Positions 1 through 64,000 of a stretch of DNA of 64,000 nucleotides are shown piece by piece. The translations under genes were made by a program, and so were the position numbers. The stretch is from an uncultured Nitrososphaerota archaeon (GTDB taxonomy: Archaea; Thermoproteota; Nitrososphaeria; Nitrososphaerales; CADDZS01): contig CAWCYI010000001.1 in the NCBI GenBank assembly GCA_963799845.1, positions 131,842 to 195,841 on the forward strand. Direction: 5' to 3'. Numbering within the stretch: position 1 is the first letter of the stretch; every line of letters begins with the position of its first letter. Under the pieces are notes generated by a model. That model saw only the letters and a list, made by a program, of their open reading frames with translations, was not told where the DNA came from and did not search any database.

Positions 1-140
1 GTAACTTTCGTCGCTTCAAGTTAGGCTCGATCGCAAGAAAAAAGTCGTACTACCAGGTAGAATGGATGGCAGGTCTCCATAGACTCTCATCCGATCTGGT
101 TTACATCATTCATCGATAAACTACTGATTCAGAGCGTTGT

Positions 141-1253
141 CTAACTGAATCTTGAAGGGAGATTGGGATCGAAAGCGAGCATCGCCTCACCCGTCGACTC
201 AGGAGACGCACCCGTGAGACTTGGCGAGTACGTTGCTGCAACGCTTCCGTCTGCTAGTTGAGATGCCCAAAGTGTGTCGATTATCTGTTGCAAAGTGGGC
301 TGCACATCAGGCCTCTGCCAGAAGTATGTACCGGTGCCATCCTTGCAACAACGTGCCACTACTATCGTAAAGTCAAGGCTTCTGGTTCTATACTGAGTAT
401 CATAAGGTGCGCCGAGCTGACCCGGGGTCCCTGGCTGCCACGAGTTTATCACGCTCAGAAAATCGGTTGTTGTTTGATCGACATTTCCCTGCAAGTATTC
501 TAGAAGCATTTTCGGTCCGAAGGTTTCCATTGCACTGGGCCCATTTGGTAAACAGACCGTCGGGAGTGCGGTTACTATTGGGTCGGGATCGCTGAGCGTA
601 TGTCCCGGGACGTACCAGATCTGCGAGGCAGTGTCCATGATACAGGTAAGCTTACCATACGATGGCGACAGTTTTCCGAAAAAGGTCTCGCGCCGATCTG
701 TACCGTTGTAACTCTCGCTCGATGGATTTGCTCCCAATGCAGGGTCTACGAATTGCGTATCGTTCAGATAATTTCTTACGGTTTGGTTTACTTGAGTAGA
801 AATTCCTTGTTGCGAGTTAAGCCAGTCGAGGGACAGTCCATGCTGGAAGTTGTTGTCGATTATTACCATTCCAGGATGGTAGCCGTCATTAAATGAATTC
901 CCAAACGAGTCGTCATAGCCGGGCCAGTTTCCTCCGCGCACCATTTGATAATTTGGGTCGAATCCATAGGTGTGGGACGTTTCTTCGCTCCATGGCTGCA
1001 TTAACCACGAACGCAAGCCTTCGACTTCATTCGCGTACCGCTCGTAAAAGAACTGATAATCGGAGGTATCGGCAATCGTTGCCGTGCTGCTACTTGTGAG
1101 CGTAGTGCCGCTGGTGGGTGTCGTGCTCGTCGTAGAAGATGAATTCGAAGGAGCCGGTCGAAGTCCCAAATAAGCAGCCGTCGCTGCGACAGCTGCAGCC
1201 GCGGCAATGCCACCGATAATAAAATTACGCCTTGATATCTTTGGTGTCTTCAT
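141..1253 (-). CDS. Tat-exported, membrane-anchored protein with a possible alpha/alpha-toroid (QW-like) C-terminus
   Basis: Likely start MKTPKISRRNFIIGG (twin-arginine motif), then a hydrophobic helix and an S/T linker. C-terminal LWASQLADGS resembles prenyltransferase/squalene-cyclase repeats. Confidence 0.7.
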   Translation of the reverse strand: MKTPKISRRNFIIGGIAAAAAVAATAAYLGLRPAPSNSSSTTSTTPTSGTTLTSSSTATIADTSDYQFFYERYANEVEGLRSWLMQPWSEETSHTYGFDPNYQMVRGGNWPGYDDSFGNSFNDGYHPGMVIIDNNFQHGLSLDWLNSQQGISTQVNQTVRNYLNDTQFVDPALGANPSSESYNGTDRRETFFGKLSPSYGKLTCIMDTASQIWYVPGHTLSDPDPIVTALPTVCLPNGPSAMETFGPKMLLEYLQGNVDQTTTDFLSVINSWQPGTPGQLGAPYDTQYRTRSLDFTIVVARCCKDGTGTYFWQRPDVQPTLQQIIDTLWASQLADGSVAATYSPSLTGASPESTGEAMLAFDPNLPSRFS

Positions 1254-1626
1254 TTGATTGAAATCAAACCTGCGAACTACAGAATTATGCGCGATTGCAG
1301 CTGAGAACTGAATCAAACAATTGCGAAGAGCCGACTAAAAAACAAAACTAATTCAGCGGTGCTGCTACACTTATTTGGGAGAGTTCCAGAAAGGATAATC
1401 CTCATAAGAGATCGGTTCTTTGAAAGTATGAAACGTATCCTCTCTTATTTGGATCCTCAATTACCCTTCGACGGCCTCGGACATATCAATCTATACAAAC
1501 CAGATTTGGCGCAAAAATGCCGATAGGGGAACCTAATCGCATTTTCGACTTGCTCTAACTAGATGTTGGAACGGATTTAGGGCAGGACCTTTGATCGACG
1601 ACGGATTTCTTGCAATGGGGTAAGTA

Positions 1627-1648
1627 TTTGCCCGAGGTCTCGGGCAAA
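1627..1648 (-). terminator. Perfect hairpin downstream of the Asp-box surface protein gene
   Basis: TTTGCCCGAG-GT-CTCGGGCAAA, 10-bp inverted repeat about 10 bp past the stop at 1658. Confidence 0.5.
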
Positions 1649-1657
1649 GACCTGTTA

Positions 1658-4414
1658 TTACTTGATTGTGATCGTTGCCGTGGCTGAATTTGTTCCATCC
1701 GAAGCAGAAACTGTGACTGATCCGGAAGCACCCGTTGGCACGACGAAAGTTGCCGTAAAGCTTCCAGTAGCGTCGCTTGTAATTGGAGCCGGGCTGGTAG
1801 TTATTGAAGATCCTCCAAACGTGACTGTTATTGTGGAGCTCGCAGCAAATCCATTTCCGGTGATCGTGACTATCGATCCAACCCTTGCAGGTTTCGGTGA
1901 CAGGGCTATGTTTGGGACTACCGTGTATTGCCCCGAGGCACTGTTTCCAGACGCATCAGTTGCGACTACACTGTGCTTGCCGGCAGTAGATGGGGGAATA
2001 GTGAAGGTCACGGCGTAATCACCCAGTGAATCCGTTGTGGCAGTATTCAGAGCACCGCCGTCATATGTAACAGTCACCAGCGAGTCGGCAGCAAATCCGG
2101 TTCCTGTCATAGTGGCGAGTTTGCCGGTTGCTCCCTTGACGGGAGTGTAACTGAAGCTCGGTACTACTGTAAATGTGCCCGTTGCAGTGTCCAAGCTAGA
2201 GTCTGTAGCCGTTATTGTGTGGGCTCCCGCGACCGAGTCCTGGACGGTGAAGACATAACTGAATCCGCCCGAGGAGTTCGTCGGAACTGATGGGTTTATT
2301 GACGAGGAGTCATAGGTCAGCGCGACTGCAGAATCCGACGCAAATCCGGCTCCCGAGATGGTTACTGAAGTTCCGGTTGCGCCTTTAACTGGCGAGAGAG
2401 TAATCTTCGGCGGGCTCATGTTGAAGTTCGCGGATGAAGTATTTCCAGTAGAGTCAGTCGCGGTCACCGTGTAGGTGTTGGGGGCCATATTCGGTACTTG
2501 GAAAGAGGCTGGGCCAAAATCTCCAAGTGAATCTGTCGTTATCGTCGACGGAGTAGTAGTCGTCGCGGAGCCACCGAAGGTTACGCTCACTTGTGAACTT
2601 GCAGCATAACCGTTTCCCGATATTGTTATCGTGTTTCCCGATTGACCCTTAGAGGGCGAAATGCTGACACTAGACAGGACGTTGAAATTCTGGGATAGCG
2701 TATTTACACCATCGGTCGCACTGAATGTATGAGAACCAGCGACTGAAGTCGGTATCGTGACTTGTGTTGAAAAGCTTCCGGTTGAAAGAGAAGTTGGCGT
2801 AGCTACCGTGGTTCCATCAAATTTCACAGTTATCACAGTTGAGGGCTTGAAATTGGAGCCGCTCACGTCCACCGAGGTTCCAACCGCTCCCCTGACGGGC
2901 AACGCACTAAACTGAGCCGGGTAGTACAGTTGGCCACCAGTTTCGCTGAAATAAACTTGGAAGTTGGACGCAGCCGAGTCCTGCCAGACAACATAGACAT
3001 TGCTTCCCGAAACCGAGAAGGTTACACTGGTGTCGTCAGTTATCGGTCCCGCAGTCCCATCGGTTGTTACGGGAGACTGGGCATAGAAAGTTTGTCCGCC
3101 GTTGTTGCTGTAGGAAACGTAAACCCCGCAATCACCGTTTCCGGTGTCTGTTAGATTCTCACCAGAGCCAACGAGGCAGTTGCTTTCATAAGCCATCGCC
3201 ACAGTGGTGCCCGAGATTCCCACGCCGTTTGTCCACCCCGTAATTTGGGGATTGTTGCTAACGGACATTGGAACAGAGGTTGATCCGATTGCAGGAGTCC
3301 AGGTAACGCCTGCATTATTACTGTACATGTAAAACACGTTTCCTTGTGGGGAGTAGGGTAGAGTATGATCTCTCATTGAAATATAGACTGTGTTTCCGAC
3401 GGCAGCATCCTCGACTTCCCAATCACCCGTGCCATTGGGAAAGAGGTTTATCTTGTCCTTCGACCACGTCAAGCCGTAGTTTGTGCTGATGCTAATGTAG
3501 GCGTGGTAATTCGTGTTTGCCGGGGTGGATCCATATCCTGAATTATCGTTCCAAGTTACGTAGACGTTTGGTCCTGAGGCGGCAATCCAAGGCTCACGGA
3601 CATCGCCCTTGTTTCCTGGTTGGTTCAGATTAACTGCCTTGCTCCAGGTGGCTCCCCCGTTTGTCGTTCCCGAAAACCAAGCCCCATTCCTATCCCAAGT
3701 GGCGTATGCATCATTTCCCCAGGCCGCGATCTGGGGTTCGGTTCCCTGTGAACTGCCAGCATTTAGCTGAAGGGGTGGCGCCAACCACGTTGCTCCGTTG
3801 TTGTTGCTAGAGTATACCCATATTGATTGAGTACTGCCCGAAGTTTCATGGACGATGACGTATACGTTATTTCCCGCAGCCGCAATGAAAGGAACATCAG
3901 ACTGAACCGTACTCGGTGTCAGAGCGACCGACGGGCTAAAACTAACTCCGTAATTATTGCTTATTGCGATGTAAACCTGGCTGATGGAATTGACGGTTTG
4001 TTGCCAAATGACGTAAACGTAGCTACCGTTTACGGCCATAACAGGGTAGCTTGAAACCCCTGCATTGGTGCCCAGAGCGAGTGCCTTTGAGCCAATTGGA
4101 GGGCTCCAAGTCAGACCATTGTTGGGACTTGACCTAAACCAAACGCCATTACTTTCTTCAGTCCAAGCGACATAAACGTTATTTCCAATTGATGCCACCC
4201 AAGGGAACTTTGCTTGTTTGTTGTCTCCACTAAGATTGATCGGTGTAGTAAAGCTGACAAGTGCTTGTCCTCCTGAAGTAGACGACTGGGCACCTGTTGC
4301 CGCACTGGCCGCAATGACCAGCAGGGGTGACAATAGAGCGATAACAAATCCTAAAATCAAAAGATCGGATTTAGATCCTTTTTTGTTTGACAATTTTCCA
4401 CCGAAGTAAAACAA
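1658..4414 (-). CDS. Secreted BNR/Asp-box (sialidase-like) beta-propeller with ~5 tandem Ig-like (IPT/TIG-type) repeats
   Basis: Signal peptide; seven Asp-box-like motifs (SPNNGLTW, SNNYGVSF, SNNNGATW, TTNGGATW, STNYGLTW, SNNAGVTW, SNNGGQTF); ~85-aa repeats 'LSPxKG..G..VTISG.GF'. Confidence 0.85.
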   Translation of the reverse strand: MFYFGGKLSNKKGSKSDLLILGFVIALLSPLLVIAASAATGAQSSTSGGQALVSFTTPINLSGDNKQAKFPWVASIGNNVYVAWTEESNGVWFRSSPNNGLTWSPPIGSKALALGTNAGVSSYPVMAVNGSYVYVIWQQTVNSISQVYIAISNNYGVSFSPSVALTPSTVQSDVPFIAAAGNNVYVIVHETSGSTQSIWVYSSNNNGATWLAPPLQLNAGSSQGTEPQIAAWGNDAYATWDRNGAWFSGTTNGGATWSKAVNLNQPGNKGDVREPWIAASGPNVYVTWNDNSGYGSTPANTNYHAYISISTNYGLTWSKDKINLFPNGTGDWEVEDAAVGNTVYISMRDHTLPYSPQGNVFYMYSNNAGVTWTPAIGSTSVPMSVSNNPQITGWTNGVGISGTTVAMAYESNCLVGSGENLTDTGNGDCGVYVSYSNNGGQTFYAQSPVTTDGTAGPITDDTSVTFSVSGSNVYVVWQDSAASNFQVYFSETGGQLYYPAQFSALPVRGAVGTSVDVSGSNFKPSTVITVKFDGTTVATPTSLSTGSFSTQVTIPTSVAGSHTFSATDGVNTLSQNFNVLSSVSISPSKGQSGNTITISGNGYAASSQVSVTFGGSATTTTPSTITTDSLGDFGPASFQVPNMAPNTYTVTATDSTGNTSSANFNMSPPKITLSPVKGATGTSVTISGAGFASDSAVALTYDSSSINPSVPTNSSGGFSYVFTVQDSVAGAHTITATDSSLDTATGTFTVVPSFSYTPVKGATGKLATMTGTGFAADSLVTVTYDGGALNTATTDSLGDYAVTFTIPPSTAGKHSVVATDASGNSASGQYTVVPNIALSPKPARVGSIVTITGNGFAASSTITVTFGGSSITTSPAPITSDATGSFTATFVVPTGASGSVTVSASDGTNSATATITIK

Positions 4415-4849
4415 CCTATCTAATTTGAAAAATAAGTATTAGAGCCTTGTCAGGGATTTCGAAAAATGCGATCGCTCAATATCAGAACTCGATAGTTCGA
4501 ATTTCGAGTGATACCTCAGACATGGAGAAAGAAAAACGAGAGGGGAATTTTTTGTGCCACTCTCGGCGATGAACTGCCTCTTGATCAGGAACAGCACTTC
4601 GTCAAAAAAATAGTGTTGCTGGTCTACAGGCGTTGTTTTGTACTAACTGACTAAATGTGAAATAAAGTATCGATGATAGCAATTTAATAGGCAATGCTAG
4701 AGAATGAGAATCTTCGGGCCTATCGCAGTAAAATGTAGCTATCTAATGATTAACGAGAAAGGACTATCTCCGGCCTTTCCAAAAAGAAAGTTATTTTATG
4801 GTTTCAACTAGGCGCGTTTCGGATTTCCTCAGATTAACTCAATTCGATC

Positions 4850-5426
4850 TCATGTTATTTTTCTCTTGGGTTTAATGTTCTGACTAAAGTTCGTCGTACT
4901 TGGGTTCCAAATTACCAGAAACAAACCGATCGCTCCTAACCCCAGTAATCCTATCCCTATGGTGCGGTAAGGGTGTTTTTCAGTTAGGATTGTCGTGTTC
5001 GTGTTTGCTGGAGCGTAAACCGCTAGCGATCCGTTGACTGAAACAACGGAAACCCCATGATTAGCTGAGCTGGCTGGTAATGGCTCCGCTCGATGTAAAG
5101 GGGAGGGATGCATTGAGGCTGCTGCTAGAATCATTGAAAAGCAAAATTCTTCCACCCGCGTTTACCAGATTCAGCCAAATCGTGACTGTTAGATTGGAAC
5201 TTGAGATTACAGCGAGATTAAACCAATCGCCCTGCAATACCGCGCAATTATCCTGGATCGATTGATTTGGGTTGACGTGAACTGTGTACTGAAAATAGCA
5301 AACTTGCCTCTCTGTGTCATAACCATAAAAGACTGGATCGAGAGTGGTCTCTATCACTAACACGATCCCCACTATGATGAGAATCACAAGCACCAAAGCG
5401 GAGGCGGATCTCGAGCGGGAATTCAT
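4850..5426 (-). CDS. Small membrane protein with N- and C-terminal TM helices, frameshifted near 5065
   Basis: ORF 5061-5426 (N-terminal TM) joins ORF 4850-5155 (C-terminal TM 'IGIGLLGLGAIGLFLVIW'). Confidence 0.6.
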
Positions 5427-5644
5427 TCCGTTGCACTGCTCCTTTCAATGGCACTTTTAAGAGATATGAGAGTTTTTTTTGGGGTGATGTATTACAAATC
5501 GATCTTTGGGCGCTCTCAAGTCTGCACATCGTACATTCGATCAAGGGTTGACTCATTTTTCGAATTTGTGGAAAATTTCTGAAAACTGGAAATTTGATAA
5601 TTAATTAACCTTATAACTCATTTGTAGAAATAGCTGCATTCAGC

Positions 5645-8005
5645 GTGCGCTTGTTGAATAGGTCTATTGTTCTGGGACTTTTTTTGCTTCTTGTTCTTTT
5701 ATCCCCTAGTTTTCTCCAGTATCTCCCTTCCCCTGTCTCAACAAGCAATATCGGGTTTCGTTCGGATGCTCAATTAACACCTAGCGGGAACTGTTTTCCA
5801 AATGGTCCCGTTGTCCTTACAAACGCTACTATATGGCAAAATCTACAATGCATACACTCAGGGAGCATAACTTTCAATGGGTCTGCCTCTCTTTCTATGA
5901 TCAATTCCAGTCTTGTCCAGGAAGTGGTCAATGCCACACCGAGCGATTTCATACTCGCGGGTTTTTCGGTACTGGACATGGTCAACTCTACTCTCAATCT
6001 TGGCGGGATAGGTGCGCTCGAAGTTACTGGCAATTCGAGCGTAGGTATGGTTACTTCGGGCCTCGTTAATTCGAGCATTGTTATGAGCAATGTTGGAAAT
6101 CTTGATGTTAACAATACATCGATCCTTAGTTTGGATGGGTTGAATTCGACTAGCCTAGGAACTGTTGATTTTGTATCATCAAGGATAAGCCTCGCGCCCC
6201 AATCATTCACGTTCGTTAGTGGAACCACCCTTGTCCCGATAAAAGAAAGGGGAGATGCGATTCTTCAAGGTAATACCACGTTTGAGTTGAACCAAGCGGT
6301 TTTTGAAGCTGATAATTCTTCGGCAGTACTTTTGAATTCTGCCCATATTCTTGTCCTTGGCTCTCAAATTATGAACAGCAATATTTCGAATTTCGCGATT
6401 GGTAATTCGACTCTTCCAAACGCACAAACCACTATTGTGAATTCGAACATACAAAGCGCCCTAACCACGAATGTCACTGTCGGTGCTCCAGGACCTCTTT
6501 CGACGACAGAGATCTCATCTAGCACTGTCTTATTCAGCAATTCAGGCTCCGTGTCCGCAGCGATTTATGGTACGCAGGTACTCACTTTGTCCAACTCGAC
6601 AGTTACTTCGCTGGTGAGTGCGACTACCAGATCCCTTGGCAGTCTTGCATTGGTCGGTGGCTCTGTTTCTATTTTACAGAGCACAGTTCAATCATCAGAC
6701 TTTGAGTTCTACGGTTACTCGCCCGTTTCAACCTCAAGTCTTGTAATCAACTCGACTCTTTTCTTCAACCTGATCTCGAGCAAGTTGATCTCTGGAGAGG
6801 GAACCCAGACTGGGATTTATGAGACTGCCCACGTTACTTTGAACGCTGGAGCTAACATGACGGTCGAAGGTTCTCTAATACAATCTGAATCTCTTGGAAA
6901 TTCCAGTGTTACCCTTAGATCAAGCCAACCAACAAACATCATACACAATATGACTCTCACTCAGGCGATAATTCAGACCGGGACGAATCCCTCCAACATC
7001 ACATTTTCAAGCGGATATGGTTTATTGTTCAACAGGACTCAAATAATCACAAACATCAATTCCACTATCGCGATAAACGCTTACCAGCTTGTTTCATACA
7101 ACTCATTAATTCCTACGAACATTACCGTCGGAACTTCGATCGCATTTGCTTATCTTTACAATACGACGGTAAGTAGTGTGGTTGGTCTGAAGACCGGTAT
7201 CTATCAAAACTATGGCTTCCTCTTCGTCAAGGTTGTTTCAAGCTCTTCCTCTCAAGCGCCAGTTCCCTTTGCAAAGGTGGTGCTTCTTAATCCTGCCTCA
7301 GGTTCTGTAGCCTATTCGGGACTAACTAATGCGAGCGGTTGGGCGGAATTCACGGTTCTTCAGGCTGTTGCGAATTCGACCGCCAGTCAAAACAGGACTT
7401 TTTATGTGGCCCAAGCGTCGAGCGGGCCTTCGACCTCAAATGAAGCATACTTTAGCTCCAATAATACTTCTTTCTTGAATCTTGCCCTAAATCCATCGAT
7501 CTCTGGGAGTAACTCGCAACTTGGCTACTACACCTATCCTATCCAATTCGCGGTCGGGGCCCCGCAGACATTTGTGGGAATTCGTACCAACGCTTATCCC
7601 CTAAATTTCGTAAACAATGCCTCTTTCAGTCAGCTCGACTTTGATACGATTGGACCTTTAGGCCCTAACTACACTTTTACTATAGTTTACCCTGCGAATT
7701 TTACTACGACGCAACTAACGGTGAAAGTTGATCAGATTCCACTCAAAAGCGTCAAGATCACGTCCAACAGTACATACTATTTTGCTTCGTTCTCAATACC
7801 ATCTGGTCCGCACCAGATCACGCTCACGTATTTATCACCAAACGGTTATTTCAATTACCAACAAAATCCAATTCTGAATCCATCGATTGCTGTGATCGCC
7901 GCGGTCGTTCTAATTCTGATATTCGGCACGGTATTCATCGTTTACTACGTTCGGAGACAGAACCAGGTAATACAGTCTCACCCGGAATCCACGAGCAACT
8001 CCTGA
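5645..8005 (+). CDS. Large S/T/N-rich cell-surface glycoprotein (beta-helix-like repeats, C-terminal TM anchor)
   Basis: Signal peptide, more than 25 NxS/T sequons, C-terminal TM followed by RR, upstream TTATAA box. Confidence 0.8.
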   Translation: MRLLNRSIVLGLFLLLVLLSPSFLQYLPSPVSTSNIGFRSDAQLTPSGNCFPNGPVVLTNATIWQNLQCIHSGSITFNGSASLSMINSSLVQEVVNATPSDFILAGFSVLDMVNSTLNLGGIGALEVTGNSSVGMVTSGLVNSSIVMSNVGNLDVNNTSILSLDGLNSTSLGTVDFVSSRISLAPQSFTFVSGTTLVPIKERGDAILQGNTTFELNQAVFEADNSSAVLLNSAHILVLGSQIMNSNISNFAIGNSTLPNAQTTIVNSNIQSALTTNVTVGAPGPLSTTEISSSTVLFSNSGSVSAAIYGTQVLTLSNSTVTSLVSATTRSLGSLALVGGSVSILQSTVQSSDFEFYGYSPVSTSSLVINSTLFFNLISSKLISGEGTQTGIYETAHVTLNAGANMTVEGSLIQSESLGNSSVTLRSSQPTNIIHNMTLTQAIIQTGTNPSNITFSSGYGLLFNRTQIITNINSTIAINAYQLVSYNSLIPTNITVGTSIAFAYLYNTTVSSVVGLKTGIYQNYGFLFVKVVSSSSSQAPVPFAKVVLLNPASGSVAYSGLTNASGWAEFTVLQAVANSTASQNRTFYVAQASSGPSTSNEAYFSSNNTSFLNLALNPSISGSNSQLGYYTYPIQFAVGAPQTFVGIRTNAYPLNFVNNASFSQLDFDTIGPLGPNYTFTIVYPANFTTTQLTVKVDQIPLKSVKITSNSTYYFASFSIPSGPHQITLTYLSPNGYFNYQQNPILNPSIAVIAAVVLILIFGTVFIVYYVRRQNQVIQSHPESTSNS

Positions 8006-8016
8006 AGCGTCAAGTC

Positions 8017-10298
8017 GTGGCAATTTCTTTGGTGAATTGGTCCATTCGCAAGGACTTCAGAGGAAATCAAAGATTTGGATTCTCCCGACGACTATTCACC
8101 GTTGCAATTTTGCTGTTCTTGGTGTTTGCTTTTTCAAATCCTTTTTTTTCTTCAATCACTTTTTCCCGTTCAAGCCCTGTGTTGCGGGTATCGGCTGATT
8201 CTACGCCAATTTGGCCGACTTTTCAGCACGATTCGCAGAGGTCATCTCTCTCCTCTTTCCTTGGACCAACGTTCAACACCACAGACTGGGTCTTCGGTCC
8301 AACCGGGGCGATCACGAATTCTCCTGTTATTGGCGCGGACGGTACGGTTTACGTCGTTGACTCTAACTCTACTCTTTTTGCAATAAACCCTGATGGATCT
8401 CTAAAATGGGAGAAGACGCTTACTGAGAATCTCTTTACTCCCGTCATCGCGCCCAGTGGCGTGATTTATGTGCCGGGTACTCGGCATCTGTACGCTTTCA
8501 ACCCGGATGGAAGTTCGCCATGGGCAGCGCCGTACAACATTTCCTCATCGAGGGGAAGCGAAATCGCAGTCTCGCCGACAGGGATTATTTTCGAAATAGA
8601 CTCCAACGGTACGCTTCATGCCATCAACCCTCTGAACACTATTGCCTCCTCCATTTGGACTACAAACGTCGGCTGCATACCCTCATCTCTCGCAGTAAGC
8701 TCTTCCGGAAACATTTACTGCGGAACGGGTGAAAATGGAACAACCGCACTCCTGTATTCGATAGATTCTAACGGACATATCATGTGGTCTCTCCAGACAA
8801 AGTCGCCTGTATCGATTCCGCCCGCTGTCTATGGAAACGGAACAATCTACGCAATCACCAGCGGCGGGGAGATCTTAGCGATAAGTCAATTCGGAATTGA
8901 GCTGTGGAGCATTTCCACCGTGCATATGGAAGAAACTTCTCCGGTCATCGGCCCGGACGGGACCATCTATGTTGCGGGGAGTAACGTTGCCGGCCAGTCT
9001 GTCCTCGTCGCAATTTCACAAGCGGGGACGATCAATTGGTCAGAGTTTTGCTTCAAGGAAGGCAGCTCCTCGCTTTGCATTCCTTTCGGGACTGTAACCA
9101 GCATGGCGATAGATTCTACGGGCACAATCTATGTCGGTACGAATTCATCTGGTTTGTTTTCTATAACATCGCAAGGCGGATTGCAATGGTCTTATGCATT
9201 TCAAGGTAGTGAGGGCTCAGTATCACCCCAAGCAATTGGTGCCAATGGCACAATTTTCGTCGGGACAAGCTGTTTGTCTTGCAACAGGACATCCGGTCAC
9301 GTCTATGCGATTGGAAGGCCAGCCGGATATTCGCTATTTTCTGTTTCAGAGTCCGGCCTGCCTATCGGCACAGGATGGTCGTTTCTGGTAGCTGGCAGAA
9401 ACTACACAACATCCGCTGCCTCTCTCTTGTTTTCTTTACCATCAGGCAATTTTAGCTGGGTAGCTCCCCCTTCCGAAGTATTTCAAAGTCCTGGAGTGAG
9501 ATATTCCCCTGCCGTTTCCTCAGGCTCGGTTGGGGTGCCATCGACGCAAAGCTTGAATTTTGTCTATTCGGCGCAGTACCAGCTCAATTTGACTTCTTCT
9601 CCCGTCACCGGTGGAATAGTTAATGAAAGCTCTGGTTGGTATCAGTCAGGATCGATGGTTGCAGTGGTGGCTGTTTCGTACAGCGGTTACCAGTTTGGAA
9701 GCTGGCAGACAACGTCACCGTCGCTTTCTATCACAAATTCGACTGGTTCGGAGACGAGTATTTTTGTGAAGGGACCAGGAACAGCTTGGCAGTTTTCAAT
9801 CCGTTTATCACGATTAGTGCGGGAACGGGCGGATCTCTGGTCTACAATGATCCTCCTTTTGTGGGCTCCCTGCAGTCAGGACGATCGGTTTCATTTTATG
9901 CTCCGAGTATTTCCATTATTTTGTTGTCGGTAGTTCCGGCGTCTGGATACGATTTCAAAGGTTGGGTTTCGGTTAACGGATCTGGATTTGACGCGTCGTC
10001 TTCAAATCTCGAAATTCATGTCAGAAATCCGATGTCCCTTACTGCGGAGTTCACACCTGCTCCGATTACTACCTCAGTAACGAGCTCAATCCAGACTCCA
10101 ACTAGTCAAACTACCTCGATCCTTTCTACCACCACATCCAGCGCAGTCGTTTCGGTTCCCAGTAAGGGAGTTCTTCCCATTCAGAATTGGGGACTCATTT
10201 TCATGGTTGGTCTGTCTCTAGTATTGCTCATTCTCTTGGGCCTCACTGCGGCTTTAGGCCTAGGCTATTTGAAAATCTCGATCCGAAAAAGCTCCTGA
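8017..10298 (+). CDS. PQQ-like (BamB-type) beta-propeller surface protein with archaeal Ig-like repeat and C-terminal TM, frameshifted near 9785
   Basis: WPTFQHDSQRS start, repeated 'SPVIGxDGTIYV...LYAINPDGxxKW', a 'FSVSESGLPIGTGW' repeat; the 9636-10298 frame supplies the S/T linker and TM. Confidence 0.8.
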
Positions 10299-10629
10299 TT
10301 GCCGGTAAGATTGCTCCGAACGATCTAACTCGAACAATCAAGACTTTTCCTCAAATTTCTGTCGTCGTCAACGCGGGAGGATTGCACCATAGAAAGCGAC
10401 TGGGCTCGGAGTACTTTGTTACGACCATGTGACGTATCGGGACATATAGGTAAGACCGCCCCTTACACATTCTCAAGATTTTTTCGCGTTGCATACATTC
10501 ATCTGAACAACTATATTTTGCGGATTGAGGATCCCAAGGAATGATTAGCATTCTATGATTCCCTTAGTTTCTTTGGAATGATAAGTATCACCTTATCCTG
10601 CACAAATCAGCTGGAAGAGTAGAATAAGA

Positions 10630-11664
10630 TCAGAAATTCTTTTTGGATATCATTACGGGTTTTCCCCCATCCTTTGCGGAGGCGCGAATTGCTTCGAGCA
10701 TTTCCGCAGTCCTCAACCCGTCTTCAACCGTGCAAAGAGGCTCCTCCTTCCCGAGTAAAGAATTTATGAAATTCCTCGCGGGGTTTGACCTCGGCGGAAG
10801 CATCCTCAGTGGGCGCTGAATCGAATAGTTATCCTGATCGATCATCTCGAACGAACTATTCGCCGCTTGGTAGTGCTCGTCGTAGTTGAAACGACAGATG
10901 ATTTCACCTAAATCTCCGTAAAACCTTACTTGCTCATGCCACTCGGGTGCGCTCCCAACCAAGCTGATACTAGCCGAAGCACCGCTGCTATATCTCAGAA
11001 ATATGGTTGCGTTTACGGGAACTTCCGAAGACAGGTTATCAGTCCTTGCGATAACCTCCTCGACCTCAGAACCAGAGATCCATTGTATCGCATCGATTAG
11101 ATGACTTCCAGAGTCTGCAATGTATCCTAATTCATTATACTTTGGATCGGTCCTCCAAGTCCCGAGCTTGTCTCTGAACCATCCCTGGGTCTGAATTGCA
11201 TTGATGTAGTGGAGCTCACCCAATTCACCACTGGCGATAACCTGCCGAGCATGCTCGTAGGTGGGCTCGGTATGCCTCTGATAACCGACCATGACGAGCT
11301 TCTGTTTCGTCTTTGCGAGATGCGCGATCTCCCTCGCTTCCGCGGCACGTGAGACCATGGGTTTTTCGATCAGGACGTCAAGATTGTTTTGGAGCGCGGA
11401 AACTGCTTGCTCGTGGTGAAGCGAGTGTGGTGTAACTATGATGACTGCGTCGAGACCGCCAGCGGCTATCATGTCTCGATAGTCCTTGAATTCACGCACC
11501 CCATCGATCCAAGGTGCGATCTTCTTCAGCCTCTCAATCGCAGCTGGATCCACGTCCGAAACTGATACAAGTTTGCAATCCTCGAGGAGCTGCAGATGTC
11601 TCAGATGCTCTCCGGCCATGAACCCGCAGCCGATGAGTCCTAGTCTCACGATCTTGTCCGGCAT
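10630..11664 (-). CDS. Gfo/Idh/MocA family oxidoreductase
   Basis: GLIGCG Rossmann motif, EKPM, DSGSHLID. Confidence 0.92.
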   Translation of the reverse strand: MPDKIVRLGLIGCGFMAGEHLRHLQLLEDCKLVSVSDVDPAAIERLKKIAPWIDGVREFKDYRDMIAAGGLDAVIIVTPHSLHHEQAVSALQNNLDVLIEKPMVSRAAEAREIAHLAKTKQKLVMVGYQRHTEPTYEHARQVIASGELGELHYINAIQTQGWFRDKLGTWRTDPKYNELGYIADSGSHLIDAIQWISGSEVEEVIARTDNLSSEVPVNATIFLRYSSGASASISLVGSAPEWHEQVRFYGDLGEIICRFNYDEHYQAANSSFEMIDQDNYSIQRPLRMLPPRSNPARNFINSLLGKEEPLCTVEDGLRTAEMLEAIRASAKDGGKPVMISKKNF

Positions 11665-12086
11665 AAATCCAAAGAAAATAAAGAATAAATTAGTAATTAA
11701 GTACTAAGCCGAGCTTTAGGAGAGGAATATTTCCGAGCTTGAACAGCCAATTTGGAAATAGCGCAAGAGGACCTCAACAGTATGGTTTAACAGAAGAATG
11801 ATACTGTGCCAATATTCGAATACCGTGATATGGGTTCGGAGGGACTTGGTAACGACACATTCGTCAAAATCGTGCCCACAGAGTTAGGGGTCGTGGTATG
11901 GAGCACCGAAAGACTCGCACTTGCGACGCCTAACGTTATTCCCGGCCCAACTCAATTGAGGATCGTGAGTTCGAGTCCGGTGGGATTCTTGACCGACACC
12001 TGATTTTGAGGGTCGTGGGTTGGGGCCCCGCAGGCCCGTTATTTGTGATAATTTGGGATTGTCGCGACTTGTGGATCAGGCAATAT

Positions 12087-12278
12087 TCAGAATTGGTAGA
12101 TACTGGATTTTGCATACGCCGGATATCTGGAATAGATTTCTCGGAGGAGGTCGTCTAACTTCAAATGATAGTATTGATCCTTCAATTTGAGCTTACTTTT
12201 TTCGTTCTCTCGTTGCTGTGGATTTGAACCTAAGTTAAAGATGAGATTTTGATGGACCTCTGACCGTTTTCGTCGCAA
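12087..12278 (-). pseudogene. C-terminal remnant resembling DUF4065/SocA (Panacea)-like proteins
   Basis: 'LKLDDLLREIYSRYPAYAKSS' resembles the C-terminal LLxxVYxxYP motif of that family; no N-terminus is seen. Confidence 0.35.
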
Positions 12279-12492
12279 GCCGAAGACAGAAGTCCTTTCG
12301 CGAAAATGGATCGCTGATGCGTGATTCTGACCTTAATGCATCAATGTAATTTTTCCATCATCTGAGATTCGAATTCGATCTTGCTTACTGAGAATCTTCA
12401 GCCCTGCCTCTATGTCCCTGGGTTTTAGTTTCCCATTCAGTGCCGTTAGAAGATCTGCTCGAGTCTTACCGCCGTCTTTCAGCGCCGAACTA

Positions 12493-13616
12493 ACCTGGCC
12501 GACATAAATTATTAGACTGAAAGGGCCACAGACCTAGACATTCTCATTTTTGGCCAACTTCCCTTCCTATCTCAGGTTGTATGTCTCGATTACAGGCACC
12601 GAAGGAGATTGTTGAAGAGGCTTATAGAGAGGAGAGGGACGCAAACGTAAGCAAGAGGATATTCCTCGTTCTGAAGGTCAAGTACGAGGGTGTCCCGGCG
12701 TCGCACGTAGCAAGGGAAGTTCACCGGCACAAATCATGGACGACACCGTGGCTTAGACGTTTCGAGAAAGATGGGCTAGAAGGACTCAAGACGATGGAAA
12801 GGAGCGGGAGACCTCCGAAGCTCGATCACAACAAGTTCATTGCGGTGAAGAGGAAGGTCGTGAAGAACGAATGCGGCTGGACCGTGAAGGAGGTCAGGGA
12901 GATGATCCGCAAGGAAGCAGACGTGGCATACACTGAGAGACACATCTACAGGTTGATGCAGAAGTGGGGAGTGAGAGCAATTGTCCCTGACAAGAGGTTA
13001 CTTCACAAGGCTTCCCTCGAAGAGAGGCTCGAATTTAAAAAAGGACCGCAAGACTCCTCAGGAATATCCCGGAAGGCTTCACCGTAGCATCCGAAGACGA
13101 ATCAATCTTCGTCCAGAACATAGAAACCAAAAGGGTGTGGGCGGTCAAAGGGATTCGACCGATTCGGATTGTGTCAGGCTCGCACGGCAACACCGTGGTG
13201 TTTGGAGCGATCAGCCTGGACGGGACACAAATCTTCAGGCAGTACGAGAAATTCAATGGCGAGACATTCCTCGACTACCTGAAGAAGGTGCACAGGAAGT
13301 TTGGATCACTCTATCTCTTCCTTGACAAAGCAAGGCAACACCACAAAACCAGGATCGTAACTGATTATTTGGGTAAGAACAGGAAGACTCTCAGAGTCAG
13401 ATGGATCCCGACAGCTTCGCCAGAGTTCAACATGATGGAGGAGTGTTGGCGCGAGGGTGAGAAGGATCTCTCAAGGCTTCCAACCTTTCCGACGTCATTG
13501 AAAGAACTGAAATCAATCCTGGCAGAATACTATCGAACGCGAAGGTTTTGCTCGCATCTTGACATGAAGAAATTCCTTCTGACCAACAGGTGTCTATGAA
13601 CTTATGTCGGCCAGGT
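12493..13616 (+). mobile_element. IS630-family insertion sequence
   Basis: Terminal inverted repeats ACCTGGCCGACATAAATTATTAGAC / GTCTATGAACTTATGTCGGCCAGGT, flanked by TA duplication at 12491-12492 and 13617-13618. Confidence 0.93.
12581..13599 (+). CDS. IS630 transposase (HTH ORF plus DDE ORF in the -1 frame, joined at TTTAAAAAAG ~13034-13043)
   Basis: HTH 'RSGRPPKL'; DDE motifs EDES, LDKA, SPEFNMMEECW. Confidence 0.9.
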
Positions 13617-14293
13617 TAATTTGCTTCACGAGCATCTTCTCCTCGGCAACCTTTCGAAGCTTTCTCGCGATGGGAACATTTATTCCGTATTTTTCTTTGA
13701 GCTCGTTACACTTTTCATACAGCCCCATCTCCCATAATTTGCCACTCCTATCAGACTGGATTATACATTCTTCGAATACAGTTTTGTAGTCTACGCCTGA
13801 CCTAGCGATCAGAGACATGTCATCAAGATCCCGGTCTCTGTCGGTCACACCTTTCATCAAGAATATATCTTCTTTTGACAACTCGGACAAAGACAGTTTT
13901 GTCTTGCTGCGAGAGAGTTTTGAGCGCGACCGAATGCTCTTTGTCAGCGCGAGCTTGTTTGCGACAACTTTAGTAAAAATATCCCATCGGAACCCATCAT
14001 CATTTTCATAGATTCGTGCAGAAAGGTCTTGGTAATCCTTCGTCATCGAGTTGATTGGCAGGGATCTGTAACCCGAGTTCTGCAATGCCGTAATCAGCAT
14101 CTCTAATTGGGCTCTATTTTCCACAACGATGTCTATGTCCTTTGTTCCGGCCTTGAGTCCATTTGTTGCCATGACAAAGCCTCCGGCTACGTAGATCTTG
14201 AGAGGGTTCTCAAGAGCCTTCTCAAGCTTGTTCAGTTCATTTTCTATGTACTCTTGACTGAATTCTTGTCGTCTATTTTGCAACGTTAATTTC

Positions 14294-15383
14294 TAGGAGT
14301 TACGCGGTTGACCCAAGAAGATAGATTGGGTGTGCAATGTCAGCTCCTTATCGCATCTCTGACGATTCTCGCCTTCGCTTCGTACCAGCTTATCCCGGTC
14401 ATCAATCTGCACAATTCTAGACGTATGAACGCCCTTATTGACATGTGGATGTGATTCAGAATGGATGTCGCCTTCCTGACCTGAGCCCTCTCAATGCCAC
14501 AACACTGCTTGACTCCTCTGTGGTACTCCTCGATTCCCCATCCTTGGTCAGAGAGTTCATCTCTCTTTTCCTCATTCATCCCAACGTCATCGGTAGCCCA
14601 GTGTTCAATGTCTCCTTTCTTGGAGGCTGTCCTGAACACCCTGACCATTCCGAATCCCATGAGATGAACCGTGGTTCCCTCAGGCGGGATCTCCACGTCC
14701 TTGATTGGTTTGTTTCCTTTTTTTCTGCCCGTTGGATTGACGAGCCTGTTCTCCTTGAGGCGGCAGAAGAAATGCCACCCGAGCTCCCTTGCGATGAGCT
14801 TCAGATTTTCCATGCTCGAGTACCAGCTGTCAAAGAGGACGTATTTTGGTTCCATCCCTCTCTGCTTTGCAACCAACAACATGTCCTGGAAGTGATCGTT
14901 CTTGGTGAGACCGTCTTTTGACGCATTGTAGAGTCTAAAGTCACATGGAATGAGGGCGTTACCATCGCTCCATAGTGTTGTGATGAGATTTATCCCCTTC
15001 ACCACACTGTGGTGTTTTCCGCTCCAGTGGTACGTGACGTAATCCATCTTCTCCGCGTACGGTTTGTCCAGAGTTGAATCATCGACTATCAGTACTCCTC
15101 CCGCAGTAACGGCGATGATCCTCTTCGCCTCATCCCAGAGCGCTTCTGTATCCGCAGGCAGTCTCTCCAGAAGGCGGGTGAAGCTATCGTGTGCTGGCGG
15201 CGTGACTCCTGCATCATCATCAGGCTGACATCTAGCAGCTTCGGTGCAAGCGAATGATTTCTGGGATGCTATCAGGAAGTCTATGTAGTCATTGTCATCG
15301 CATTTTGGAGGGTTCATGCAGCGTCTGATGAACCAGAGAAACAATCCTGGCCAAATTCTTTTCGGCCAAATGCGTAACTCCTA
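14294..15383 (-). mobile_element. IS701-family insertion sequence
   Basis: Inverted ends TAGGAGTTACGC; flanking direct repeat ATTTC at 14289-14293 and 15384-15388 (9-bp TAATTTCTA if the ends are taken as GGAG/CTCC). Confidence 0.88.
14340..15317 (-). CDS. IS701-family DDE transposase
   Basis: MNPPKCDDNDYIDFLIAS N-terminus, VDDSTLDKPY, FDSWY, WGIEEYHRGVKQ. The stop at 14340 probably comes from a 1-nt insertion (other frame reads ...YIAHPIYLLGSTA*). Confidence 0.88.
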   Translation of the reverse strand: MNPPKCDDNDYIDFLIASQKSFACTEAARCQPDDDAGVTPPAHDSFTRLLERLPADTEALWDEAKRIIAVTAGGVLIVDDSTLDKPYAEKMDYVTYHWSGKHHSVVKGINLITTLWSDGNALIPCDFRLYNASKDGLTKNDHFQDMLLVAKQRGMEPKYVLFDSWYSSMENLKLIARELGWHFFCRLKENRLVNPTGRKKGNKPIKDVEIPPEGTTVHLMGFGMVRVFRTASKKGDIEHWATDDVGMNEEKRDELSDQGWGIEEYHRGVKQCCGIERAQVRKATSILNHIHMSIRAFIRLELCRLMTGISWYEAKARIVRDAIRS

Positions 15384-16338
15384 ATTTCTATTCCGTAAAC
15401 GTTAGCCTGTTCCTTGAGCTCTCCCCAACTTGGTAGTGGCCATACGCGCTCCTTGCCTTTAGAGTGGATATAGCGAACAATATTTTCTACGTCCCTAGTC
15501 AAATTGTATCTCTGCGATCTTTTCATCAGCGATTCTAAGTCCATTTTTTTGTACTTCTTAAGAATGAGGAGTAAGGCGTAGATCGCATAAGTTTGGCTTC
15601 CCGGGTCAATCATCAGCGTATGAAGAACTATATCATCCAAAGATAGCTTTGCGCCACCTGGCGAGTAATAGTAATACGTCTCATTGGTGAACAACTGTAT
15701 TTCGTATTCGGCGTAGACGCTCAGAGCTGTTCTAAGGAAGTGCTTTGGAATATTCTTCCCATCTTCGTCATCCCCCTTTCTTACTTTGAAAAGAAAGCTG
15801 TATCCTTTCTGCCATAATACGACTGCATTTGAAGGCAGGATTTCCTCTGCAAACTGTCTAGTAATATGATCGGCATACTCTCTTGCAAAGTGGCTTATCC
15901 TCGAGTTGAGCGTAGTGTTGTTGCTGGTATTCTTTGGAATCAGGCCGTGCATTGAGAGGTTTCGTTGCGCACGCCATTTTGTTGTGTCAGACAGCCCTCT
16001 TTCAAAATCACTTTCTCCTGTCGTTCTTGTAAGAAGTACAGCCATGTTAGAATAAGAAAGCACTTTTTCCCAAGGCACGTAAGGCTCGGCTTTTACTAAC
16101 TCAGAGAGAAGCTGGGCATAGTTTGCTTCAGCTATCACAGCTGTCTTCTTCATTCCCTCTCTCCTCGTCTCCACGATCCCCTTGTCCTCGAGGCTTTTGA
16201 TTACCCGTGATGTCCAGCCCTCTGATGAGCGTAGTCTTTTTGCAGCTCACTTATCGATAGCTTACGCTGGTGGGAAATTGTTCTTGTTGCTGCTATTTCG
16301 TCCTTAGTAAGGGCGTAATCGGGCATCGGTTCTTTCAT
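15384..16338 (-). CDS. wHTH-containing putative antitoxin/regulator of the nucleotidyltransferase; 3' end interrupted by IS701, frameshift near 16245
   Basis: N-terminus from ATG 16338 plus 'SEGWTSRVIKSLEDKGIVETRREG' wHTH. Without the IS it ends ...VYGIEINVAK* (stop 14273-14275), overlapping the NTase start. Confidence 0.75.
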
Positions 16339-16343
16339 AGCAT

Positions 16344-16392
16344 TATTTCATAAGAGTAAAATACTATATAAGGACTTGCGTCTTATGCAATA
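16344..16392 (-). promoter_or_regulatory. Inverted repeat flanking the TATA box of the wHTH-NTase operon
   Basis: TATTTCATAAGA (16344-16355) and TCTTATGCAATA (16381-16392), one mismatch, with minus-strand CTTATATAG between them. Confidence 0.6.
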
Positions 16393-16648
16393 GAAGCTGA
16401 TGTCTTTCCCATTTTACCAACCGGACTTCGGTCGGATCTGTGGAGGGCACTTCAAGCTAAAACTTGAAGATCTTCTCATGTGCGATTTCTTCCATTCTAA
16501 TTCCACTATAGGCCCTTCAATCTCTGCCACTGAAGGAATATGCTTTGGACTATCGAAAACTCCAGAAAAAGGAGCCTTGACAGGAGAAGAATGCTTCGCC
16601 TGTAAATAGTAGACAGTTGATAGCTCAGAGTGGGAAACGAGCGATGTA

Positions 16649-16792
16649 ATGGTAAGTTCAGAGTTTTGTGATATGTGCGGATCTGACGAAGAAGTAAGTT
16701 ACTGCTCGACCCACAAGAAATTTCTCTGTTTGACCTACGATTGGAAATTGCATTCGGTGGAAATTAAGCGGGCGTACGAACTCTACAGTTAG
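16649..16792 (+). CDS. 47-aa B-box-like zinc-finger microprotein, copy 1
   Basis: Hand translation MVSSEFCDMCGSDEEVSYCSTHKKFLCLTYDWKLHSVEIKRAYELYS; below the ORF-track cutoff. Confidence 0.65.
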   Translation: MVSSEFCDMCGSDEEVSYCSTHKKFLCLTYDWKLHSVEIKRAYELYS

Positions 16793-16806
16793 TAGCAGAT
16801 CAATAA

Positions 16807-17043
16807 TTGACTACCGAGGCGTTCCTTCTGATCAACGTGGATCCGGGGACCCAAGCGCAGGTAACCCAGGAGTTGAAATCAATTCAAAAAGTCAGGAAGG
16901 TCCATCCCACGTATGGAGTCTACGATTTTATAGTAAAGCTAGAGGCCGAAACTCAGGAGGAGCTCAAGGAAGTTATTACTTATCAAATCAGAGCGCTGCG
17001 AAACGTTAGGACAATACTTACGATCGTTGTTGCAGGGAAATGA
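16807..17043 (+). CDS. Stand-alone Lrp/AsnC ligand-binding (RAM) domain protein, copy 1
   Basis: AFLLINV..G...TYGVYDFIVKLEA...IRAL..VRTxLT; no HTH. Confidence 0.9.
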   Translation: MTTEAFLLINVDPGTQAQVTQELKSIQKVRKVHPTYGVYDFIVKLEAETQEELKEVITYQIRALRNVRTILTIVVAGK

Positions 17044-17103
17044 AAAGTAAAACAATTCACCGGCCGCAATGAAATGAAGTATTCAGGAAGACGAATCTCT
17101 TCA

Positions 17104-17211
17104 TTGCCTCTGATGGTGACCTGTCAGAACTGCGGTCATCCCTTTCCCTCTAAAGTCCTGCAGTCAAGTCTTTGGATGACTCAATCTCCTGTCAGCGTTT
17201 CGCAGTCTTGA
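17104..17211 (+). pseudogene. Zn-ribbon microprotein start (CQNCGH), apparently truncated
   Basis: MPLMVTCQNCGHPFPSKVLQ...; the second CxxC is absent. Confidence 0.4.
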
Positions 17212-17312
17212 TATTTCAGTGGACTTTGATTCGCCGATTTCTGCGAACCGGCAAGTACCGTCTTATCCTGCGAAGTAACTTGTGAAGATATAAGACAGGT
17301 TAATCGCTCTCT

Positions 17313-17456
17313 ATGTGTGAGAAACGTAGCGACTTTCCTAACGAATCATCTACAGCCGAGACGGGCTGTTGCACGTGTTCATGCCCACGGGATGCAATAT
17401 CGACCGCTCTCCTGTGGGGAAAAATCTGCAGCCAGTGCCAGCACACTTTTTCTTAA
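17313..17456 (+). CDS. 47-aa Cys-rich microprotein
   Basis: MCEKRSDFPNESSTAETGCCTCSCPRDAISTALLWGKICSQCQHTFS; GATATAAG box ~25 bp upstream of the ATG. Confidence 0.45.
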   Translation: MCEKRSDFPNESSTAETGCCTCSCPRDAISTALLWGKICSQCQHTFS

Positions 17457-17560
17457 TTGTAAAGCCTGTCTTTAGTGATTTTGAAAGATAAGTATCCCAA
17501 ATCCAGAGCTGGAAGCCTGAAGGCAAAATACAACCAATTAGAAATAATTACGATCTCAAG

Positions 17561-18196
17561 ATGCTGAACCAGGAAGTCAGCGATTTTCTGAAGGAATTTG
17601 ATGCTGGGACGCATGCTGTCCTCTTCTATGATAATCAAGAGTCTAAACGCGAACTTCTATTCAGTCATCTGAAATTTGGTCAGAATTATCAGGGCTTAGC
17701 CTACGTGTGTTCAGAGGAAAGCCCGGAGCAGATTCGCAGCGAGATGATACAATTTGGGTTAGAAGCTAATACTGTCAAGGGAAACCAAAGATTGACAATT
17801 GCCAATTATGACGACGTTTACATCGTAAACGGAGAATTGAACATACCTGCCATCATTGGCAAATTCGCAAGTCTCGTGGATTCCTACAAAGAACGCGGCC
17901 TTTCTGGATTGAGAGCTGCCGCAGAGATGTCCTGTTTTTTCCAACATGACAAGGTGGAGGAGATGATATCTTATGAGAAGGCGCTGCACAGAAAGTTTTC
18001 ATTTTCCGCCAAAGGAATTTGCGCTTACAATGTTATGGAAATGCTAAGGTCAGGCCACATGGACGTCTTCATGAGTCTTGTCAAGGCTCACGATCCAATT
18101 ATCTATGCAACCCCGAGGGGATTCTTGCTCTTGAAACCTCAAAAAGTTCAACCAAGAGACTTTGAAACGGTGATGCAGGTAAATGTCCGGAACTGA
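17561..18196 (+). CDS. Stand-alone MEDS (DcmR-like sensory) domain protein
   Basis: GTHAVLFY, GLRAAAEMS, YEKALH, GICAY, HDPII motifs. Confidence 0.85.
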   Translation: MLNQEVSDFLKEFDAGTHAVLFYDNQESKRELLFSHLKFGQNYQGLAYVCSEESPEQIRSEMIQFGLEANTVKGNQRLTIANYDDVYIVNGELNIPAIIGKFASLVDSYKERGLSGLRAAAEMSCFFQHDKVEEMISYEKALHRKFSFSAKGICAYNVMEMLRSGHMDVFMSLVKAHDPIIYATPRGFLLLKPQKVQPRDFETVMQVNVRN

Positions 18197-18928
18197 ATTT
18201 CGCAGTCGTGTCGCAAACGCCGGAGCAGACAATCCCTCGGGGATCGCAGCTCAGCCAATATGGCTTCCAGGATACGGCAAATATCCAATTCACCATTTAT
18301 TCCAAGCCTAATTCAGAATCAAAGGCGTGTGAATTTTTCTGCCCCGGAATGCATGAAAGCTGTTTATCATTTCCAGACCAACCCAGATTTCTCAGACTAT
18401 GACGTGCAGGATGTTCGATTGGGCGATCTGATAAGAGTATATCAAATCTGGAAATGTCTATTCGCCTATGATTGTTGAAATGTAGATTTTTAGTGCCTGT
18501 CGAACACAACGTTAGCTGGCCAAGTTATTCGATCTTAGGCCGAAGCGATCCGCTTACAGCAACTTCGTAGAATCGACTTTTCAACAATCATGCGGCCAGG
18601 TTTTCCTAAGTTAAAACAAAAATTAGTCCCACAAATGTCATCAGAAAGTTACGTTACTATGCACAAATTTAGAGCAAGCCGCAATGGTCGATTTTTCATT
18701 CAGCGTTTCCCTCCAATATCGTTGGATCGCTTAGGATATTACCCATTTTCTCAGCTTTAAGATAATTTTGTGCAGTGATCGTTTTCCCAAATAAGAAGAT
18801 TCCATAGATCGTGCGTGAAATCGAACATGGACATGATAATCCTGATAAATTGAGATTTGAAAGCTCACAATAGTTTCGAGCTTTAGGCGATTAATTTTGA
18901 TAATTTACGAATAAAGAAGTACAAAAAA

Positions 18929-20158
18929 ATGATGCAGCTTCCGAGACAGATCTGGATAGTATTCGTACTCGGAACTCTGAATTCTCTCGGTTGGTCTGCG
19001 ACGATGCCGTTTTTGGCCGTTTACCTCGAAGTCGCAAGGCATGTTCCACTTTCGATCATCGGGTTGGCCTACCTTGCGACAGGACTAGTCACACTTGTAA
19101 GTCAGTTGATTGGCGGACGATTGACCGATTCGCTGGGGCCCAAGCGGGTTTTGCTGACAGGATATGGGAGTTCAATTGTAGCTTCAATCGTTCTCGGATT
19201 AACTCTACAGTTTAGATCGAGCGTCGAAATCATTCTTCTACTTTATCCAATATTCAGCTTTGTAAGGACATTTTCGCAGCCAGCAACTTTCGCGATCGTG
19301 TCAGGCGAAAGTACGGGCAATGTAAGAACGGGCTTCTCCATACTTGCCATAGGAGGAAATCTCGGATTTGCAATCGGTCCGGCACTTGGAGGAATACTCG
19401 CCCAGGTCTACAGTTATTCGACCGTATTCTTGCTGAGCGCCGCTTCCGCCGTAGTCGTCGGACTAATCACACTGTTTATGATAGAAGGAGGTCCCATCGT
19501 GAGTCGTACAAAACTTTCTCAACCGGTGAAAAGGTTTCTCAACTGGAGGGAAGACAAAAATCTGATTGTTTTTCTAGTCCTCACTCTCGCCTCTTTTCTC
19601 ATAGTCGGCTACGAGACAACTCCGCTTTCTCTTTACGTCGCAGGATTTCTTCAGCTTTTCAAACGAACAGATAGGCTTCCTCTTTGCAACCAATGGCATT
19701 GTAATCGTGATACTTCAGCTTCCACTTACGAGGTTGATCGAAAAAAGATCCGAACGCTAGTCATGCCAATGATTGCTTCCTCCATAGCTGCTGCAGTTGC
19801 GTTCTTCGTAGCTTCGGTATCCACCACTTTTCTTCAGATGGAAATCGTCACTTTCATCGTCACTCTCGGAGAAATCTTTCAAACCGTTCCGGCTCAAACA
19901 GTACTTTCGCTTTTCTCTAAATCCGGGAACAGAGGAACCTATCAGGGATACTATGCCGCCGTTACTAGCTCAGGCCGCTCACTTGCAAGCTTCTTCGGAC
20001 CATTGAGCTTCAGCGTGTTTTTCTTCAGGCCGAGTTGAGCTTGGATTCTGGTCGGAGTGATGTCGTTGGTTGTCGGTTTTGCTTTCCTTTTGCTCTCACC
20101 GGGTCTCCAAAAGGACTACGAAAACCAGAGTCGATCCGATGAGCAGTTAGTGGATTAA
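18929..20158 (+). CDS. MFS transporter (frameshifts at ~19655-19745 and ~20035)
   Basis: GGRLTDSLGPKRV motif A, GFAIGPALGG; alternative frames restore TM8 and the last TM. Confidence 0.85.
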
Positions 20159-20688
20159 GAAACACACGACAACACGACGACAGGTCTTATTACTGTACGA
20201 CTTACCATCTCTCTATGGTCACTACTCTAAACGATTCATTGCGAAATATGATTATGTTAGTAATCATCCTTGGTAACAATCTGCCATTGAGTTCCCTGTT
20301 AATTATAGGAACATTTTTGGGCGGACTATTGACATTCAATCAAAATTACTGAAATATGACACTGATAAATATCTATTGAGAACTGGTAGCTAGGTTTGAT
20401 AGGATAATTTCCCCGGGGTCTTTTTGTCAAGTATGTACGGAATAGACGTTTCGATGCCACGGGGTCCAACTTGGATCGTTGTTTCCCAAAATATTCAAGA
20501 GTCACTAATACGGATTAATTTCTTTACTCACGCCTAGTCCTCTCTTTTCATGCGGCTTGTAATCCCAGTGAAGTAATTGAGAGACTAAACTGCTCAATGT
20601 TCAGATGTGATGTCTCCATAGTGTTCGATTGTTTGACCCAGTTCTCAGTGTCCTGAACAGATTCGCTTTATTTCTTTGAGAATAGCTG

Positions 20689-21405
20689 TTAGCTTTGCCG
20701 CCACCTAGCAAGCTTCGCTGCGAGACCGATCAGAAGAAAAGTGTACAGAACTCCACCAGTCAAATCTAACAGAAGAGAATTTTGACTCAAATTTACGAGA
20801 CCGACGGCTTTCTGTACGATCTGTCCCGGGTAAGTCGTTGGAGCCAAGTAAGCAAGAAATCTGAACGATTCTGGTATGTAGCTTATTGGGTAGAAAATCG
20901 GAGGAAGAAAAGAAAGCATGACATTCAATAGAGGTGCGTAGACCCAAAGGTCTCTAATGTCGCGGGCAAAAGTGCTGATCATGAATCCGAGAGCCGAGAT
21001 AGACGCCCAGGTTATGATAGCGGCGATCGCAATTTCAATTCCTCCGACCAATGTCAGATGAACATAAAGTCCCAATAGCGCGGAAAAAAGAGCTATTCCT
21101 GCGAGGCCATTGCAGAGTTGGGCGATCGAGAGACCAGAGACGTATGTAACCGGTGAGAGTGGTGAGGAGACGAACATATCCTGGAGCTTGACTTCGAGCC
21201 TTATGAAAGCCGCCTCGGTTTCCAAGACTATGCAACTCCCGACAATGACGGCGATGAGCCCACCACCTAGAGCAAATACGACCTTCTGAGGGCCTGCAAA
21301 TATGTAGATGAAGAAGAGAATTGTAAGCGGACTAACAATAAAGTTGACGAGACTGAACGGAGACCTCCTGATGGGAAGGACGCCGTCGAACCAGACGAGA
21401 GCCAC
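20689..21405 (-). CDS. ABC-2 type exporter permease
   Basis: Six-TM protein with PPIFYPISYIP...LAPTTY; directly follows the ATPase gene. Confidence 0.85.
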   Translation of the reverse strand: MALVWFDGVLPIRRSPFSLVNFIVSPLTILFFIYIFAGPQKVVFALGGGLIAVIVGSCIVLETEAAFIRLEVKLQDMFVSSPLSPVTYVSGLSIAQLCNGLAGIALFSALLGLYVHLTLVGGIEIAIAAIITWASISALGFMISTFARDIRDLWVYAPLLNVMLSFLPPIFYPISYIPESFRFLAYLAPTTYPGQIVQKAVGLVNLSQNSLLLDLTGGVLYTFLLIGLAAKLARWRQS

Positions 21406-21412
21406 TACTGCC

Positions 21413-22369
21413 CTAAGTTGTTGCTTCAGACTCAGCTTGATTCCCTACTTCACTTATGAAGACGTCTTCCAGACTAGAAGGCCTGATTGAGACTTCGAGG
21501 TTCTTTCTCATGCAAATGGAGGCTAGCTCGGAGGCTTTTTCTTGATTCGTAAGAACTCGAACTCCTGTGCCTGCCCGAAGAGTCCTTCCAAACAATTCAA
21601 ACTCGGACAGATTGTTTTGCGAGGTCTTTATGATGACTGTATGGGTTGCGTTGAGCATCTTCCTTATCTCTACCGGGCTACCTCTTGCGATAACCTTTCC
21701 CTTGTTTATGATTGCAAGGCTATCGGACAACTCTTCGGCTTCATCCATGTAATGCGTAGTTAGCAGGACTGTTTTTCCAGTCGCAACGTAACGCCGCACG
21801 AGATTCCATACATCTACCCTTGCAACCGGATCAAGACCTATGGTCGGCTCGTCCAGAACAAGGAGTTCAGCTTCTGAGCTGATCGCCATTGCAATCAGAA
21901 CTCGCTGCCTCAAGCCCCCCGAGAGACTCCCGCATATCGTGTACCTACAAGAACGAAGGTTGAGAGAATCGAGAGTTTTCTCCGCTCTAGCTCTAGCCTC
22001 TTTGAAATCAAGGCCGCGGGAAACCAAGTAGGTAACTATATGCTCGTAGGGAGTCTGAAGCAGAAGCGGCCTCCCCTCTTGAGGCACTATCGCAATCATG
22101 CGCCTAACCATCTTCGGGTCTTTTACCACATCGTGTCCGGCTATCGTTGCAAATCCTCCAGAGGGCATAAGCTGAGTAGAAACGATCCTCACCAGAGTTG
22201 TTTTCCCTGCGCCGTTTGGTCCAAGCAAGCCGAAGACAGTTCCCCGTTTTACCTCAAGGTCGATTCCATCTAGGGCCCGCGTCTTCGATCCGTAAATCTT
22301 TTGCAGGTTTGACACCCTCAGAATGATGGGATCTTTGTTGTCCTTGTTATCAATGTCCAAGGTGATCAA
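21413..22369 (-). CDS. ABC exporter ATP-binding protein (DrrA-like)
   Basis: [25 protein letters not shown]. Confidence 0.93.
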   Translation of the reverse strand: MITLDIDNKDNKDPIILRVSNLQKIYGSKTRALDGIDLEVKRGTVFGLLGPNGAGKTTLVRIVSTQLMPSGGFATIAGHDVVKDPKMVRRMIAIVPQEGRPLLLQTPYEHIVTYLVSRGLDFKEARARAEKTLDSLNLRSCRYTICGSLSGGLRQRVLIAMAISSEAELLVLDEPTIGLDPVARVDVWNLVRRYVATGKTVLLTTHYMDEAEELSDSLAIINKGKVIARGSPVEIRKMLNATHTVIIKTSQNNLSEFELFGRTLRAGTGVRVLTNQEKASELASICMRKNLEVSIRPSSLEDVFISEVGNQAESEATT

Positions 22370-22813
22370 CTTGTTAGAGTTGGTTCGAGAAATTTGTATC
22401 GGATTTTGAACTCTCTATGATTACAAAAAGCTTTGAACATTTTTCGAAAATGCCTGATATTTCAGTCAAGAAGACTCCTTGATTCAAAAAATGATCCTAT
22501 TGATGTTCGATCCTTCGTTCGTTTGAACAGAAATTCTAGATCTTCTCCCCGATCATAATTAATTCTAGACTGATTGCGAGCACCCGTTATTTGATCCTTA
22601 TTTCGAAGTGTCATTCTGAACAATTCTCTGCGTTTTCCCTAACACTTCCTTCAGCAAGGAGGTTTGATTTTCGAACGAGGTAGGTTTTGATAGCAATACG
22701 ATCGTCGGTTGCGCTAACATTGGTACGGAACAGGCATGCGCTTACATTGCCACAAATGCTTTCTTTGATAAAAAGGAAAAATAGACTTCAACTAGCTCTC
22801 AGCTTGATCGTCA

Positions 22814-24274
22814 ATACAGTATAAGTGGACTGTTCTCACAGTCACCACCGTCGGAGTCCTGATGAGCGGAATCGACGGGAGAATAGTTGTAATTGGTCTC
22901 CCGGCGGTAGCGTCGGCACTACACGCAGATGCAGAACAAGCTATCTGGTTCACCCAGTCATACACCATTGGTAGTACGATTGCTCTTCTTTTCATCGGAA
23001 GGGTCAGTGACCTGTTCGGTCGAGTGAAGATATACTCACTGGGATTCACGATATTCACAATCGGTTCCTTACTCACCGCGTCCTCAAGTGAGCCGAACGC
23101 TTTCATTGCTGCCAGGATCTTCCAAGGATTGGGATCTGCCGCACTTTTTGCAAATAGTGCGGCGATCATTACAGACTCCTTTCCACACAACCAGCTGGGG
23201 ACGGCACTTGGAATCAACCAGATTGCCTTTCGGGTGGGCTCGGTCGCAGGACTCACTCTGAGCGGTTTGATTCTGGCGATTCTCGATTGGAGGTATCTGT
23301 TTTACATTAACATCCCGGTCGGCGTCTTTGGGACAGTTTGGGCGTTCAGAAGGCTGCATGAGGTCGGCAAGTCAGAGCGGAGGGCGTCGTGGGACTGGCC
23401 GGGCTTTGCAGACTTCACTATCTTCATTGCGTCAATGCTTCTAGCACTTACCTTCGCGGCATACGGGTTTGTTGACTATACTGTCGTCATAGGATTGAGC
23501 GTTTCGACAATTGTATCTCTAGTCGCCTTTGTGTTTATCGAGCATCACGGCAAAAATCCCCTACTCGACTTGAGGCTGCTTGGCATAAGAGAGTTCACGG
23601 GCGGCAATATAGCTCAGATGATTAGCGCTGTCGCGACCGGCGCATTCATCTTGGTAGTTAGTCTGTACCTGCAACTCGTTCTGGGACTATCGCCTCTCCA
23701 TGCGGGGCTGGCTCTGCTACCTTTCGACCTAGGATTCATTCTGACGGGCCCACTCAGCGGGAGACTCTCTGACAAGTACGGTGTAGTGCCTTTCACAACT
23801 CTGGGACTTTCGGTCACCAGCCTGGCATTGCTTCTATTTTCAGGAGCGTCCGTTAACACGTCTTATTTTTACATCGCTACACTTCTGATTCTAGCAGGTG
23901 CTGGTGCTGGTCTATTCTCGTCGCCCAACATCAGTTCGATTATGGGCTCGGTTCCCGCAGAAAGACGCGGGGTGGCCTCGGCGCTTAGGGGGACATTTTA
24001 CAACGTCGGATATACCCTGAGCTTCAATGTTGCGATACTGCTGATGGAGCTGAAGGTGCCGTATTCGCTAATAACCAATATGATAGCTTCGATAAACCCG
24101 ATTGCCCTAAGTCTGTCGGTGAGGGCCGAATTCTCCGATGGCCTGCATATCGTATATCTGGTTCTTGCTGTTGTCAACACGGTAGCCATCATCCCATCCC
24201 TTCTCCGCGGGACAAGGAAGTCCTCCACTTTTCGTCAAAAGGATATGGAATATCGATCAAACACAGAAAACTAA
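22814..24274 (+). CDS. MFS transporter, DHA2 (EmrB/QacA-like)
   Basis: Frame extends upstream of 22862 (QYKWTVLTVTTVGVLM); GRVSDLFGRVK, WRYLFYINIPVG. Start is approximate. Confidence 0.9.
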   Translation: MQYKWTVLTVTTVGVLMSGIDGRIVVIGLPAVASALHADAEQAIWFTQSYTIGSTIALLFIGRVSDLFGRVKIYSLGFTIFTIGSLLTASSSEPNAFIAARIFQGLGSAALFANSAAIITDSFPHNQLGTALGINQIAFRVGSVAGLTLSGLILAILDWRYLFYINIPVGVFGTVWAFRRLHEVGKSERRASWDWPGFADFTIFIASMLLALTFAAYGFVDYTVVIGLSVSTIVSLVAFVFIEHHGKNPLLDLRLLGIREFTGGNIAQMISAVATGAFILVVSLYLQLVLGLSPLHAGLALLPFDLGFILTGPLSGRLSDKYGVVPFTTLGLSVTSLALLLFSGASVNTSYFYIATLLILAGAGAGLFSSPNISSIMGSVPAERRGVASALRGTFYNVGYTLSFNVAILLMELKVPYSLITNMIASINPIALSLSVRAEFSDGLHIVYLVLAVVNTVAIIPSLLRGTRKSSTFRQKDMEYRSNTEN

Positions 24275-24495
24275 ATGTGATTCAAAAATCTAGTGAAAAT
24301 TGCTGTTTCAGTTGTCTTTCTCGTTGCAGCTCCCCATTACGAACCAGTGCTTAAGCATCCCACGTCCTTTCACAAAGTGGGCTTGTCGAAAAGAATTTTA
24401 CAGTTCACCAGTCCTTATTTTCCTCCGAAATAAACTGAAGAATGGTCAGATAGCCTTATTCTGATAATTCATTATGGGATAAGGTAAGGATAGCC

Positions 24496-25266
24496 GTGAT
24501 GAGTCAGCTTCTCGAAGTCCGAAACCTGACCAAAGATTTTGGTGGTCTGGTCGCAGTTCGCAATGTGTCCTTTTCTGTAGCTGCCAGCGAGATCGTCGGT
24601 CTAATCGGGCCCAACGGAGCGGGAAAAACCACAGTTTTCAATCTAATTACTGGTATGGAAAAAATAGAATCGGGTGAAGTCTATTTCGAAGGCACCAACA
24701 TCAGCAAGTTAAAACCTCATTCGATCTGCAAGCTGGGAATTTCTCGGACTTATCAGAGCGTCCGTCCCTTCCTGAACCATACAGTAAGAGAGAATGTCAA
24801 GGTTGGTGCCATCTACGGAAGGATTACAGTTCGTCAGAATGCCGAAAAAAAAGTGGATGAGATTCTGGACTTGCTGGAACTTCGGCACCGAGAGAGCGTT
24901 CTAGCCAAGGAGCTCCCGATTGAAGAGCGCAAACTGGTCGAGGTAGGCCGAGCGCTCGCCGCGAACCCCAAGATCCTGATGCTGGACGAGCCGATGGCAG
25001 GATTGAATCCCACCGAGATCTCGAAATTTGTAGATCTGATGAAAAAGCTGAACTCTGAAAACAAACTGACGATTGTGATCGTGGAGCATGTGATGAAAGC
25101 GATCAGCTCCGCTTGCTCTAGGGTAGTAGTAATGCATCACGGGGAGATCCTGGCGGAAGGATCCCCAAGGGATGTTTTGTCCAATGATAAAGTGATCGAA
25201 GTGTACCTCGGAGAATCTTATTCCAACCATGACGATTCAAAAAGAAATGCCCTTGCTCCAGCTTGA
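24496..25266 (+). CDS. livG: Branched-chain amino acid ABC ATPase, LivG-like
   Basis: [34 protein letters not shown]. Confidence 0.88.
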
Positions 25267-25960
25267 GAATTTGAACTTCTCTTACGGGGATGTGCAGGTT
25301 CTCTGGGGCGTTTCCTTCTCAGTGGAAGCCCGAAAAATCGTTTCACTTGTGGGTTCGAACGGGGCGGGAAAAACAACGACCCTCAAAGTGATCGCTGGGC
25401 TTTTCAAAACGTTCTCCGGGCAGATAATGCTCGAAGGAAAACCGCTAACCAGAAGCTCTGCAGAAGAGATCGTCAATTCAGGAATAGTCTACGTCCCTGA
25501 GGGGCGTGGCATTTTCCCCGACATGTCGGTTCGAGAGAACCTGGACATGGGGTCTTATGCCAAGCACGCCCGCCCGCTTCACGATAAAGTACTTGGAAAG
25601 GTATACCAGCTTTTTCCTATTCTGGAAAAGCGAGCGAACCAGAGAGCCGGGACGCTATCGGGCGGCGAGGCCCAAATGCTAGCCATTGGTAGGGGGCTCA
25701 TGCAAGCTCCACGGCTCTTGATGCTGGATGAACCTTCTGCTGGTGTGTCGCCCTTGATCTCCAATTCCATTTTTGCGACGATTAAGAAACTGCGGGATGA
25801 AGAGGCATTGACAGTGTTGCTAGTGGAGCAAGACGCGGGAAGAGCCCTAAAAATTTGCGATGCCGCGTACGTGCTGCAAAACGGTCGCATCACTCTTTCT
25901 GGAACCGGCGTCGAATTATTGAACAACGAATTTGTCAGACGGGCGTATCTGGGACTGTAA
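25229..25960 (+). CDS. livF: Branched-chain amino acid ABC ATPase, LivF-like
   Basis: VPEGRGIF, LSGGEAQML, VEQD, VRRAYLG. Confidence 0.9.
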   Translation: MTIQKEMPLLQLENLNFSYGDVQVLWGVSFSVEARKIVSLVGSNGAGKTTTLKVIAGLFKTFSGQIMLEGKPLTRSSAEEIVNSGIVYVPEGRGIFPDMSVRENLDMGSYAKHARPLHDKVLGKVYQLFPILEKRANQRAGTLSGGEAQMLAIGRGLMQAPRLLMLDEPSAGVSPLISNSIFATIKKLRDEEALTVLLVEQDAGRALKICDAAYVLQNGRITLSGTGVELLNNEFVRRAYLGL

Positions 25961-26967
25961 TTTTTTTAAGAACGGAAAGTCGCCTCCGTCGGTACGTCCT
26001 CTTGAATAGACCCAGCAGGCCGTCAGGTGCAAAGAGACCCACGATGATCAAGAAGATTCCTACTATGGCCTGCTCGTACAAACTGAGAAAGGAAAAAGAC
26101 GAATTCTGAATGGGTCCCGAACGGATGAGGTAATCCAGGAGACTGTACGCCCCTGTCCCTATTATCGGTCCCAGAATGGTGCCCGTTCCGCCGAACAAGG
26201 CAAACGTCACGGGAATGAAAGCGAGATAAAGAGAAAATACCTCATCAGGTAGGACCGTTCCCTGAGACCAGGCGAAAAGACATCCGGTTATCCCGGCAAG
26301 TACCGCACTAATGATCAAAGCCACACGTTTGACTCTGCGGGTGTTGATTCCCGAGGATTCCGCGATCTCCTCATCCTCCCGAATGCTGGTCAGAGCTCAG
26401 GCCGAAGCTGGACTGGTATATGACGATCGCGACTAGAATTGCCAATATCGCAAAGAGAAAAATGGCATAGTACGACTCGATATAGTTCCCTGGAATGCCA
26501 TTGATCCCTCCGACGCCGTTGGTCCACTTGTCCAGTGCTGGCGCCTGAACCACGTACTGGCCCAAGGGGACAAGCGACAGAGTCGCCACTGCAAAATAAA
26601 AGCCCTTGAGCCTGAACATCGGGAAGCTCACGAGAAAGCCCAGTCCTCCACAAACCAGAGCAGACACGATCAGGGAGACCAAAGAATTCGTATGTTCTAC
26701 GTAAAATAGGATCGCGAAGACGTACGCTCCAACCCCGAAGAAAACAGTAATGCCCAGATTTACATAGCCCGCAAAGCCCCCAAGAAGATCATAGGCAATC
26801 GCCAAAGCGAGATAGATCAGGAAAAAATCCAGCACACCATCGATCACGTACTTGCCTGTTGTGATCGGGGCAAGAAAACCTAGAACAAGAAAGATACCAG
26901 CGAGGATAGCTGTTCTCGGATGATCTCTAGAATATTTCACTATGCGCCCTAATTGAAGAAATTCCAT
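25935..26967 (-). CDS. livM: Branched-chain amino acid ABC permease, LivM-like (frameshift ~26375)
   Basis: GGFAGYVNLG, RLKGFYFAVATL, then FGGTGTILGPIIG in the second frame. Confidence 0.85.
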
Positions 26968-26986
26968 TTGATCAGGCTCTGCACGC

Positions 26987-27961
26987 TTAGATTTTGATCC
27001 CGCTTCCGGTCCCAGAAAGGCCCGTCGGCTTTATCATCAGCACCAAAATCAGGAAAACTATTGCAACCGCCGGTGACCAATATTCCAAGTTCGTGATTTG
27101 GATTCCGGGGAGGTTCAACGGATTCAAGAAGGGAGCCTGGATGAAGATCTCGACAAACCCGATCACCAAGCCGCCGATGAGCGGGCCCCAGTACGATCGG
27201 GTGCCTCCGAGAACCATTACTGAAAGAAGGGAGATCGTGTAGGGCAACCCAAACCCCGGGTCCAAGTTATTCGTCATCGCGATGCTCACTCCTGCCAAAG
27301 CTCCAAACCCCGAACCAAGTGCGAAGGTGAGGATGGAGATCTTCTGCAGATTGACTCCCATCAGGATCGAGGCCTCTCGATTCTGAGCGATGGCCCGCAT
27401 CGCCTTGCCCACATAAGTACGTCTCGAAAAAAGATACAGCAATAGCGTAGAAGTTGCCACCGTAATCAAAGCGAGAACCTTTACCCCGTCCAGATAGACC
27501 CCTCCGAAGTTGAGAGTCAGCTGCGCAAGATTCAACGGGATGGTAAATTCGGAAAGCTGGAAGGGAATGAACTTGGGCATGTAGATGTAGCCTATATTCT
27601 CGATGATGAACGAGGTTCCGACCGTAACGAGAATCGAACTGATCAAAACCTCGCTCGCGGGGCGCCGAAGAATTCGCCTGATTAATGCAAATTCATAGGC
27701 CGCTCCCAGCGCGGCAATCGCGACGAAAGAAATCAGAAGAATTCCGAGAACCGAGAGAAAGCCGAAACGACTGACCGCAAAAGCGGTAGTAACATAGAAG
27801 CCCAAGAAGCCCCCGAGCATCACGAAATCCCCGTGGGCCAGATTGAGGACGCCAAGCACCGAAAAAATGAGGGTAAGCCCTAGTGCAGCAAGGGCGTAAA
27901 TCGCCCCCACGAGCAAGCCGTCCGCGATCGACTGCGCTATTTCCGTGGCTAGACCGATCAA
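26987..27961 (-). CDS. livH: Branched-chain amino acid ABC permease, LivH-like
   Basis: YALAALGLTLIF..LNLAHGD, GKAMRAIAQN, VLGG. Confidence 0.9.
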   Translation of the reverse strand: MIGLATEIAQSIADGLLVGAIYALAALGLTLIFSVLGVLNLAHGDFVMLGGFLGFYVTTAFAVSRFGFLSVLGILLISFVAIAALGAAYEFALIRRILRRPASEVLISSILVTVGTSFIIENIGYIYMPKFIPFQLSEFTIPLNLAQLTLNFGGVYLDGVKVLALITVATSTLLLYLFSRRTYVGKAMRAIAQNREASILMGVNLQKISILTFALGSGFGALAGVSIAMTNNLDPGFGLPYTISLLSVMVLGGTRSYWGPLIGGLVIGFVEIFIQAPFLNPLNLPGIQITNLEYWSPAVAIVFLILVLMIKPTGLSGTGSGIKI

Positions 27962-28014
27962 TTAACGAAAGCTCAGGCCTCGCGAGGCCTCGTTTGGCAT
28001 TATTGAAAGTTGCG

Positions 28015-29397
28015 CTATGGATACACGTAGCTGGCGTTGGCTACGCTCGGCGGATACACTGTTTCAATGTCGCCGTCGTGCCATTGCACCGTCGCGAGGC
28101 CGATCGTCCCGTAACCCTGCGGTTGCACGGTGAGCTGCCCTGCTATAGTCGGGAAATTCTCGTGATGCAATGCATAGTTCAGGGCTGCATTCTCGCTAAC
28201 TGGAGTGCTGAAATTGGCCGACGGGATTTGGGAGACGGCTTGCGCAATCATCTGAAAGATGATCATCCTCAGCTCGATATTCTGATAGTCGTACCAGTTA
28301 ATCGGTGCGATATTACCTGTGGAATTGGCTTGTTTTGCTAATTGGTTCGCGTTGGTCATGAGCTGCAGGAAAGTACTCGTCCCAGCATTAGAGGAGTGAA
28401 ATGATGGCGTCCAGAAGACATCTGTTGTAATATTGTCTGTACTCACTCCGGCCGCCTGTAAGGTGCTGGCAAAACTCGCACCCCACTCGATCGTGTGCCA
28501 CTGTTTCGGAAAGAAGCCAGCGGCGGCGGCCTGTGTAATGAGCGAAGCGCAGTAGGGGCCGAAGATGGCGCAGTACACAATGTCAGGTGGTGGGTTGAGA
28601 GCTTTTAGGGCATTGATCTGTTCCGAGAAGGTCGTTGTTCCAGGAGCCAGCAGTTGCTGGTAATCTACCGTCAGGCCGGTAGTGTGGTTAGCGAGCCAGA
28701 GCCCGCTGTTGTAATCATCAATCGCCCAAGTAATGTCCCAGCCTATGAAGGCGATCGTCTTTGCCCAGTGCGTGGCATTTAGCATCGCAAAATAGCTCGC
28801 AGACCAGGCGGTGGTCGTGCTGTCAGACCAGTAAGGCACCATGTCGGTAGTTTGCCAAGTGTACGTGCCATTCCACATCGTTGCAGTGCTCGCCTCCGCC
28901 ATGATCAAGGGCACCTTGTCAGCTTGAGCGATCGGCTGAAGTGTGAGCCCGGTATCCGCGCTGTAAGGACTGACAAGCACATTCGCACCCTCACTCTCGG
29001 CGAACTGGTGGTAATCTTGATCAGCGGTGGAAACGGAGCTCGCATCGTCTGCAGTAATGACCTTCACCAGATGATGCTCGCCGCTTTGATCAACTAGACC
29101 GCCGTTCTGATTCACCCAGGCTTGCCAGGCTTCATTGAAATAGAGATAACCGGCATCCAGCGGGCCGTACTGCCCTGACTGTGAAACAGTCATCGCCACC
29201 GTCACGTTGGATCCCATAGTGGCCGATGAACTAGAGCTTGATGACGAAGAGGAAGAGCTAGAACTACTAGAGCTGCTCGTGGTAGCCAAATAGACTCCAG
29301 CAGCCGCTATGATAATTATGACGATGACAACTACTGCAATTAATACAGTCGATATCGCTCTCGTTTTTCCAAGACTGGTTGAAGAAATTCTCATCAA
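28015..29397 (-). CDS. LivK/J-type substrate-binding protein with class III-like signal peptide and poly-Ser linker
   Basis: KTRA|ISTVLIAVVV, poly-S, 'SQSGQYG', 'VNQNGG', 'DDASS', 'SPYSA'. Confidence 0.85.
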   Translation of the reverse strand: MMRISSTSLGKTRAISTVLIAVVVIVIIIIAAAGVYLATTSSSSSSSSSSSSSSSSSSATMGSNVTVAMTVSQSGQYGPLDAGYLYFNEAWQAWVNQNGGLVDQSGEHHLVKVITADDASSVSTADQDYHQFAESEGANVLVSPYSADTGLTLQPIAQADKVPLIMAEASTATMWNGTYTWQTTDMVPYWSDSTTTAWSASYFAMLNATHWAKTIAFIGWDITWAIDDYNSGLWLANHTTGLTVDYQQLLAPGTTTFSEQINALKALNPPPDIVYCAIFGPYCASLITQAAAAGFFPKQWHTIEWGASFASTLQAAGVSTDNITTDVFWTPSFHSSNAGTSTFLQLMTNANQLAKQANSTGNIAPINWYDYQNIELRMIIFQMIAQAVSQIPSANFSTPVSENAALNYALHHENFPTIAGQLTVQPQGYGTIGLATVQWHDGDIETVYPPSVANASYVYP

Positions 29398-29743
29398 CGA
29401 GACCGGATACAGATGTCGTTATTTATACTTTGGTTTTCATTGCGCAGTACCAGAAAAAATTCCCCTAAGATTGAAATCAAAGCCTCGGGGCTCTTTAGTT
29501 GCTACAAGGAATGGGCTTTGAGCCAGAAAACAGAAAGGAAATCGTTAGTAGTTAGCAAGAAATTGACCTATATTGCAAATCTCGAAAAAGTATCCAGAAT
29601 TGGTCTGCGATACTTTCCACACGATTTTTCTGCAAAGGACCTCGAAGGAGATTAGGATGTGGAATTAAGGGAGGACGATTTCAAGAGGAGTGAAGCAATG
29701 TATACACGAAGTACGTCCTAAAAGCTGACGACCAAAAACAGCA

Positions 29744-29881
29744 TCATATAGCTGTCCAACAATTAGAGCGTATCAATGTGTGAAGAGCCGATCTATCTGT
29801 CCAGAACACGGCCTCCAACACGGTGTCAGGACTCTTTACCCGTGGGACATTGGTCGTCATGTAATCTTTCACTTTTGCCAT
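29744..29881 (-). pseudogene. CBS-domain N-terminal remnant
   Basis: MAKVKDYMTTNVPRVKSPDTVLEAV, after which similarity is lost. Confidence 0.5.
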
Positions 29882-30094
29882 CCTTTGTCAGCTTACTTCT
29901 TTGCGTATTGCCAACCCCCGCATAAAGCCGTTTAGGCGGACGAATACGGGACTACGTATCTTTTTGTGAAGATAATTTGTGACCTCGTTAAGACAAAGGA
30001 TATTGTTTGGCAGGAGTTGGGTTTGGAACTTTCAGCAGTTTGATAGGTCTCTCGTCGTCTTGAACTGGCTACGAGATTCGGACACGAATTTATT

Positions 30095-30480
30095 AGTAAT
30101 CCCGAGTCTCGCAGGAATTATAGCGGGAGCCGTGACATCTCTGGCAATGGCATCCGCCGCGTTTGCCCAAGCTAAACAGGGCTTTCAGGGAAAAGCTAGC
30201 CTAGCAGCTGCCTACACAGGCATATCGTATTTCGTAAATGCTGTAATTTTAGCAACGCCCTATTTTCTCACGAGAAATATGCTCGCTGCGATTACTACTT
30301 CTGTAAGCTTAGGCGTTGTGATAATCGCATTCATTCAGCTGGTACAACTCGGTAATGTCCTCAAGTCATTTCAAGAGAGATTTCGCAGAACTCGCCGGGA
30401 TTATGCTTGGAGCTACCTTAGCGCTCTATGTCTTCGGCACACTTGTTCGAGTTCTTTTCGGCATCACAGTGTGCGAAAAA
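30095..30480 (+). pseudogene. VIT1/CCC1-family membrane protein, C-terminal fragment
   Basis: AGIIAGAVTSLAMASAAF...AAYTGISY...LATPYF; 5' part missing and frameshifted. Confidence 0.6.
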
Positions 30481-30571
30481 GGATTCCAGCGATTATTTCT
30501 CAGGACTTGAACAGTAGAGAATATCCCAAGATTCAAATGATGACTTCCATTACTTCTTAAGTTTCTATCCA

Positions 30572-30796
30572 TCAACCTCGCCATTGATAGAAAAAGTCTA
30601 TTGATTCATAGAACTTTGCTGTTATCTTGTAGTTCGAGGCCTTCGATTCCTTATGGAAATCAGAACCCTCGTAGATGTCAAGAGCTTGCGCGATAACTTC
30701 GGTAGGGTCGATATCCCTTTGTGACGCGATCTGAAGAACGCGTCTTCGAACGCCTTTTGTTAGTCGAACTCTTCTTTCACTTATTGATTGACTCAA
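30572..30796 (-). CDS. Small hypothetical protein, possibly ribbon-helix-helix
   Basis: 'RRVRLTKGVRRRVLQIASQRDIDPTEVIAQALD' pattern. Confidence 0.35.
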   Translation of the reverse strand: MSQSISERRVRLTKGVRRRVLQIASQRDIDPTEVIAQALDIYEGSDFHKESKASNYKITAKFYESIDFFYQWRG

Positions 30797-31143
30797 AGAC
30801 TGTTAAAGTCAGGTGACAAAGAGGAGATCGCCATGTTTTGTTTCCTAGTCCATGGTAATTCAACTTTGAAAACTTCGACGGGAAGGCTCACGTTCTTCAA
30901 TTTCTTGGTTCCCTCGCCTACCAAAGGTAACTCGAACTTGTTGTTCTGAATCTGATCATAGATCTGTCTAGTGACTAGGATCCCTCCTTCCTCGGCCAGA
31001 CCTTCTATTCTCGAAGCTATATTCGCAGCATCTCCATAAATATCACTAGCTGAATCAACGACATCCCCCAGATGGATTCCAATCCTTATCGCGAAGCGTT
31101 TGTTTAATGAAAATGAAAGATTTCGATCGGTTTCGCTTACCAA
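30793..31143 (-). pseudogene. Class III adenylate/guanylate cyclase, C-terminal half only
   Basis: IRIGIHLGDV...DIYGDAANIASRIE...LKNV; the N-terminal metal-binding Asp region is missing. Confidence 0.75.
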
Positions 31144-31591
31144 ATCATCCTCTTCACTGTGACAACCAAAATCAAGCGGAAAACAATCTGGATAAAGAGT
31201 TTCTCAAAAAGCTAGATCGGACAGAACAATTGCTTCTAAGAGTCACCTCTGAATCGAGATAATTGAACAAACAGATCATCGATCAGTCTACTACAAACAA
31301 AGAGCTTATGATTCGGGAGTTTTATCGCTGCAGATCATCTTCGATTCGCATTCCTCTCGATCCATGACGGCTTCTTACCAGTAAATCCCTGCTCAAATCT
31401 CACCAATCAACCCCGGACGAAATGTCTGGTACGGTACGGTACGGGATTCGCGCACGTATTTACCTAGTAAAGGAAACCTATTCTTTTGCAGATGGAGTAA
31501 GTATTTCTTTCCCTAGTTTTAGATTCTTTAGATTCAAGAGGTCAATGTAAAACACCAGAAAGTCAGATATTACAGCGTCAGTATTGAAAAG

Positions 31592-32302
31592 CTATTTTGA
31601 ACCCCCCTTAACTCCCTCTACCGCTTTTTCGATAAACTCTGCCACCTTATCCGGCTGCGACACGTAGATCGCGTGACTGCCCGCTAACTCCATAACATTT
31701 GAGCCTGCGCGCTTGGACATGAAACACTGCGCTGGCGGTGGGATCATCTTGTCGTCAGAAGCCACCAAGCACCAACTCGGTTTATTCCTCCACGCCGGAT
31801 TGCTGATCGTTCCACCTAGCGCATTTACACCCCATGGGACTTGAGAATCGGCCATGAACGCGACCTTTTCTTTGTTCACGTCGGCCGCAAATGATTCAGG
31901 GAACTTTGCCTTGTCAAGAAACAAAAAGCCGTCCTGCGGCGGAAGTATCGGAGGTACAGGCGCTCCGGGGGCAGGATTCGCAATGAGAGTGTTCACAGAT
32001 TCGCCCTTGTCTGGAGCAAAAGCTGTGATATAAACGAGTCCCACGACTTTTGGATCGTTGCCAGCTTCGGTGATCACTGCTCCTCCGTACGAATGACCAA
32101 CGAGAACCACAGGGGCCTGTTGCGCGGCAACAATGCGTTTGGTGGCAGCAACGTCGTCTGCCAGCGACGTGGTAGGATTTTGGACGATGGCGACATTGTA
32201 CCCATCTTTCTTCAATTTGTCATACACAGCGCGCGCGCCTTCCTCCATCATCCTTGAGTACTGCTGTACAGTTTTTTGGTGCAGGTCTATTGCTTCGTAC
32301 AT
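31592..32302 (-). pseudogene. Alpha/beta hydrolase whose N-terminus is replaced by an IS110-like fragment
   Basis: GHSYGG nucleophile, DDKMIPP, GSH; lacks the HGA strand; begins MYEAIDLHQKT, similar to the IS110 start. Confidence 0.7.
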
Positions 32303-32425
32303 GTGCTTGGCTGTGGCTTTACGTTCCTTTAATACGGTCGATCATGTCACCTAGTAACTCAAACGTGGATTCGAACAGGATGGCCTTCTAATTTAGCATA
32401 GATTAGGATGGTAAAATTTAGACAC

Positions 32426-33049
32426 TTACGACTTTATCCCGAACATCTCAGTCCTGCCATCGTACTCTAGTAATCCGCTGAAAATCGCCCAGTCAACAAG
32501 AATATTATGGACAAGTAACCCATTCAGCTCTTCTTCCTCAACCCATCTCAACTCTCTCTTGTAAAGGAGGTCGGCCACTTTATTTGATGAGAACCTTTTG
32601 CTTTTCCCTGCTACCTCGACTGCAGTCCTGAAGGGTGCTACCAGTGAAAGCCTTTCTGTTAGATATTGTCTCTTCTTGTTCCTCGGAAGACTATTCACCT
32701 CCGTCACACGCTCCGTTATCGAGATAAGGCCGTTGTGGATTCTAGCAAAACCCAACAACAGACTAGCGTTTATGAGTCGTTCCATCTCGTCGGTTTTTGC
32801 TCCTAAAAGTTTCCTAAGCTTGACCACATCGGAACCAGTATCCAGTCTCGCAAGCGCTCCCGCAATTTCAATTAACTGTCCGGGTTCTATCCCTGCTGGA
32901 AACATCCCCTTTCGGACATCGCCCTCCAGAAGTTTTGCATCATTGTCTCCTGATTTCTTTGAAGGCAATTTGGCTAGTTGGAATCTTCCCCTTATGTTGA
33001 AGTTGATCGCATTTTGCTGTTCAAGCCGCGTAGATGCCTTCCTCCACAA
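32426..33049 (-). CDS. Stand-alone AAA-associated (NitT/TauT ATPase C-terminal-like, wHTH) domain protein
   Basis: 'LINASLLLGFA...I.ITE', 'LVDWAIFSGLLEYDG'; directly follows the permease gene. Confidence 0.7.
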   Translation of the reverse strand: MWRKASTRLEQQNAINFNIRGRFQLAKLPSKKSGDNDAKLLEGDVRKGMFPAGIEPGQLIEIAGALARLDTGSDVVKLRKLLGAKTDEMERLINASLLLGFARIHNGLISITERVTEVNSLPRNKKRQYLTERLSLVAPFRTAVEVAGKSKRFSSNKVADLLYKRELRWVEEEELNGLLVHNILVDWAIFSGLLEYDGRTEMFGIKS

Positions 33050-34673
33050 CGTACTTCTTACGGGCGAGATCCATCAGATTTCTAGTAAAAAATAGTCCGT
33101 AAAGGATCACGACAAAAGCAAACAAGAGGGAAACCCAGGCTGCCGCACCGATATTTCCATTAGCCAAATTGAGACTAATGTATTTCATCATCCCAACACT
33201 CGCTATTAGGTTATGATTTGGGGATATTAGTAACCAGTATTCGCCAATTGCAAGACCTGCCCAGCAGCTATTAATCGTGCTGGATAATCCCGTTACCAAA
33301 TATGGGAAGGTCGCTGGCAAAATTATGCGCCTCATTCTAGTAAAGAACCCAAGTTCGTGGTTTTGCATCACTTCCCAAAACTCGGAGGGAATCGCCTTAA
33401 CCCCAATCCAGAAATCGAAGAAAATGTAATAGAAACAACTCAAAAATCCCAGAATGAAAATGTAAATCTCTACATAAAACGTAGGCAGTACCGCACTCAG
33501 AAAAGGTAGAGTCGCGATGTAAATAAGAGGGAAGTAAGTCGGGGCAGGGAAGGCAGCCAGTACCTGAATCAGTGGTGAAATCAACATACCAGCTCTTGCA
33601 TGGGTGGCCATATAGTAGCCAAGAGTAATTGCGACAAGGAGGGATGCGGCGGTGATTATTGCCACTCTCACATAATCAACAGCCATGTTGTAGAGAAGAA
33701 ACGGAGTGCTTGTGAGATATCCCATCCATTGTTGAATAGGTATGGAAACAGCTAGCGTTATGGAGGAATAGAGCAAGTATGCAAGAATGATCGCACCTGC
33801 AGAAAGGGCGACCCACTTTGCTATCACAGCTCTTCGATGTCTAGCCTCAACTGAGATTTCATCGTCTTCATCCCCAAGATTAGGACGCTGACGACGCTGG
33901 TATACGGTTAATCTCGAAGTATATTTCGAGAGACGTTGCCTCTGGTCATGTAAGGCGAGCCATCTCCCATAGTGACGTCCGCGGTGAATCTCCCCCACAG
34001 TGTCAACTCCGTATTTTGCGACTGCGCGCTTGCTGAAGACCGAAATTAGGGCTGTAATTGTGACTACCGCGATCGCGATGAATAGTAGCGAATAATACAC
34101 TGTCTGATAATCTCCAGCTTGCGTCGCGAGAGTTATTACCGTGCCAATGCCAAACGTCTTGTAATGCACAGGTTGACCCTGGACAGTGATCGAGAACACC
34201 TCACTCACTGAAATATAGAAGAACGCGTCTGCAAAACTTGAGAAAATGTTTGAAGATATTCGGGGAATAGAGTGCGGAATGTAGAGGAGCCGTAAAGTTC
34301 GCAGTGAACCAAGCCTGTTGTTCTCGGCCACTTCCAGCAAATTCTCTGGGACTGTCTTGAAAGCCTGATAGATTCCAATCCAGATGTTCCAAGCTACCGC
34401 ATCGAATACCAGGAAATCCGCAGATACTTCAACTCCAAAGACTCCGCCTATTCGTGAAACAAAGACAACAAGAACAATTGGAAGAAAAGCCAGTACCGGA
34501 ATCGATTCGAGTGCATTGACTAACGGTACGTATGCATTTTCAAAAGTCCTGCTTTTGATCGCAAGCCAAGCCAGCAACCATCCGGTCAAGATGGAGAGCC
34601 CAATCAGGGCCATCACTCTTCCAATAGTCGCTAGAGTGGCTAGGCTGATCAGCAGTAAATCCATATGGAGCAC
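33021..34673 (-). CDS. NitT/TauT-family ABC permease with two fused membrane domains
   Basis: Two repeats (LESIPVLAFLP...WNIWIGIYQAFKTVP; LAAFPAP...GVKAIP..ILPATFPYLVTG). Confidence 0.85.
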   Translation of the reverse strand: MLHMDLLLISLATLATIGRVMALIGLSILTGWLLAWLAIKSRTFENAYVPLVNALESIPVLAFLPIVLVVFVSRIGGVFGVEVSADFLVFDAVAWNIWIGIYQAFKTVPENLLEVAENNRLGSLRTLRLLYIPHSIPRISSNIFSSFADAFFYISVSEVFSITVQGQPVHYKTFGIGTVITLATQAGDYQTVYYSLLFIAIAVVTITALISVFSKRAVAKYGVDTVGEIHRGRHYGRWLALHDQRQRLSKYTSRLTVYQRRQRPNLGDEDDEISVEARHRRAVIAKWVALSAGAIILAYLLYSSITLAVSIPIQQWMGYLTSTPFLLYNMAVDYVRVAIITAASLLVAITLGYYMATHARAGMLISPLIQVLAAFPAPTYFPLIYIATLPFLSAVLPTFYVEIYIFILGFLSCFYYIFFDFWIGVKAIPSEFWEVMQNHELGFFTRMRRIILPATFPYLVTGLSSTINSCWAGLAIGEYWLLISPNHNLIASVGMMKYISLNLANGNIGAAAWVSLLFAFVVILYGLFFTRNLMDLARKKYVVEEGIYAA

Positions 34674-35495
34674 CTACGGCGCGATTTCTTTCAGATTCAA
34701 ATCAGAATACAACTTGTCGGCGTATTCAAAGAATATTGGATCCTTTGGTGACCTTGGTCTTGGAATTTCAATTTTGATCACATTAGTTATTTTTGCCGGC
34801 GCGCCATTCATGACATAAACTCGGTCCGCTAGTTCGACAACTTCGTTCAGATTATGGGAGACGAGAATCGCAGATTTGAGTGAGCTCTCCGGGTTGAAAA
34901 CAAGAGAATAAATCTCCTTCCTAAGGCCGGTTGCGGTAATCTCGTCCAGATGGACAAACGGTTCGTCCATCAGGAGAATTGCGGGAGAAGCATCAAGAGA
35001 TCTTGCTATCGCAATTCTCTGTCTCATCCCACCACTCATTTCCTTGGGATAGTCGTTCTCAACTCCTTTGAGTCCGACGACGTCAAGCATTTTCTCAGAG
35101 GTTTCAGTGGCTTCTTTGTCGTCGACTTTTTTGCACTTGAGCGCCAGCTTGACGTTGTCTAGGGCAGTCATCCATGGAAAAGTTGCAATTGACTGATGTA
35201 TCAGAGAAATCTTCGAGGATGGGTGAGTGACCTCCTTTCCTTGAAGATACACATGTCCTGAAGCTGGTTTCAATAACGCCCCCAAGCATCTGAGAAGAGT
35301 GGATTTGCCGGTTCCCGTCGGCCCCACGATTGCAACGAGCTCATCTTCAAATGTGGTCAAGTTAATGTCCTTGAAGACAAGTTTGCTGTTTGGATAGGAG
35401 TAAGAAAGCTCCTGGCATTCAAGCTCGATTCTTATTGCTGGTTCCTTCCCTGACCCATCTAGGATGGATTGCGCGCTCAAGGCAGATGAAGGCAC
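34674..35495 (-). CDS. NitT/TauT-family ABC ATP-binding protein
   Basis: [33 protein letters not shown]. Confidence 0.92.
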
Positions 35496-35544
35496 TCCTT
35501 GAAATAAATGAGCATTTTTTCGATGAAGCTTTATACAGTTTCCT

Positions 35545-35561
35545 GTCCTGCAGGGGAGGAT
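35545..35561. promoter_or_regulatory. Putative CsoR-type operator 1
   Basis: GTCCT-GCAGGGG-AGGAT between TATA (TTTATA 35530-35535) and the csoR-like ATG at 35563. Confidence 0.6.
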
Positions 35562-35562
35562 A

Positions 35563-35829
35563 ATGTCTTCTCACAAAAGAAAGGATGTGGCCAAACGAAT
35601 TGCGAGAATCCACGGCCATGTGCATGGAATAATGGAAATGGTAAATGATGGTAGATCGTATTCCGAGATAGTCCAGCAGATCTCGGCTGTGAAGGCCGCT
35701 CTCGACAGCGCTATACAAGTGATAGTAGACGATCTCGTAGAAGATTGTGTTGCCAGAACTGGTAAGAAGGATGTAGAAATGAACCAGACTCTTCTCGAAA
35801 TCAAACAAGTCGTTAACAGGCTTACGTAA
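35563..35829 (+). CDS. CsoR/RcnR-family transcriptional regulator with atypical ligands
   Basis: [17 protein letters not shown]...[13 protein letters not shown]...DCV. Confidence 0.88.
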
Positions 35830-35964
35830 TCACTTTGGTTGTTGTTTCAAGTAACCACATTTCATACATTTGAAAAATACCGCTCCATCTTCGAGGAGGA
35901 TCTCGAAATGCTCAGCAAAGTGACCACCGGCAGTGCAGAGCATTCTGTTCTTGTCCATTTCCTA

Positions 35965-36491
35965 TCATGCTTTATGGGGCGACATCCAATGACTTCCGCT
36001 TCTACCATCATAGGAAAGCATATCCAGAAGAATTGTCCATTTCAAGAGAAGATCCTTCACTAGGGCCTGATTGACTTCTTTATCTTCGTGCCAAACAAGT
36101 CCATCTTTAGCAAGTGAATCTGCAATTTCCTCCGAGGATACGATCCTCTTTTCGTTTGCCAATTCAAGTGACGGGCGAAATGGTTCTACACTTGAAAGTC
36201 GCTCTCTAAGAATCTGAATTTTTCCGTTCATGGGTGATGCCTTAAATTTCACTCCTAGCTCGGTCAGAACGATGAACCCATCTTCGACACTTAGCAGGCC
36301 CAACATTGCAGCAGCGTTCAGAATCGATAAGAAATCAGGGGCACGCAAGACTAGATGATGGAATGATCAGACAGTCGAAGGCGATCATTTCCATCCTTGA
36401 ATGCTTCTAAAAGCTCGAAGACTTGTTCAGGTCGAATTGCTTTTGGAAACAATCTCTGTCCTAAAGTATACTGTTTCCTTGAAGGTGTCAT
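35965..36491 (-). CDS. Second stand-alone AAA-associated domain protein (frameshift ~36355)
   Basis: MTPSRKQYTLGQRLFPKAIRPEQVFELL joins 'ILNAAAMLGLL...LTELG...LLKWTILLDMLSYDG'; paralogous to 32426-33049. Confidence 0.7.
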
Positions 36492-36496
36492 CCAGC

Positions 36497-36513
36497 ATCC
36501 TAGGGTGGAGGAT
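36497..36513. promoter_or_regulatory. Putative CsoR-type operator 2
   Basis: ATCCT-AGGGTGG-AGGAT between TTTAAA (36517-36522) and the minus-strand ATG at 36491. Confidence 0.6.
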
Positions 36514-36585
36514 ATGTTTAAAGATATGCATCCTATACATGGACGTGCTCATAAATTAATGAAGTGAGTAGGGACATAGACAATA

Positions 36586-38478
36586 TTGGAAATTGTTCCG
36601 GCAAAAGAGACCCCCGAAGCCAAGAATAAGGAAAAAGAACCAAGAAGAGATAGCAAGTCGTTAGAAGTTGTACGACTTTTCCTTATGGGTGCAGCAGCCC
36701 TCCTAAGTTTCAGTGGCATTTGGCGTATACTGCTCCCGATTGATATCGTTGCTATTATCGCAACATTAGCCGGAGGTTATCCCGTTTACAAAGAGACCTT
36801 TGAGTCGCTTCGACACGGTCATGTCAACATGGAGGTGTCAATGGCAGTAGCTATCTTTGCTTCACTCCTATTGCGACAATTTACCGTATCCGTTGTCATA
36901 ACCTTCTTTGTATTGCTTTCAGAGTACATCGAAAATTATGCAGTTGATCAAGGAAGACAGACTATTGTTCTGCTTGAAAAATCCGAGCCGAAAAAGGCAC
37001 TCGTAAGAAGAAACGGGTCAGAGTTTGAAGTAGATTCAAAATCGCTCCAACCTAATGATATTGTGATCGTTAGAGACGGGGAACGAATCCCTGTCGATGG
37101 AACGATAGTCGTTGGCTCCGCATTTGTCAATCAATCAGCGATAACCGGCGAGTCGTCGAGAATAGAAAAGATTCCTGGAGATAGAGTATTCGCAGGTAGT
37201 ATCAATGAAACTGGCGTTATTGAGGTACGCACCGAGAAGATCGGCAATGAAACTGTCTTTGGCAAAATTATCAAACTCGTTGAGGAGGCAGAGAACAAGA
37301 AGGCCCCTATACAGAAAATATCCGACAGACTTGCCACGCTTCTAGTTGAGTTTGCGATAGGATTTTCCGTCATCACGTTTCTTGTCACGAGAAATCTCAC
37401 CTCTACTCTTTCTGTCATCGTTGTTGCGGGTGCCTGCGGTGTTGCGGCGGGAACTCCGCTTGCTATCGTTGCGATAATGGGAAAGGCTGCAAAGAAGGGT
37501 GTGATCGTCAAGGGCGGAGCTTACGTTGAAGAGATGAGCAGAATCGATACGGTTGTAATCGACAAGACTGGAACTCTCACTTTCGGAGAACCGGTAGTCA
37601 CAGACGTTATTGGCTTTGGCTGTACTCAACAAAAGGTGCTGGAATACGCGGCTATTGCGGAAAGACACTCAAATCATCCTCTTGCTCGAGCGATAACTGA
37701 CAAGGCGGCTGAAATGGGAATCCGTCTTTCTAACAGCTCAGATTTATCATCAAATTATGTTCCGGGCAAGGGAATAGTTTCTGATCAAGGCGGTGAGGAA
37801 ATCATCGTGGGAAATACCGTCCTCATGACGGAAAAGAATGTCAGGTTTCCACAAGGTAACGAGAGCCAGTTGTTATCAGAAAAGATTTCTGATGGGAAGT
37901 CAACTGTGCTCGTAGCTCACTCCGGCAAAGTTTGCGGCTTGATTGCGATATCAGACAGTGTACGAGGAGAGAGCAAGAAAGCGATAACAGACCTTAAACA
38001 AATGGGTATTCGCACTATAATGCTCACGGGAGACAACGAAACAGTTGCGAAGGCGGTTGCTAAAGAAGTCGGAATAGAAGAGGTTCACGCCTCATTACTC
38101 CCGGGAGACAAAGTTGCATTTATCGAAAAACTGGTCGCCGAAGGACACCAGGTAGCGATGGTAGGCGACGGTATTAACGACGCTCCCGCCCTGGCTCGGG
38201 CAAACGTGGGAATTGGCATGGGAGCGGGGACTGATGTTGCCATCGAAGAGGCGGATATTGTTTTGATGACAAACGATCTGCAAAAGATCGCGGATGTAGT
38301 GAGACTCAGTAAAAAAGCATACAGGACAATAATGACAAACTTTTACGGAACAGTAACAGTGGATGGAATAGGCGTAACTCTTGCCTTCGCTGGGCTACTG
38401 AATCCTCTATTGGCTGCTAGCATTCACGTTGTTTCGGAACTAATCTTCATACTGAACTCGGCAAGATTGATACGATAA
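36586..38478 (+). CDS. Heavy-metal P1B-type ATPase lacking an N-terminal metal-binding domain
   Basis: TGE, DKTGT, HP, TGDN, GDGINDAP; TM motif AGACG instead of CPC. Confidence 0.92.
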   Translation: MEIVPAKETPEAKNKEKEPRRDSKSLEVVRLFLMGAAALLSFSGIWRILLPIDIVAIIATLAGGYPVYKETFESLRHGHVNMEVSMAVAIFASLLLRQFTVSVVITFFVLLSEYIENYAVDQGRQTIVLLEKSEPKKALVRRNGSEFEVDSKSLQPNDIVIVRDGERIPVDGTIVVGSAFVNQSAITGESSRIEKIPGDRVFAGSINETGVIEVRTEKIGNETVFGKIIKLVEEAENKKAPIQKISDRLATLLVEFAIGFSVITFLVTRNLTSTLSVIVVAGACGVAAGTPLAIVAIMGKAAKKGVIVKGGAYVEEMSRIDTVVIDKTGTLTFGEPVVTDVIGFGCTQQKVLEYAAIAERHSNHPLARAITDKAAEMGIRLSNSSDLSSNYVPGKGIVSDQGGEEIIVGNTVLMTEKNVRFPQGNESQLLSEKISDGKSTVLVAHSGKVCGLIAISDSVRGESKKAITDLKQMGIRTIMLTGDNETVAKAVAKEVGIEEVHASLLPGDKVAFIEKLVAEGHQVAMVGDGINDAPALARANVGIGMGAGTDVAIEEADIVLMTNDLQKIADVVRLSKKAYRTIMTNFYGTVTVDGIGVTLAFAGLLNPLLAASIHVVSELIFILNSARLIR

Positions 38479-38636
38479 TTCTTGCCAGAATTCCAGCACT
38501 CGCTATCTCTTTTCAAGATCTCGTCAGCTCTGCTAATCCCGATTATAGCTAGCAGCTCAAATAACCTGGTTGTGGATATCGAAGCAGCGACCGAAAGCCC
38601 AGCAGATCAATTGTCTCTTTACCTCGAGGAGATGAA

Positions 38637-38689
38637 TAGACACCCTATTAAGGAGTCTATTATAATTAGACACCCCATTAGGGAGTGTA
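38637..38689 (+). promoter_or_regulatory. Tandem 23-bp palindromic operators around a TATA-like spacer
   Basis: TAGACACCCTATTAAGGAGTCTA (38637-38659), TTATAAT, TAGACACCCCATTAGGGAGTGTA (38667-38689). Confidence 0.8.
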
Positions 38690-38696
38690 TTCTGGA

Positions 38697-39635
38697 ATGC
38701 AGTGGCTACCACCATGGCTTGCAAGAGCTTATGCTAAGATATACATCGAGAAGCGGCTAGATCCATTCGGGTTTTCTCAAGCAGCTAGAATACTCGACAT
38801 TTCAGATGAAAGGCGCCTCGCCAAAACGCTTGCAAAGCTCAGATCATCCGGCTATATGCAGGCAACAAGAGACCCAGCAGACTCAAGAAGGAAACTCTTC
38901 AATCTGCTGGATCCCGTCAGTACGACCGTTGCGTTTGCAATCCAATCAAGGACAAAGAGTTCTGAGTTGAGCGCTAAGCTCGAAGCTGCATCCAATTTCC
39001 TGCACTACTATGTTGGCGGCTCATACGCTGCTTATCAATACCATAGATATTCAGCGCCAGGCAGTGTCGACATATCGGTCCTACCAGATGAGCTTTCGAC
39101 TTGGGTTGCATTAGTCTCGGACAAGGATACGGCAATCTCGATAAACGAGACGCCAGCTGAAAAAGCGTTGACAATAAACGTTCATCTCAAGACCGATTAT
39201 GACGCGAAACTTGACGAGGACAGCATAACTATCAGCGGCATCAGGTATCTATCTTCTGAGCTTCTCATTGTCTTGGGCTTGGCAGAAAATCAACCCAGCC
39301 TAGAGGATGTAATTGCAATCCTCATCGTGCAGAGAAAGAAATTGGATTGGGATAAACTGACAAGTCTTTGCGAGGAATATAGCACCTCCAGATACCTCGC
39401 GACGCTTCTAGAACTTCTGAACTTTGAGTCTTCAAGAATCCTCTTTGATCCGAAGAGAATCAAGAAGATCGCGGTAAGAGCTGACAAAAAAGTAAGACTA
39501 GATTTCCCATTCGATAAGAAGTCTGAACCTCCGGACGACACTTATTCTGAGATTTCGTCCAAATGGAACGTAGTCCCGCACGTCAGACGGTCTTTTCTCT
39601 CCAAGCTTGTAACAGATCTGGTGAGATCAAAGTGA
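38697..39635 (+). CDS. wHTH-containing putative antitoxin (AbiEi-like) with an NTase-like middle domain
   Basis: 'FSQAARIL...LAKTLAKLRSSGY...DSRRKLF' wHTH; 'YYVGGSYAAYQYH...VDI'; GTGA overlap with the next gene. Confidence 0.7.
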   Translation: MQWLPPWLARAYAKIYIEKRLDPFGFSQAARILDISDERRLAKTLAKLRSSGYMQATRDPADSRRKLFNLLDPVSTTVAFAIQSRTKSSELSAKLEAASNFLHYYVGGSYAAYQYHRYSAPGSVDISVLPDELSTWVALVSDKDTAISINETPAEKALTINVHLKTDYDAKLDEDSITISGIRYLSSELLIVLGLAENQPSLEDVIAILIVQRKKLDWDKLTSLCEEYSTSRYLATLLELLNFESSRILFDPKRIKKIAVRADKKVRLDFPFDKKSEPPDDTYSEISSKWNVVPHVRRSFLSKLVTDLVRSK

Positions 39636-40375
39636 CCACCGAGGAGAAAAATGAGGTAATTGTTGAACGAGAGAGCTTGGAAGATCTCGGAAAAATTCTT
39701 CATCAGAGTCATAAGATGGGCATTGGCCTAATGCTGATAGGGGGGTACGCGGTGGCAGCTTACACCAGAGGATACCGATACACCAAGGACATTGATCTCG
39801 TTGCTGAAAAACAATCATTGGGAAAACTAAGGGGTCTTTTGAATGGTTTAGGTTACTCGATAAGAAACACAGATTTTGGCGTTGCGGGAACAAAACGCCT
39901 AAGCAATGATGATGATAACTTCATTGACCTTCATATAAGCGTCGGAAAGGTTCATGACATATCGACTAATAACGACTTTCCCGTAGATCATTCCCTTTTC
40001 AAGAAAGCAAAACGTCTGGAAGTAAAGGGATTCTATTCGGAGACTACCTTAGTAAAAGCTCCGATCGTCGACCTAGAGACAATCCTAATTCTGAAATTAA
40101 TTCCCCGGGGGAGGGACAAGGACGCGGTCGATCTCATCTCTATCATCATTGACAGGAGCAAGGATGTTGATTTTGGACTGATGGTGAAGATTGTGACAGA
40201 GGCTAATTTGAGCGTTCATCTCCTTGATCGAGTTCGAAATTATGCGACTAGAGTAAAGAAGGGAGAACTAGACAAAATTTGGTCGGGTATGACTGGTGCG
40301 CGACTCTCCTTCGTTCAGAAACGTGACTTGTTACGGTTCTTCGGAAGGCTGGCCGATCAGCTTAGGTCGACGTAG
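39632..40375 (+). CDS. AbiEii/DUF6036-like nucleotidyltransferase (putative toxin)
   Basis: LIGGYAV...RYTKDIDL, LKL...RDKDAVD. Confidence 0.82.
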   Translation: MTTEEKNEVIVERESLEDLGKILHQSHKMGIGLMLIGGYAVAAYTRGYRYTKDIDLVAEKQSLGKLRGLLNGLGYSIRNTDFGVAGTKRLSNDDDNFIDLHISVGKVHDISTNNDFPVDHSLFKKAKRLEVKGFYSETTLVKAPIVDLETILILKLIPRGRDKDAVDLISIIIDRSKDVDFGLMVKIVTEANLSVHLLDRVRNYATRVKKGELDKIWSGMTGARLSFVQKRDLLRFFGRLADQLRST

Positions 40376-40633
40376 TAGTACTAAAACCCCGAGACGCATC
40401 AGGGATAAACGGGGCGACACCTTTTTCGCATGTCTGAAGATCTCTTAGTGGATTCTGAGCCAGCTGGTTCGAAACCACCAGATCTGCAAGCTGGCATGTA
40501 GCACTCGCCACTGAAAAAATATACTTTTTTGGATTTTCGAAGTCTCCACAAAACTGAACTTCAACAGGGGATAAATGATTCATCTGTATATACTAGACAG
40601 TATGATAGCTTAGAGTGGGAAACGAGCGATGTA

Positions 40634-40778
40634 ATGGTAAGTTCAGAGTTTTGTGATATGTGCGGATTCTGACGAAGAAGTAAGTTACTGCTCGACCCAC
40701 AAGAAATTTCTCTGCCTGACCTGCGATTGGAAATTGCATTCCGTGGAAATTAAGCGGGCGTACGAACTTTACAGTTAG
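40634..40778 (+). CDS. B-box-like microprotein, copy 2 (one extra T near 40668; keeps CLTCD)
   Basis: Same sequence as copy 1 but TGC at codon 30. Confidence 0.55.
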
Positions 40779-40792
40779 TAGCAGATCAATAA

Positions 40793-41028
40793 TTGACTAC
40801 CGAGGCGTTCCTGCTGATCAACGTGGATCCGGGACCCAAGCGCAGGTGACCAAGGAGTTGAAATCAATTCAAAAAGTCAGGGAGGTCTATCTCACGTATG
40901 GAGTCTACGATTTTATAGTAAAGCTAGAGGCCGAAACTCAGGAGGAGCTCAAGGAAGTTATTACTTATCAAATCAGAGCGCTGCGAAACGTTAGAACAAC
41001 GCTTACAATGGTTGTTGCAGGGAAATGA
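40793..41028 (+). CDS. Stand-alone Lrp/AsnC ligand-binding domain, copy 2 (G lost in a homopolymer at ~40831)
   Basis: EVYLTYGVYDFIVKLEA...VRTTLTMVV. Confidence 0.8.
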
Positions 41029-41121
41029 AAACCAAAAACAATTCAACAGTCCCAATGAAATAAAGTATTCAGGAAGACGAATCTCTTCATTGCCTCTGAT
41101 GGTGACTTGTCAAAACTGTGG

Positions 41122-43495
41122 TCATCCTACATATTGAAAAATCTCGGAAATAAATTGAGACTTTCCTCGGCCAGATGTGAATAGATAGAGTTCCTTCTTG
41201 CTTCTGGTTAGAGCAACGTAAAACAGTCTCCTCTCCTCTTCAAGTTTGTCCTCCCCCTCCTCTTGTCTATTTCTTGCAATTTCGAGTAACTTTTCCGCTT
41301 TGATCTCAGAGGGAAATCCAAACTCTCCCTTGATACAACCTAGCAACAATACGTATTCTGCTTCCTTTCCCTTTGCTCTATGAATAGTCACAAAGTCCAG
41401 GTCAAGGTTCGGATGATTTGGAAACTCGAGAGCAAGCAAATCAAGCTGATCATTGTATCTGGAAAGAACCAGGATTCTCTCGCCAATACTTCTCTTCTGG
41501 AGTAAGCGCTCTATCAGATCCTTCGCGGCTTTTCAGCTCCCATTTGTCGTACTCCCTCGATGCCATATTTTCTGGCATTTCTTCTACAACAATTGGATAA
41601 GATAGCTTGGACTTCGAGGTGACGTCCTTCCTCATTTGAAATCTGTTCAATGAAATCACATGGTTGGAGGCCTCTACCACGTTCTTCGGGCACCTGTAAT
41701 TCGTTCCGATGAAACTTTTCTCGGGAAATGCGAAGTTTTTATCGAAATGTAAAATGTTGTAAACATTTGATCCAGCGAATGAGAAGATGTTCTGCCAGTC
41801 ATCACCCACACAGAAGAGGTGAGAGTCCTCCCCGCCCACGATACATTTGATCAGCTCAAGTTGAGTGTCTGTAATATCCTGAAACTCGTCTATCAGGACA
41901 TGAGTGTACTTGCGTTCCAAATCCTTCCTGTGCTTCCTCGCAACCTCAAGTGCGAGACCTATCATGTCGTTAAAGTCAATCATGTTGTTTGATTTCAACC
42001 GCGATTCGTACTCCTGCCAGACAGGAACGACGAAAGAGAGAAACGCCTTCTGTCTTCTGTTCAATTTCCTTGTTTCTGCCTTTTGACGAATCTCTCCGAT
42101 TCCAAGACCGTTTGACTTCGCAGTACTAATGAACGAAAATGTGAGGATTTCAAGCGGATCATTTCTTGGAAGAAGGTTGTACACGTTACTTACCACTTCA
42201 TTCGTAGAAAGCTCGGTTAAGACGACTCCGTGCTCTTCGAGCGTCTTTTTCAAATCATGAATCAGCGTTCCCTCGGTCCATTCATAATGGAAGGTCTCAA
42301 TGAGTGTGTGTTTATGCTTCGCAAACTGCCCTCGTGACCACTCCATACGCTTCTGGTAGCGTTCTGAAGGATCTTCAGACTTGTCGACCTCGCCGTATGC
42401 GAACCATTCTGGTACCTTTTCCTGTCTGTCAACGCCACGGTGCTCAATCCAGATATCATACTTCGACAAGTGAAAATCAGGTCGATAGGTTCGATAATAG
42501 ATACTGCTATCTGCCCATGTAGCAGGATCCGCATGCTTGAATTGCACTTGATTTAGGAAGAGGAAATTTGCGATGTCACGTTCTGCAACGGAATCGACAC
42601 GTTCTGAAGTGAGAGTCGTATATCTTTGGTTCCTCAAGTACTCGCAGGACTTTTGCTTATCTGGAAAGCTATCTGCCTCTAAATCGTCGTTCGGATACTC
42701 TATTGCAAACTGAAGCATTGACAGAGCGAAATCGTGGTTGCTCGACAATTGTCTGAGAGACTTGCGAATGATTTCATGTTGATCATTGTCGCCAGCAACA
42801 TCGTTTCTGAAATTGGGAGAATCTTTTGCCAGTTCGCGCCCAAAAGAGTGAAACGTCCTAATGTTCAAAGCAGAAATTCCATATTTTTTAGAGAGACGCT
42901 CCTGCATTTCTCTTGCAGCCGTCCTTGTGTATGCTAGAGCGAGTATATTGTCCGGCGAAATTCCTCTTTCGACCAGGAACGCTAGCCGTGCAGTCAATAC
43001 GCTCGTCTTTCCAGAGCCAGCCGCAGCGACAACTAGGTTGTAAGCGTCGTCCTTCACCACAGGTTCAAGTTGTTGCTGCGGATCCAGCGAAGCTTTTGCA
43101 AAGAAATCGGCGTGTCTTGCTGTGATCAGCTTGACGTAATCCCTAACGTAGTATTCTAGAAAGGAATTCAGCGACTCGATCCGTTTTTTAGAAGAGAGGA
43201 CTGATTGCTTCTCTTTTTTTGAGAGAAGTGGACGAAAAATTAGAGCATGGCTGGTAGAGTCTGCCATGTATTTCAAAGATTTTTCAATATCTAATCTCAT
43301 CTTTCCTCTAAGGTATTTGTTGAAAGAGCGGTAGTCACTCAGCTCTTTGTCAAGTTGATCAAGTCGTCCAGCAATGTTCTTCACTGCTTTTGTAAGTCCT
43401 AGCCTGAATACAACAATTCCAACAAGAACGAAAATCGTGATAGAGAATGAAATAATAAGAACTGTTTCCGATGAACTCGAAAAGAGTGGGTTCAC
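41122..43495 (-). CDS. UvrD/helicase IV-like SF1 helicase with N-terminal TM and embedded PD-(D/E)xK-like nuclease (frameshifts ~41440-41520)
   Basis: AAAGSGKT, RTFHSF, DEFQD, VGDDWQ, TIHRAKGKE, EERRLFYVALTR; insert 'YRPDFHL...IWIEH'. Confidence 0.85.
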
Positions 43496-43618
43496 ACTTC
43501 AACACTGAATTCAGAAATCAAATTTGAAGTGAATTAGGTCTTCCTGGCAGCATGTCATGTCGCGATCGGCATCTAATCCGTGTTATCGAATTATTCTTTT
43601 CTTTAAAGAAGCAAATTC

Positions 43619-44395
43619 TCAGGCCTGTTCGATTGCTCGCATGGTCTCTTTGAACTCCTGTTTTGCGGTATCCGCGTCAGTTTCAGAATCGAGGAATTCT
43701 ACTATCGTCTTATAGGTGGCGTTAGGAGAATCCTGGAAAGATACGCCCGTTTGAGTTATCAACTTGATCCTGCTGCTGGGGAACTGCGTATTCGCCCTAA
43801 TTTTGGAAAGAGCTTCATCGGTAGGGATGTACAATCCCTTGCCCACTCTCTTTACCCAGCCCGCTCCGTAGAGATCTTCTGCTACAAACTGATCTAGAGA
43901 GAATTTGTGATAGTGTTGAGGTTTTCTTTCTTCAAGATAATACTTTACCAATCGAATAAGACCACGAGCCTCCCTTGAACCAAACGGCCAGACAGTTGGG
44001 CCGCGTTTAATATTCTTCTTCGCTAGCTTGGACGAATTCAGCTCCTCTAACAACGATGCGACCAATGCCGCTGCCTCTTGTGCATTGGTTTCTTTTTGGA
44101 ACATAACTGTAAGCCTCCCTTCATTATCTAATCCCCTACTTTTTACATGGAATAGAATTTGGTCGTCTACTTTCAACTTGAGTGCAAGGAATCTATCGTC
44201 GCCTATTTGCAAGGTGCACTCCATGGATTCGTCCTTGACAGATAGCTCGCGATATTTCCATTTGCTCACCTGACCAATTCTTGCCTCACCAATTTTCATT
44301 ATCGTTGCGCAGACTATTCCCTGCTTCTCTTTTTCGATAAGATTGGCAAGACTGGACAAGACAGTTGAAATTTTGCCCGATTCCATGATTGGCAA
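43619..44395 (-). CDS. Hypothetical protein with a probable N-terminal SSB/RPA-like OB fold
   Basis: 'ATIMKIGEAR...WKYRELSVKDES..CTLQI...LKVDDQI' pattern; C-terminus possibly wHTH ('GWVKRVGKGLYIPT'). Confidence 0.5.
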   Translation of the reverse strand: MPIMESGKISTVLSSLANLIEKEKQGIVCATIMKIGEARIGQVSKWKYRELSVKDESMECTLQIGDDRFLALKLKVDDQILFHVKSRGLDNEGRLTVMFQKETNAQEAAALVASLLEELNSSKLAKKNIKRGPTVWPFGSREARGLIRLVKYYLEERKPQHYHKFSLDQFVAEDLYGAGWVKRVGKGLYIPTDEALSKIRANTQFPSSRIKLITQTGVSFQDSPNATYKTIVEFLDSETDADTAKQEFKETMRAIEQA

Positions 44396-44558
44396 AAATA
44401 GACCGCTTACTAGCTCGTATTTATCATTGCTATCGCTTCCATAGAATATTTCATATCGTTATCCTTGCTCCCTCCGGGCTGTCCACCTGAATACTCGGGA
44501 GAACCATGAACATCTACCTTTTGAAGGTACGAGCTCCAATTCATCTCGCCATCGCAAA

Positions 44559-46940
44559 TTGACTGCCATTGAAAATGCCCCTGCATTTTTGAAAGAGTTT
44601 CTGGAGTTCAAAGGAATCACGAAACTCGCGCCACCACAGGAGCAGGCAATAGATCTTTTGATGGCAGAGGGCGGAGAATCAAGTTTGGTAGTGGCTTCTC
44701 CGACCAACTCTGGTAAGACCTTGATTGGAGAATTCGGGATCATCGACACGGCGCTAAACGAACATAAGAAGGCTGCTTACCTTGTCCCGCTCAAATCTTT
44801 GGCTCGTGAGAAGTACGCTGAGCTGCAGAAATACGAAGAGAAGTACGGGTTCCGCGCAACAGTTCGAGACAGCGACTTTGAAAAAGAGGAACGAGACATT
44901 TCTGAATATGACCTGATTGTTTCGACTTACGAGAAATTCGATTCGATGACGAGAAAGTCGCCTGAATGGATTGAAGACGTTGGAATAGTTGTTGTTGACG
45001 AAGCCCACATGCTCACGGATTCAACCAGAGGAGCTGCCCTTGAGGCCATGCTCACCCGTCTCAAGATTCGGTATCCCCGGATTAGGCTCTTGTTGCTGAG
45101 CGCGGTGATGCCTAACGTAGAGGATTTTGCCAAGTGGCTCGATGCCAAAGCAATCAAGAACACTACTTGGCGTGCAGTGGAGTTAAAGAAGGGCGTATTC
45201 TCATGGGGGACACCTGTATTGCATCTCTGCGGGTCAGATGCTTCGAAACGGCTGACAGAGAAATGCAGAGCTGCCGGCTGTGGTCGACACATTGCTGGTT
45301 CAATTACATTCACTGACGGGAAAACTAGGAAAGTAACCACGCCGGGGGTTGCCGCGGAGATTTCTGCGCTGGCTGTTGACATTGTGAGAGATGGAGGACA
45401 GGCGCTCGTATTTGCTAGGGGGAGGGCCGAGGCCGAAAAACAGGCAACAGCGATCGGAAACATCATCTCGAATCTTGTCTTGACCAGCGAGCAGAAATCC
45501 GAACTGTCAGAATACGTGAAAACAAAGCAAGCTGAGCTTGGCGAGGATTCGGAGATTTCTTCTGACGAGGATACCCAGAAACTCCTCGGCCTAATTTCAA
45601 ATGGTGTCGCCTATCATCATGCGGGAATAGACGCTGAGCTCAAGAGGATTGTCGAAGAGGCGTACAGAAGATTGTTGATCAAGGTGATAGTTGCGACTCC
45701 GACGCTTTCGGCAGGGGTGAATCTTCCTGCTCGGCGTGTAATTATCCAAAGCATCTATCGTTGGTCGAAAGAAGGAGGATCGGAGAGAATACCTCGTTGG
45801 GAGATTGAAAACCAGTGCGGGAGGGCGGGCCGCTGGAATTACGACCCGTATGGCGAGGCAGTGCTAGTCGCCGATAAAGTCAAGCATCAAAAAAAGAAAA
45901 ACGTCAAGATCACGAATGGCTCGACTCGTGCTGAACAAGGACCGAAAACAGATGGAGAGGAACAAGAAGACGACGAAACCGCGGAATTAATGCGCTATCT
46001 GCTGAGTCCGATAGAGAACATAGAGTCTAGGCTCGTAACTCCCGCGGCGATTACTGCTCACATGCTGGCAGAAATTACTTATGGGAAAATAGCGCCTAAG
46101 AAGTACATTATCGAATTCTTCAATCAGACTTTCGGGATTAGCTCGGGTCAGGTAGAAAAGAAGACGGCTGATCGCGTCATAGAATATTCATTCAAATTCT
46201 TGGTAGAGAATAAGCTGATTGTCGAGGACTCACAGAATCCTGGGTCATTTAGGGCAACGGCACTTGGGCAAAAGATCAACGCGATGTATATCAATCCTCA
46301 ATCTGTACCGAATATCATGGCTGCACTGGCGGAGGCACAGCGACGATTCTCTTTAGGCGAGGATAGGAAGGTCAGCGTCTTCAGTTGGCTTCACTTGATT
46401 GGAACAATGGTAGAGTTCCAACAAGAATTGTCTAGGATAAGGGGAGTGGAATTGGGCTCATCCGACACTGTGCTTCTGGGGCCCTCTGCACTCAACTCTG
46501 AGCATGGAACGGAAGTCGGGATCGTCTTGTATGATTTCATTGATGAGGTTCCTGCTGACGAAATCAAACACAGGTACAATGTCGGGAAAGGAGATGTTAA
46601 GAGAGCCCAGGACACAGCTGAATGGTTGCTTTCGGCCGTCTTGGGAGTTGCAAACGTCATGGGCTCAAAGGACAATGTAAAATCCTCAATTGTGCTGACG
46701 CTACGCCGGATTCAAAAGGGAGTAAAGGAAGAGCTACTCAGCTTGACTAGCCTCAGAGGGATCGGACCTGTTAAATCACGGAAGCTGTTCAATGGCGGCA
46801 TCAAAAACAGAAATGACTTCCTTTCTCCATCTAACTTTGCGAGATGCGTGAATCTGCTTAATGGAGAGAGGGCCTTCAAACGTGTTTTGGAGGAAAATGG
46901 AATAGATACTGCGCAGATTTCGATTGTACCAGGGGTTTAG
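44559..46940 (+). CDS. hel308: Hel308/Hjm (Ski2-like SF2) DNA helicase
   Basis: SPTNSGKT, DEAH, LSA, HHAG, ATPTLSAGVNLPA, GRAGR, C-terminal HhH (LRGIG). Confidence 0.88.
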   Translation: MTAIENAPAFLKEFLEFKGITKLAPPQEQAIDLLMAEGGESSLVVASPTNSGKTLIGEFGIIDTALNEHKKAAYLVPLKSLAREKYAELQKYEEKYGFRATVRDSDFEKEERDISEYDLIVSTYEKFDSMTRKSPEWIEDVGIVVVDEAHMLTDSTRGAALEAMLTRLKIRYPRIRLLLLSAVMPNVEDFAKWLDAKAIKNTTWRAVELKKGVFSWGTPVLHLCGSDASKRLTEKCRAAGCGRHIAGSITFTDGKTRKVTTPGVAAEISALAVDIVRDGGQALVFARGRAEAEKQATAIGNIISNLVLTSEQKSELSEYVKTKQAELGEDSEISSDEDTQKLLGLISNGVAYHHAGIDAELKRIVEEAYRRLLIKVIVATPTLSAGVNLPARRVIIQSIYRWSKEGGSERIPRWEIENQCGRAGRWNYDPYGEAVLVADKVKHQKKKNVKITNGSTRAEQGPKTDGEEQEDDETAELMRYLLSPIENIESRLVTPAAITAHMLAEITYGKIAPKKYIIEFFNQTFGISSGQVEKKTADRVIEYSFKFLVENKLIVEDSQNPGSFRATALGQKINAMYINPQSVPNIMAALAEAQRRFSLGEDRKVSVFSWLHLIGTMVEFQQELSRIRGVELGSSDTVLLGPSALNSEHGTEVGIVLYDFIDEVPADEIKHRYNVGKGDVKRAQDTAEWLLSAVLGVANVMGSKDNVKSSIVLTLRRIQKGVKEELLSLTSLRGIGPVKSRKLFNGGIKNRNDFLSPSNFARCVNLLNGERAFKRVLEENGIDTAQISIVPGV

Positions 46941-47712
46941 TGTACGCCGAGTGTAGTTCAGATTTCCCGCTTGTAACGAATCCGAAAATCAGGGATGTAG
47001 CAATCCCGGTGAAGAAACAGAAAAGGTGGACTCCGCCAGCTACTTTGACCCCTTGAATAGACAAAGTAAAGAAATCAACTGGATCAATGACCGCGACAAT
47101 GGGAATGACAATGACAATCGCAAGCCCGAGGACAAGGGGAAGGAAATTTTGGAACGATCTCAGAAATGACCTAAGAAAATGCATTCCTTTCTTATGCAAC
47201 ATTACTGCATTCAAGAATGCGAAACCGTAAGTTAGGCCCTCCAATCCATAGAGTGCTCCAGAAGGACCAGCGGTTTGCTTGTACCAAAACAGCCCAGCAA
47301 CATTTCCCGCAAAAGCGAGCAGAAAAACCATTGCGACGCAAAAGATGAATCTGAGAGTCCTTACCTTCGCTTCAAGATTGAAGTTAGTCAAAGCGAAGAA
47401 TGAATAGAAAGCGGTCAGAGAACCCGCTGTCAGGAAGAACCAGGAGTTCCATGATATCTTGCCCAACAGAACCGGCGTGTCGGGTACAAAGATCGCGGTG
47501 AATACGCCCACGGGAAAGGTGTTCCACGTATTCATCCAACGGAAAACCGAATTAGGATCTCTCAGGAAGCTCGAGAAGACAAGCTCATTTCCGATGATTA
47601 TTCCCAAGATCGGAAGAAATCCGAGCAGCGCGGTACCGACTGCTAGCATTGCTAGGCCGAGTTGTGTGTTCTTTTTTGGCGGGGCAGCAGGAACCTTCTG
47701 CATCGTCGCCAC
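46876..47712 (-). CDS. Rhomboid-like intramembrane serine protease
   Basis: Multi-TM protein with TAGPSGALYG (GxSG) and downstream GGVHL His. Confidence 0.6.
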   Translation of the reverse strand: MATMQKVPAAPPKKNTQLGLAMLAVGTALLGFLPILGIIIGNELVFSSFLRDPNSVFRWMNTWNTFPVGVFTAIFVPDTPVLLGKISWNSWFFLTAGSLTAFYSFFALTNFNLEAKVRTLRFIFCVAMVFLLAFAGNVAGLFWYKQTAGPSGALYGLEGLTYGFAFLNAVMLHKKGMHFLRSFLRSFQNFLPLVLGLAIVIVIPIVAVIDPVDFFTLSIQGVKVAGGVHLFCFFTGIATSLIFGFVTSGKSELHSAYTKPLVQSKSAQYLFHFPPKHV

Positions 47713-47916
47713 TTAGTAATTATTTGTCGTTACTTTAAGATTCGTATCACCGTATATTTCTAGGATTTTCCTTGAACCTATCGCCCGCATTCCCATTCGG
47801 TTGAAGAGTATTTTCAGTTTCCAACACGAACGGTATTTTCAAAATTATTGCTAACACAGAATGTGATGACGACTTCTCCAGCGTGAAAAAAGCGATCGTC
47901 AAGGTTGGTCTGCGAT

Positions 47917-50511
47917 CTATCTTGTCAAGAGTTCTACCTTTGATATTCCTCCTTCCTTTGTGACCTTGCAAATGTTGTCAACGCAGCTCTCTAATTCATG
48001 CTCGTGAGAGACCATAATTACTTGAACTGCCTTCAACCGATCTAGGTACCTTGTCTCAATTTGATCAACTGTTCGCTACTAAATCCGTCTGTCGGCTCAT
48101 CTAGGATGAGTAAATCACTTTGCAGATTCGCCGTTTTTTTCACGAGCACGTTCAAGGCCAGCCTGTATGCAAGCGCAACAGAAGTTTTTTCTCCACCGCT
48201 GAGACTATCCACATCCAACTGGTACCCGTTCTGAGTAATTACTGGCGAGAACGTCTCGTCTACTTCTACCGAGATGTCACCGGTTTCAATCAAGATGTTG
48301 AACCACTCCTGGAAAACTTGATTGAATTCATCGTTGATGGTTGACAAGACCTGATTCTCTATATCGCTGACTGCTGGACTGAAGCATTTATCCAGCCATA
48401 GTTGCGTTTGGTAGAATACCTGCTTTCGTCTAATTAGATTCTCTAGTTTTCGGATTTCGACCTTTAGTTCCTGGATTCTTGTGTTGTTCGCCTCGAGTGA
48501 AGCATTCTTACCTGTAAGATCCTCCCTCAGCCTGCCTCGCTCATCTTTCATTTTTTCGATCCGTTCCTCCAGAGATTCGATCTCTTCGAGAACACCCTTA
48601 TTCTCATCGTACTGGAGACGCTTTGCCTCAAGTTCGATTGTAGATTTTCGTATTGTTTCGTCCAGCTCTGTTATCTCATCTTTCTCCTTCTCAATATCGG
48701 CTTCAATTCTTGGTCTCTGTTTTGACTGCTCAACGCTCCTAATGTAGATCGTGTGATTTCCTGATTTCTCGTACTCTCTAACCGCTGATCTGAGTCCATC
48801 ATAGCGGCCCTTCGTCCCCGAGAGACTGTCGAGATCTGCCAGGATCGAAGTTCAGCTGTTTTCTTTCTTCGAGACAAAAGGCTTCATTCTCCAGCACATC
48901 GGACTTTTCCTTCAAATCTTCTTCTTTCTTTGCGAGTTTGACAATTTCTTGTTCAATGGTCTCTTTCTTCGATTCTAGTGTAGCGACTTTTCTCCGGACG
49001 CCCGTGAGTTTCTCTTGATCGTTTTCCTTTCCCGAGACTTCCTTTTCAAGTTCCTCAAACTGTTTACTTGTTTCACCAAACTTTCAGCTCCAGCTTTCCA
49101 ATTGTTTCTTTCAGAGAGGATTCTGTCCCATGAAATTCAGTTTCGAGTTTGGAAATGTGCTCCTCGCTGAGCTTCTGTTTGCACTTGGGGCATTGCGCAC
49201 CCACGCCAATCTTGAGGATCTGCTTGATCTCTTCGGTGGCTTCTCGAAGTTTCTCTTGCCTGTTACCGGTGTCTGCTCTTATTTTTGACAATTCATCGGA
49301 AATGATCTGTTTCGTCTTTCGGAGTCCGGGCAGCTCTTTCACCGAATCTTCCAATTCAGCGACCTCTAAGTACAAGGTGGGCAAGACCGACAGCGGTTTA
49401 TTCTGATTTCCAATGCTGGTTCGGGTTTCATCGATTGATTCCTTCAAAGTGCTGATCTTCGTTTCAAGTGAATTTCTTTCACGCTCTATTGCGCCTTCAA
49501 ACTTCAACTTCTTCGAATCAAGATCATCATACCGATCAACGTCTTCCTCAAGAGACTCAAGTTCTTGCTTCTGCAAAACGTATTCGTCATATCCACTCTT
49601 ATGTTTCCGGATTGTGTCCTCCGCTTGATCTATTCCTTTCATCTCGTCGTTGAGCCTGCCTAACTTTTGTTTCTCTTGTTGTAGAGTTTGTTTTTTCTCT
49701 TTCAGAGTCCCATCAAGAATGGGTAGTGTTTCCCGCAAACCAATCACTTGAATTTTCTTCTCATTCAGCTCGTCACGCTGGCGCTGTAACGGTTCGAGTT
49801 CAATGTCGATTTTCCCAATGTGACTGCGTAGCGAATCGATCGTTGTCAGAAGATCTTTATGAGAGACCTGTTCCTTTTCCAAAGACGAATTCGTTTCTGG
49901 CAGGCCTTCGGTCATTTTTTCCGCAAGGTGAATCTCCTGTACTGTCCAGACTATTTGCCACCTCTGAGTTCCTTTTGGCTATCGAATACTCCTCTATTCC
50001 AAACGCTCTTCTTAATGTGTCAAGTCTTCTTTCGCGATCTTCCCGATCATTCCGGAGAACTTGTTTCATCATTTCTTGCGGCGTGAAAATTGCAAATCGA
50101 TAAATTAGGGAGGTAGTCTTTGCGTGGGGTCTTTCGTTGATTCCGATTAACTCAAGAATTCTGGGCTTCATCTCATTTACCGAATAGTCAGTCTTGGTGT
50201 TATGCTCGACAATGTATCCATCGTCCTGCGTTACGGTCTTCTTTCCTCTAACAAGCGAACGATAGACTTCAAAGCTCTTGCCGTTTGAAGTAAACTCCAG
50301 TAGTACCGATCCCTTCTTGCACCCCGATCTAAGAAGGTACTTTCCATCTACATCTCCCAGTCCGAAGAGTGCAAATTCTATTGCACTCAGAATAGTGGAT
50401 TTGCCGCTTCCGATGTCCCCTTCGAATAGCGTGCTTCCCAGGGGAATCTCGATCGTTGGATGATCCTTATAGACTTCGAATATTCTCTAATTTGATTCGA
50501 TTAAGAAGCAC
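47917..50511 (-). CDS. rad50: Rad50 ATPase, broken by several apparent indel errors
   Basis: LENIRS, GDIGSGKS, coiled coil, CPKC zinc hook, LSGGEK, LDEPTDG, VSHE. Confidence 0.9.
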
Positions 50512-51842
50512 GTATCTGGTTTCGCCTCCTTGTCGAAATCGAGGATGGTTTTCGCTTCAGCTAGAATCCGCTGATTGAAACCTTGATTTGTTTCGTTTTC
50601 TAGTTTTTCTGCTTTGAGCCGACCGAGCAAATCTCGAGCGGTTTTCTCCCCGTTTTCCAAAACAAATTTGGACTCGATGAGTGACTTGGTCTCCTTGTCG
50701 GTAATCGAGGAATCAATTTTGAAAGTGTCAATTCGCTGTTTGAATGCTTTCTTTTCGATCTCTTCCCTGCTCTCGCCAAGGATCTTGGACATTCTTCTTG
50801 CCTCTTCGCTCGTGAGTGCGTTCCTATTGATGAAGGTGAGAAAGGCACCTCTCTTTGATAGCTCCTCTTCGATGGCGGCGAAATTGATGTCAGAACGTCT
50901 GCCAGAACTGAGCGAACCCCTTACCTTGATCAGGACAACCTTGTCTTCGGCGTCAATCTTTTCTATTTCTGTCAAGATTTTACCTTCCACCTGTTTAGCG
51001 GTTTTCTGATCTGCTTCGATTGTCTTGAGAACAATGCTCACCACTTTTATCTCGACAAACGTATGTCGGGTAATGCTGTCGCCGTCGAAGTCGATGATGT
51101 AGAATCCTCTCTTCTCCCCATCCGCGGTGTCCTCGAGGTCCGTAAAAGTGGCGCCAAACAGCGGACCGGGATAAATGATCAACCCATGATTATCCTTCAA
51201 AACATGTTCCACTCGACGGTGCAGATGTCCCCCTCCGTAATAGTCAAAATCCTTGGGGAAGGAAGAAAGCGGCACTCCCTCTCCAAACGAGACATCACGT
51301 GGCGCAAGCTCCGCAATGGGTGTGTGAAACAGGAAGATCTTGAATCCTTCTTCTCGCTCAAGATGAGGGAGGTCCAGCATCTCGTAGTATTTTGTGTCCA
51401 GAGTATTGGTTCTGCCAGAGAGCCCGACGATTTTTGCCCCGGTTCTTTCGTCTTGGAAAAAACCCAGACGTATCTTGCCATCGACCATCTCGATTTCTGT
51501 CGGTTTGATAAAGAGCCCAGCGCTGTGTAGAATGTCGATCATGGAGACTGCGTTCGGTGTAAAGTCGTGAGATCCATAAACCAAGTAGATCTGAATTCCG
51601 ACATTTCTGGCTTCCCTGAGTATTTCCACCGCCCTCTTCACGGGAGCAAGGTCAGGAACATTTACGTCGAAAAAGTCGCCTGTGATTACAATGAAATCGA
51701 CCTTTTCCTTGACACATATGGAAACTGCCTCTTCGAATGCTTTCAGATTCAGGTCTTTTAGCTTGGAATTTCTCCACGCTCCAAGATGGCAATCGGTGAT
51801 GTGAGCGAACCTATGTGCCGCTTGTTTCGGAAGGTTAGGCAA
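50487..51842 (-). CDS. mre11: Mre11 nuclease
   Basis: DCHLG, GDFFD, GSHD, FH, GHLH, YPG phosphoesterase motifs; likely TTG start overlapping the herA stop. Confidence 0.92.
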   Translation of the reverse strand: MPNLPKQAAHRFAHITDCHLGAWRNSKLKDLNLKAFEEAVSICVKEKVDFIVITGDFFDVNVPDLAPVKRAVEILREARNVGIQIYLVYGSHDFTPNAVSMIDILHSAGLFIKPTEIEMVDGKIRLGFFQDERTGAKIVGLSGRTNTLDTKYYEMLDLPHLEREEGFKIFLFHTPIAELAPRDVSFGEGVPLSSFPKDFDYYGGGHLHRRVEHVLKDNHGLIIYPGPLFGATFTDLEDTADGEKRGFYIIDFDGDSITRHTFVEIKVVSIVLKTIEADQKTAKQVEGKILTEIEKIDAEDKVVLIKVRGSLSSGRRSDINFAAIEEELSKRGAFLTFINRNALTSEEARRMSKILGESREEIEKKAFKQRIDTFKIDSSITDKETKSLIESKFVLENGEKTARDLLGRLKAEKLENETNQGFNQRILAEAKTILDFDKEAKPDTCFLIESN

Positions 51843-53385
51843 CGACTCCCACTTCCCTCTTTCGAGATTTTCCTTCCTCCAATGTTTTCTTGACAATGTC
51901 ATCAAACAGAGGGAGAGCGACGGGGACTGCAAACTCGACGAAGCTTGAACTGATTATAGCCTCTCCCTTGCGTAGACTTGCAATATTTCTGTCGTCCAAG
52001 GAAAGGTCTTGGGACGCACTATCGATTATTGCGGTTCGTTCCGAAGAAAGTTCATTTCCAAGAATTATCTTCGTATTAATGTTCGCAAGTATGGTCTTCG
52101 GAATGACGCTCGCGAGCTGGGTGACCGCCACTAGACCAATTTTAAATTTCCTTCCTTCTCTCGCTATGTCGCTGTAAATGTTTGATCCGTGAGTCGCGAG
52201 TGCTTCCGTTCCAATTACTCTAGGTGCTTCCTCAATCACGATGGAGACCACAGGTTTCGATTCAAGCGTTTCCTCCTCCTTGGCCTTCTTGTGCAGATAT
52301 AGAAGATGGTTTGTAATTATACTACCAATAAGGAGCTCCGCTTGATCAGAAAGCGTGGAAGTATCAACGATGACCTTCTTGCCATCCTCAAGTGCGCTCG
52401 TTATCTCTTTGATCGTGGATTCACCGAGCGAATTACTGAAGGTTTTGAATCGAAACTTTAGGGCATCGTCTTCCTCGTCATAATACAACCCAAGGATTCT
52501 GTCAAGCTTTCTTTGCAGAACGTTGACTGTGGCGGGACTCACGTTCGGTAACGCAGTTCCTGGTCGGAAGATATTTTCAATCCAGTCTTCCCGAAATTGG
52601 GTGTACGCCACCCCCATCGCTTCTTCTTGCGCTTCGGTAAAGTCGGCTATTCCCCTAAAATGACTGGGCAGAATTGAGGCGAGGTGGACGACTAGCGCGA
52701 ATGCACCATTGGGAGGATTTGGGGAGTAGTATCTGAGAGATTCTGAGGCATCAGGATGATCCTTGAGGCCCTTCGTATTCTTCTTGCCGTAGTACTCGTT
52801 ATGCGGATCAAGGACAAGTATGCCGCAATAATCCTTGCCTAAGGCATCCCAGAGTATGGTCTTGACTAGATTGCTCTTCCCCTTCCCGGTGGTTGCAGGA
52901 ATGAGGATATGATGAGAGAAAACTTCGACAGCGTCGAGATAGACATCTACGTCGAGTGTCTTGGAACCGCTACGCACTTTTCCAAATCGGATCGGATTAT
53001 TCGGTTTTGTGAGGAAACTAAGGTCTTCTGCGTTGATATGCCTCACATATCCAAAAAAGTTCGGCAGGATTTTGGGATTCCTCGCCTGTACCTCGAAATG
53101 CAGTACGGGTTTTGCCATGGCCAGCAGATAATTTCGAAGCTGCGGTTCAATCAAGTCGAGTCCGGTTCCGAAACCTTCAAGCTTCATCCCAGAGATCATC
53201 TCTCTGACGAGTCTCGGAAGCTGACTCCCGTATATCAGATCGAAGACTTGTAAAATGATGTAACCGGGTTCTCTGTCTTCTACTAGGAGATCTCCAATCT
53301 CGATGGTCGAGTTACTGCTCTGACGAATTAGTATTTTGCTGGAATCTCCCTCTATTATTTCCCCGCAGGTTTCTCCTTTGCTCAC
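51835..53385 (-). CDS. herA: HerA translocase
   Basis: HAS barrel, [28 protein letters not shown]. Confidence 0.92.
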
Positions 53386-54506
53386 ATTATGCTACCTCCG
53401 GACTTCAACGAGTTTAGAACATCGTGGGCATCGGATGCTTGCATGTGCCTTGCGAATTTTTCCCAGAGTCCCCGCTTCGAGATTTCCGAGAGAACGACGA
53501 TTCTCTGTACCGCGGCCTCTTCCGCTGTTACTCTTGCGCTGAAATCTGCTTCAATGAGGCCGTAGGGATATCCAGGAAAACTAGTGTCCGAAGAGTTTGC
53601 AGCAAGCGTGGAAATGATGCCCAGAACATCTGTATCAGGCATACCTTCAAGTTGCTTCTTACTCATTTCAAAGCGAAAAACATGCTTGGCTACTTCGTGT
53701 AACTTCACGACAAAGCTCCTGGCAGAGTGTTCCAAGGTCAATCCGTCGGCCACTGGATAATAACTCCACTTGCAAGATTCAAAGCCTGAATCTTTTGCAA
53801 GTTTTTGGATTGCACCTATCAATGACAGACCGGTTGTTGTGAAAAGCGAACTTGATTTTGAAATCCCGGTGAAAATCACATCATTGTCAATACATGATCT
53901 TTCTGCCTGTTGGAGATACTTCCCCTCATTCTTGAACCCAGTTTGCAAACTTCCGTCGACTACGACGATATCGCCTTCGTCAAGAACTCTTGCAATCTGC
54001 GAAACGTAGCTCCACTCAGCAAAACGACGCGCGATAGTGCTGATCCGCCGAATGTCGGCTCTCATCGTTCCAACCATTACGGTCCGATCCATCGAACTGA
54101 AGGACAAATCAGACTCCAAGGGAAGGAATTCTCTCCAGGAATCGTCACAGGGGAAGGTCAGGTTGTCGTAGTAAATCGCATCATCCCGGAGCTTGGAAAA
54201 TGTCGCGGAGAAGAATTCAATCCGGTGAGGAATCTGATTTTGAATAACTCGCGAGTTATGCTTGAAAATATTGAAATAAACTCGATTCAGCTGGATGGAA
54301 AAGTTCGGTGCTCCGATGATCTCCTGATTCCCCCCGTCGACGTACGCAATCCTTCTCTTTGGGTTGATTTTGTCCAGGAAGTGAAATCTATCTTTTGACA
54401 GGGGGAAAGTTTCATAATCTGACGATGAAAACAAAGGATCGCCAATATTCGTTTCGTCTATGTTGTCGTTGAGTTTCTCAATTAAGTTGCTTATCGTGGG
54501 TAGCAT
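53382..54506 (-). CDS. nurA: NurA nuclease
   Basis: YVDGG, RRFAE, VDGSL, ISKSS, GYPYGLIEAD; ATGTGA overlap with herA. Confidence 0.92.
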   Translation of the reverse strand: MLPTISNLIEKLNDNIDETNIGDPLFSSSDYETFPLSKDRFHFLDKINPKRRIAYVDGGNQEIIGAPNFSIQLNRVYFNIFKHNSRVIQNQIPHRIEFFSATFSKLRDDAIYYDNLTFPCDDSWREFLPLESDLSFSSMDRTVMVGTMRADIRRISTIARRFAEWSYVSQIARVLDEGDIVVVDGSLQTGFKNEGKYLQQAERSCIDNDVIFTGISKSSSLFTTTGLSLIGAIQKLAKDSGFESCKWSYYPVADGLTLEHSARSFVVKLHEVAKHVFRFEMSKKQLEGMPDTDVLGIISTLAANSSDTSFPGYPYGLIEADFSARVTAEEAAVQRIVVLSEISKRGLWEKFARHMQASDAHDVLNSLKSGGSIM

Positions 54507-55128
54507 AAAATCCCTCGTTAAAGTATACCGAACTTATCCTATCTAACTTGGGAGGGTCGGTTTTATGATTTGTCAGAGTCGCAAAAGTATACCCAACGAC
54601 GAGTCGAAAGATCTGGGAGGGAGACACGACTGGCTTTCTAGTTGGACCAGTCTCAGGCTTGAGGAGCGCTGGCTTTTCTTATTTCTAATTCGCTTGAACG
54701 ATCTTTTCATCATTGCGGCGGGAAACTAATAGTCGATCCCGATGACGCAAATTACCTCGTGTCGGCGGGAATTGCTGGCAGGGCAGAGCAGAATACGGAA
54801 GCTCCGTATTGGATAAAGGTCGACGGTGACATGGGAGAGAATCGGTTACTCAGAATGATGGCACTTTTCAAGAAGATGCTTTCGGAAGATGAGCCTGCGA
54901 AATCGGAGAAGATGAATCGTGGACCATGAAATCTACCTCGGCGTTGGTGACTGTTGGGTGGAAAAGTACTTCTTGTCACTTTATACTAGGAGATAATTGA
55001 TCTCTTTCGAAGTTTGGACGAATCAGATCTAAGAGGAACGAGAACCGTATGCATATTGATAGTAGCCTGCTTTTGATTGCATTTTAGTGAAACAACAATA
55101 AGAGGGTGGTTTCCCTTTTTCTGAGCCT

Positions 55129-56275
55129 ATGTCGTCCAATGAGGATCTTCAGGTCATCCTCTCCTATTTTGTTGGCCATGGTGGGAAAATTGAATTTCGA
55201 CCCAGGGAAGAATTCGTTAATGCTGAGAAGACTGACAAGTATTGGATAGTGAATCGATGTAACCGACATCCCAAATCGACCCACAAAGCAACAAAGTGAC
55301 AATCGAAATCGCGGCTCTAAACGACAGTGGCATTCGTGAAGGCAAGAGGTTAGTATCTGACCTTATCCAGAAAGTGGAATCCTCTCAAATTCGTGAGTTG
55401 CTGAAAGACTTCCACCACGAATACGGTCATTGCTCTTGGGTCTGATGGTAAAAGACAATGCAATTGTACGTTCACCTACTTTTTTCCAACTTTCACCGAT
55501 TTCAGACGGCGTAATTCAACGAGCCAATTTGTCTCTCCCCTTTGCAAAATATCCTCTTGATATGATATTTGAGCAAATCACGCGATTCTTCGAATATGTA
55601 ACTGATGACCTCACTTTTCTTGGTATCGGAGCAAAAGATTCTGAATACCATAATACATTCGGCTGGTATGTCAAAAAAGCATTTGACACATCTCCTGAAG
55701 TATCACAGTATCTAGCCGGTCTGCAGAGAATGGCAAAATGTTCGCTTACAATGCAGTCTCGGAGGATCTTGAATGCTTTGTCAGATTACCTTGCAAGATT
55801 CCAACTATTGTCGCTCTTGCGAACGAAAGAATCCGTTTCCAGACTGGATATTCAAACGATACACGTTGCTTTTCCCCGAAGCTCAAAGAAGTCGATGATT
55901 TTCTTTCTGAGCTTCAGGGAGACAAAACTGTCTCCGGGCCAGACGAGTTCAAACGGATAAAAGACTGAAAGGGAATTCCCAGCGAGCGTCGAACCAATTA
56001 ACGAAAGAAGCAGGATACGCAATTGAATCATGGTGGCTGGAGCCAAAATCTGCGACTACTGCCGGAACCGTAACACAAGGAAAGCGAGGCTCACCATTAG
56101 TTGAAAGTGAATTCCCTGAGCAGCCAAAAGAGAAGTCTCCCAAAGTCGAGCCTAATGTACCAGAACCAAAAACCTACAGTATCTGTTCAAGTTACGGTCT
56201 TTCTTGGGATTTCTGAAAACAAGGAGAAAGTTAACTGGAAGCCGTTTGAAGAAGTGAATCCTCATCTCCTAATAT
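55129..56275 (+). pseudogene. Large frameshifted gene truncated by IS3 at the start of a HerA/FtsK(DUF87)-like ATPase domain
   Basis: Joined frames end 'VFLGISENKEKVNWKPFEEVNPHLLI' right at the IS end; no Walker A follows the IS. Confidence 0.5.
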
Positions 56276-57582
56276 TGAAGGAGCACCCTTCAAAGCTGGA
56301 CAGTTTTAGAGCCTTTGTAAGAGAGACTTTAGAAACTGCAGCTGGAGGGAGAGTCGCCCATGCCAGGTAGGAAGAGATGGGCAGCTGACGATAAGGCGAA
56401 GATCGTCATGGAGACTCTCACGACGAACATTCCACTATCTGAAATCTGCCGAAAGTACAACGTTGGAGCATCGCAGGTCTACAAGTGGAGGGATAAATTC
56501 CTGGAAGGCGGTAATAGAGCTCTTGTCGGCAATGATACATCTGACAGAGAAAAACAGATCGAGCTTGAAAATACGCGACTCAAGGAGATGGTTGCTGATC
56601 TTTCGCTAGCAAATCAGATCCTAAAAAAGGGGCAGATAAGAAGTTGAAAAGATCCACGTTCCAAGAGCTTCTTCAGACCGGTCGAGATAATATGAGCGTT
56701 AGCAGAGCGTCCACCCTCTCCGGTCATCCAAGAAGCTCGCACTACTACAAGCCAATCCGGAGAGACCCTTCCTCCTCAGGAGGTACAACGGAGGCAAAAA
56801 GAAGAGAGGCGACACTGATCGAAGAAATCGAGAGCCAATCTCTTTCACATCCCTCGTACGGTGTCAGAAGGATTACCGCAATGCTCCGCCGGAGCGGGAT
56901 CACCGTGAGCAGAAAGAGGGTTTACCGCCTTATGAAACTCACCAATCTCGTGAAGAAGAGGCGAGTGCGAAAGCACTTCGTAAAGAGGCGCGAGCTCGTC
57001 GTGCCTAAAGGACCAAACGAGCTTTGGGAGGAGGACATCACTTATGTCTGGTGTGGAGTGGACGGGTGGTCATATCTCTTTAACATTCTAGACTGCTTCA
57101 CGAGAGAATGGGTCGGATACGTCTTTTCGAAGCTATGCGGCACCAGCGAGTCTATCCGGTGCTTGGATAGGGCGATCATTGAAAGATTTCCTGATGGAGC
57201 TCTTACAACAAACTTGACAATCAGGAATGATGGCGGGCCTCAGTACACATCCGCGAGATTCCTTGAAGCTTTGAACGCTTACAAGACTATCAAACATGAA
57301 GTGACAGGAAAGAATAGACCTGACGAGGATGCATACGTCGAGTCCTTCCACAGATCAATCAAGGAAGACTACATCTGGCAGCATGAGTTTAGATCATTCC
57401 AAGAAGCGGATGAACTGATGACATCGTTCTTCCACGACTACAACTGGAATCGGCCGCACTCATCACTGAAATATATGACGCCCAAGGAGTTTGCATCATC
57501 CTGGGCATTGCGTGGAGTGAATGAATAAAATGGACGAGAAATCGTATCTTAGACAACTGTCCAGATCGGAGGGGTACATTCC
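56276..57582 (+). mobile_element. IS3-family insertion sequence
   Basis: Imperfect IRs GCACCCTTCAAAGCTGGACAGTT / AACTGTCCAGATCGGAGGGGTAC; no target duplication seen; exact ends uncertain. Confidence 0.85.
56360..57528 (+). CDS. IS3 transposase orfA/orfB with -1 frameshift at A-AAA-AAG (56623-56629)
   Basis: orfA HTH plus coiled coil; orfB YGVRR, WEEDITY, NDGGPQY, ESFHRSIKE, RPHSSL. Confidence 0.92.
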
Positions 57583-57892
57583 CTCCCCACTCCCTTCAAA
57601 TGGTAGCATATCTTGGCAAGTGCTCAAGACGAATGTAACTGTAGGTTATGATGCAGGATGCATGGTTCTTGAGGCGGTTGGACACACTTGTCCGACGAAG
57701 GGCGCCAACACAACAACTTCTTCACTCACAGGGGTGGAACTAATTCTGTATCGTGGAACTGATTACTATGTTGGAAACTTCAGTGCAGGCCCGTATGGAC
57801 AGACCATTGTATCATATCTCACCGTCTGGTTCACGAACACGACTATCTATTGCATCACTCCGCCGAATGACAACTATTCCGCGTGCCCTTAG
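57583..57892 (+). pseudogene. 3' fragment of a secreted, Cys-containing glycoprotein truncated by IS3
   Basis: NxS/T-rich frame whose apparent start lies inside the IS end. Confidence 0.45.
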
Positions 57893-58106
57893 AATCATTC
57901 GATTTCGATTCTTTCCAAGAAAATTCATTCGTAGTTTCCATATTGCATTGTGCCATTTGACAACGCGTCCGCAATTGTAACGACGGAATGTTCTGAATTG
58001 TTCGGGTCGCTATTTTCTGTTTTTGCCACGTGGAGGTGTTCCATTTAACAGAACAGATTTTTCGCCGTATAGTCTCAAATATTGGGATCAAGTCAGAAAG
58101 TCTTGC

Positions 58107-58994
58107 ATGCAAATCAGTAAAGGAGCATTTTTCGGAGCTCTCTGCGCTGTCTTAATTCTCGCACTCGCCTCAGGCGTTGGTCTGGCATATTCTTTGAACC
58201 ATCCATCACCACTCACAATTACAGAGACCGTTGTAACTTCTGAAACAGTACCCACTTCGCAGTCGATGGTCACTAATTACTACTCACCCAGTGTCGTAAT
58301 CCCAGTTACATCTAATGATCCGATGAGTTTCGTCGTAGGGCTCCCGAATGGGAATCTCTACGGATTCAATGGGACGGGCGGTTCATCTGCTCGAATGATC
58401 GGGAACGGTTCGACGCTAACCTACATGCCAGGAGGCCCGACTCTATCTTTTGAGGTCTATACGCCGATAATCCCAGCGTACCGAGCCAAATCCCATTTCA
58501 CAGAAAATACAGTGGGCAAACTTCTCATGGGGAGGAACTTTCAGCGAAAGCGTTCCGACACCATCTAACGCCACTCTTTTCGGCGGGAAAGTGAAGATCG
58601 ACTGGTTTGTGAACTCGTCCATGCTGTATCTCTATATCAATACGAAGTGACCTGAATTTATTTGGAGAATCAATAACTTTTCCACGAGGAAACACGCAAA
58701 GACGGAAACTCTTGCTTTTCGGAGTGATTCCAAACAAGACTTACGATGCTTTTGTAGATAATAATTCGAGCTCATCTTCATTCGACAGTTTGCTTGAATG
58801 GATTCGGAACTGAAAGTGTCGTTATTCCTCTCTGGAATCCAGGTGCAGAAGAATCGGTGTTTGCGAGTGCAACGAAATTAGACGCTTCAAATGGAAATCT
58901 AACAGTTGAGGTGGGCTACGGGTTTGGTTTTAAGACAAATAGTACCACCGCCCTAAACGGCACAGCGAATACCTTCACTGCGATCGCTCCTTAA
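58107..58994 (+). CDS. Secreted S/T-rich protein (frameshifted)
   Basis: MQISKGAFFGALCAVLILALASGVGLAY signal/anchor, T-rich linker; later frames continue to 58994. Confidence 0.5.
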
Positions 58995-59176
58995 GTCACT
59001 TACTGTTCTAATGATTCGAACATGTTGCTCGATAATTGATAATGAGATTATAGATATGCGAACCTAACGGCAATTCGCCATTTCAATATTTGAGTGTTGG
59101 ACGGCAGACGAGCTAGAAAACTTTTGGTGGAAACTAAACCTTCAGCCTTGGTTCAAACTGGCGTCAACAAGAGCAC

Positions 59177-59466
59177 TCAAGCTCGATCTCTGAAAGCAAG
59201 TCTTCTGCTTCGTCTAATTCTGCGAGAGTGCCCACGAGGACGATAGCGCGTCTGTACTACTCCAGATTTGTATGGCTTTACGCTCATCAACTCCAAATCC
59301 ATCTTGTTCGTAAACAGCCGCTTACCTCCTCCTATTCCGACAGGATGTACCATTATGATGTATTCGTCTATCAGCCCGAGTCTTGAGAAATTCTGCGCGG
59401 TGCGTACGCCACTAGGAACGTAAATGTCACCCTTGATGCGGTGTTTTATTTTCTTAACGGCTTGGA
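59177..59466 (-). pseudogene. RibD C-terminal/dihydrofolate reductase-like fragment
   Basis: Hand translation 'KGDIYVPSG...LGLIDEYIIMVHPVGIGGGKRLF...KSGVVQTRY'; no start codon. Confidence 0.7.
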
Positions 59467-59498
59467 CCGAGCTCCCTCATCGTGCGCCCAACATTACC

Positions 59499-59681
59499 CT
59501 ATTGCGTCACTTCTTTTTGCTTTACCTTGTCAGGGTAGATTATGCCACCGATAAGTAGCACGATTCCCACGGCAGCAATTATCAGAGTATCTAAACCCCG
59601 TGCAAAATAGAGCACTGCGCCAATGATAATCAGGATGCACCCCATTACCAGCAGTTTCAATTTTATGCCTGTCCAATTCAT
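59499..59681 (-). CDS. Small two-TM membrane protein
   Basis: MNWTGIKLKLLVMGCILIIIGAVLYF...GIVLLIGGIIYP. Confidence 0.6.
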   Translation of the reverse strand: MNWTGIKLKLLVMGCILIIIGAVLYFARGLDTLIIAAVGIVLLIGGIIYPDKVKQKEVTQ

Positions 59682-59765
59682 ACTGTTCCACCTCCCCTTG
59701 GCTATACAAAACATGCGCCCACAAATGCTGAAGAATGCAAGGATCCAGAAATCAAACTATATCAT

Positions 59766-60508
59766 CTACTTCCATTTTGTCAAAATTTCTTCCCTACGGA
59801 AAGTAACCCTTGCAAGTAGTAGAAGTATCACGTCAACCACCAAGAGGATGCCCTGAGATAATGAGTAGGTTATTTGTGGCGCTGAGACTTATGAAACCGA
59901 AATTACCTTGGACCAAAATTCCCACAAGCGGTAACATTACTAGAAATCCAACTTGTTGGGCGACACGAACGTCACTTACCCTGGACGATACAATTACATT
60001 CCATTCCACACTCATCAGCACGGCCGAGTGGAACCATTACAAAGAGAACTATCGCAGCATTCCAGTTGGGAAAGTAGTAGTAACCCAATTTCGAATGCGT
60101 GACGAGATCCATTAGACCCATGTAGATAGCAGCTCCCGCCAAGATCATCGCCATCGGCGGGAGGAATGATGAGATGCCCTTCCCGAACAAGATTTCGCTG
60201 TCGGTTGTCGGGGTGGCTAAGAGTGGTTCCAGGCTCTTTTCGACCTTTTCGCCCACTATGCTGTACGAGGCGATAGTTGAAGGAACAAGACCCGCTACGA
60301 TCACGTAGAAGAAAGTAGACGTGGATAGAAGTATTGGAATTGCTGAGGCAGGGAAATTACTTCTGTAATTTTCCGCATACGCCGTGACAGCTGGCAGCAG
60401 AAATGAGACAAGTAACGGAATAATGAAAATCGAGTAGATAATGTTCTTCTTTTTTCTGAATACCGAAAAGTCTTTGGAAGCGATTATCCATGACTTCGAG
60501 AGCCTCAT
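59766..60508 (-). CDS. ABC-2 type permease (frameshifted)
   Basis: SIVGEKVEKSLEPLLATP; ends ...FRREEILTKWK*. Confidence 0.85.
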
Positions 60509-60914
60509 TGTTTCTTCTCCTCCCTCACTAGCTTCAGGTATGCGTCCTCGAGAGTCGAGCCGACTACGGTGACTGATTGAATGTGGCCTCCAGCCCTAAA
60601 AATAGCATCCGAGATTGTGATGTTTTCCTTTTCGGGGTTTGTTACGTCAAGTGTCAGACTATTACCGTCAACGGCAATGTTACCAAGCGGCAGTTTCTTC
60701 AAAGCAGTTAGAATCGTATCGTTTACCTGTTCTAGTTGAATTACAGTTTTTCTTCCATTACTCACAGATCGCTCTAACTCCTCGGGAGTACCGATTGCCA
60801 TCAGTTTGGTATTCAATATTGCAATTTTATCACAAATTCTCTGAGCCTCGTCCAGGTTGTGTGTGTTGAGAAGATTGTCCTTTTTTCCTTCTTCAGGTCC
60901 AAGACGAAATCCCG
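60505..60914 (-). pseudogene. ABC ATPase C-terminal part, cut off at the GC junction
   Basis: RDFVLDLKKEKRTIF-NTHNLDEAQRICDKIAIL...TLEDAYL; Walker A and signature motif absent. Confidence 0.85.
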
Positions 60915-61400
60915 AGGCGAGCCGCGATGCTGCGCGAGTTGTTCCGCGTGATCCTGGAGCCCTACGTGGAGTTCGGCGTCTTGTGGAAGATCAGCGGCTG
61001 CGACGCCGGGGCGGCGTGGCTGCCACCTGGGGTGGCCGGGCGGTTCGACGAGATCGAGCAGTCCGCCCGGGCGGCCATCAACCCGCTGACCGATGACGGC
61101 GGCGTCCGCTACGCGACGTTCTGGGACTGGCTGGGCGCTCACCTGCCCGCCGAGCCCAGCTGGTTCCTGGACCTCGTGGTGGTCGCACCGGCCGCGCAGG
61201 GGCGAGGACTTGGCCGCAGGCTCGTGATGCATGGCCTTGACCTGGCCCGGGCGGACGGGTGCCCCGCCTTCCTGGAGACCAGCACCCCGAGCAATGTCCC
61301 GTTCTATCAGTCCCTCGGCTTCCAGATCGTCGATGAGCAACGGCTCCCGATGGCGGGCCCTTGATCTGGTTCATGCAGACCCCGCGCTTACAGGGCAGGT
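60915..61400 (+). CDS. GNAT acetyltransferase (actinobacterial type, 5' truncated, 3' frameshift)
   Basis: WFLDLVVV.PAAQGRGLG, AFLETS, NVPFYQSLGF. Confidence 0.8.
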
Positions 61401-61504
61401 GCGACAGGTATGTAAGGACAGAGCCGAGCCGGTTACCTGCTCTGCCGCGACCCTAGGACGAAGGTTCGCACTTTCCCCAGATTTTCTCCGAGAATCACAC
61501 AAAA

Positions 61505-61565
61505 CGAAGGGCGTGGGATTCGAACCCACGGTGATTGCACCGCCACAATGGTTTTCAAGACCGTT
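61505..61565 (-). tRNA. Partial tRNA-Ser(UGA): 3' portion only
   Basis: Minus strand ACGGT-CTTGAAA-ACCAT, long variable arm, GTGGG-TTCGAAT-CCCAC-GCCCTTCG; no matching 5' acceptor strand or D-arm. Confidence 0.7.
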
Positions 61566-61783
61566 CGTAACTTACCGTCCGCTGATGCTCCTACCTGGAC
61601 TTTCAGCGTGTTCACCGTCTGCGTCGCCCAAGATCATCCCGCGCATATCCCGTGAGGTCCCAGGGTCGTTGATGCACGATCCGCATGGCTGAGGATGTGA
61701 CCGCAGTGCCGACAGCGCCGCCTCGGCCAAAGGGTGTGATCGAATACCTAACAGGATGATCGGATCTCCAAGGGGAGCAGACC

Positions 61784-62260
61784 ATGGCGAGTGCAGCACG
61801 ACATCCGGCACCGCCCCCGGCCACGGTCGCCGATGTCATGCAGCCACCGGTCACGACAGTTGAACAGAACGACCACGTGGCCGCGGCCGCCTACCTCATG
61901 AAGCGCGCGAATGCGACCGCCCTCATCGTCACGCAGGCGCAGACCGGCCAGCCGATCGGCAATACCACGACCGATGCCGACGTTTCTCGCGCGGTCGCGG
62001 ACGGAAAGAACCCAAACGACGTCCGGATTTATCAGTTGATGACTACTAACCCGACCGTCGTCAACACCACCACAAGCATCCGTGACGCGGCCGAAGTCAT
62101 GACCAGCAGGCGTTTTCGGGGGACCGCCAAGTCGCACGCTGGCGGTTGGCATCGTGGATATCACCGACGTATGCCGCGTACTGCTTGAAGCCGACGTATC
62201 CGGGCGCCCGCCGCCGAAACTAACCACGGAGAGGAGGAGGCGCCGACCACAAGATCCGTA
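61784..62260 (+). CDS. CBS-pair protein (frameshifted near its 3' end)
   Basis: TVADVM.PPVTTV, LMTTNPTVV, second frame VGIVDITDV; SD-like AGGGGAG upstream. Confidence 0.75.
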
Positions 62261-62650
62261 AGAACGGGCACATCGTCGAGGACCGTCCGTTGTGGTCCGT
62301 GGGCTGGGCAGACATTCCACAGCTGTCCGCATGGGACGCGTCTTGTCCAGCGGCTTGGCAACAGTATTGGCTACAGTCAGGCGCTGGCGGCTGCTGCGGT
62401 TGCCATCGGCGATACCGTTTGGGGAGCCATGCCGCTGATGCTGCTGTCCGTCATGGTGCGGACGGCTGGCGGGCTTGGCATCAGGCTGCACCGTCCGTCC
62501 GGCTGGGGAGGTTGCAAGATGGCCCATCGCAACAGGCGCCGCGCCAGGACGAAGGCCAGGTTCGGCACCCAGGAATTCGACCCAGGTCATCAAGGCAACG
62601 TTTCCACCCTGGCCCCCTTTTCAGTCATCAGGACCGAGGAGCCGGTGACG

Positions 62651-62821
62651 ATGAGGGCAGGGGACTGGATCAGCCTGGCTGGTCTGGTGGTCTCGGTCAT
62701 CGGGTTCGGCGTGGTGATCAGGGAACTGATCCGTATCGCGCATGCGTCGGAGACGAGCCAGGCGAGCCATCAAGTGAACCGGAAAGAGGCAGATCCGCTT
62801 GCTGGAGGGTCGTCGTCCTGA
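62651..62821 (+). CDS. Small single-TM protein
   Basis: MRAGDWISLAGLVVSVIGFGVVIRELIR; GAGGAG upstream. Confidence 0.45.
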   Translation: MRAGDWISLAGLVVSVIGFGVVIRELIRIAHASETSQASHQVNRKEADPLAGGSSS

Positions 62822-62994
62822 AGTCAGGTACCGACCTGAGTTTCTGCTTTCTGGGTGGCTGGATGCGAACCGGCGGCCTCTTGTCCGCAGCCAGCGTGCC
62901 GCTGGGCGTTTGGCCGCTCGTCCCAGCTTGCTCGGTGCGCCGGCGGTCGTGCATGCTGGCGATTGTCAGGGCCTTCGCCGGGTTCCGGTGCTGC

Positions 62995-63540
62995 ACGAAG
63001 TCCGCGGTGGCCTCCATGACGACCCGGGTCACGCCCGAGGCCTGCCAGGTGATCGGCGAGCCCAGCACCGAGCGTGTCAGCGCCGGATAGGCCTGCACCT
63101 CCTGCAGCCCGCCTGCCCGGATGGTCCTGGTCGGGCACCCGGGCGCAGCACATCAGCTCGGCCTTGCCGATGCTTGAGCGCCGCCGCCCGCTCGATGATC
63201 TCCTCGTTGTCCTGGTGTTGTGGTGAGCATCTTGGCCTCCTCGCTGTGATCGTGGGTGGCCGCTGCCCGCAGGAGCCAGGGGCACAAGTGGAGAAAAATG
63301 GAATCCTCGTGCTCGAAAGAGCACTGGAACGGCCCGGCGAAGCGGCTCCGGCGCCCGGCTGAGCAGCTACTTCCGCGGTCAAGCAACAGTCGGCGTCAGC
63401 GGACAGCGGCCACCGCCGATTCTGGCCGGAACGGGGATCCCGCCAGGGGATATCCAAGGCCTAGAAGGTCGGTTTTCGCAGCGGGTCAGCCTGCCTCTTC
63501 GCAGGTGAGCCGGATGACGTTGCAAGTGACCGTGAGTTCC
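62995..63540 (-). mobile_element. IS110-family remnant: upstream non-coding end plus decayed transposase N-terminus
   Basis: SD GAGGAGG, ATG 63230; joined frames give 'DNEEIIERAAAL..IGKAELMCCARVP...LQEVQAY...GVTRVVMEATAD'. Left boundary is approximate. Confidence 0.75.
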
Positions 63541-64000
63541 CCGCCGTTGACCGGCCGATCGGGCACGCAACGGGCACGTGCTTGCTCGGGGGAACATGTG
63601 ATCCGTAGTTCCATGTGCGGGCGTCCGGCCCCGTTCAGATCAGTTCGTGACCTCGGGCTCGTCCCTCCCGGTTGTCCAGTCGGGTCCGGGGCGTTCCAAG
63701 GTTGTTCATCCGTGTGGCTCCCAGCGTGGCTCCCAGCTGGCACGCCCTGCTGGGCACTGCCCCGTTTCTGATTACGAGCGGCTGGGCGGATTATGCGGCG
63801 GTCTAGGCCGGACTTGTGCAGGACGACGATCAGCGCGATGAGCAGTAGGGCGATGACCGCTGGGGCTATGGTCCCGGCCCAGTCGAGGCCGGGAACGGTA
63901 GCCGGTGGTAACCGCATGTTCGAGACATGGATGAGCTGGCTGGCCAGGACTTGCCTGGCGAACTCCCGTTGCGCGGCGGTGGGAACGTGGGCGGGGGCCG

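Follow-up and report, generated by a model that had tools for sequence, protein, structure and literature searches.

The question raised by this locus is whether a 47-aa ORF of an archaeal genome encodes a free-standing B-box zinc finger and whether its product is coupled to the Lrp/AsnC-type gene immediately behind it. B-box fingers are regarded as eukaryotic protein-interaction modules, such as those of the TRIM ligases and of the plant BBX regulators of light responses and flowering. The window, i.e., the whole 64,000-nucleotide stretch of DNA that was analysed, has the following features at this locus:

16601-16608, + strand: putative promoter, with the TATA-like box TGTAAATA placed 48 nt before the finger ATG
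16618-17141, + strand: cassette copy 1 (finger, RAM domain and 5' part of the zinc-ribbon ORF)
16649-16792, + strand: finger microprotein ORF copy 1, a B-box-like Zn finger of 47 aa; ATG start, unbroken frame, ligand 6 changed from Cys to Tyr
16736-16738, + strand: codon 30, TAC (Tyr); Cys in copy 2 and in all other family members
16807-17043, + strand: gene for an Lrp/AsnC ligand-binding (RAM) domain on its own, 78 aa; it begins with TTG, 14 nt beyond the end of the finger ORF
17074-17211, + strand: third ORF of the cassette, 45 aa; what is left of a truncated 4-Cys zinc-ribbon microprotein, with the first CxxC only

The ORF of the original prediction was present with its ATG start, and the HTH-less Lrp/AsnC domain gene was located 14 nt past the ORF end, as had been claimed. 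The full ligand pattern ascribed to this ORF was not found in it. Copy 1 has lost ligand 6 (Tyr30), reads ...FLCLTYDWKLH at this point and is the sole sequence without Cys30 among the 36 unique family sequences. Moreover, the peptide that had been quoted for the finger, CDMCGSDEEVSYCSTHKKFLCLTCDWKLH, is not encoded by any single frame in the window, because two frames had been joined across a 1-nt insertion in a second copy of the cassette. The features of this second copy are as follows:

40603-41127, + strand: cassette copy 2, with 91-98% identity to copy 1, depending on the repeat segment
40634-40778, + strand: finger copy 2; Cys30 kept (TGC), extra T at 40667/40668, stop at 40670-40672
40793-41028, + strand: RAM-domain gene copy 2; 1-nt deletion (GGGG to GGG) at about 40829-40831, equivalent to 16845

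Frame 1 of finger copy 2 ends after ...CDMCGF (ORF 40529-40672), and the remainder (...SDEEVSYCSTHKKFLCLTCDWKLH...) sits in another frame (ORF 40653-40778). The two fingers differed by four synonymous changes and one non-synonymous change in a column-wise comparison. An exact-pattern search allowing up to three mismatches returned copy 1 alone, as an indel sets copy 2 apart from it; copy 2 was located by a repeat finder. When zf-B_box (PF00643) was compared with the window, copy 1 gave no match at E ≤ 10 and the copy 2 fragment 40653-40775 gave E 0.043 (14.4 bits). The eye-catching motif had been read across a frameshift, which calls for caution with motifs of this kind.

Both window cassettes look like decaying duplicates. 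In copy 1, Cys30Tyr in the finger is accompanied by E31K and L34P in the RAM domain, both at conserved positions (Glu occupies position 31 in the other nine of ten aligned paralogues), and by the truncation of the third ORF, whose homology to the other cassette copies stops at 17141. In copy 2, the finger and the RAM gene are both frameshifted, and the third ORF no longer has its start codon (ATG to ATA, 41062). Locus L003 on contig C6 is the only cassette in which the finger and the Lrp gene are both intact, and the cassette copies L002 and L009 are degraded, having acquired stop codons or been truncated. These defects might be assembly errors, with both cassettes intact and expressed in the organism; this is a possibility of some weight, to which the smaller part of our confidence is given. 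Both copy 2 indels are single-base run-length changes (T to TT and GGGG to GGG), the genome consists of nine contigs with a completeness of 86.7%, and short-read contigs break at the repeat. Repeats where short-read contigs break are those where polishing tends to fail. Soil-metagenome DNA contigs from four runs, compared over 16300-17400, were identical to the window over the unique flanks (16300-16654 and 16980-17372), and 16655-16849 was uncovered. However, a third frame break, close to the repeat but not within it, splits the neighbouring UvrD helicase gene into 681-aa and 105-aa pieces. Furthermore, the third-ORF ATG of copy 2 was lost by substitution, Cys30Tyr and E31K/L34P are substitutions as well and hence atypical of indel errors, and L002 and L009 are likewise degraded. 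Decay of the duplicated cassettes is the reading retained here.

Finger copy 1 is one paralogue of a genuine conserved family. Nine finger matches at E ≤ 6.2e-11 were obtained in its own genome, i.e., at least nine copies, and all 12 own-genome matches were open frames of 26-80 aa. The full motif was carried by an ORF in 48 of the 56 loci examined (43 distinct loci, five having been counted twice). The family proteins have 44-52 aa and a start codon at one conserved position. All 36 unique sequences have Asp31 and six of the ligands, and 35 have Cys30; the homologues on which the original prediction had been made to depend therefore exist, 35 of 36 with all seven ligands. The selection check that had been proposed with it was also favourable. 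The pooled pN/pS of 34 unique CDS was 0.231 in frame, compared with 1.31 and 1.04 in the shifted frames, so purifying selection acts in the coding frame only. TATA-like boxes lie 38-56 nt upstream of the finger ORFs in most lineages, and a counterpart of TGTAAATA, the box TGTATATA, is present in paralogues L002 and L003. By analogy with archaeal promoter architecture, the box upstream of the finger ORF is a putative promoter.

The distribution of the family is narrow. It was present in 5 of 12 genomes of the same Nitrososphaerales family, in 0 of 28 genomes from other families of the order and in 0 of 250 other genomes of the phylum. A pattern scan of the species collection returned five loci, and the records were all titled Nitrososphaerales or Thaumarchaeota. 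The family is thus real and protein-coding and was found only in one Nitrososphaerales family. It also illustrates how small genes are overlooked, as only five members were found among 5.8 billion predicted proteins, and NCBIfam, in which no family matched at a meaningful E-value, has no model for it.

The family domain is probably a divergent B-box that comes nearest to plant BBX/CONSTANS boxes and has seven ligands out of the canonical eight. The first seven ligands of the B-box consensus follow C-x2-C-x7-10-C-x2-[C/D/H]-x4-C-x2-C-x3-6-H. The family consensus, C-x2-C-x8-C-x2-H-x4-C-x2-C-D-x3-H, conforms to this spacing, and the original reading of the spacing was borne out. With [D/H] as the fourth ligand, the same formula describes the plant BBX type (PF00643), the invariant Asp behind ligand 6 included. 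In a PDB search with a 7-sequence profile, the best matches were 7vsp (1.9e-5), 7vsq (2.9e-4) and 7wsj (3.4e-4), and the next was at 0.15. With the 36-sequence profile, the B-boxes of CONSTANS/COL2 were matched at 1.3e-5, 1.3e-5 and 2.3e-5, the next match was at 0.042, and no structures other than these B-boxes fell below E 1e-3. The family alignment to CO/COL2 was ungapped across all compared ligand positions. A search of 1.84 billion proteins with the family profile gave 78 matches at E ≤ 1e-3. PF00643 was detected in all 23 long matches tested; in 21 it reached the gathering score, and seven of the 23 also matched the CCT motif (E ≤ 0.01). The best match (E 1.6e-9) was a CONSTANS-LIKE 9-like protein of Tasmannia lanceolata, in which B-box 2 likewise has C-x2-H as its second pair. 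By profile comparison, the family is significantly similar to bona fide B-box domains.

Other searches led in the same direction with less force. The family member P0009 scored above the Pfam gathering score of PF00643 (26.2 vs 24.1 bits), whereas most members fall below it. The own-genome paralogues all remained under the cut-off (best E 5.1e-4), and zf-B_box was the commonest weak match among them (6/7). In a genome-wide zf-B_box scan of 13 genomes, only G011 exceeded the cut-off. The three best clusters in the ESM atlas were zf-B_box clusters (0.89, 0.87 and 0.79), values that serve as leads only. The AF2 model (pLDDT 81.2) was predicted to form a beta-hairpin and a helix, which fit the plant B-boxes (7VSP, 7VSQ and 7WSJ). 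The CONSTANS/COL2 chains in Foldseek were superposed with an rmsd of 1.6-1.9 Å (30-33 columns, identity 33-40%). Neither Foldseek against the PDB nor the VIA-align wide search yielded a match that was significant or told finger classes apart, and the fold searches are only compatible with a B-box.

A small treble-clef or zinc-ribbon finger that arose independently, with its Cys/His spacing converged on that of the B-box, would also be able to produce part of this picture. The domain has approximately 35 residues, much of the score comes from the ligands, the eighth ligand is absent, and the fold searches do not tell a B-box from other fingers. Weak matches to other fingers were observed, namely an FtrD-like match in 6 of 7 members (best E 0.0048), TransFacS4 in 6 of 36 (best E 0.017) and the RpoM-2 zinc ribbon at E 0.042 (36-sequence profile, PDB). 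When archaeal and BBX boxes were placed in one tree, those of the archaea formed a monophyletic group that stood apart (support 0.977) and whose sister placement was unsupported (0.417). Nevertheless, the B-boxes were more than three orders of magnitude in E-value ahead of every other finger class in the PDB, and the long matches in the 1.84 billion proteins were B-box proteins in 23/23 cases tested. Moreover, the family and the B-boxes share non-ligand core positions, namely an aromatic residue ahead of Cys3, the F/L-L-C segment, an Asp that invariably follows Cys6 and a hydrophobic residue ahead of His7. Convergence is therefore considered unlikely, and the divergent B-box remains the preferred assignment. 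No significant sequence relation was found to CsfB/Gin, the zinc-finger anti-sigma-G factor of Bacillus, which is bacterial and has another ligand pattern.

The family also differs from the plant proteins. No conserved His or Cys that might act as ligand 8 (2-9 residues past ligand 7) follows His35 in the 36 sequences, so the original description of a B-box minus its last His holds. Position 38 is Glu in 27/36 and position 44 is Glu or Asp in 24/36. Because the eighth ligand is missing, the family was filed as a divergent B-box-like variant and not as a canonical member. Plant BBX/CONSTANS proteins carry tandem N-terminal boxes in factors of 100-600 aa with a CCT motif, whereas in the archaeal family one box makes up the whole 44-52-aa protein. 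The BBX boxes in the tree had been chosen by the archaeal profile itself; given this selection and the unsupported placement, no origin can be inferred. A transfer reading is allowed by the plant BBX nearest relatives, the very narrow distribution and the enrichment of regulator genes next to the finger. A BBX B-box of plants or the green lineage would have been horizontally transferred into the ancestor of one soil Nitrososphaerales family, cut to the seven-ligand domain and expanded to at least seven paralogues, each acting in a zinc-dependent manner as anti- or co-regulator of the winged-helix factor or RAM assembly next to it. This scenario is judged improbable. If it were true, archaea would have evolved, independently of plants, their own form of B-box microProtein regulation.

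In the plant sense, a microprotein titrates a bigger protein of the same organism that has several domains, among them the one they share. The plant B-box microProteins miP1a and miP1b are small, consist essentially of one B-box and act on a transcription regulator by protein-protein contact, according to the available part of the source (PMC4807768). They pair with the B-boxes of their larger relative CONSTANS, whereas no larger B-box protein was found in the archaeal genome, where 12/12 matches are no longer than 80 aa; plant-style titration thus finds no counterpart here. The long matches tested among the 1.84 billion proteins were eukaryotic proteins of BBX type. Since a larger relative is lacking, any target would be an unrelated protein or another paralogue.

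The gene at 16807-17043 belongs, as far as its sequence indicates, to the stand-alone RAM proteins. Its product matched PF01037 (AsnC_trans_reg) with E 2.4e-11 and 43.8 bits (gathering cut-off 25) over residues 8-75 of 78, and no HTH family was detected at E ≤ 10 in the Pfam search. It resembles the archaeal proteins DM1, DM2, DM3, STS042 and TvDM in being an Lrp/AsnC ligand-binding domain without an HTH; the domain is ordinary for that class, and this copy differs in its E31K and L34P. The third ORF matched Zn_ribbon_4 with E 0.012, and a longer zinc-ribbon version with CQNC...CPKC is encoded at L014.

The original prediction had coupled the finger to the Lrp domain, and in its strongest form the two genes would constitute a dedicated sensing module, in which the finger docks on RAM oligomers and thereby on full-length Lrp. 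The 14-nt gap has no second TATA-like box, the layout is kept in four cassette copies, both genes are intact in L003, and the genome has 20 Lrp-domain matches at E ≤ 0.01. Furthermore, stand-alone RAM proteins bind amino acids, DM1 and others being known to oligomerise and to bind small molecules at their dimer interfaces, and DM1 formed hetero-oligomers (hetero-octamers) with full-length FL11 in vitro, as stated in the accessible text of PMC2995911, in which no upstream zinc-finger gene is described for this class. However, the Lrp domain follows the finger in only 4 of 51 loci (tblastn), all of them recent duplicates in the window's own genome. Within the subfamily, the nearest metagenomic relatives (L053-L056, 83-87% identical) lie next to different genes. 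At L014, the Lrp and zinc-ribbon genes are present but the finger is not, and homology to the window cassette starts right after the finger stop codon; at L002, the finger persists beside a decayed Lrp gene. In the window itself, finger copy 1 lacks one ligand and RAM copy 1 carries E31K/L34P. The pairing is peculiar to one genome, coupling to Lrp is not a family trait, and a physical or functional link gained no support here. A dedicated two-gene module is accordingly unlikely, and a second caution is that the apparent operon partner is a duplication accident of one genome. When the L003 finger was co-folded with two RAM-domain partner copies, the score was 0.00 in both runs; they were carried out without controls and carry no weight either way.

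The neighbourhood of the family as a whole points to other regulators. The first called downstream gene was a convergent wHTH-type gene in 21/34 loci and in 6/13 distinct neighbourhood types. Six wHTH Pfam families gave 115 matches, overlaps included, in the 4.6-Mb genome, and the binomial tail for wHTH neighbours was 3.6e-7 to 2.4e-3 at rough base rates of 2.5-12%. The neighbours include a PadR gene in subfamily B and a ComA-wHTH fusion in subfamily C. The finger was rejected as an upstream or leader peptide for the downstream gene, since the two converge at most loci.

Our preferred explanation, to which a probability of roughly 0.7 is assigned as a whole, is as follows. The fingers form one family that is restricted to a single lineage, and its members are acidic, stand-alone zinc-finger microproteins of 44-52 residues with a single B-box-like domain. 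The family has expanded to at least seven full-length paralogues per genome, and every lineage has a conserved neighbourhood of its own. In the window's genome only, one finger lineage was joined to two further genes, for a stand-alone RAM domain and for a small zinc ribbon, and the resulting cassette of roughly 0.5 kb was then copied several times; L003 is the fully intact archetype, and both window copies appear damaged. Zinc may be held in a cross-brace, with site 1 formed by Cys7/Cys10/Cys27/Cys30 and site 2 by Cys19/His22/His35 and a carboxylate, a water or a residue of the partner. The finger would work through protein-protein contact, as an interaction module for the modulation of transcription regulators, most of them winged-helix proteins, and would not bind DNA directly. 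Taken on their own, the zinc binding, the partners and the regulatory role are proposed tentatively and with clearly lower confidence.

Alternatively, the finger might act directly on DNA or RNA, like Brz or some of the Haloferax zinc-finger micro-proteins. The haloarchaeal micro-proteins, i.e., the C(P)XCG proteins of Haloferax volcanii and Brz of Halobacterium salinarum, have one domain and fewer than 70 aa, are often unannotated and show regulatory or stress phenotypes, in the portions of these reports that were available (PMC11241148, PMC10716476, PMC6562870, PMC2253796). The archaeal fingers agree with them in size, and regulator genes adjoin the finger loci. However, the C(P)XCG proteins have two C(P)XCG motifs in a one-zinc ribbon, whereas the Nitrososphaerales finger has the seven-ligand B-box pattern with a single CxxCG (F-C-[DE]-x-C-G), its other pairs being C-x2-H and C-x2-C-D. 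Moreover, 36/36 unique members are acidic to neutral, with a median pI of 4.86 (range 4.41-6.80) and a median net charge of -4 (range -6 to 0). B-boxes are protein-interaction and oligomerisation modules, as described in the accessible part of PMC11132886, where those of CONSTANS are proposed to mediate multimerisation. A nucleic-acid-binding regulator is therefore unlikely, and modulation of regulators through protein contact is the function favoured here.

The family is prokaryotic, consists of the bare domain, is closest by sequence to plant BBX and has multiplied in one archaeal lineage beside regulators. It may be useful as a minimal natural system for the role of a lone B-box, for seven-ligand folding and for domain movement between eukaryotes and soil archaea. 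An archaeal B-box was not found described in the CC-licensed full-text literature searched, as far as its available text extends, and the sole prokaryotic mention found was a passing note on B-box-containing variants of bacterial DUF2089 proteins in the available text of PMC11237479.

The surroundings of the two window copies were also compared. Kinship of the regulator-like proteins that flank them was rejected, as they show no similarity, and their nucleotidyltransferase neighbours have the NTase motif region in common only (E 0.004).

The unannotated 47-aa ORF of the original prediction was present in the window with an ATG start. As predicted, it ended 14 nt before the ORF of a stand-alone Lrp/AsnC ligand-binding (RAM) domain. 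The features of this locus (copy 1) and its upstream side were as follows.

12581–13087, HTH part of an IS630-like transposase, in a different frame from the DDE_3 part
13135–13599, DDE_3 part of an IS630-like transposase, in a different frame from the HTH part
13594–14283, DUF6036 nucleotidyltransferase gene
14340–15344, DDE_5/DDE_Tnp_1 transposase, 334 aa
15314–16174, HVO_2833_C-domain gene
16649–16792, + strand, zinc-finger microprotein ORF (the finger), 47 codons, ATG start (ORF and sequence reading)
16807–17043, + strand, RAM-domain ORF, 78 codons, TTG start (PF01037)
17074–17211, + strand, third small ORF, a shortened remnant of a zinc-ribbon gene (comparison with L014, a locus elsewhere in this genome)

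The translation of the copy 1 finger ORF was MVSSEFCDMCGSDEEVSYCSTHKKFLCLTYDWKLHSVEIKRAYELYS. The RAM ORF matched PF01037 with an E value of 2.4e-11 (43.8 bits, cut-off 25, residues 8–75), and the Pfam search found no DNA-binding part in its protein. The region 16618–17141 was duplicated at 40603–41127 (copy 2) in four segments with 91–98% identity, according to the repeat search. A ligand codon of the copy 1 finger was TAC (Tyr) instead of TGC, within the stretch originally quoted as ...CLTCDWKLH. The codon was TGC in copy 2, where the assembled sequence had an extra T at 40667/40668; the frame from the ATG at 40634 ended after ...CDMCGF, and the remainder lay in another frame. Hence, the quoted peptide was a splice over the frameshift and was encoded by neither copy. 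The two finger ORFs differed by four synonymous changes and one non-synonymous change, which was the ligand codon. In copy 2 as assembled, the RAM gene had a 1-nt deletion and the third small ORF had lost its ATG. The copy 1 RAM domain carried L34P besides E31K, a position occupied by Glu in the other nine of ten aligned paralogues. Both window copies lay in mobile or eroding surroundings: two transposases and the DUF6036 nucleotidyltransferase adjoined copy 1, and copy 2 was flanked by an AbiEii-like nucleotidyltransferase on one side and a split UvrD helicase on the other.

The reality of the gene was evaluated at the level of the family. The genome of the window (4.6 Mb, 9 contigs, 86.7% complete) contained 12 finger matches, nine of them at E ≤ 6.2e-11, and six more full-length intact paralogues were extracted besides shortened ones. 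The family was also present in relatives' genomes, a species collection (5 loci) and metagenome contigs (32 loci). The full motif was found in 48 of the 56 loci examined, corresponding to 43 distinct loci because five were counted twice. Copy 2 with its frameshift was among the remaining eight, which otherwise consisted of truncated or partial copies and of loci at contig ends. The proteins had 44–52 aa, and the position of the start codon (ATG, TTG or GTG) was constant. Cys7, Cys10, Cys19, His22, Cys27, Asp31 and His35 were invariant in 36 of 36 unique sequences. Cys30 occurred in 35, and the sole exception was the ORF of window copy 1. The check for selection gave a pooled pN/pS of 0.231 in the ORF frame (34 unique CDS), and the two shifted frames had values of 1.31 and 1.04. 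Moreover, a TATA-like box (TGTA[AT]ATA or GTTA[TA]ATC), a putative promoter, was located 38–56 nt 5′ of the finger in most lineages (16601–16608 for window copy 1). Judged from these sequence comparisons, the finger ORF is a gene at the family level. Only 5 members were found among 5.8 billion predicted proteins, and NCBIfam had no model for the family, indicating that the gene is usually left uncalled.

The predicted B-box identity was supported for the family, with window copy 1 deviating from the pattern in that Cys30 was replaced by Tyr. Pfam zf-B_box gave no match to the copy 1 finger, and the copy 2 fragment scored 14.4 bits. This model was the most frequent weak match in the paralogues of the same genome: six of seven matched it, with a best E of 5.1e-4 and none reaching the 24.1-bit cut-off. 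One family member, P0009, passed at 26.2 bits, and among 13 genomes of the taxonomic family the model scored above the cut-off only in genome G011. The Pfam evidence by itself was therefore marginal. The family profiles gave a much clearer picture. When they were compared with all PDB sequences, E values below 1e-3 were obtained only for the CONSTANS-LIKE 2 and CONSTANS structures with tandem B-boxes (1.9e-5 to 3.4e-4 with 7 sequences; 1.3e-5 to 2.3e-5 with 36, the next being the RpoM zinc ribbon at 0.042), and the alignments had no gaps across all seven ligands. Among 1.84 billion representative proteins, 78 matched at E ≤ 1e-3. Six of these belonged to the family and two were short, degenerate relatives; the others were proteins of 97–763 aa, mostly with two matched stretches. 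PF00643 was detected in all 23 long matches tested, 21 of which reached the gathering score, and a CCT motif was matched in 7 of the 23 (E ≤ 0.01). The best long match was a CONSTANS-LIKE 9-like protein of the plant Tasmannia lanceolata (E 1.6e-9); in its second box, the second ligand pair is C-x2-H, as in the archaeal proteins. The nearest ESM atlas clusters were zf-B_box (0.89, 0.87 and 0.79, scores that serve as leads only), two of them mostly Streptophyta. As predicted, the last His, which is the eighth ligand in a canonical B-box, had no conserved counterpart in the 36 unique sequences. Glu38 (27/36) or Glu/Asp44 (24/36) might, speculatively, substitute for it. Hence, the family is very probably a homologous but divergent B-box variant, and not a canonical member.

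The predicted coupling to the Lrp domain was confined to one genome. A tblastn search of the RAM domain against 51 finger loci placed it 3′ of the finger in four, all in the genome of the window, and the adjacency was not found in other genomes. Copy 1 (L001) had the finger followed by RAM, L003 had both genes intact, the RAM gene of L002 was decayed with stop codons, and copy 2 (L004) was frameshifted. The nearest metagenomic relatives of the same finger subfamily had other neighbours. Finger–Lrp coupling is not a property of the finger family. At L014, the finger was missing and a RAM gene stood beside an intact 4-Cys zinc-ribbon ORF; the resemblance of this locus to the window started just past the finger stop codon. 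In the simplest history, a finger paralogue would have come to lie next to a pair of RAM and zinc-ribbon genes in this lineage; copies of the resulting cassette would then have been made and be decaying in most places. The B-box idea held up surprisingly well for the family, and neither the quoted peptide nor this particular locus nor the coupling to Lrp did; the observation was partly confirmed and its interpretation partly supported.

The zinc-ribbon microprotein of L014 (1790–1993, contig C5) had about 60 aa and the pattern CQNC...CPKC, and a 220-aa membrane-like ORF at L088 ended with a C-terminal stretch similar to it. The stand-alone RAM domain also had 20 matches in the genome at E ≤ 0.01, and many of them lay in open frames of some 76–117 aa; Lrp-domain genes lacking an HTH are thus unusually numerous here.

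Within the same taxonomic family, the finger profile matched 5 of 12 genomes (two genera); it matched none of 28 from other families of the order and none of 250 others sampled over the phylum (217 of high quality); these sets were samples, and the absence holds for the genomes searched. The species-collection loci were annotated as Nitrososphaerales/Thaumarchaeota archaea. The reading we favour, with a probability of roughly 0.7, is a real, B-box-related and lineage-restricted family whose Lrp cassette is local and whose copy 1 in the window is compromised.

Neighbour labels were assigned by Pfam on representatives and propagated by BLASTP; on the downstream side, the nearest called gene with 90 aa or more was considered. 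A convergent winged-helix-type gene came first downstream in 21 of 34 loci. Ten of these loci had a ComA enzyme extended at its C-terminus by a MarR-like part (wHTH part weak, E 5.6e-4 to 9.5e-4), seven had PadR, and ArsR/DUF7347, TFE-alpha, full-length Lrp/AsnC and HxlR occurred once each. The other neighbourhoods had an MscS-like channel (4), PNPOx (2), aldehyde dehydrogenase (1) or unlabelled downstream genes, and upstream of subfamily B lay a cyclic-nucleotide-binding protein (4) or adenylate cyclase (2). The genome of the window had 115 matches, overlaps included, to six wHTH Pfam families, and the base rate was about 2–3% of genes, assuming about one gene per kb. Six of 13 neighbourhood types were of the wHTH kind, with a binomial tail of 3.6e-7 to 2.4e-3 at base rates of 2.5–12%, for a pattern noticed post hoc and types not fully independent. 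These neighbours were convergent to the finger and hence not co-transcribed.

The finger proteins were small and single-domain, and they were acidic, with a median pI of 4.86 and a median net charge of −4. The finger would bind zinc in a cross-brace and could act as a protein–protein interaction unit on transcription regulators, a modulator mechanism proposed with fairly low confidence. In plants, the B-boxes of CONSTANS are considered to promote its assembly into multimeric complexes (PMC11132886), B-box-only microProteins bind CONSTANS (PMC4807768), and full-length Lrp octamers can take in stand-alone RAM proteins (PMC2995911). The family resembles plant BBX B-boxes in pattern and sequence relation and differs in host, architecture and the eighth ligand. 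The minimal architecture is that of plant miP1a/b, whereas the matches in the genome of the window revealed no larger relative with the finger domain. The downstream RAM gene is an ordinary member of the archaeal stand-alone RAM proteins. Haloarchaeal C(P)XCG zinc-finger micro-proteins are of similar size but have a different motif. Titles, abstract openings and passages of CC-licensed papers and preprints contained no description of an archaeal B-box; the one prokaryotic mention in such passages concerned bacterial DUF2089 variants (PMC11237479).

Some neighbourhoods were of separate interest. A 325-aa phosphosulfolactate synthase (ComA, E 2e-63) was fused to a C-terminal MarR-like winged helix (weak, E ~1e-3) and was conserved in convergent orientation to subfamily-C finger genes (L007, 400–1374; L034, L067, L074–L080). 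This enzyme–regulator fusion may merit its own look. At L057, L060–L063 and L065, the subfamily-B finger lay between a convergent PadR gene and a divergent upstream gene for a cyclic-nucleotide-binding protein (149 aa) or an adenylate cyclase–TPR protein (666 aa), an arrangement that might point to a connection with cAMP signalling.

Two insertion-sequence transposases (12581–13599 and 14340–15344) lay just upstream of copy 1, and the DDE_5/DDE_Tnp_1 element, between the DUF6036 and HVO_2833_C-domain genes, may have split a two-gene module. Downstream were a 211-aa MEDS sensory-domain protein (17561–18196) and an MFS transporter ORF (18929–20038), which may be disrupted because its Pfam match covered only model positions 1–223 of 347. 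Directly upstream of copy 2, the overlapping genes at 38685–40375 encoded a 316-aa protein without a Pfam family and the 270-aa AbiEii-like nucleotidyltransferase, resembling a type IV toxin–antitoxin pair. The latter shared the NTase motif region alone with the DUF6036 protein (E 0.004), and the partner proteins of the two were unrelated. The UvrD-type helicase (41122–43495, − strand) was broken into two ORFs separated by about 10 nt, one of 681 aa for the N-terminal part and one of 105 aa in which UvrD_C ended; together with the two cassette frameshifts, three frame breaks occurred within about 900 bp.
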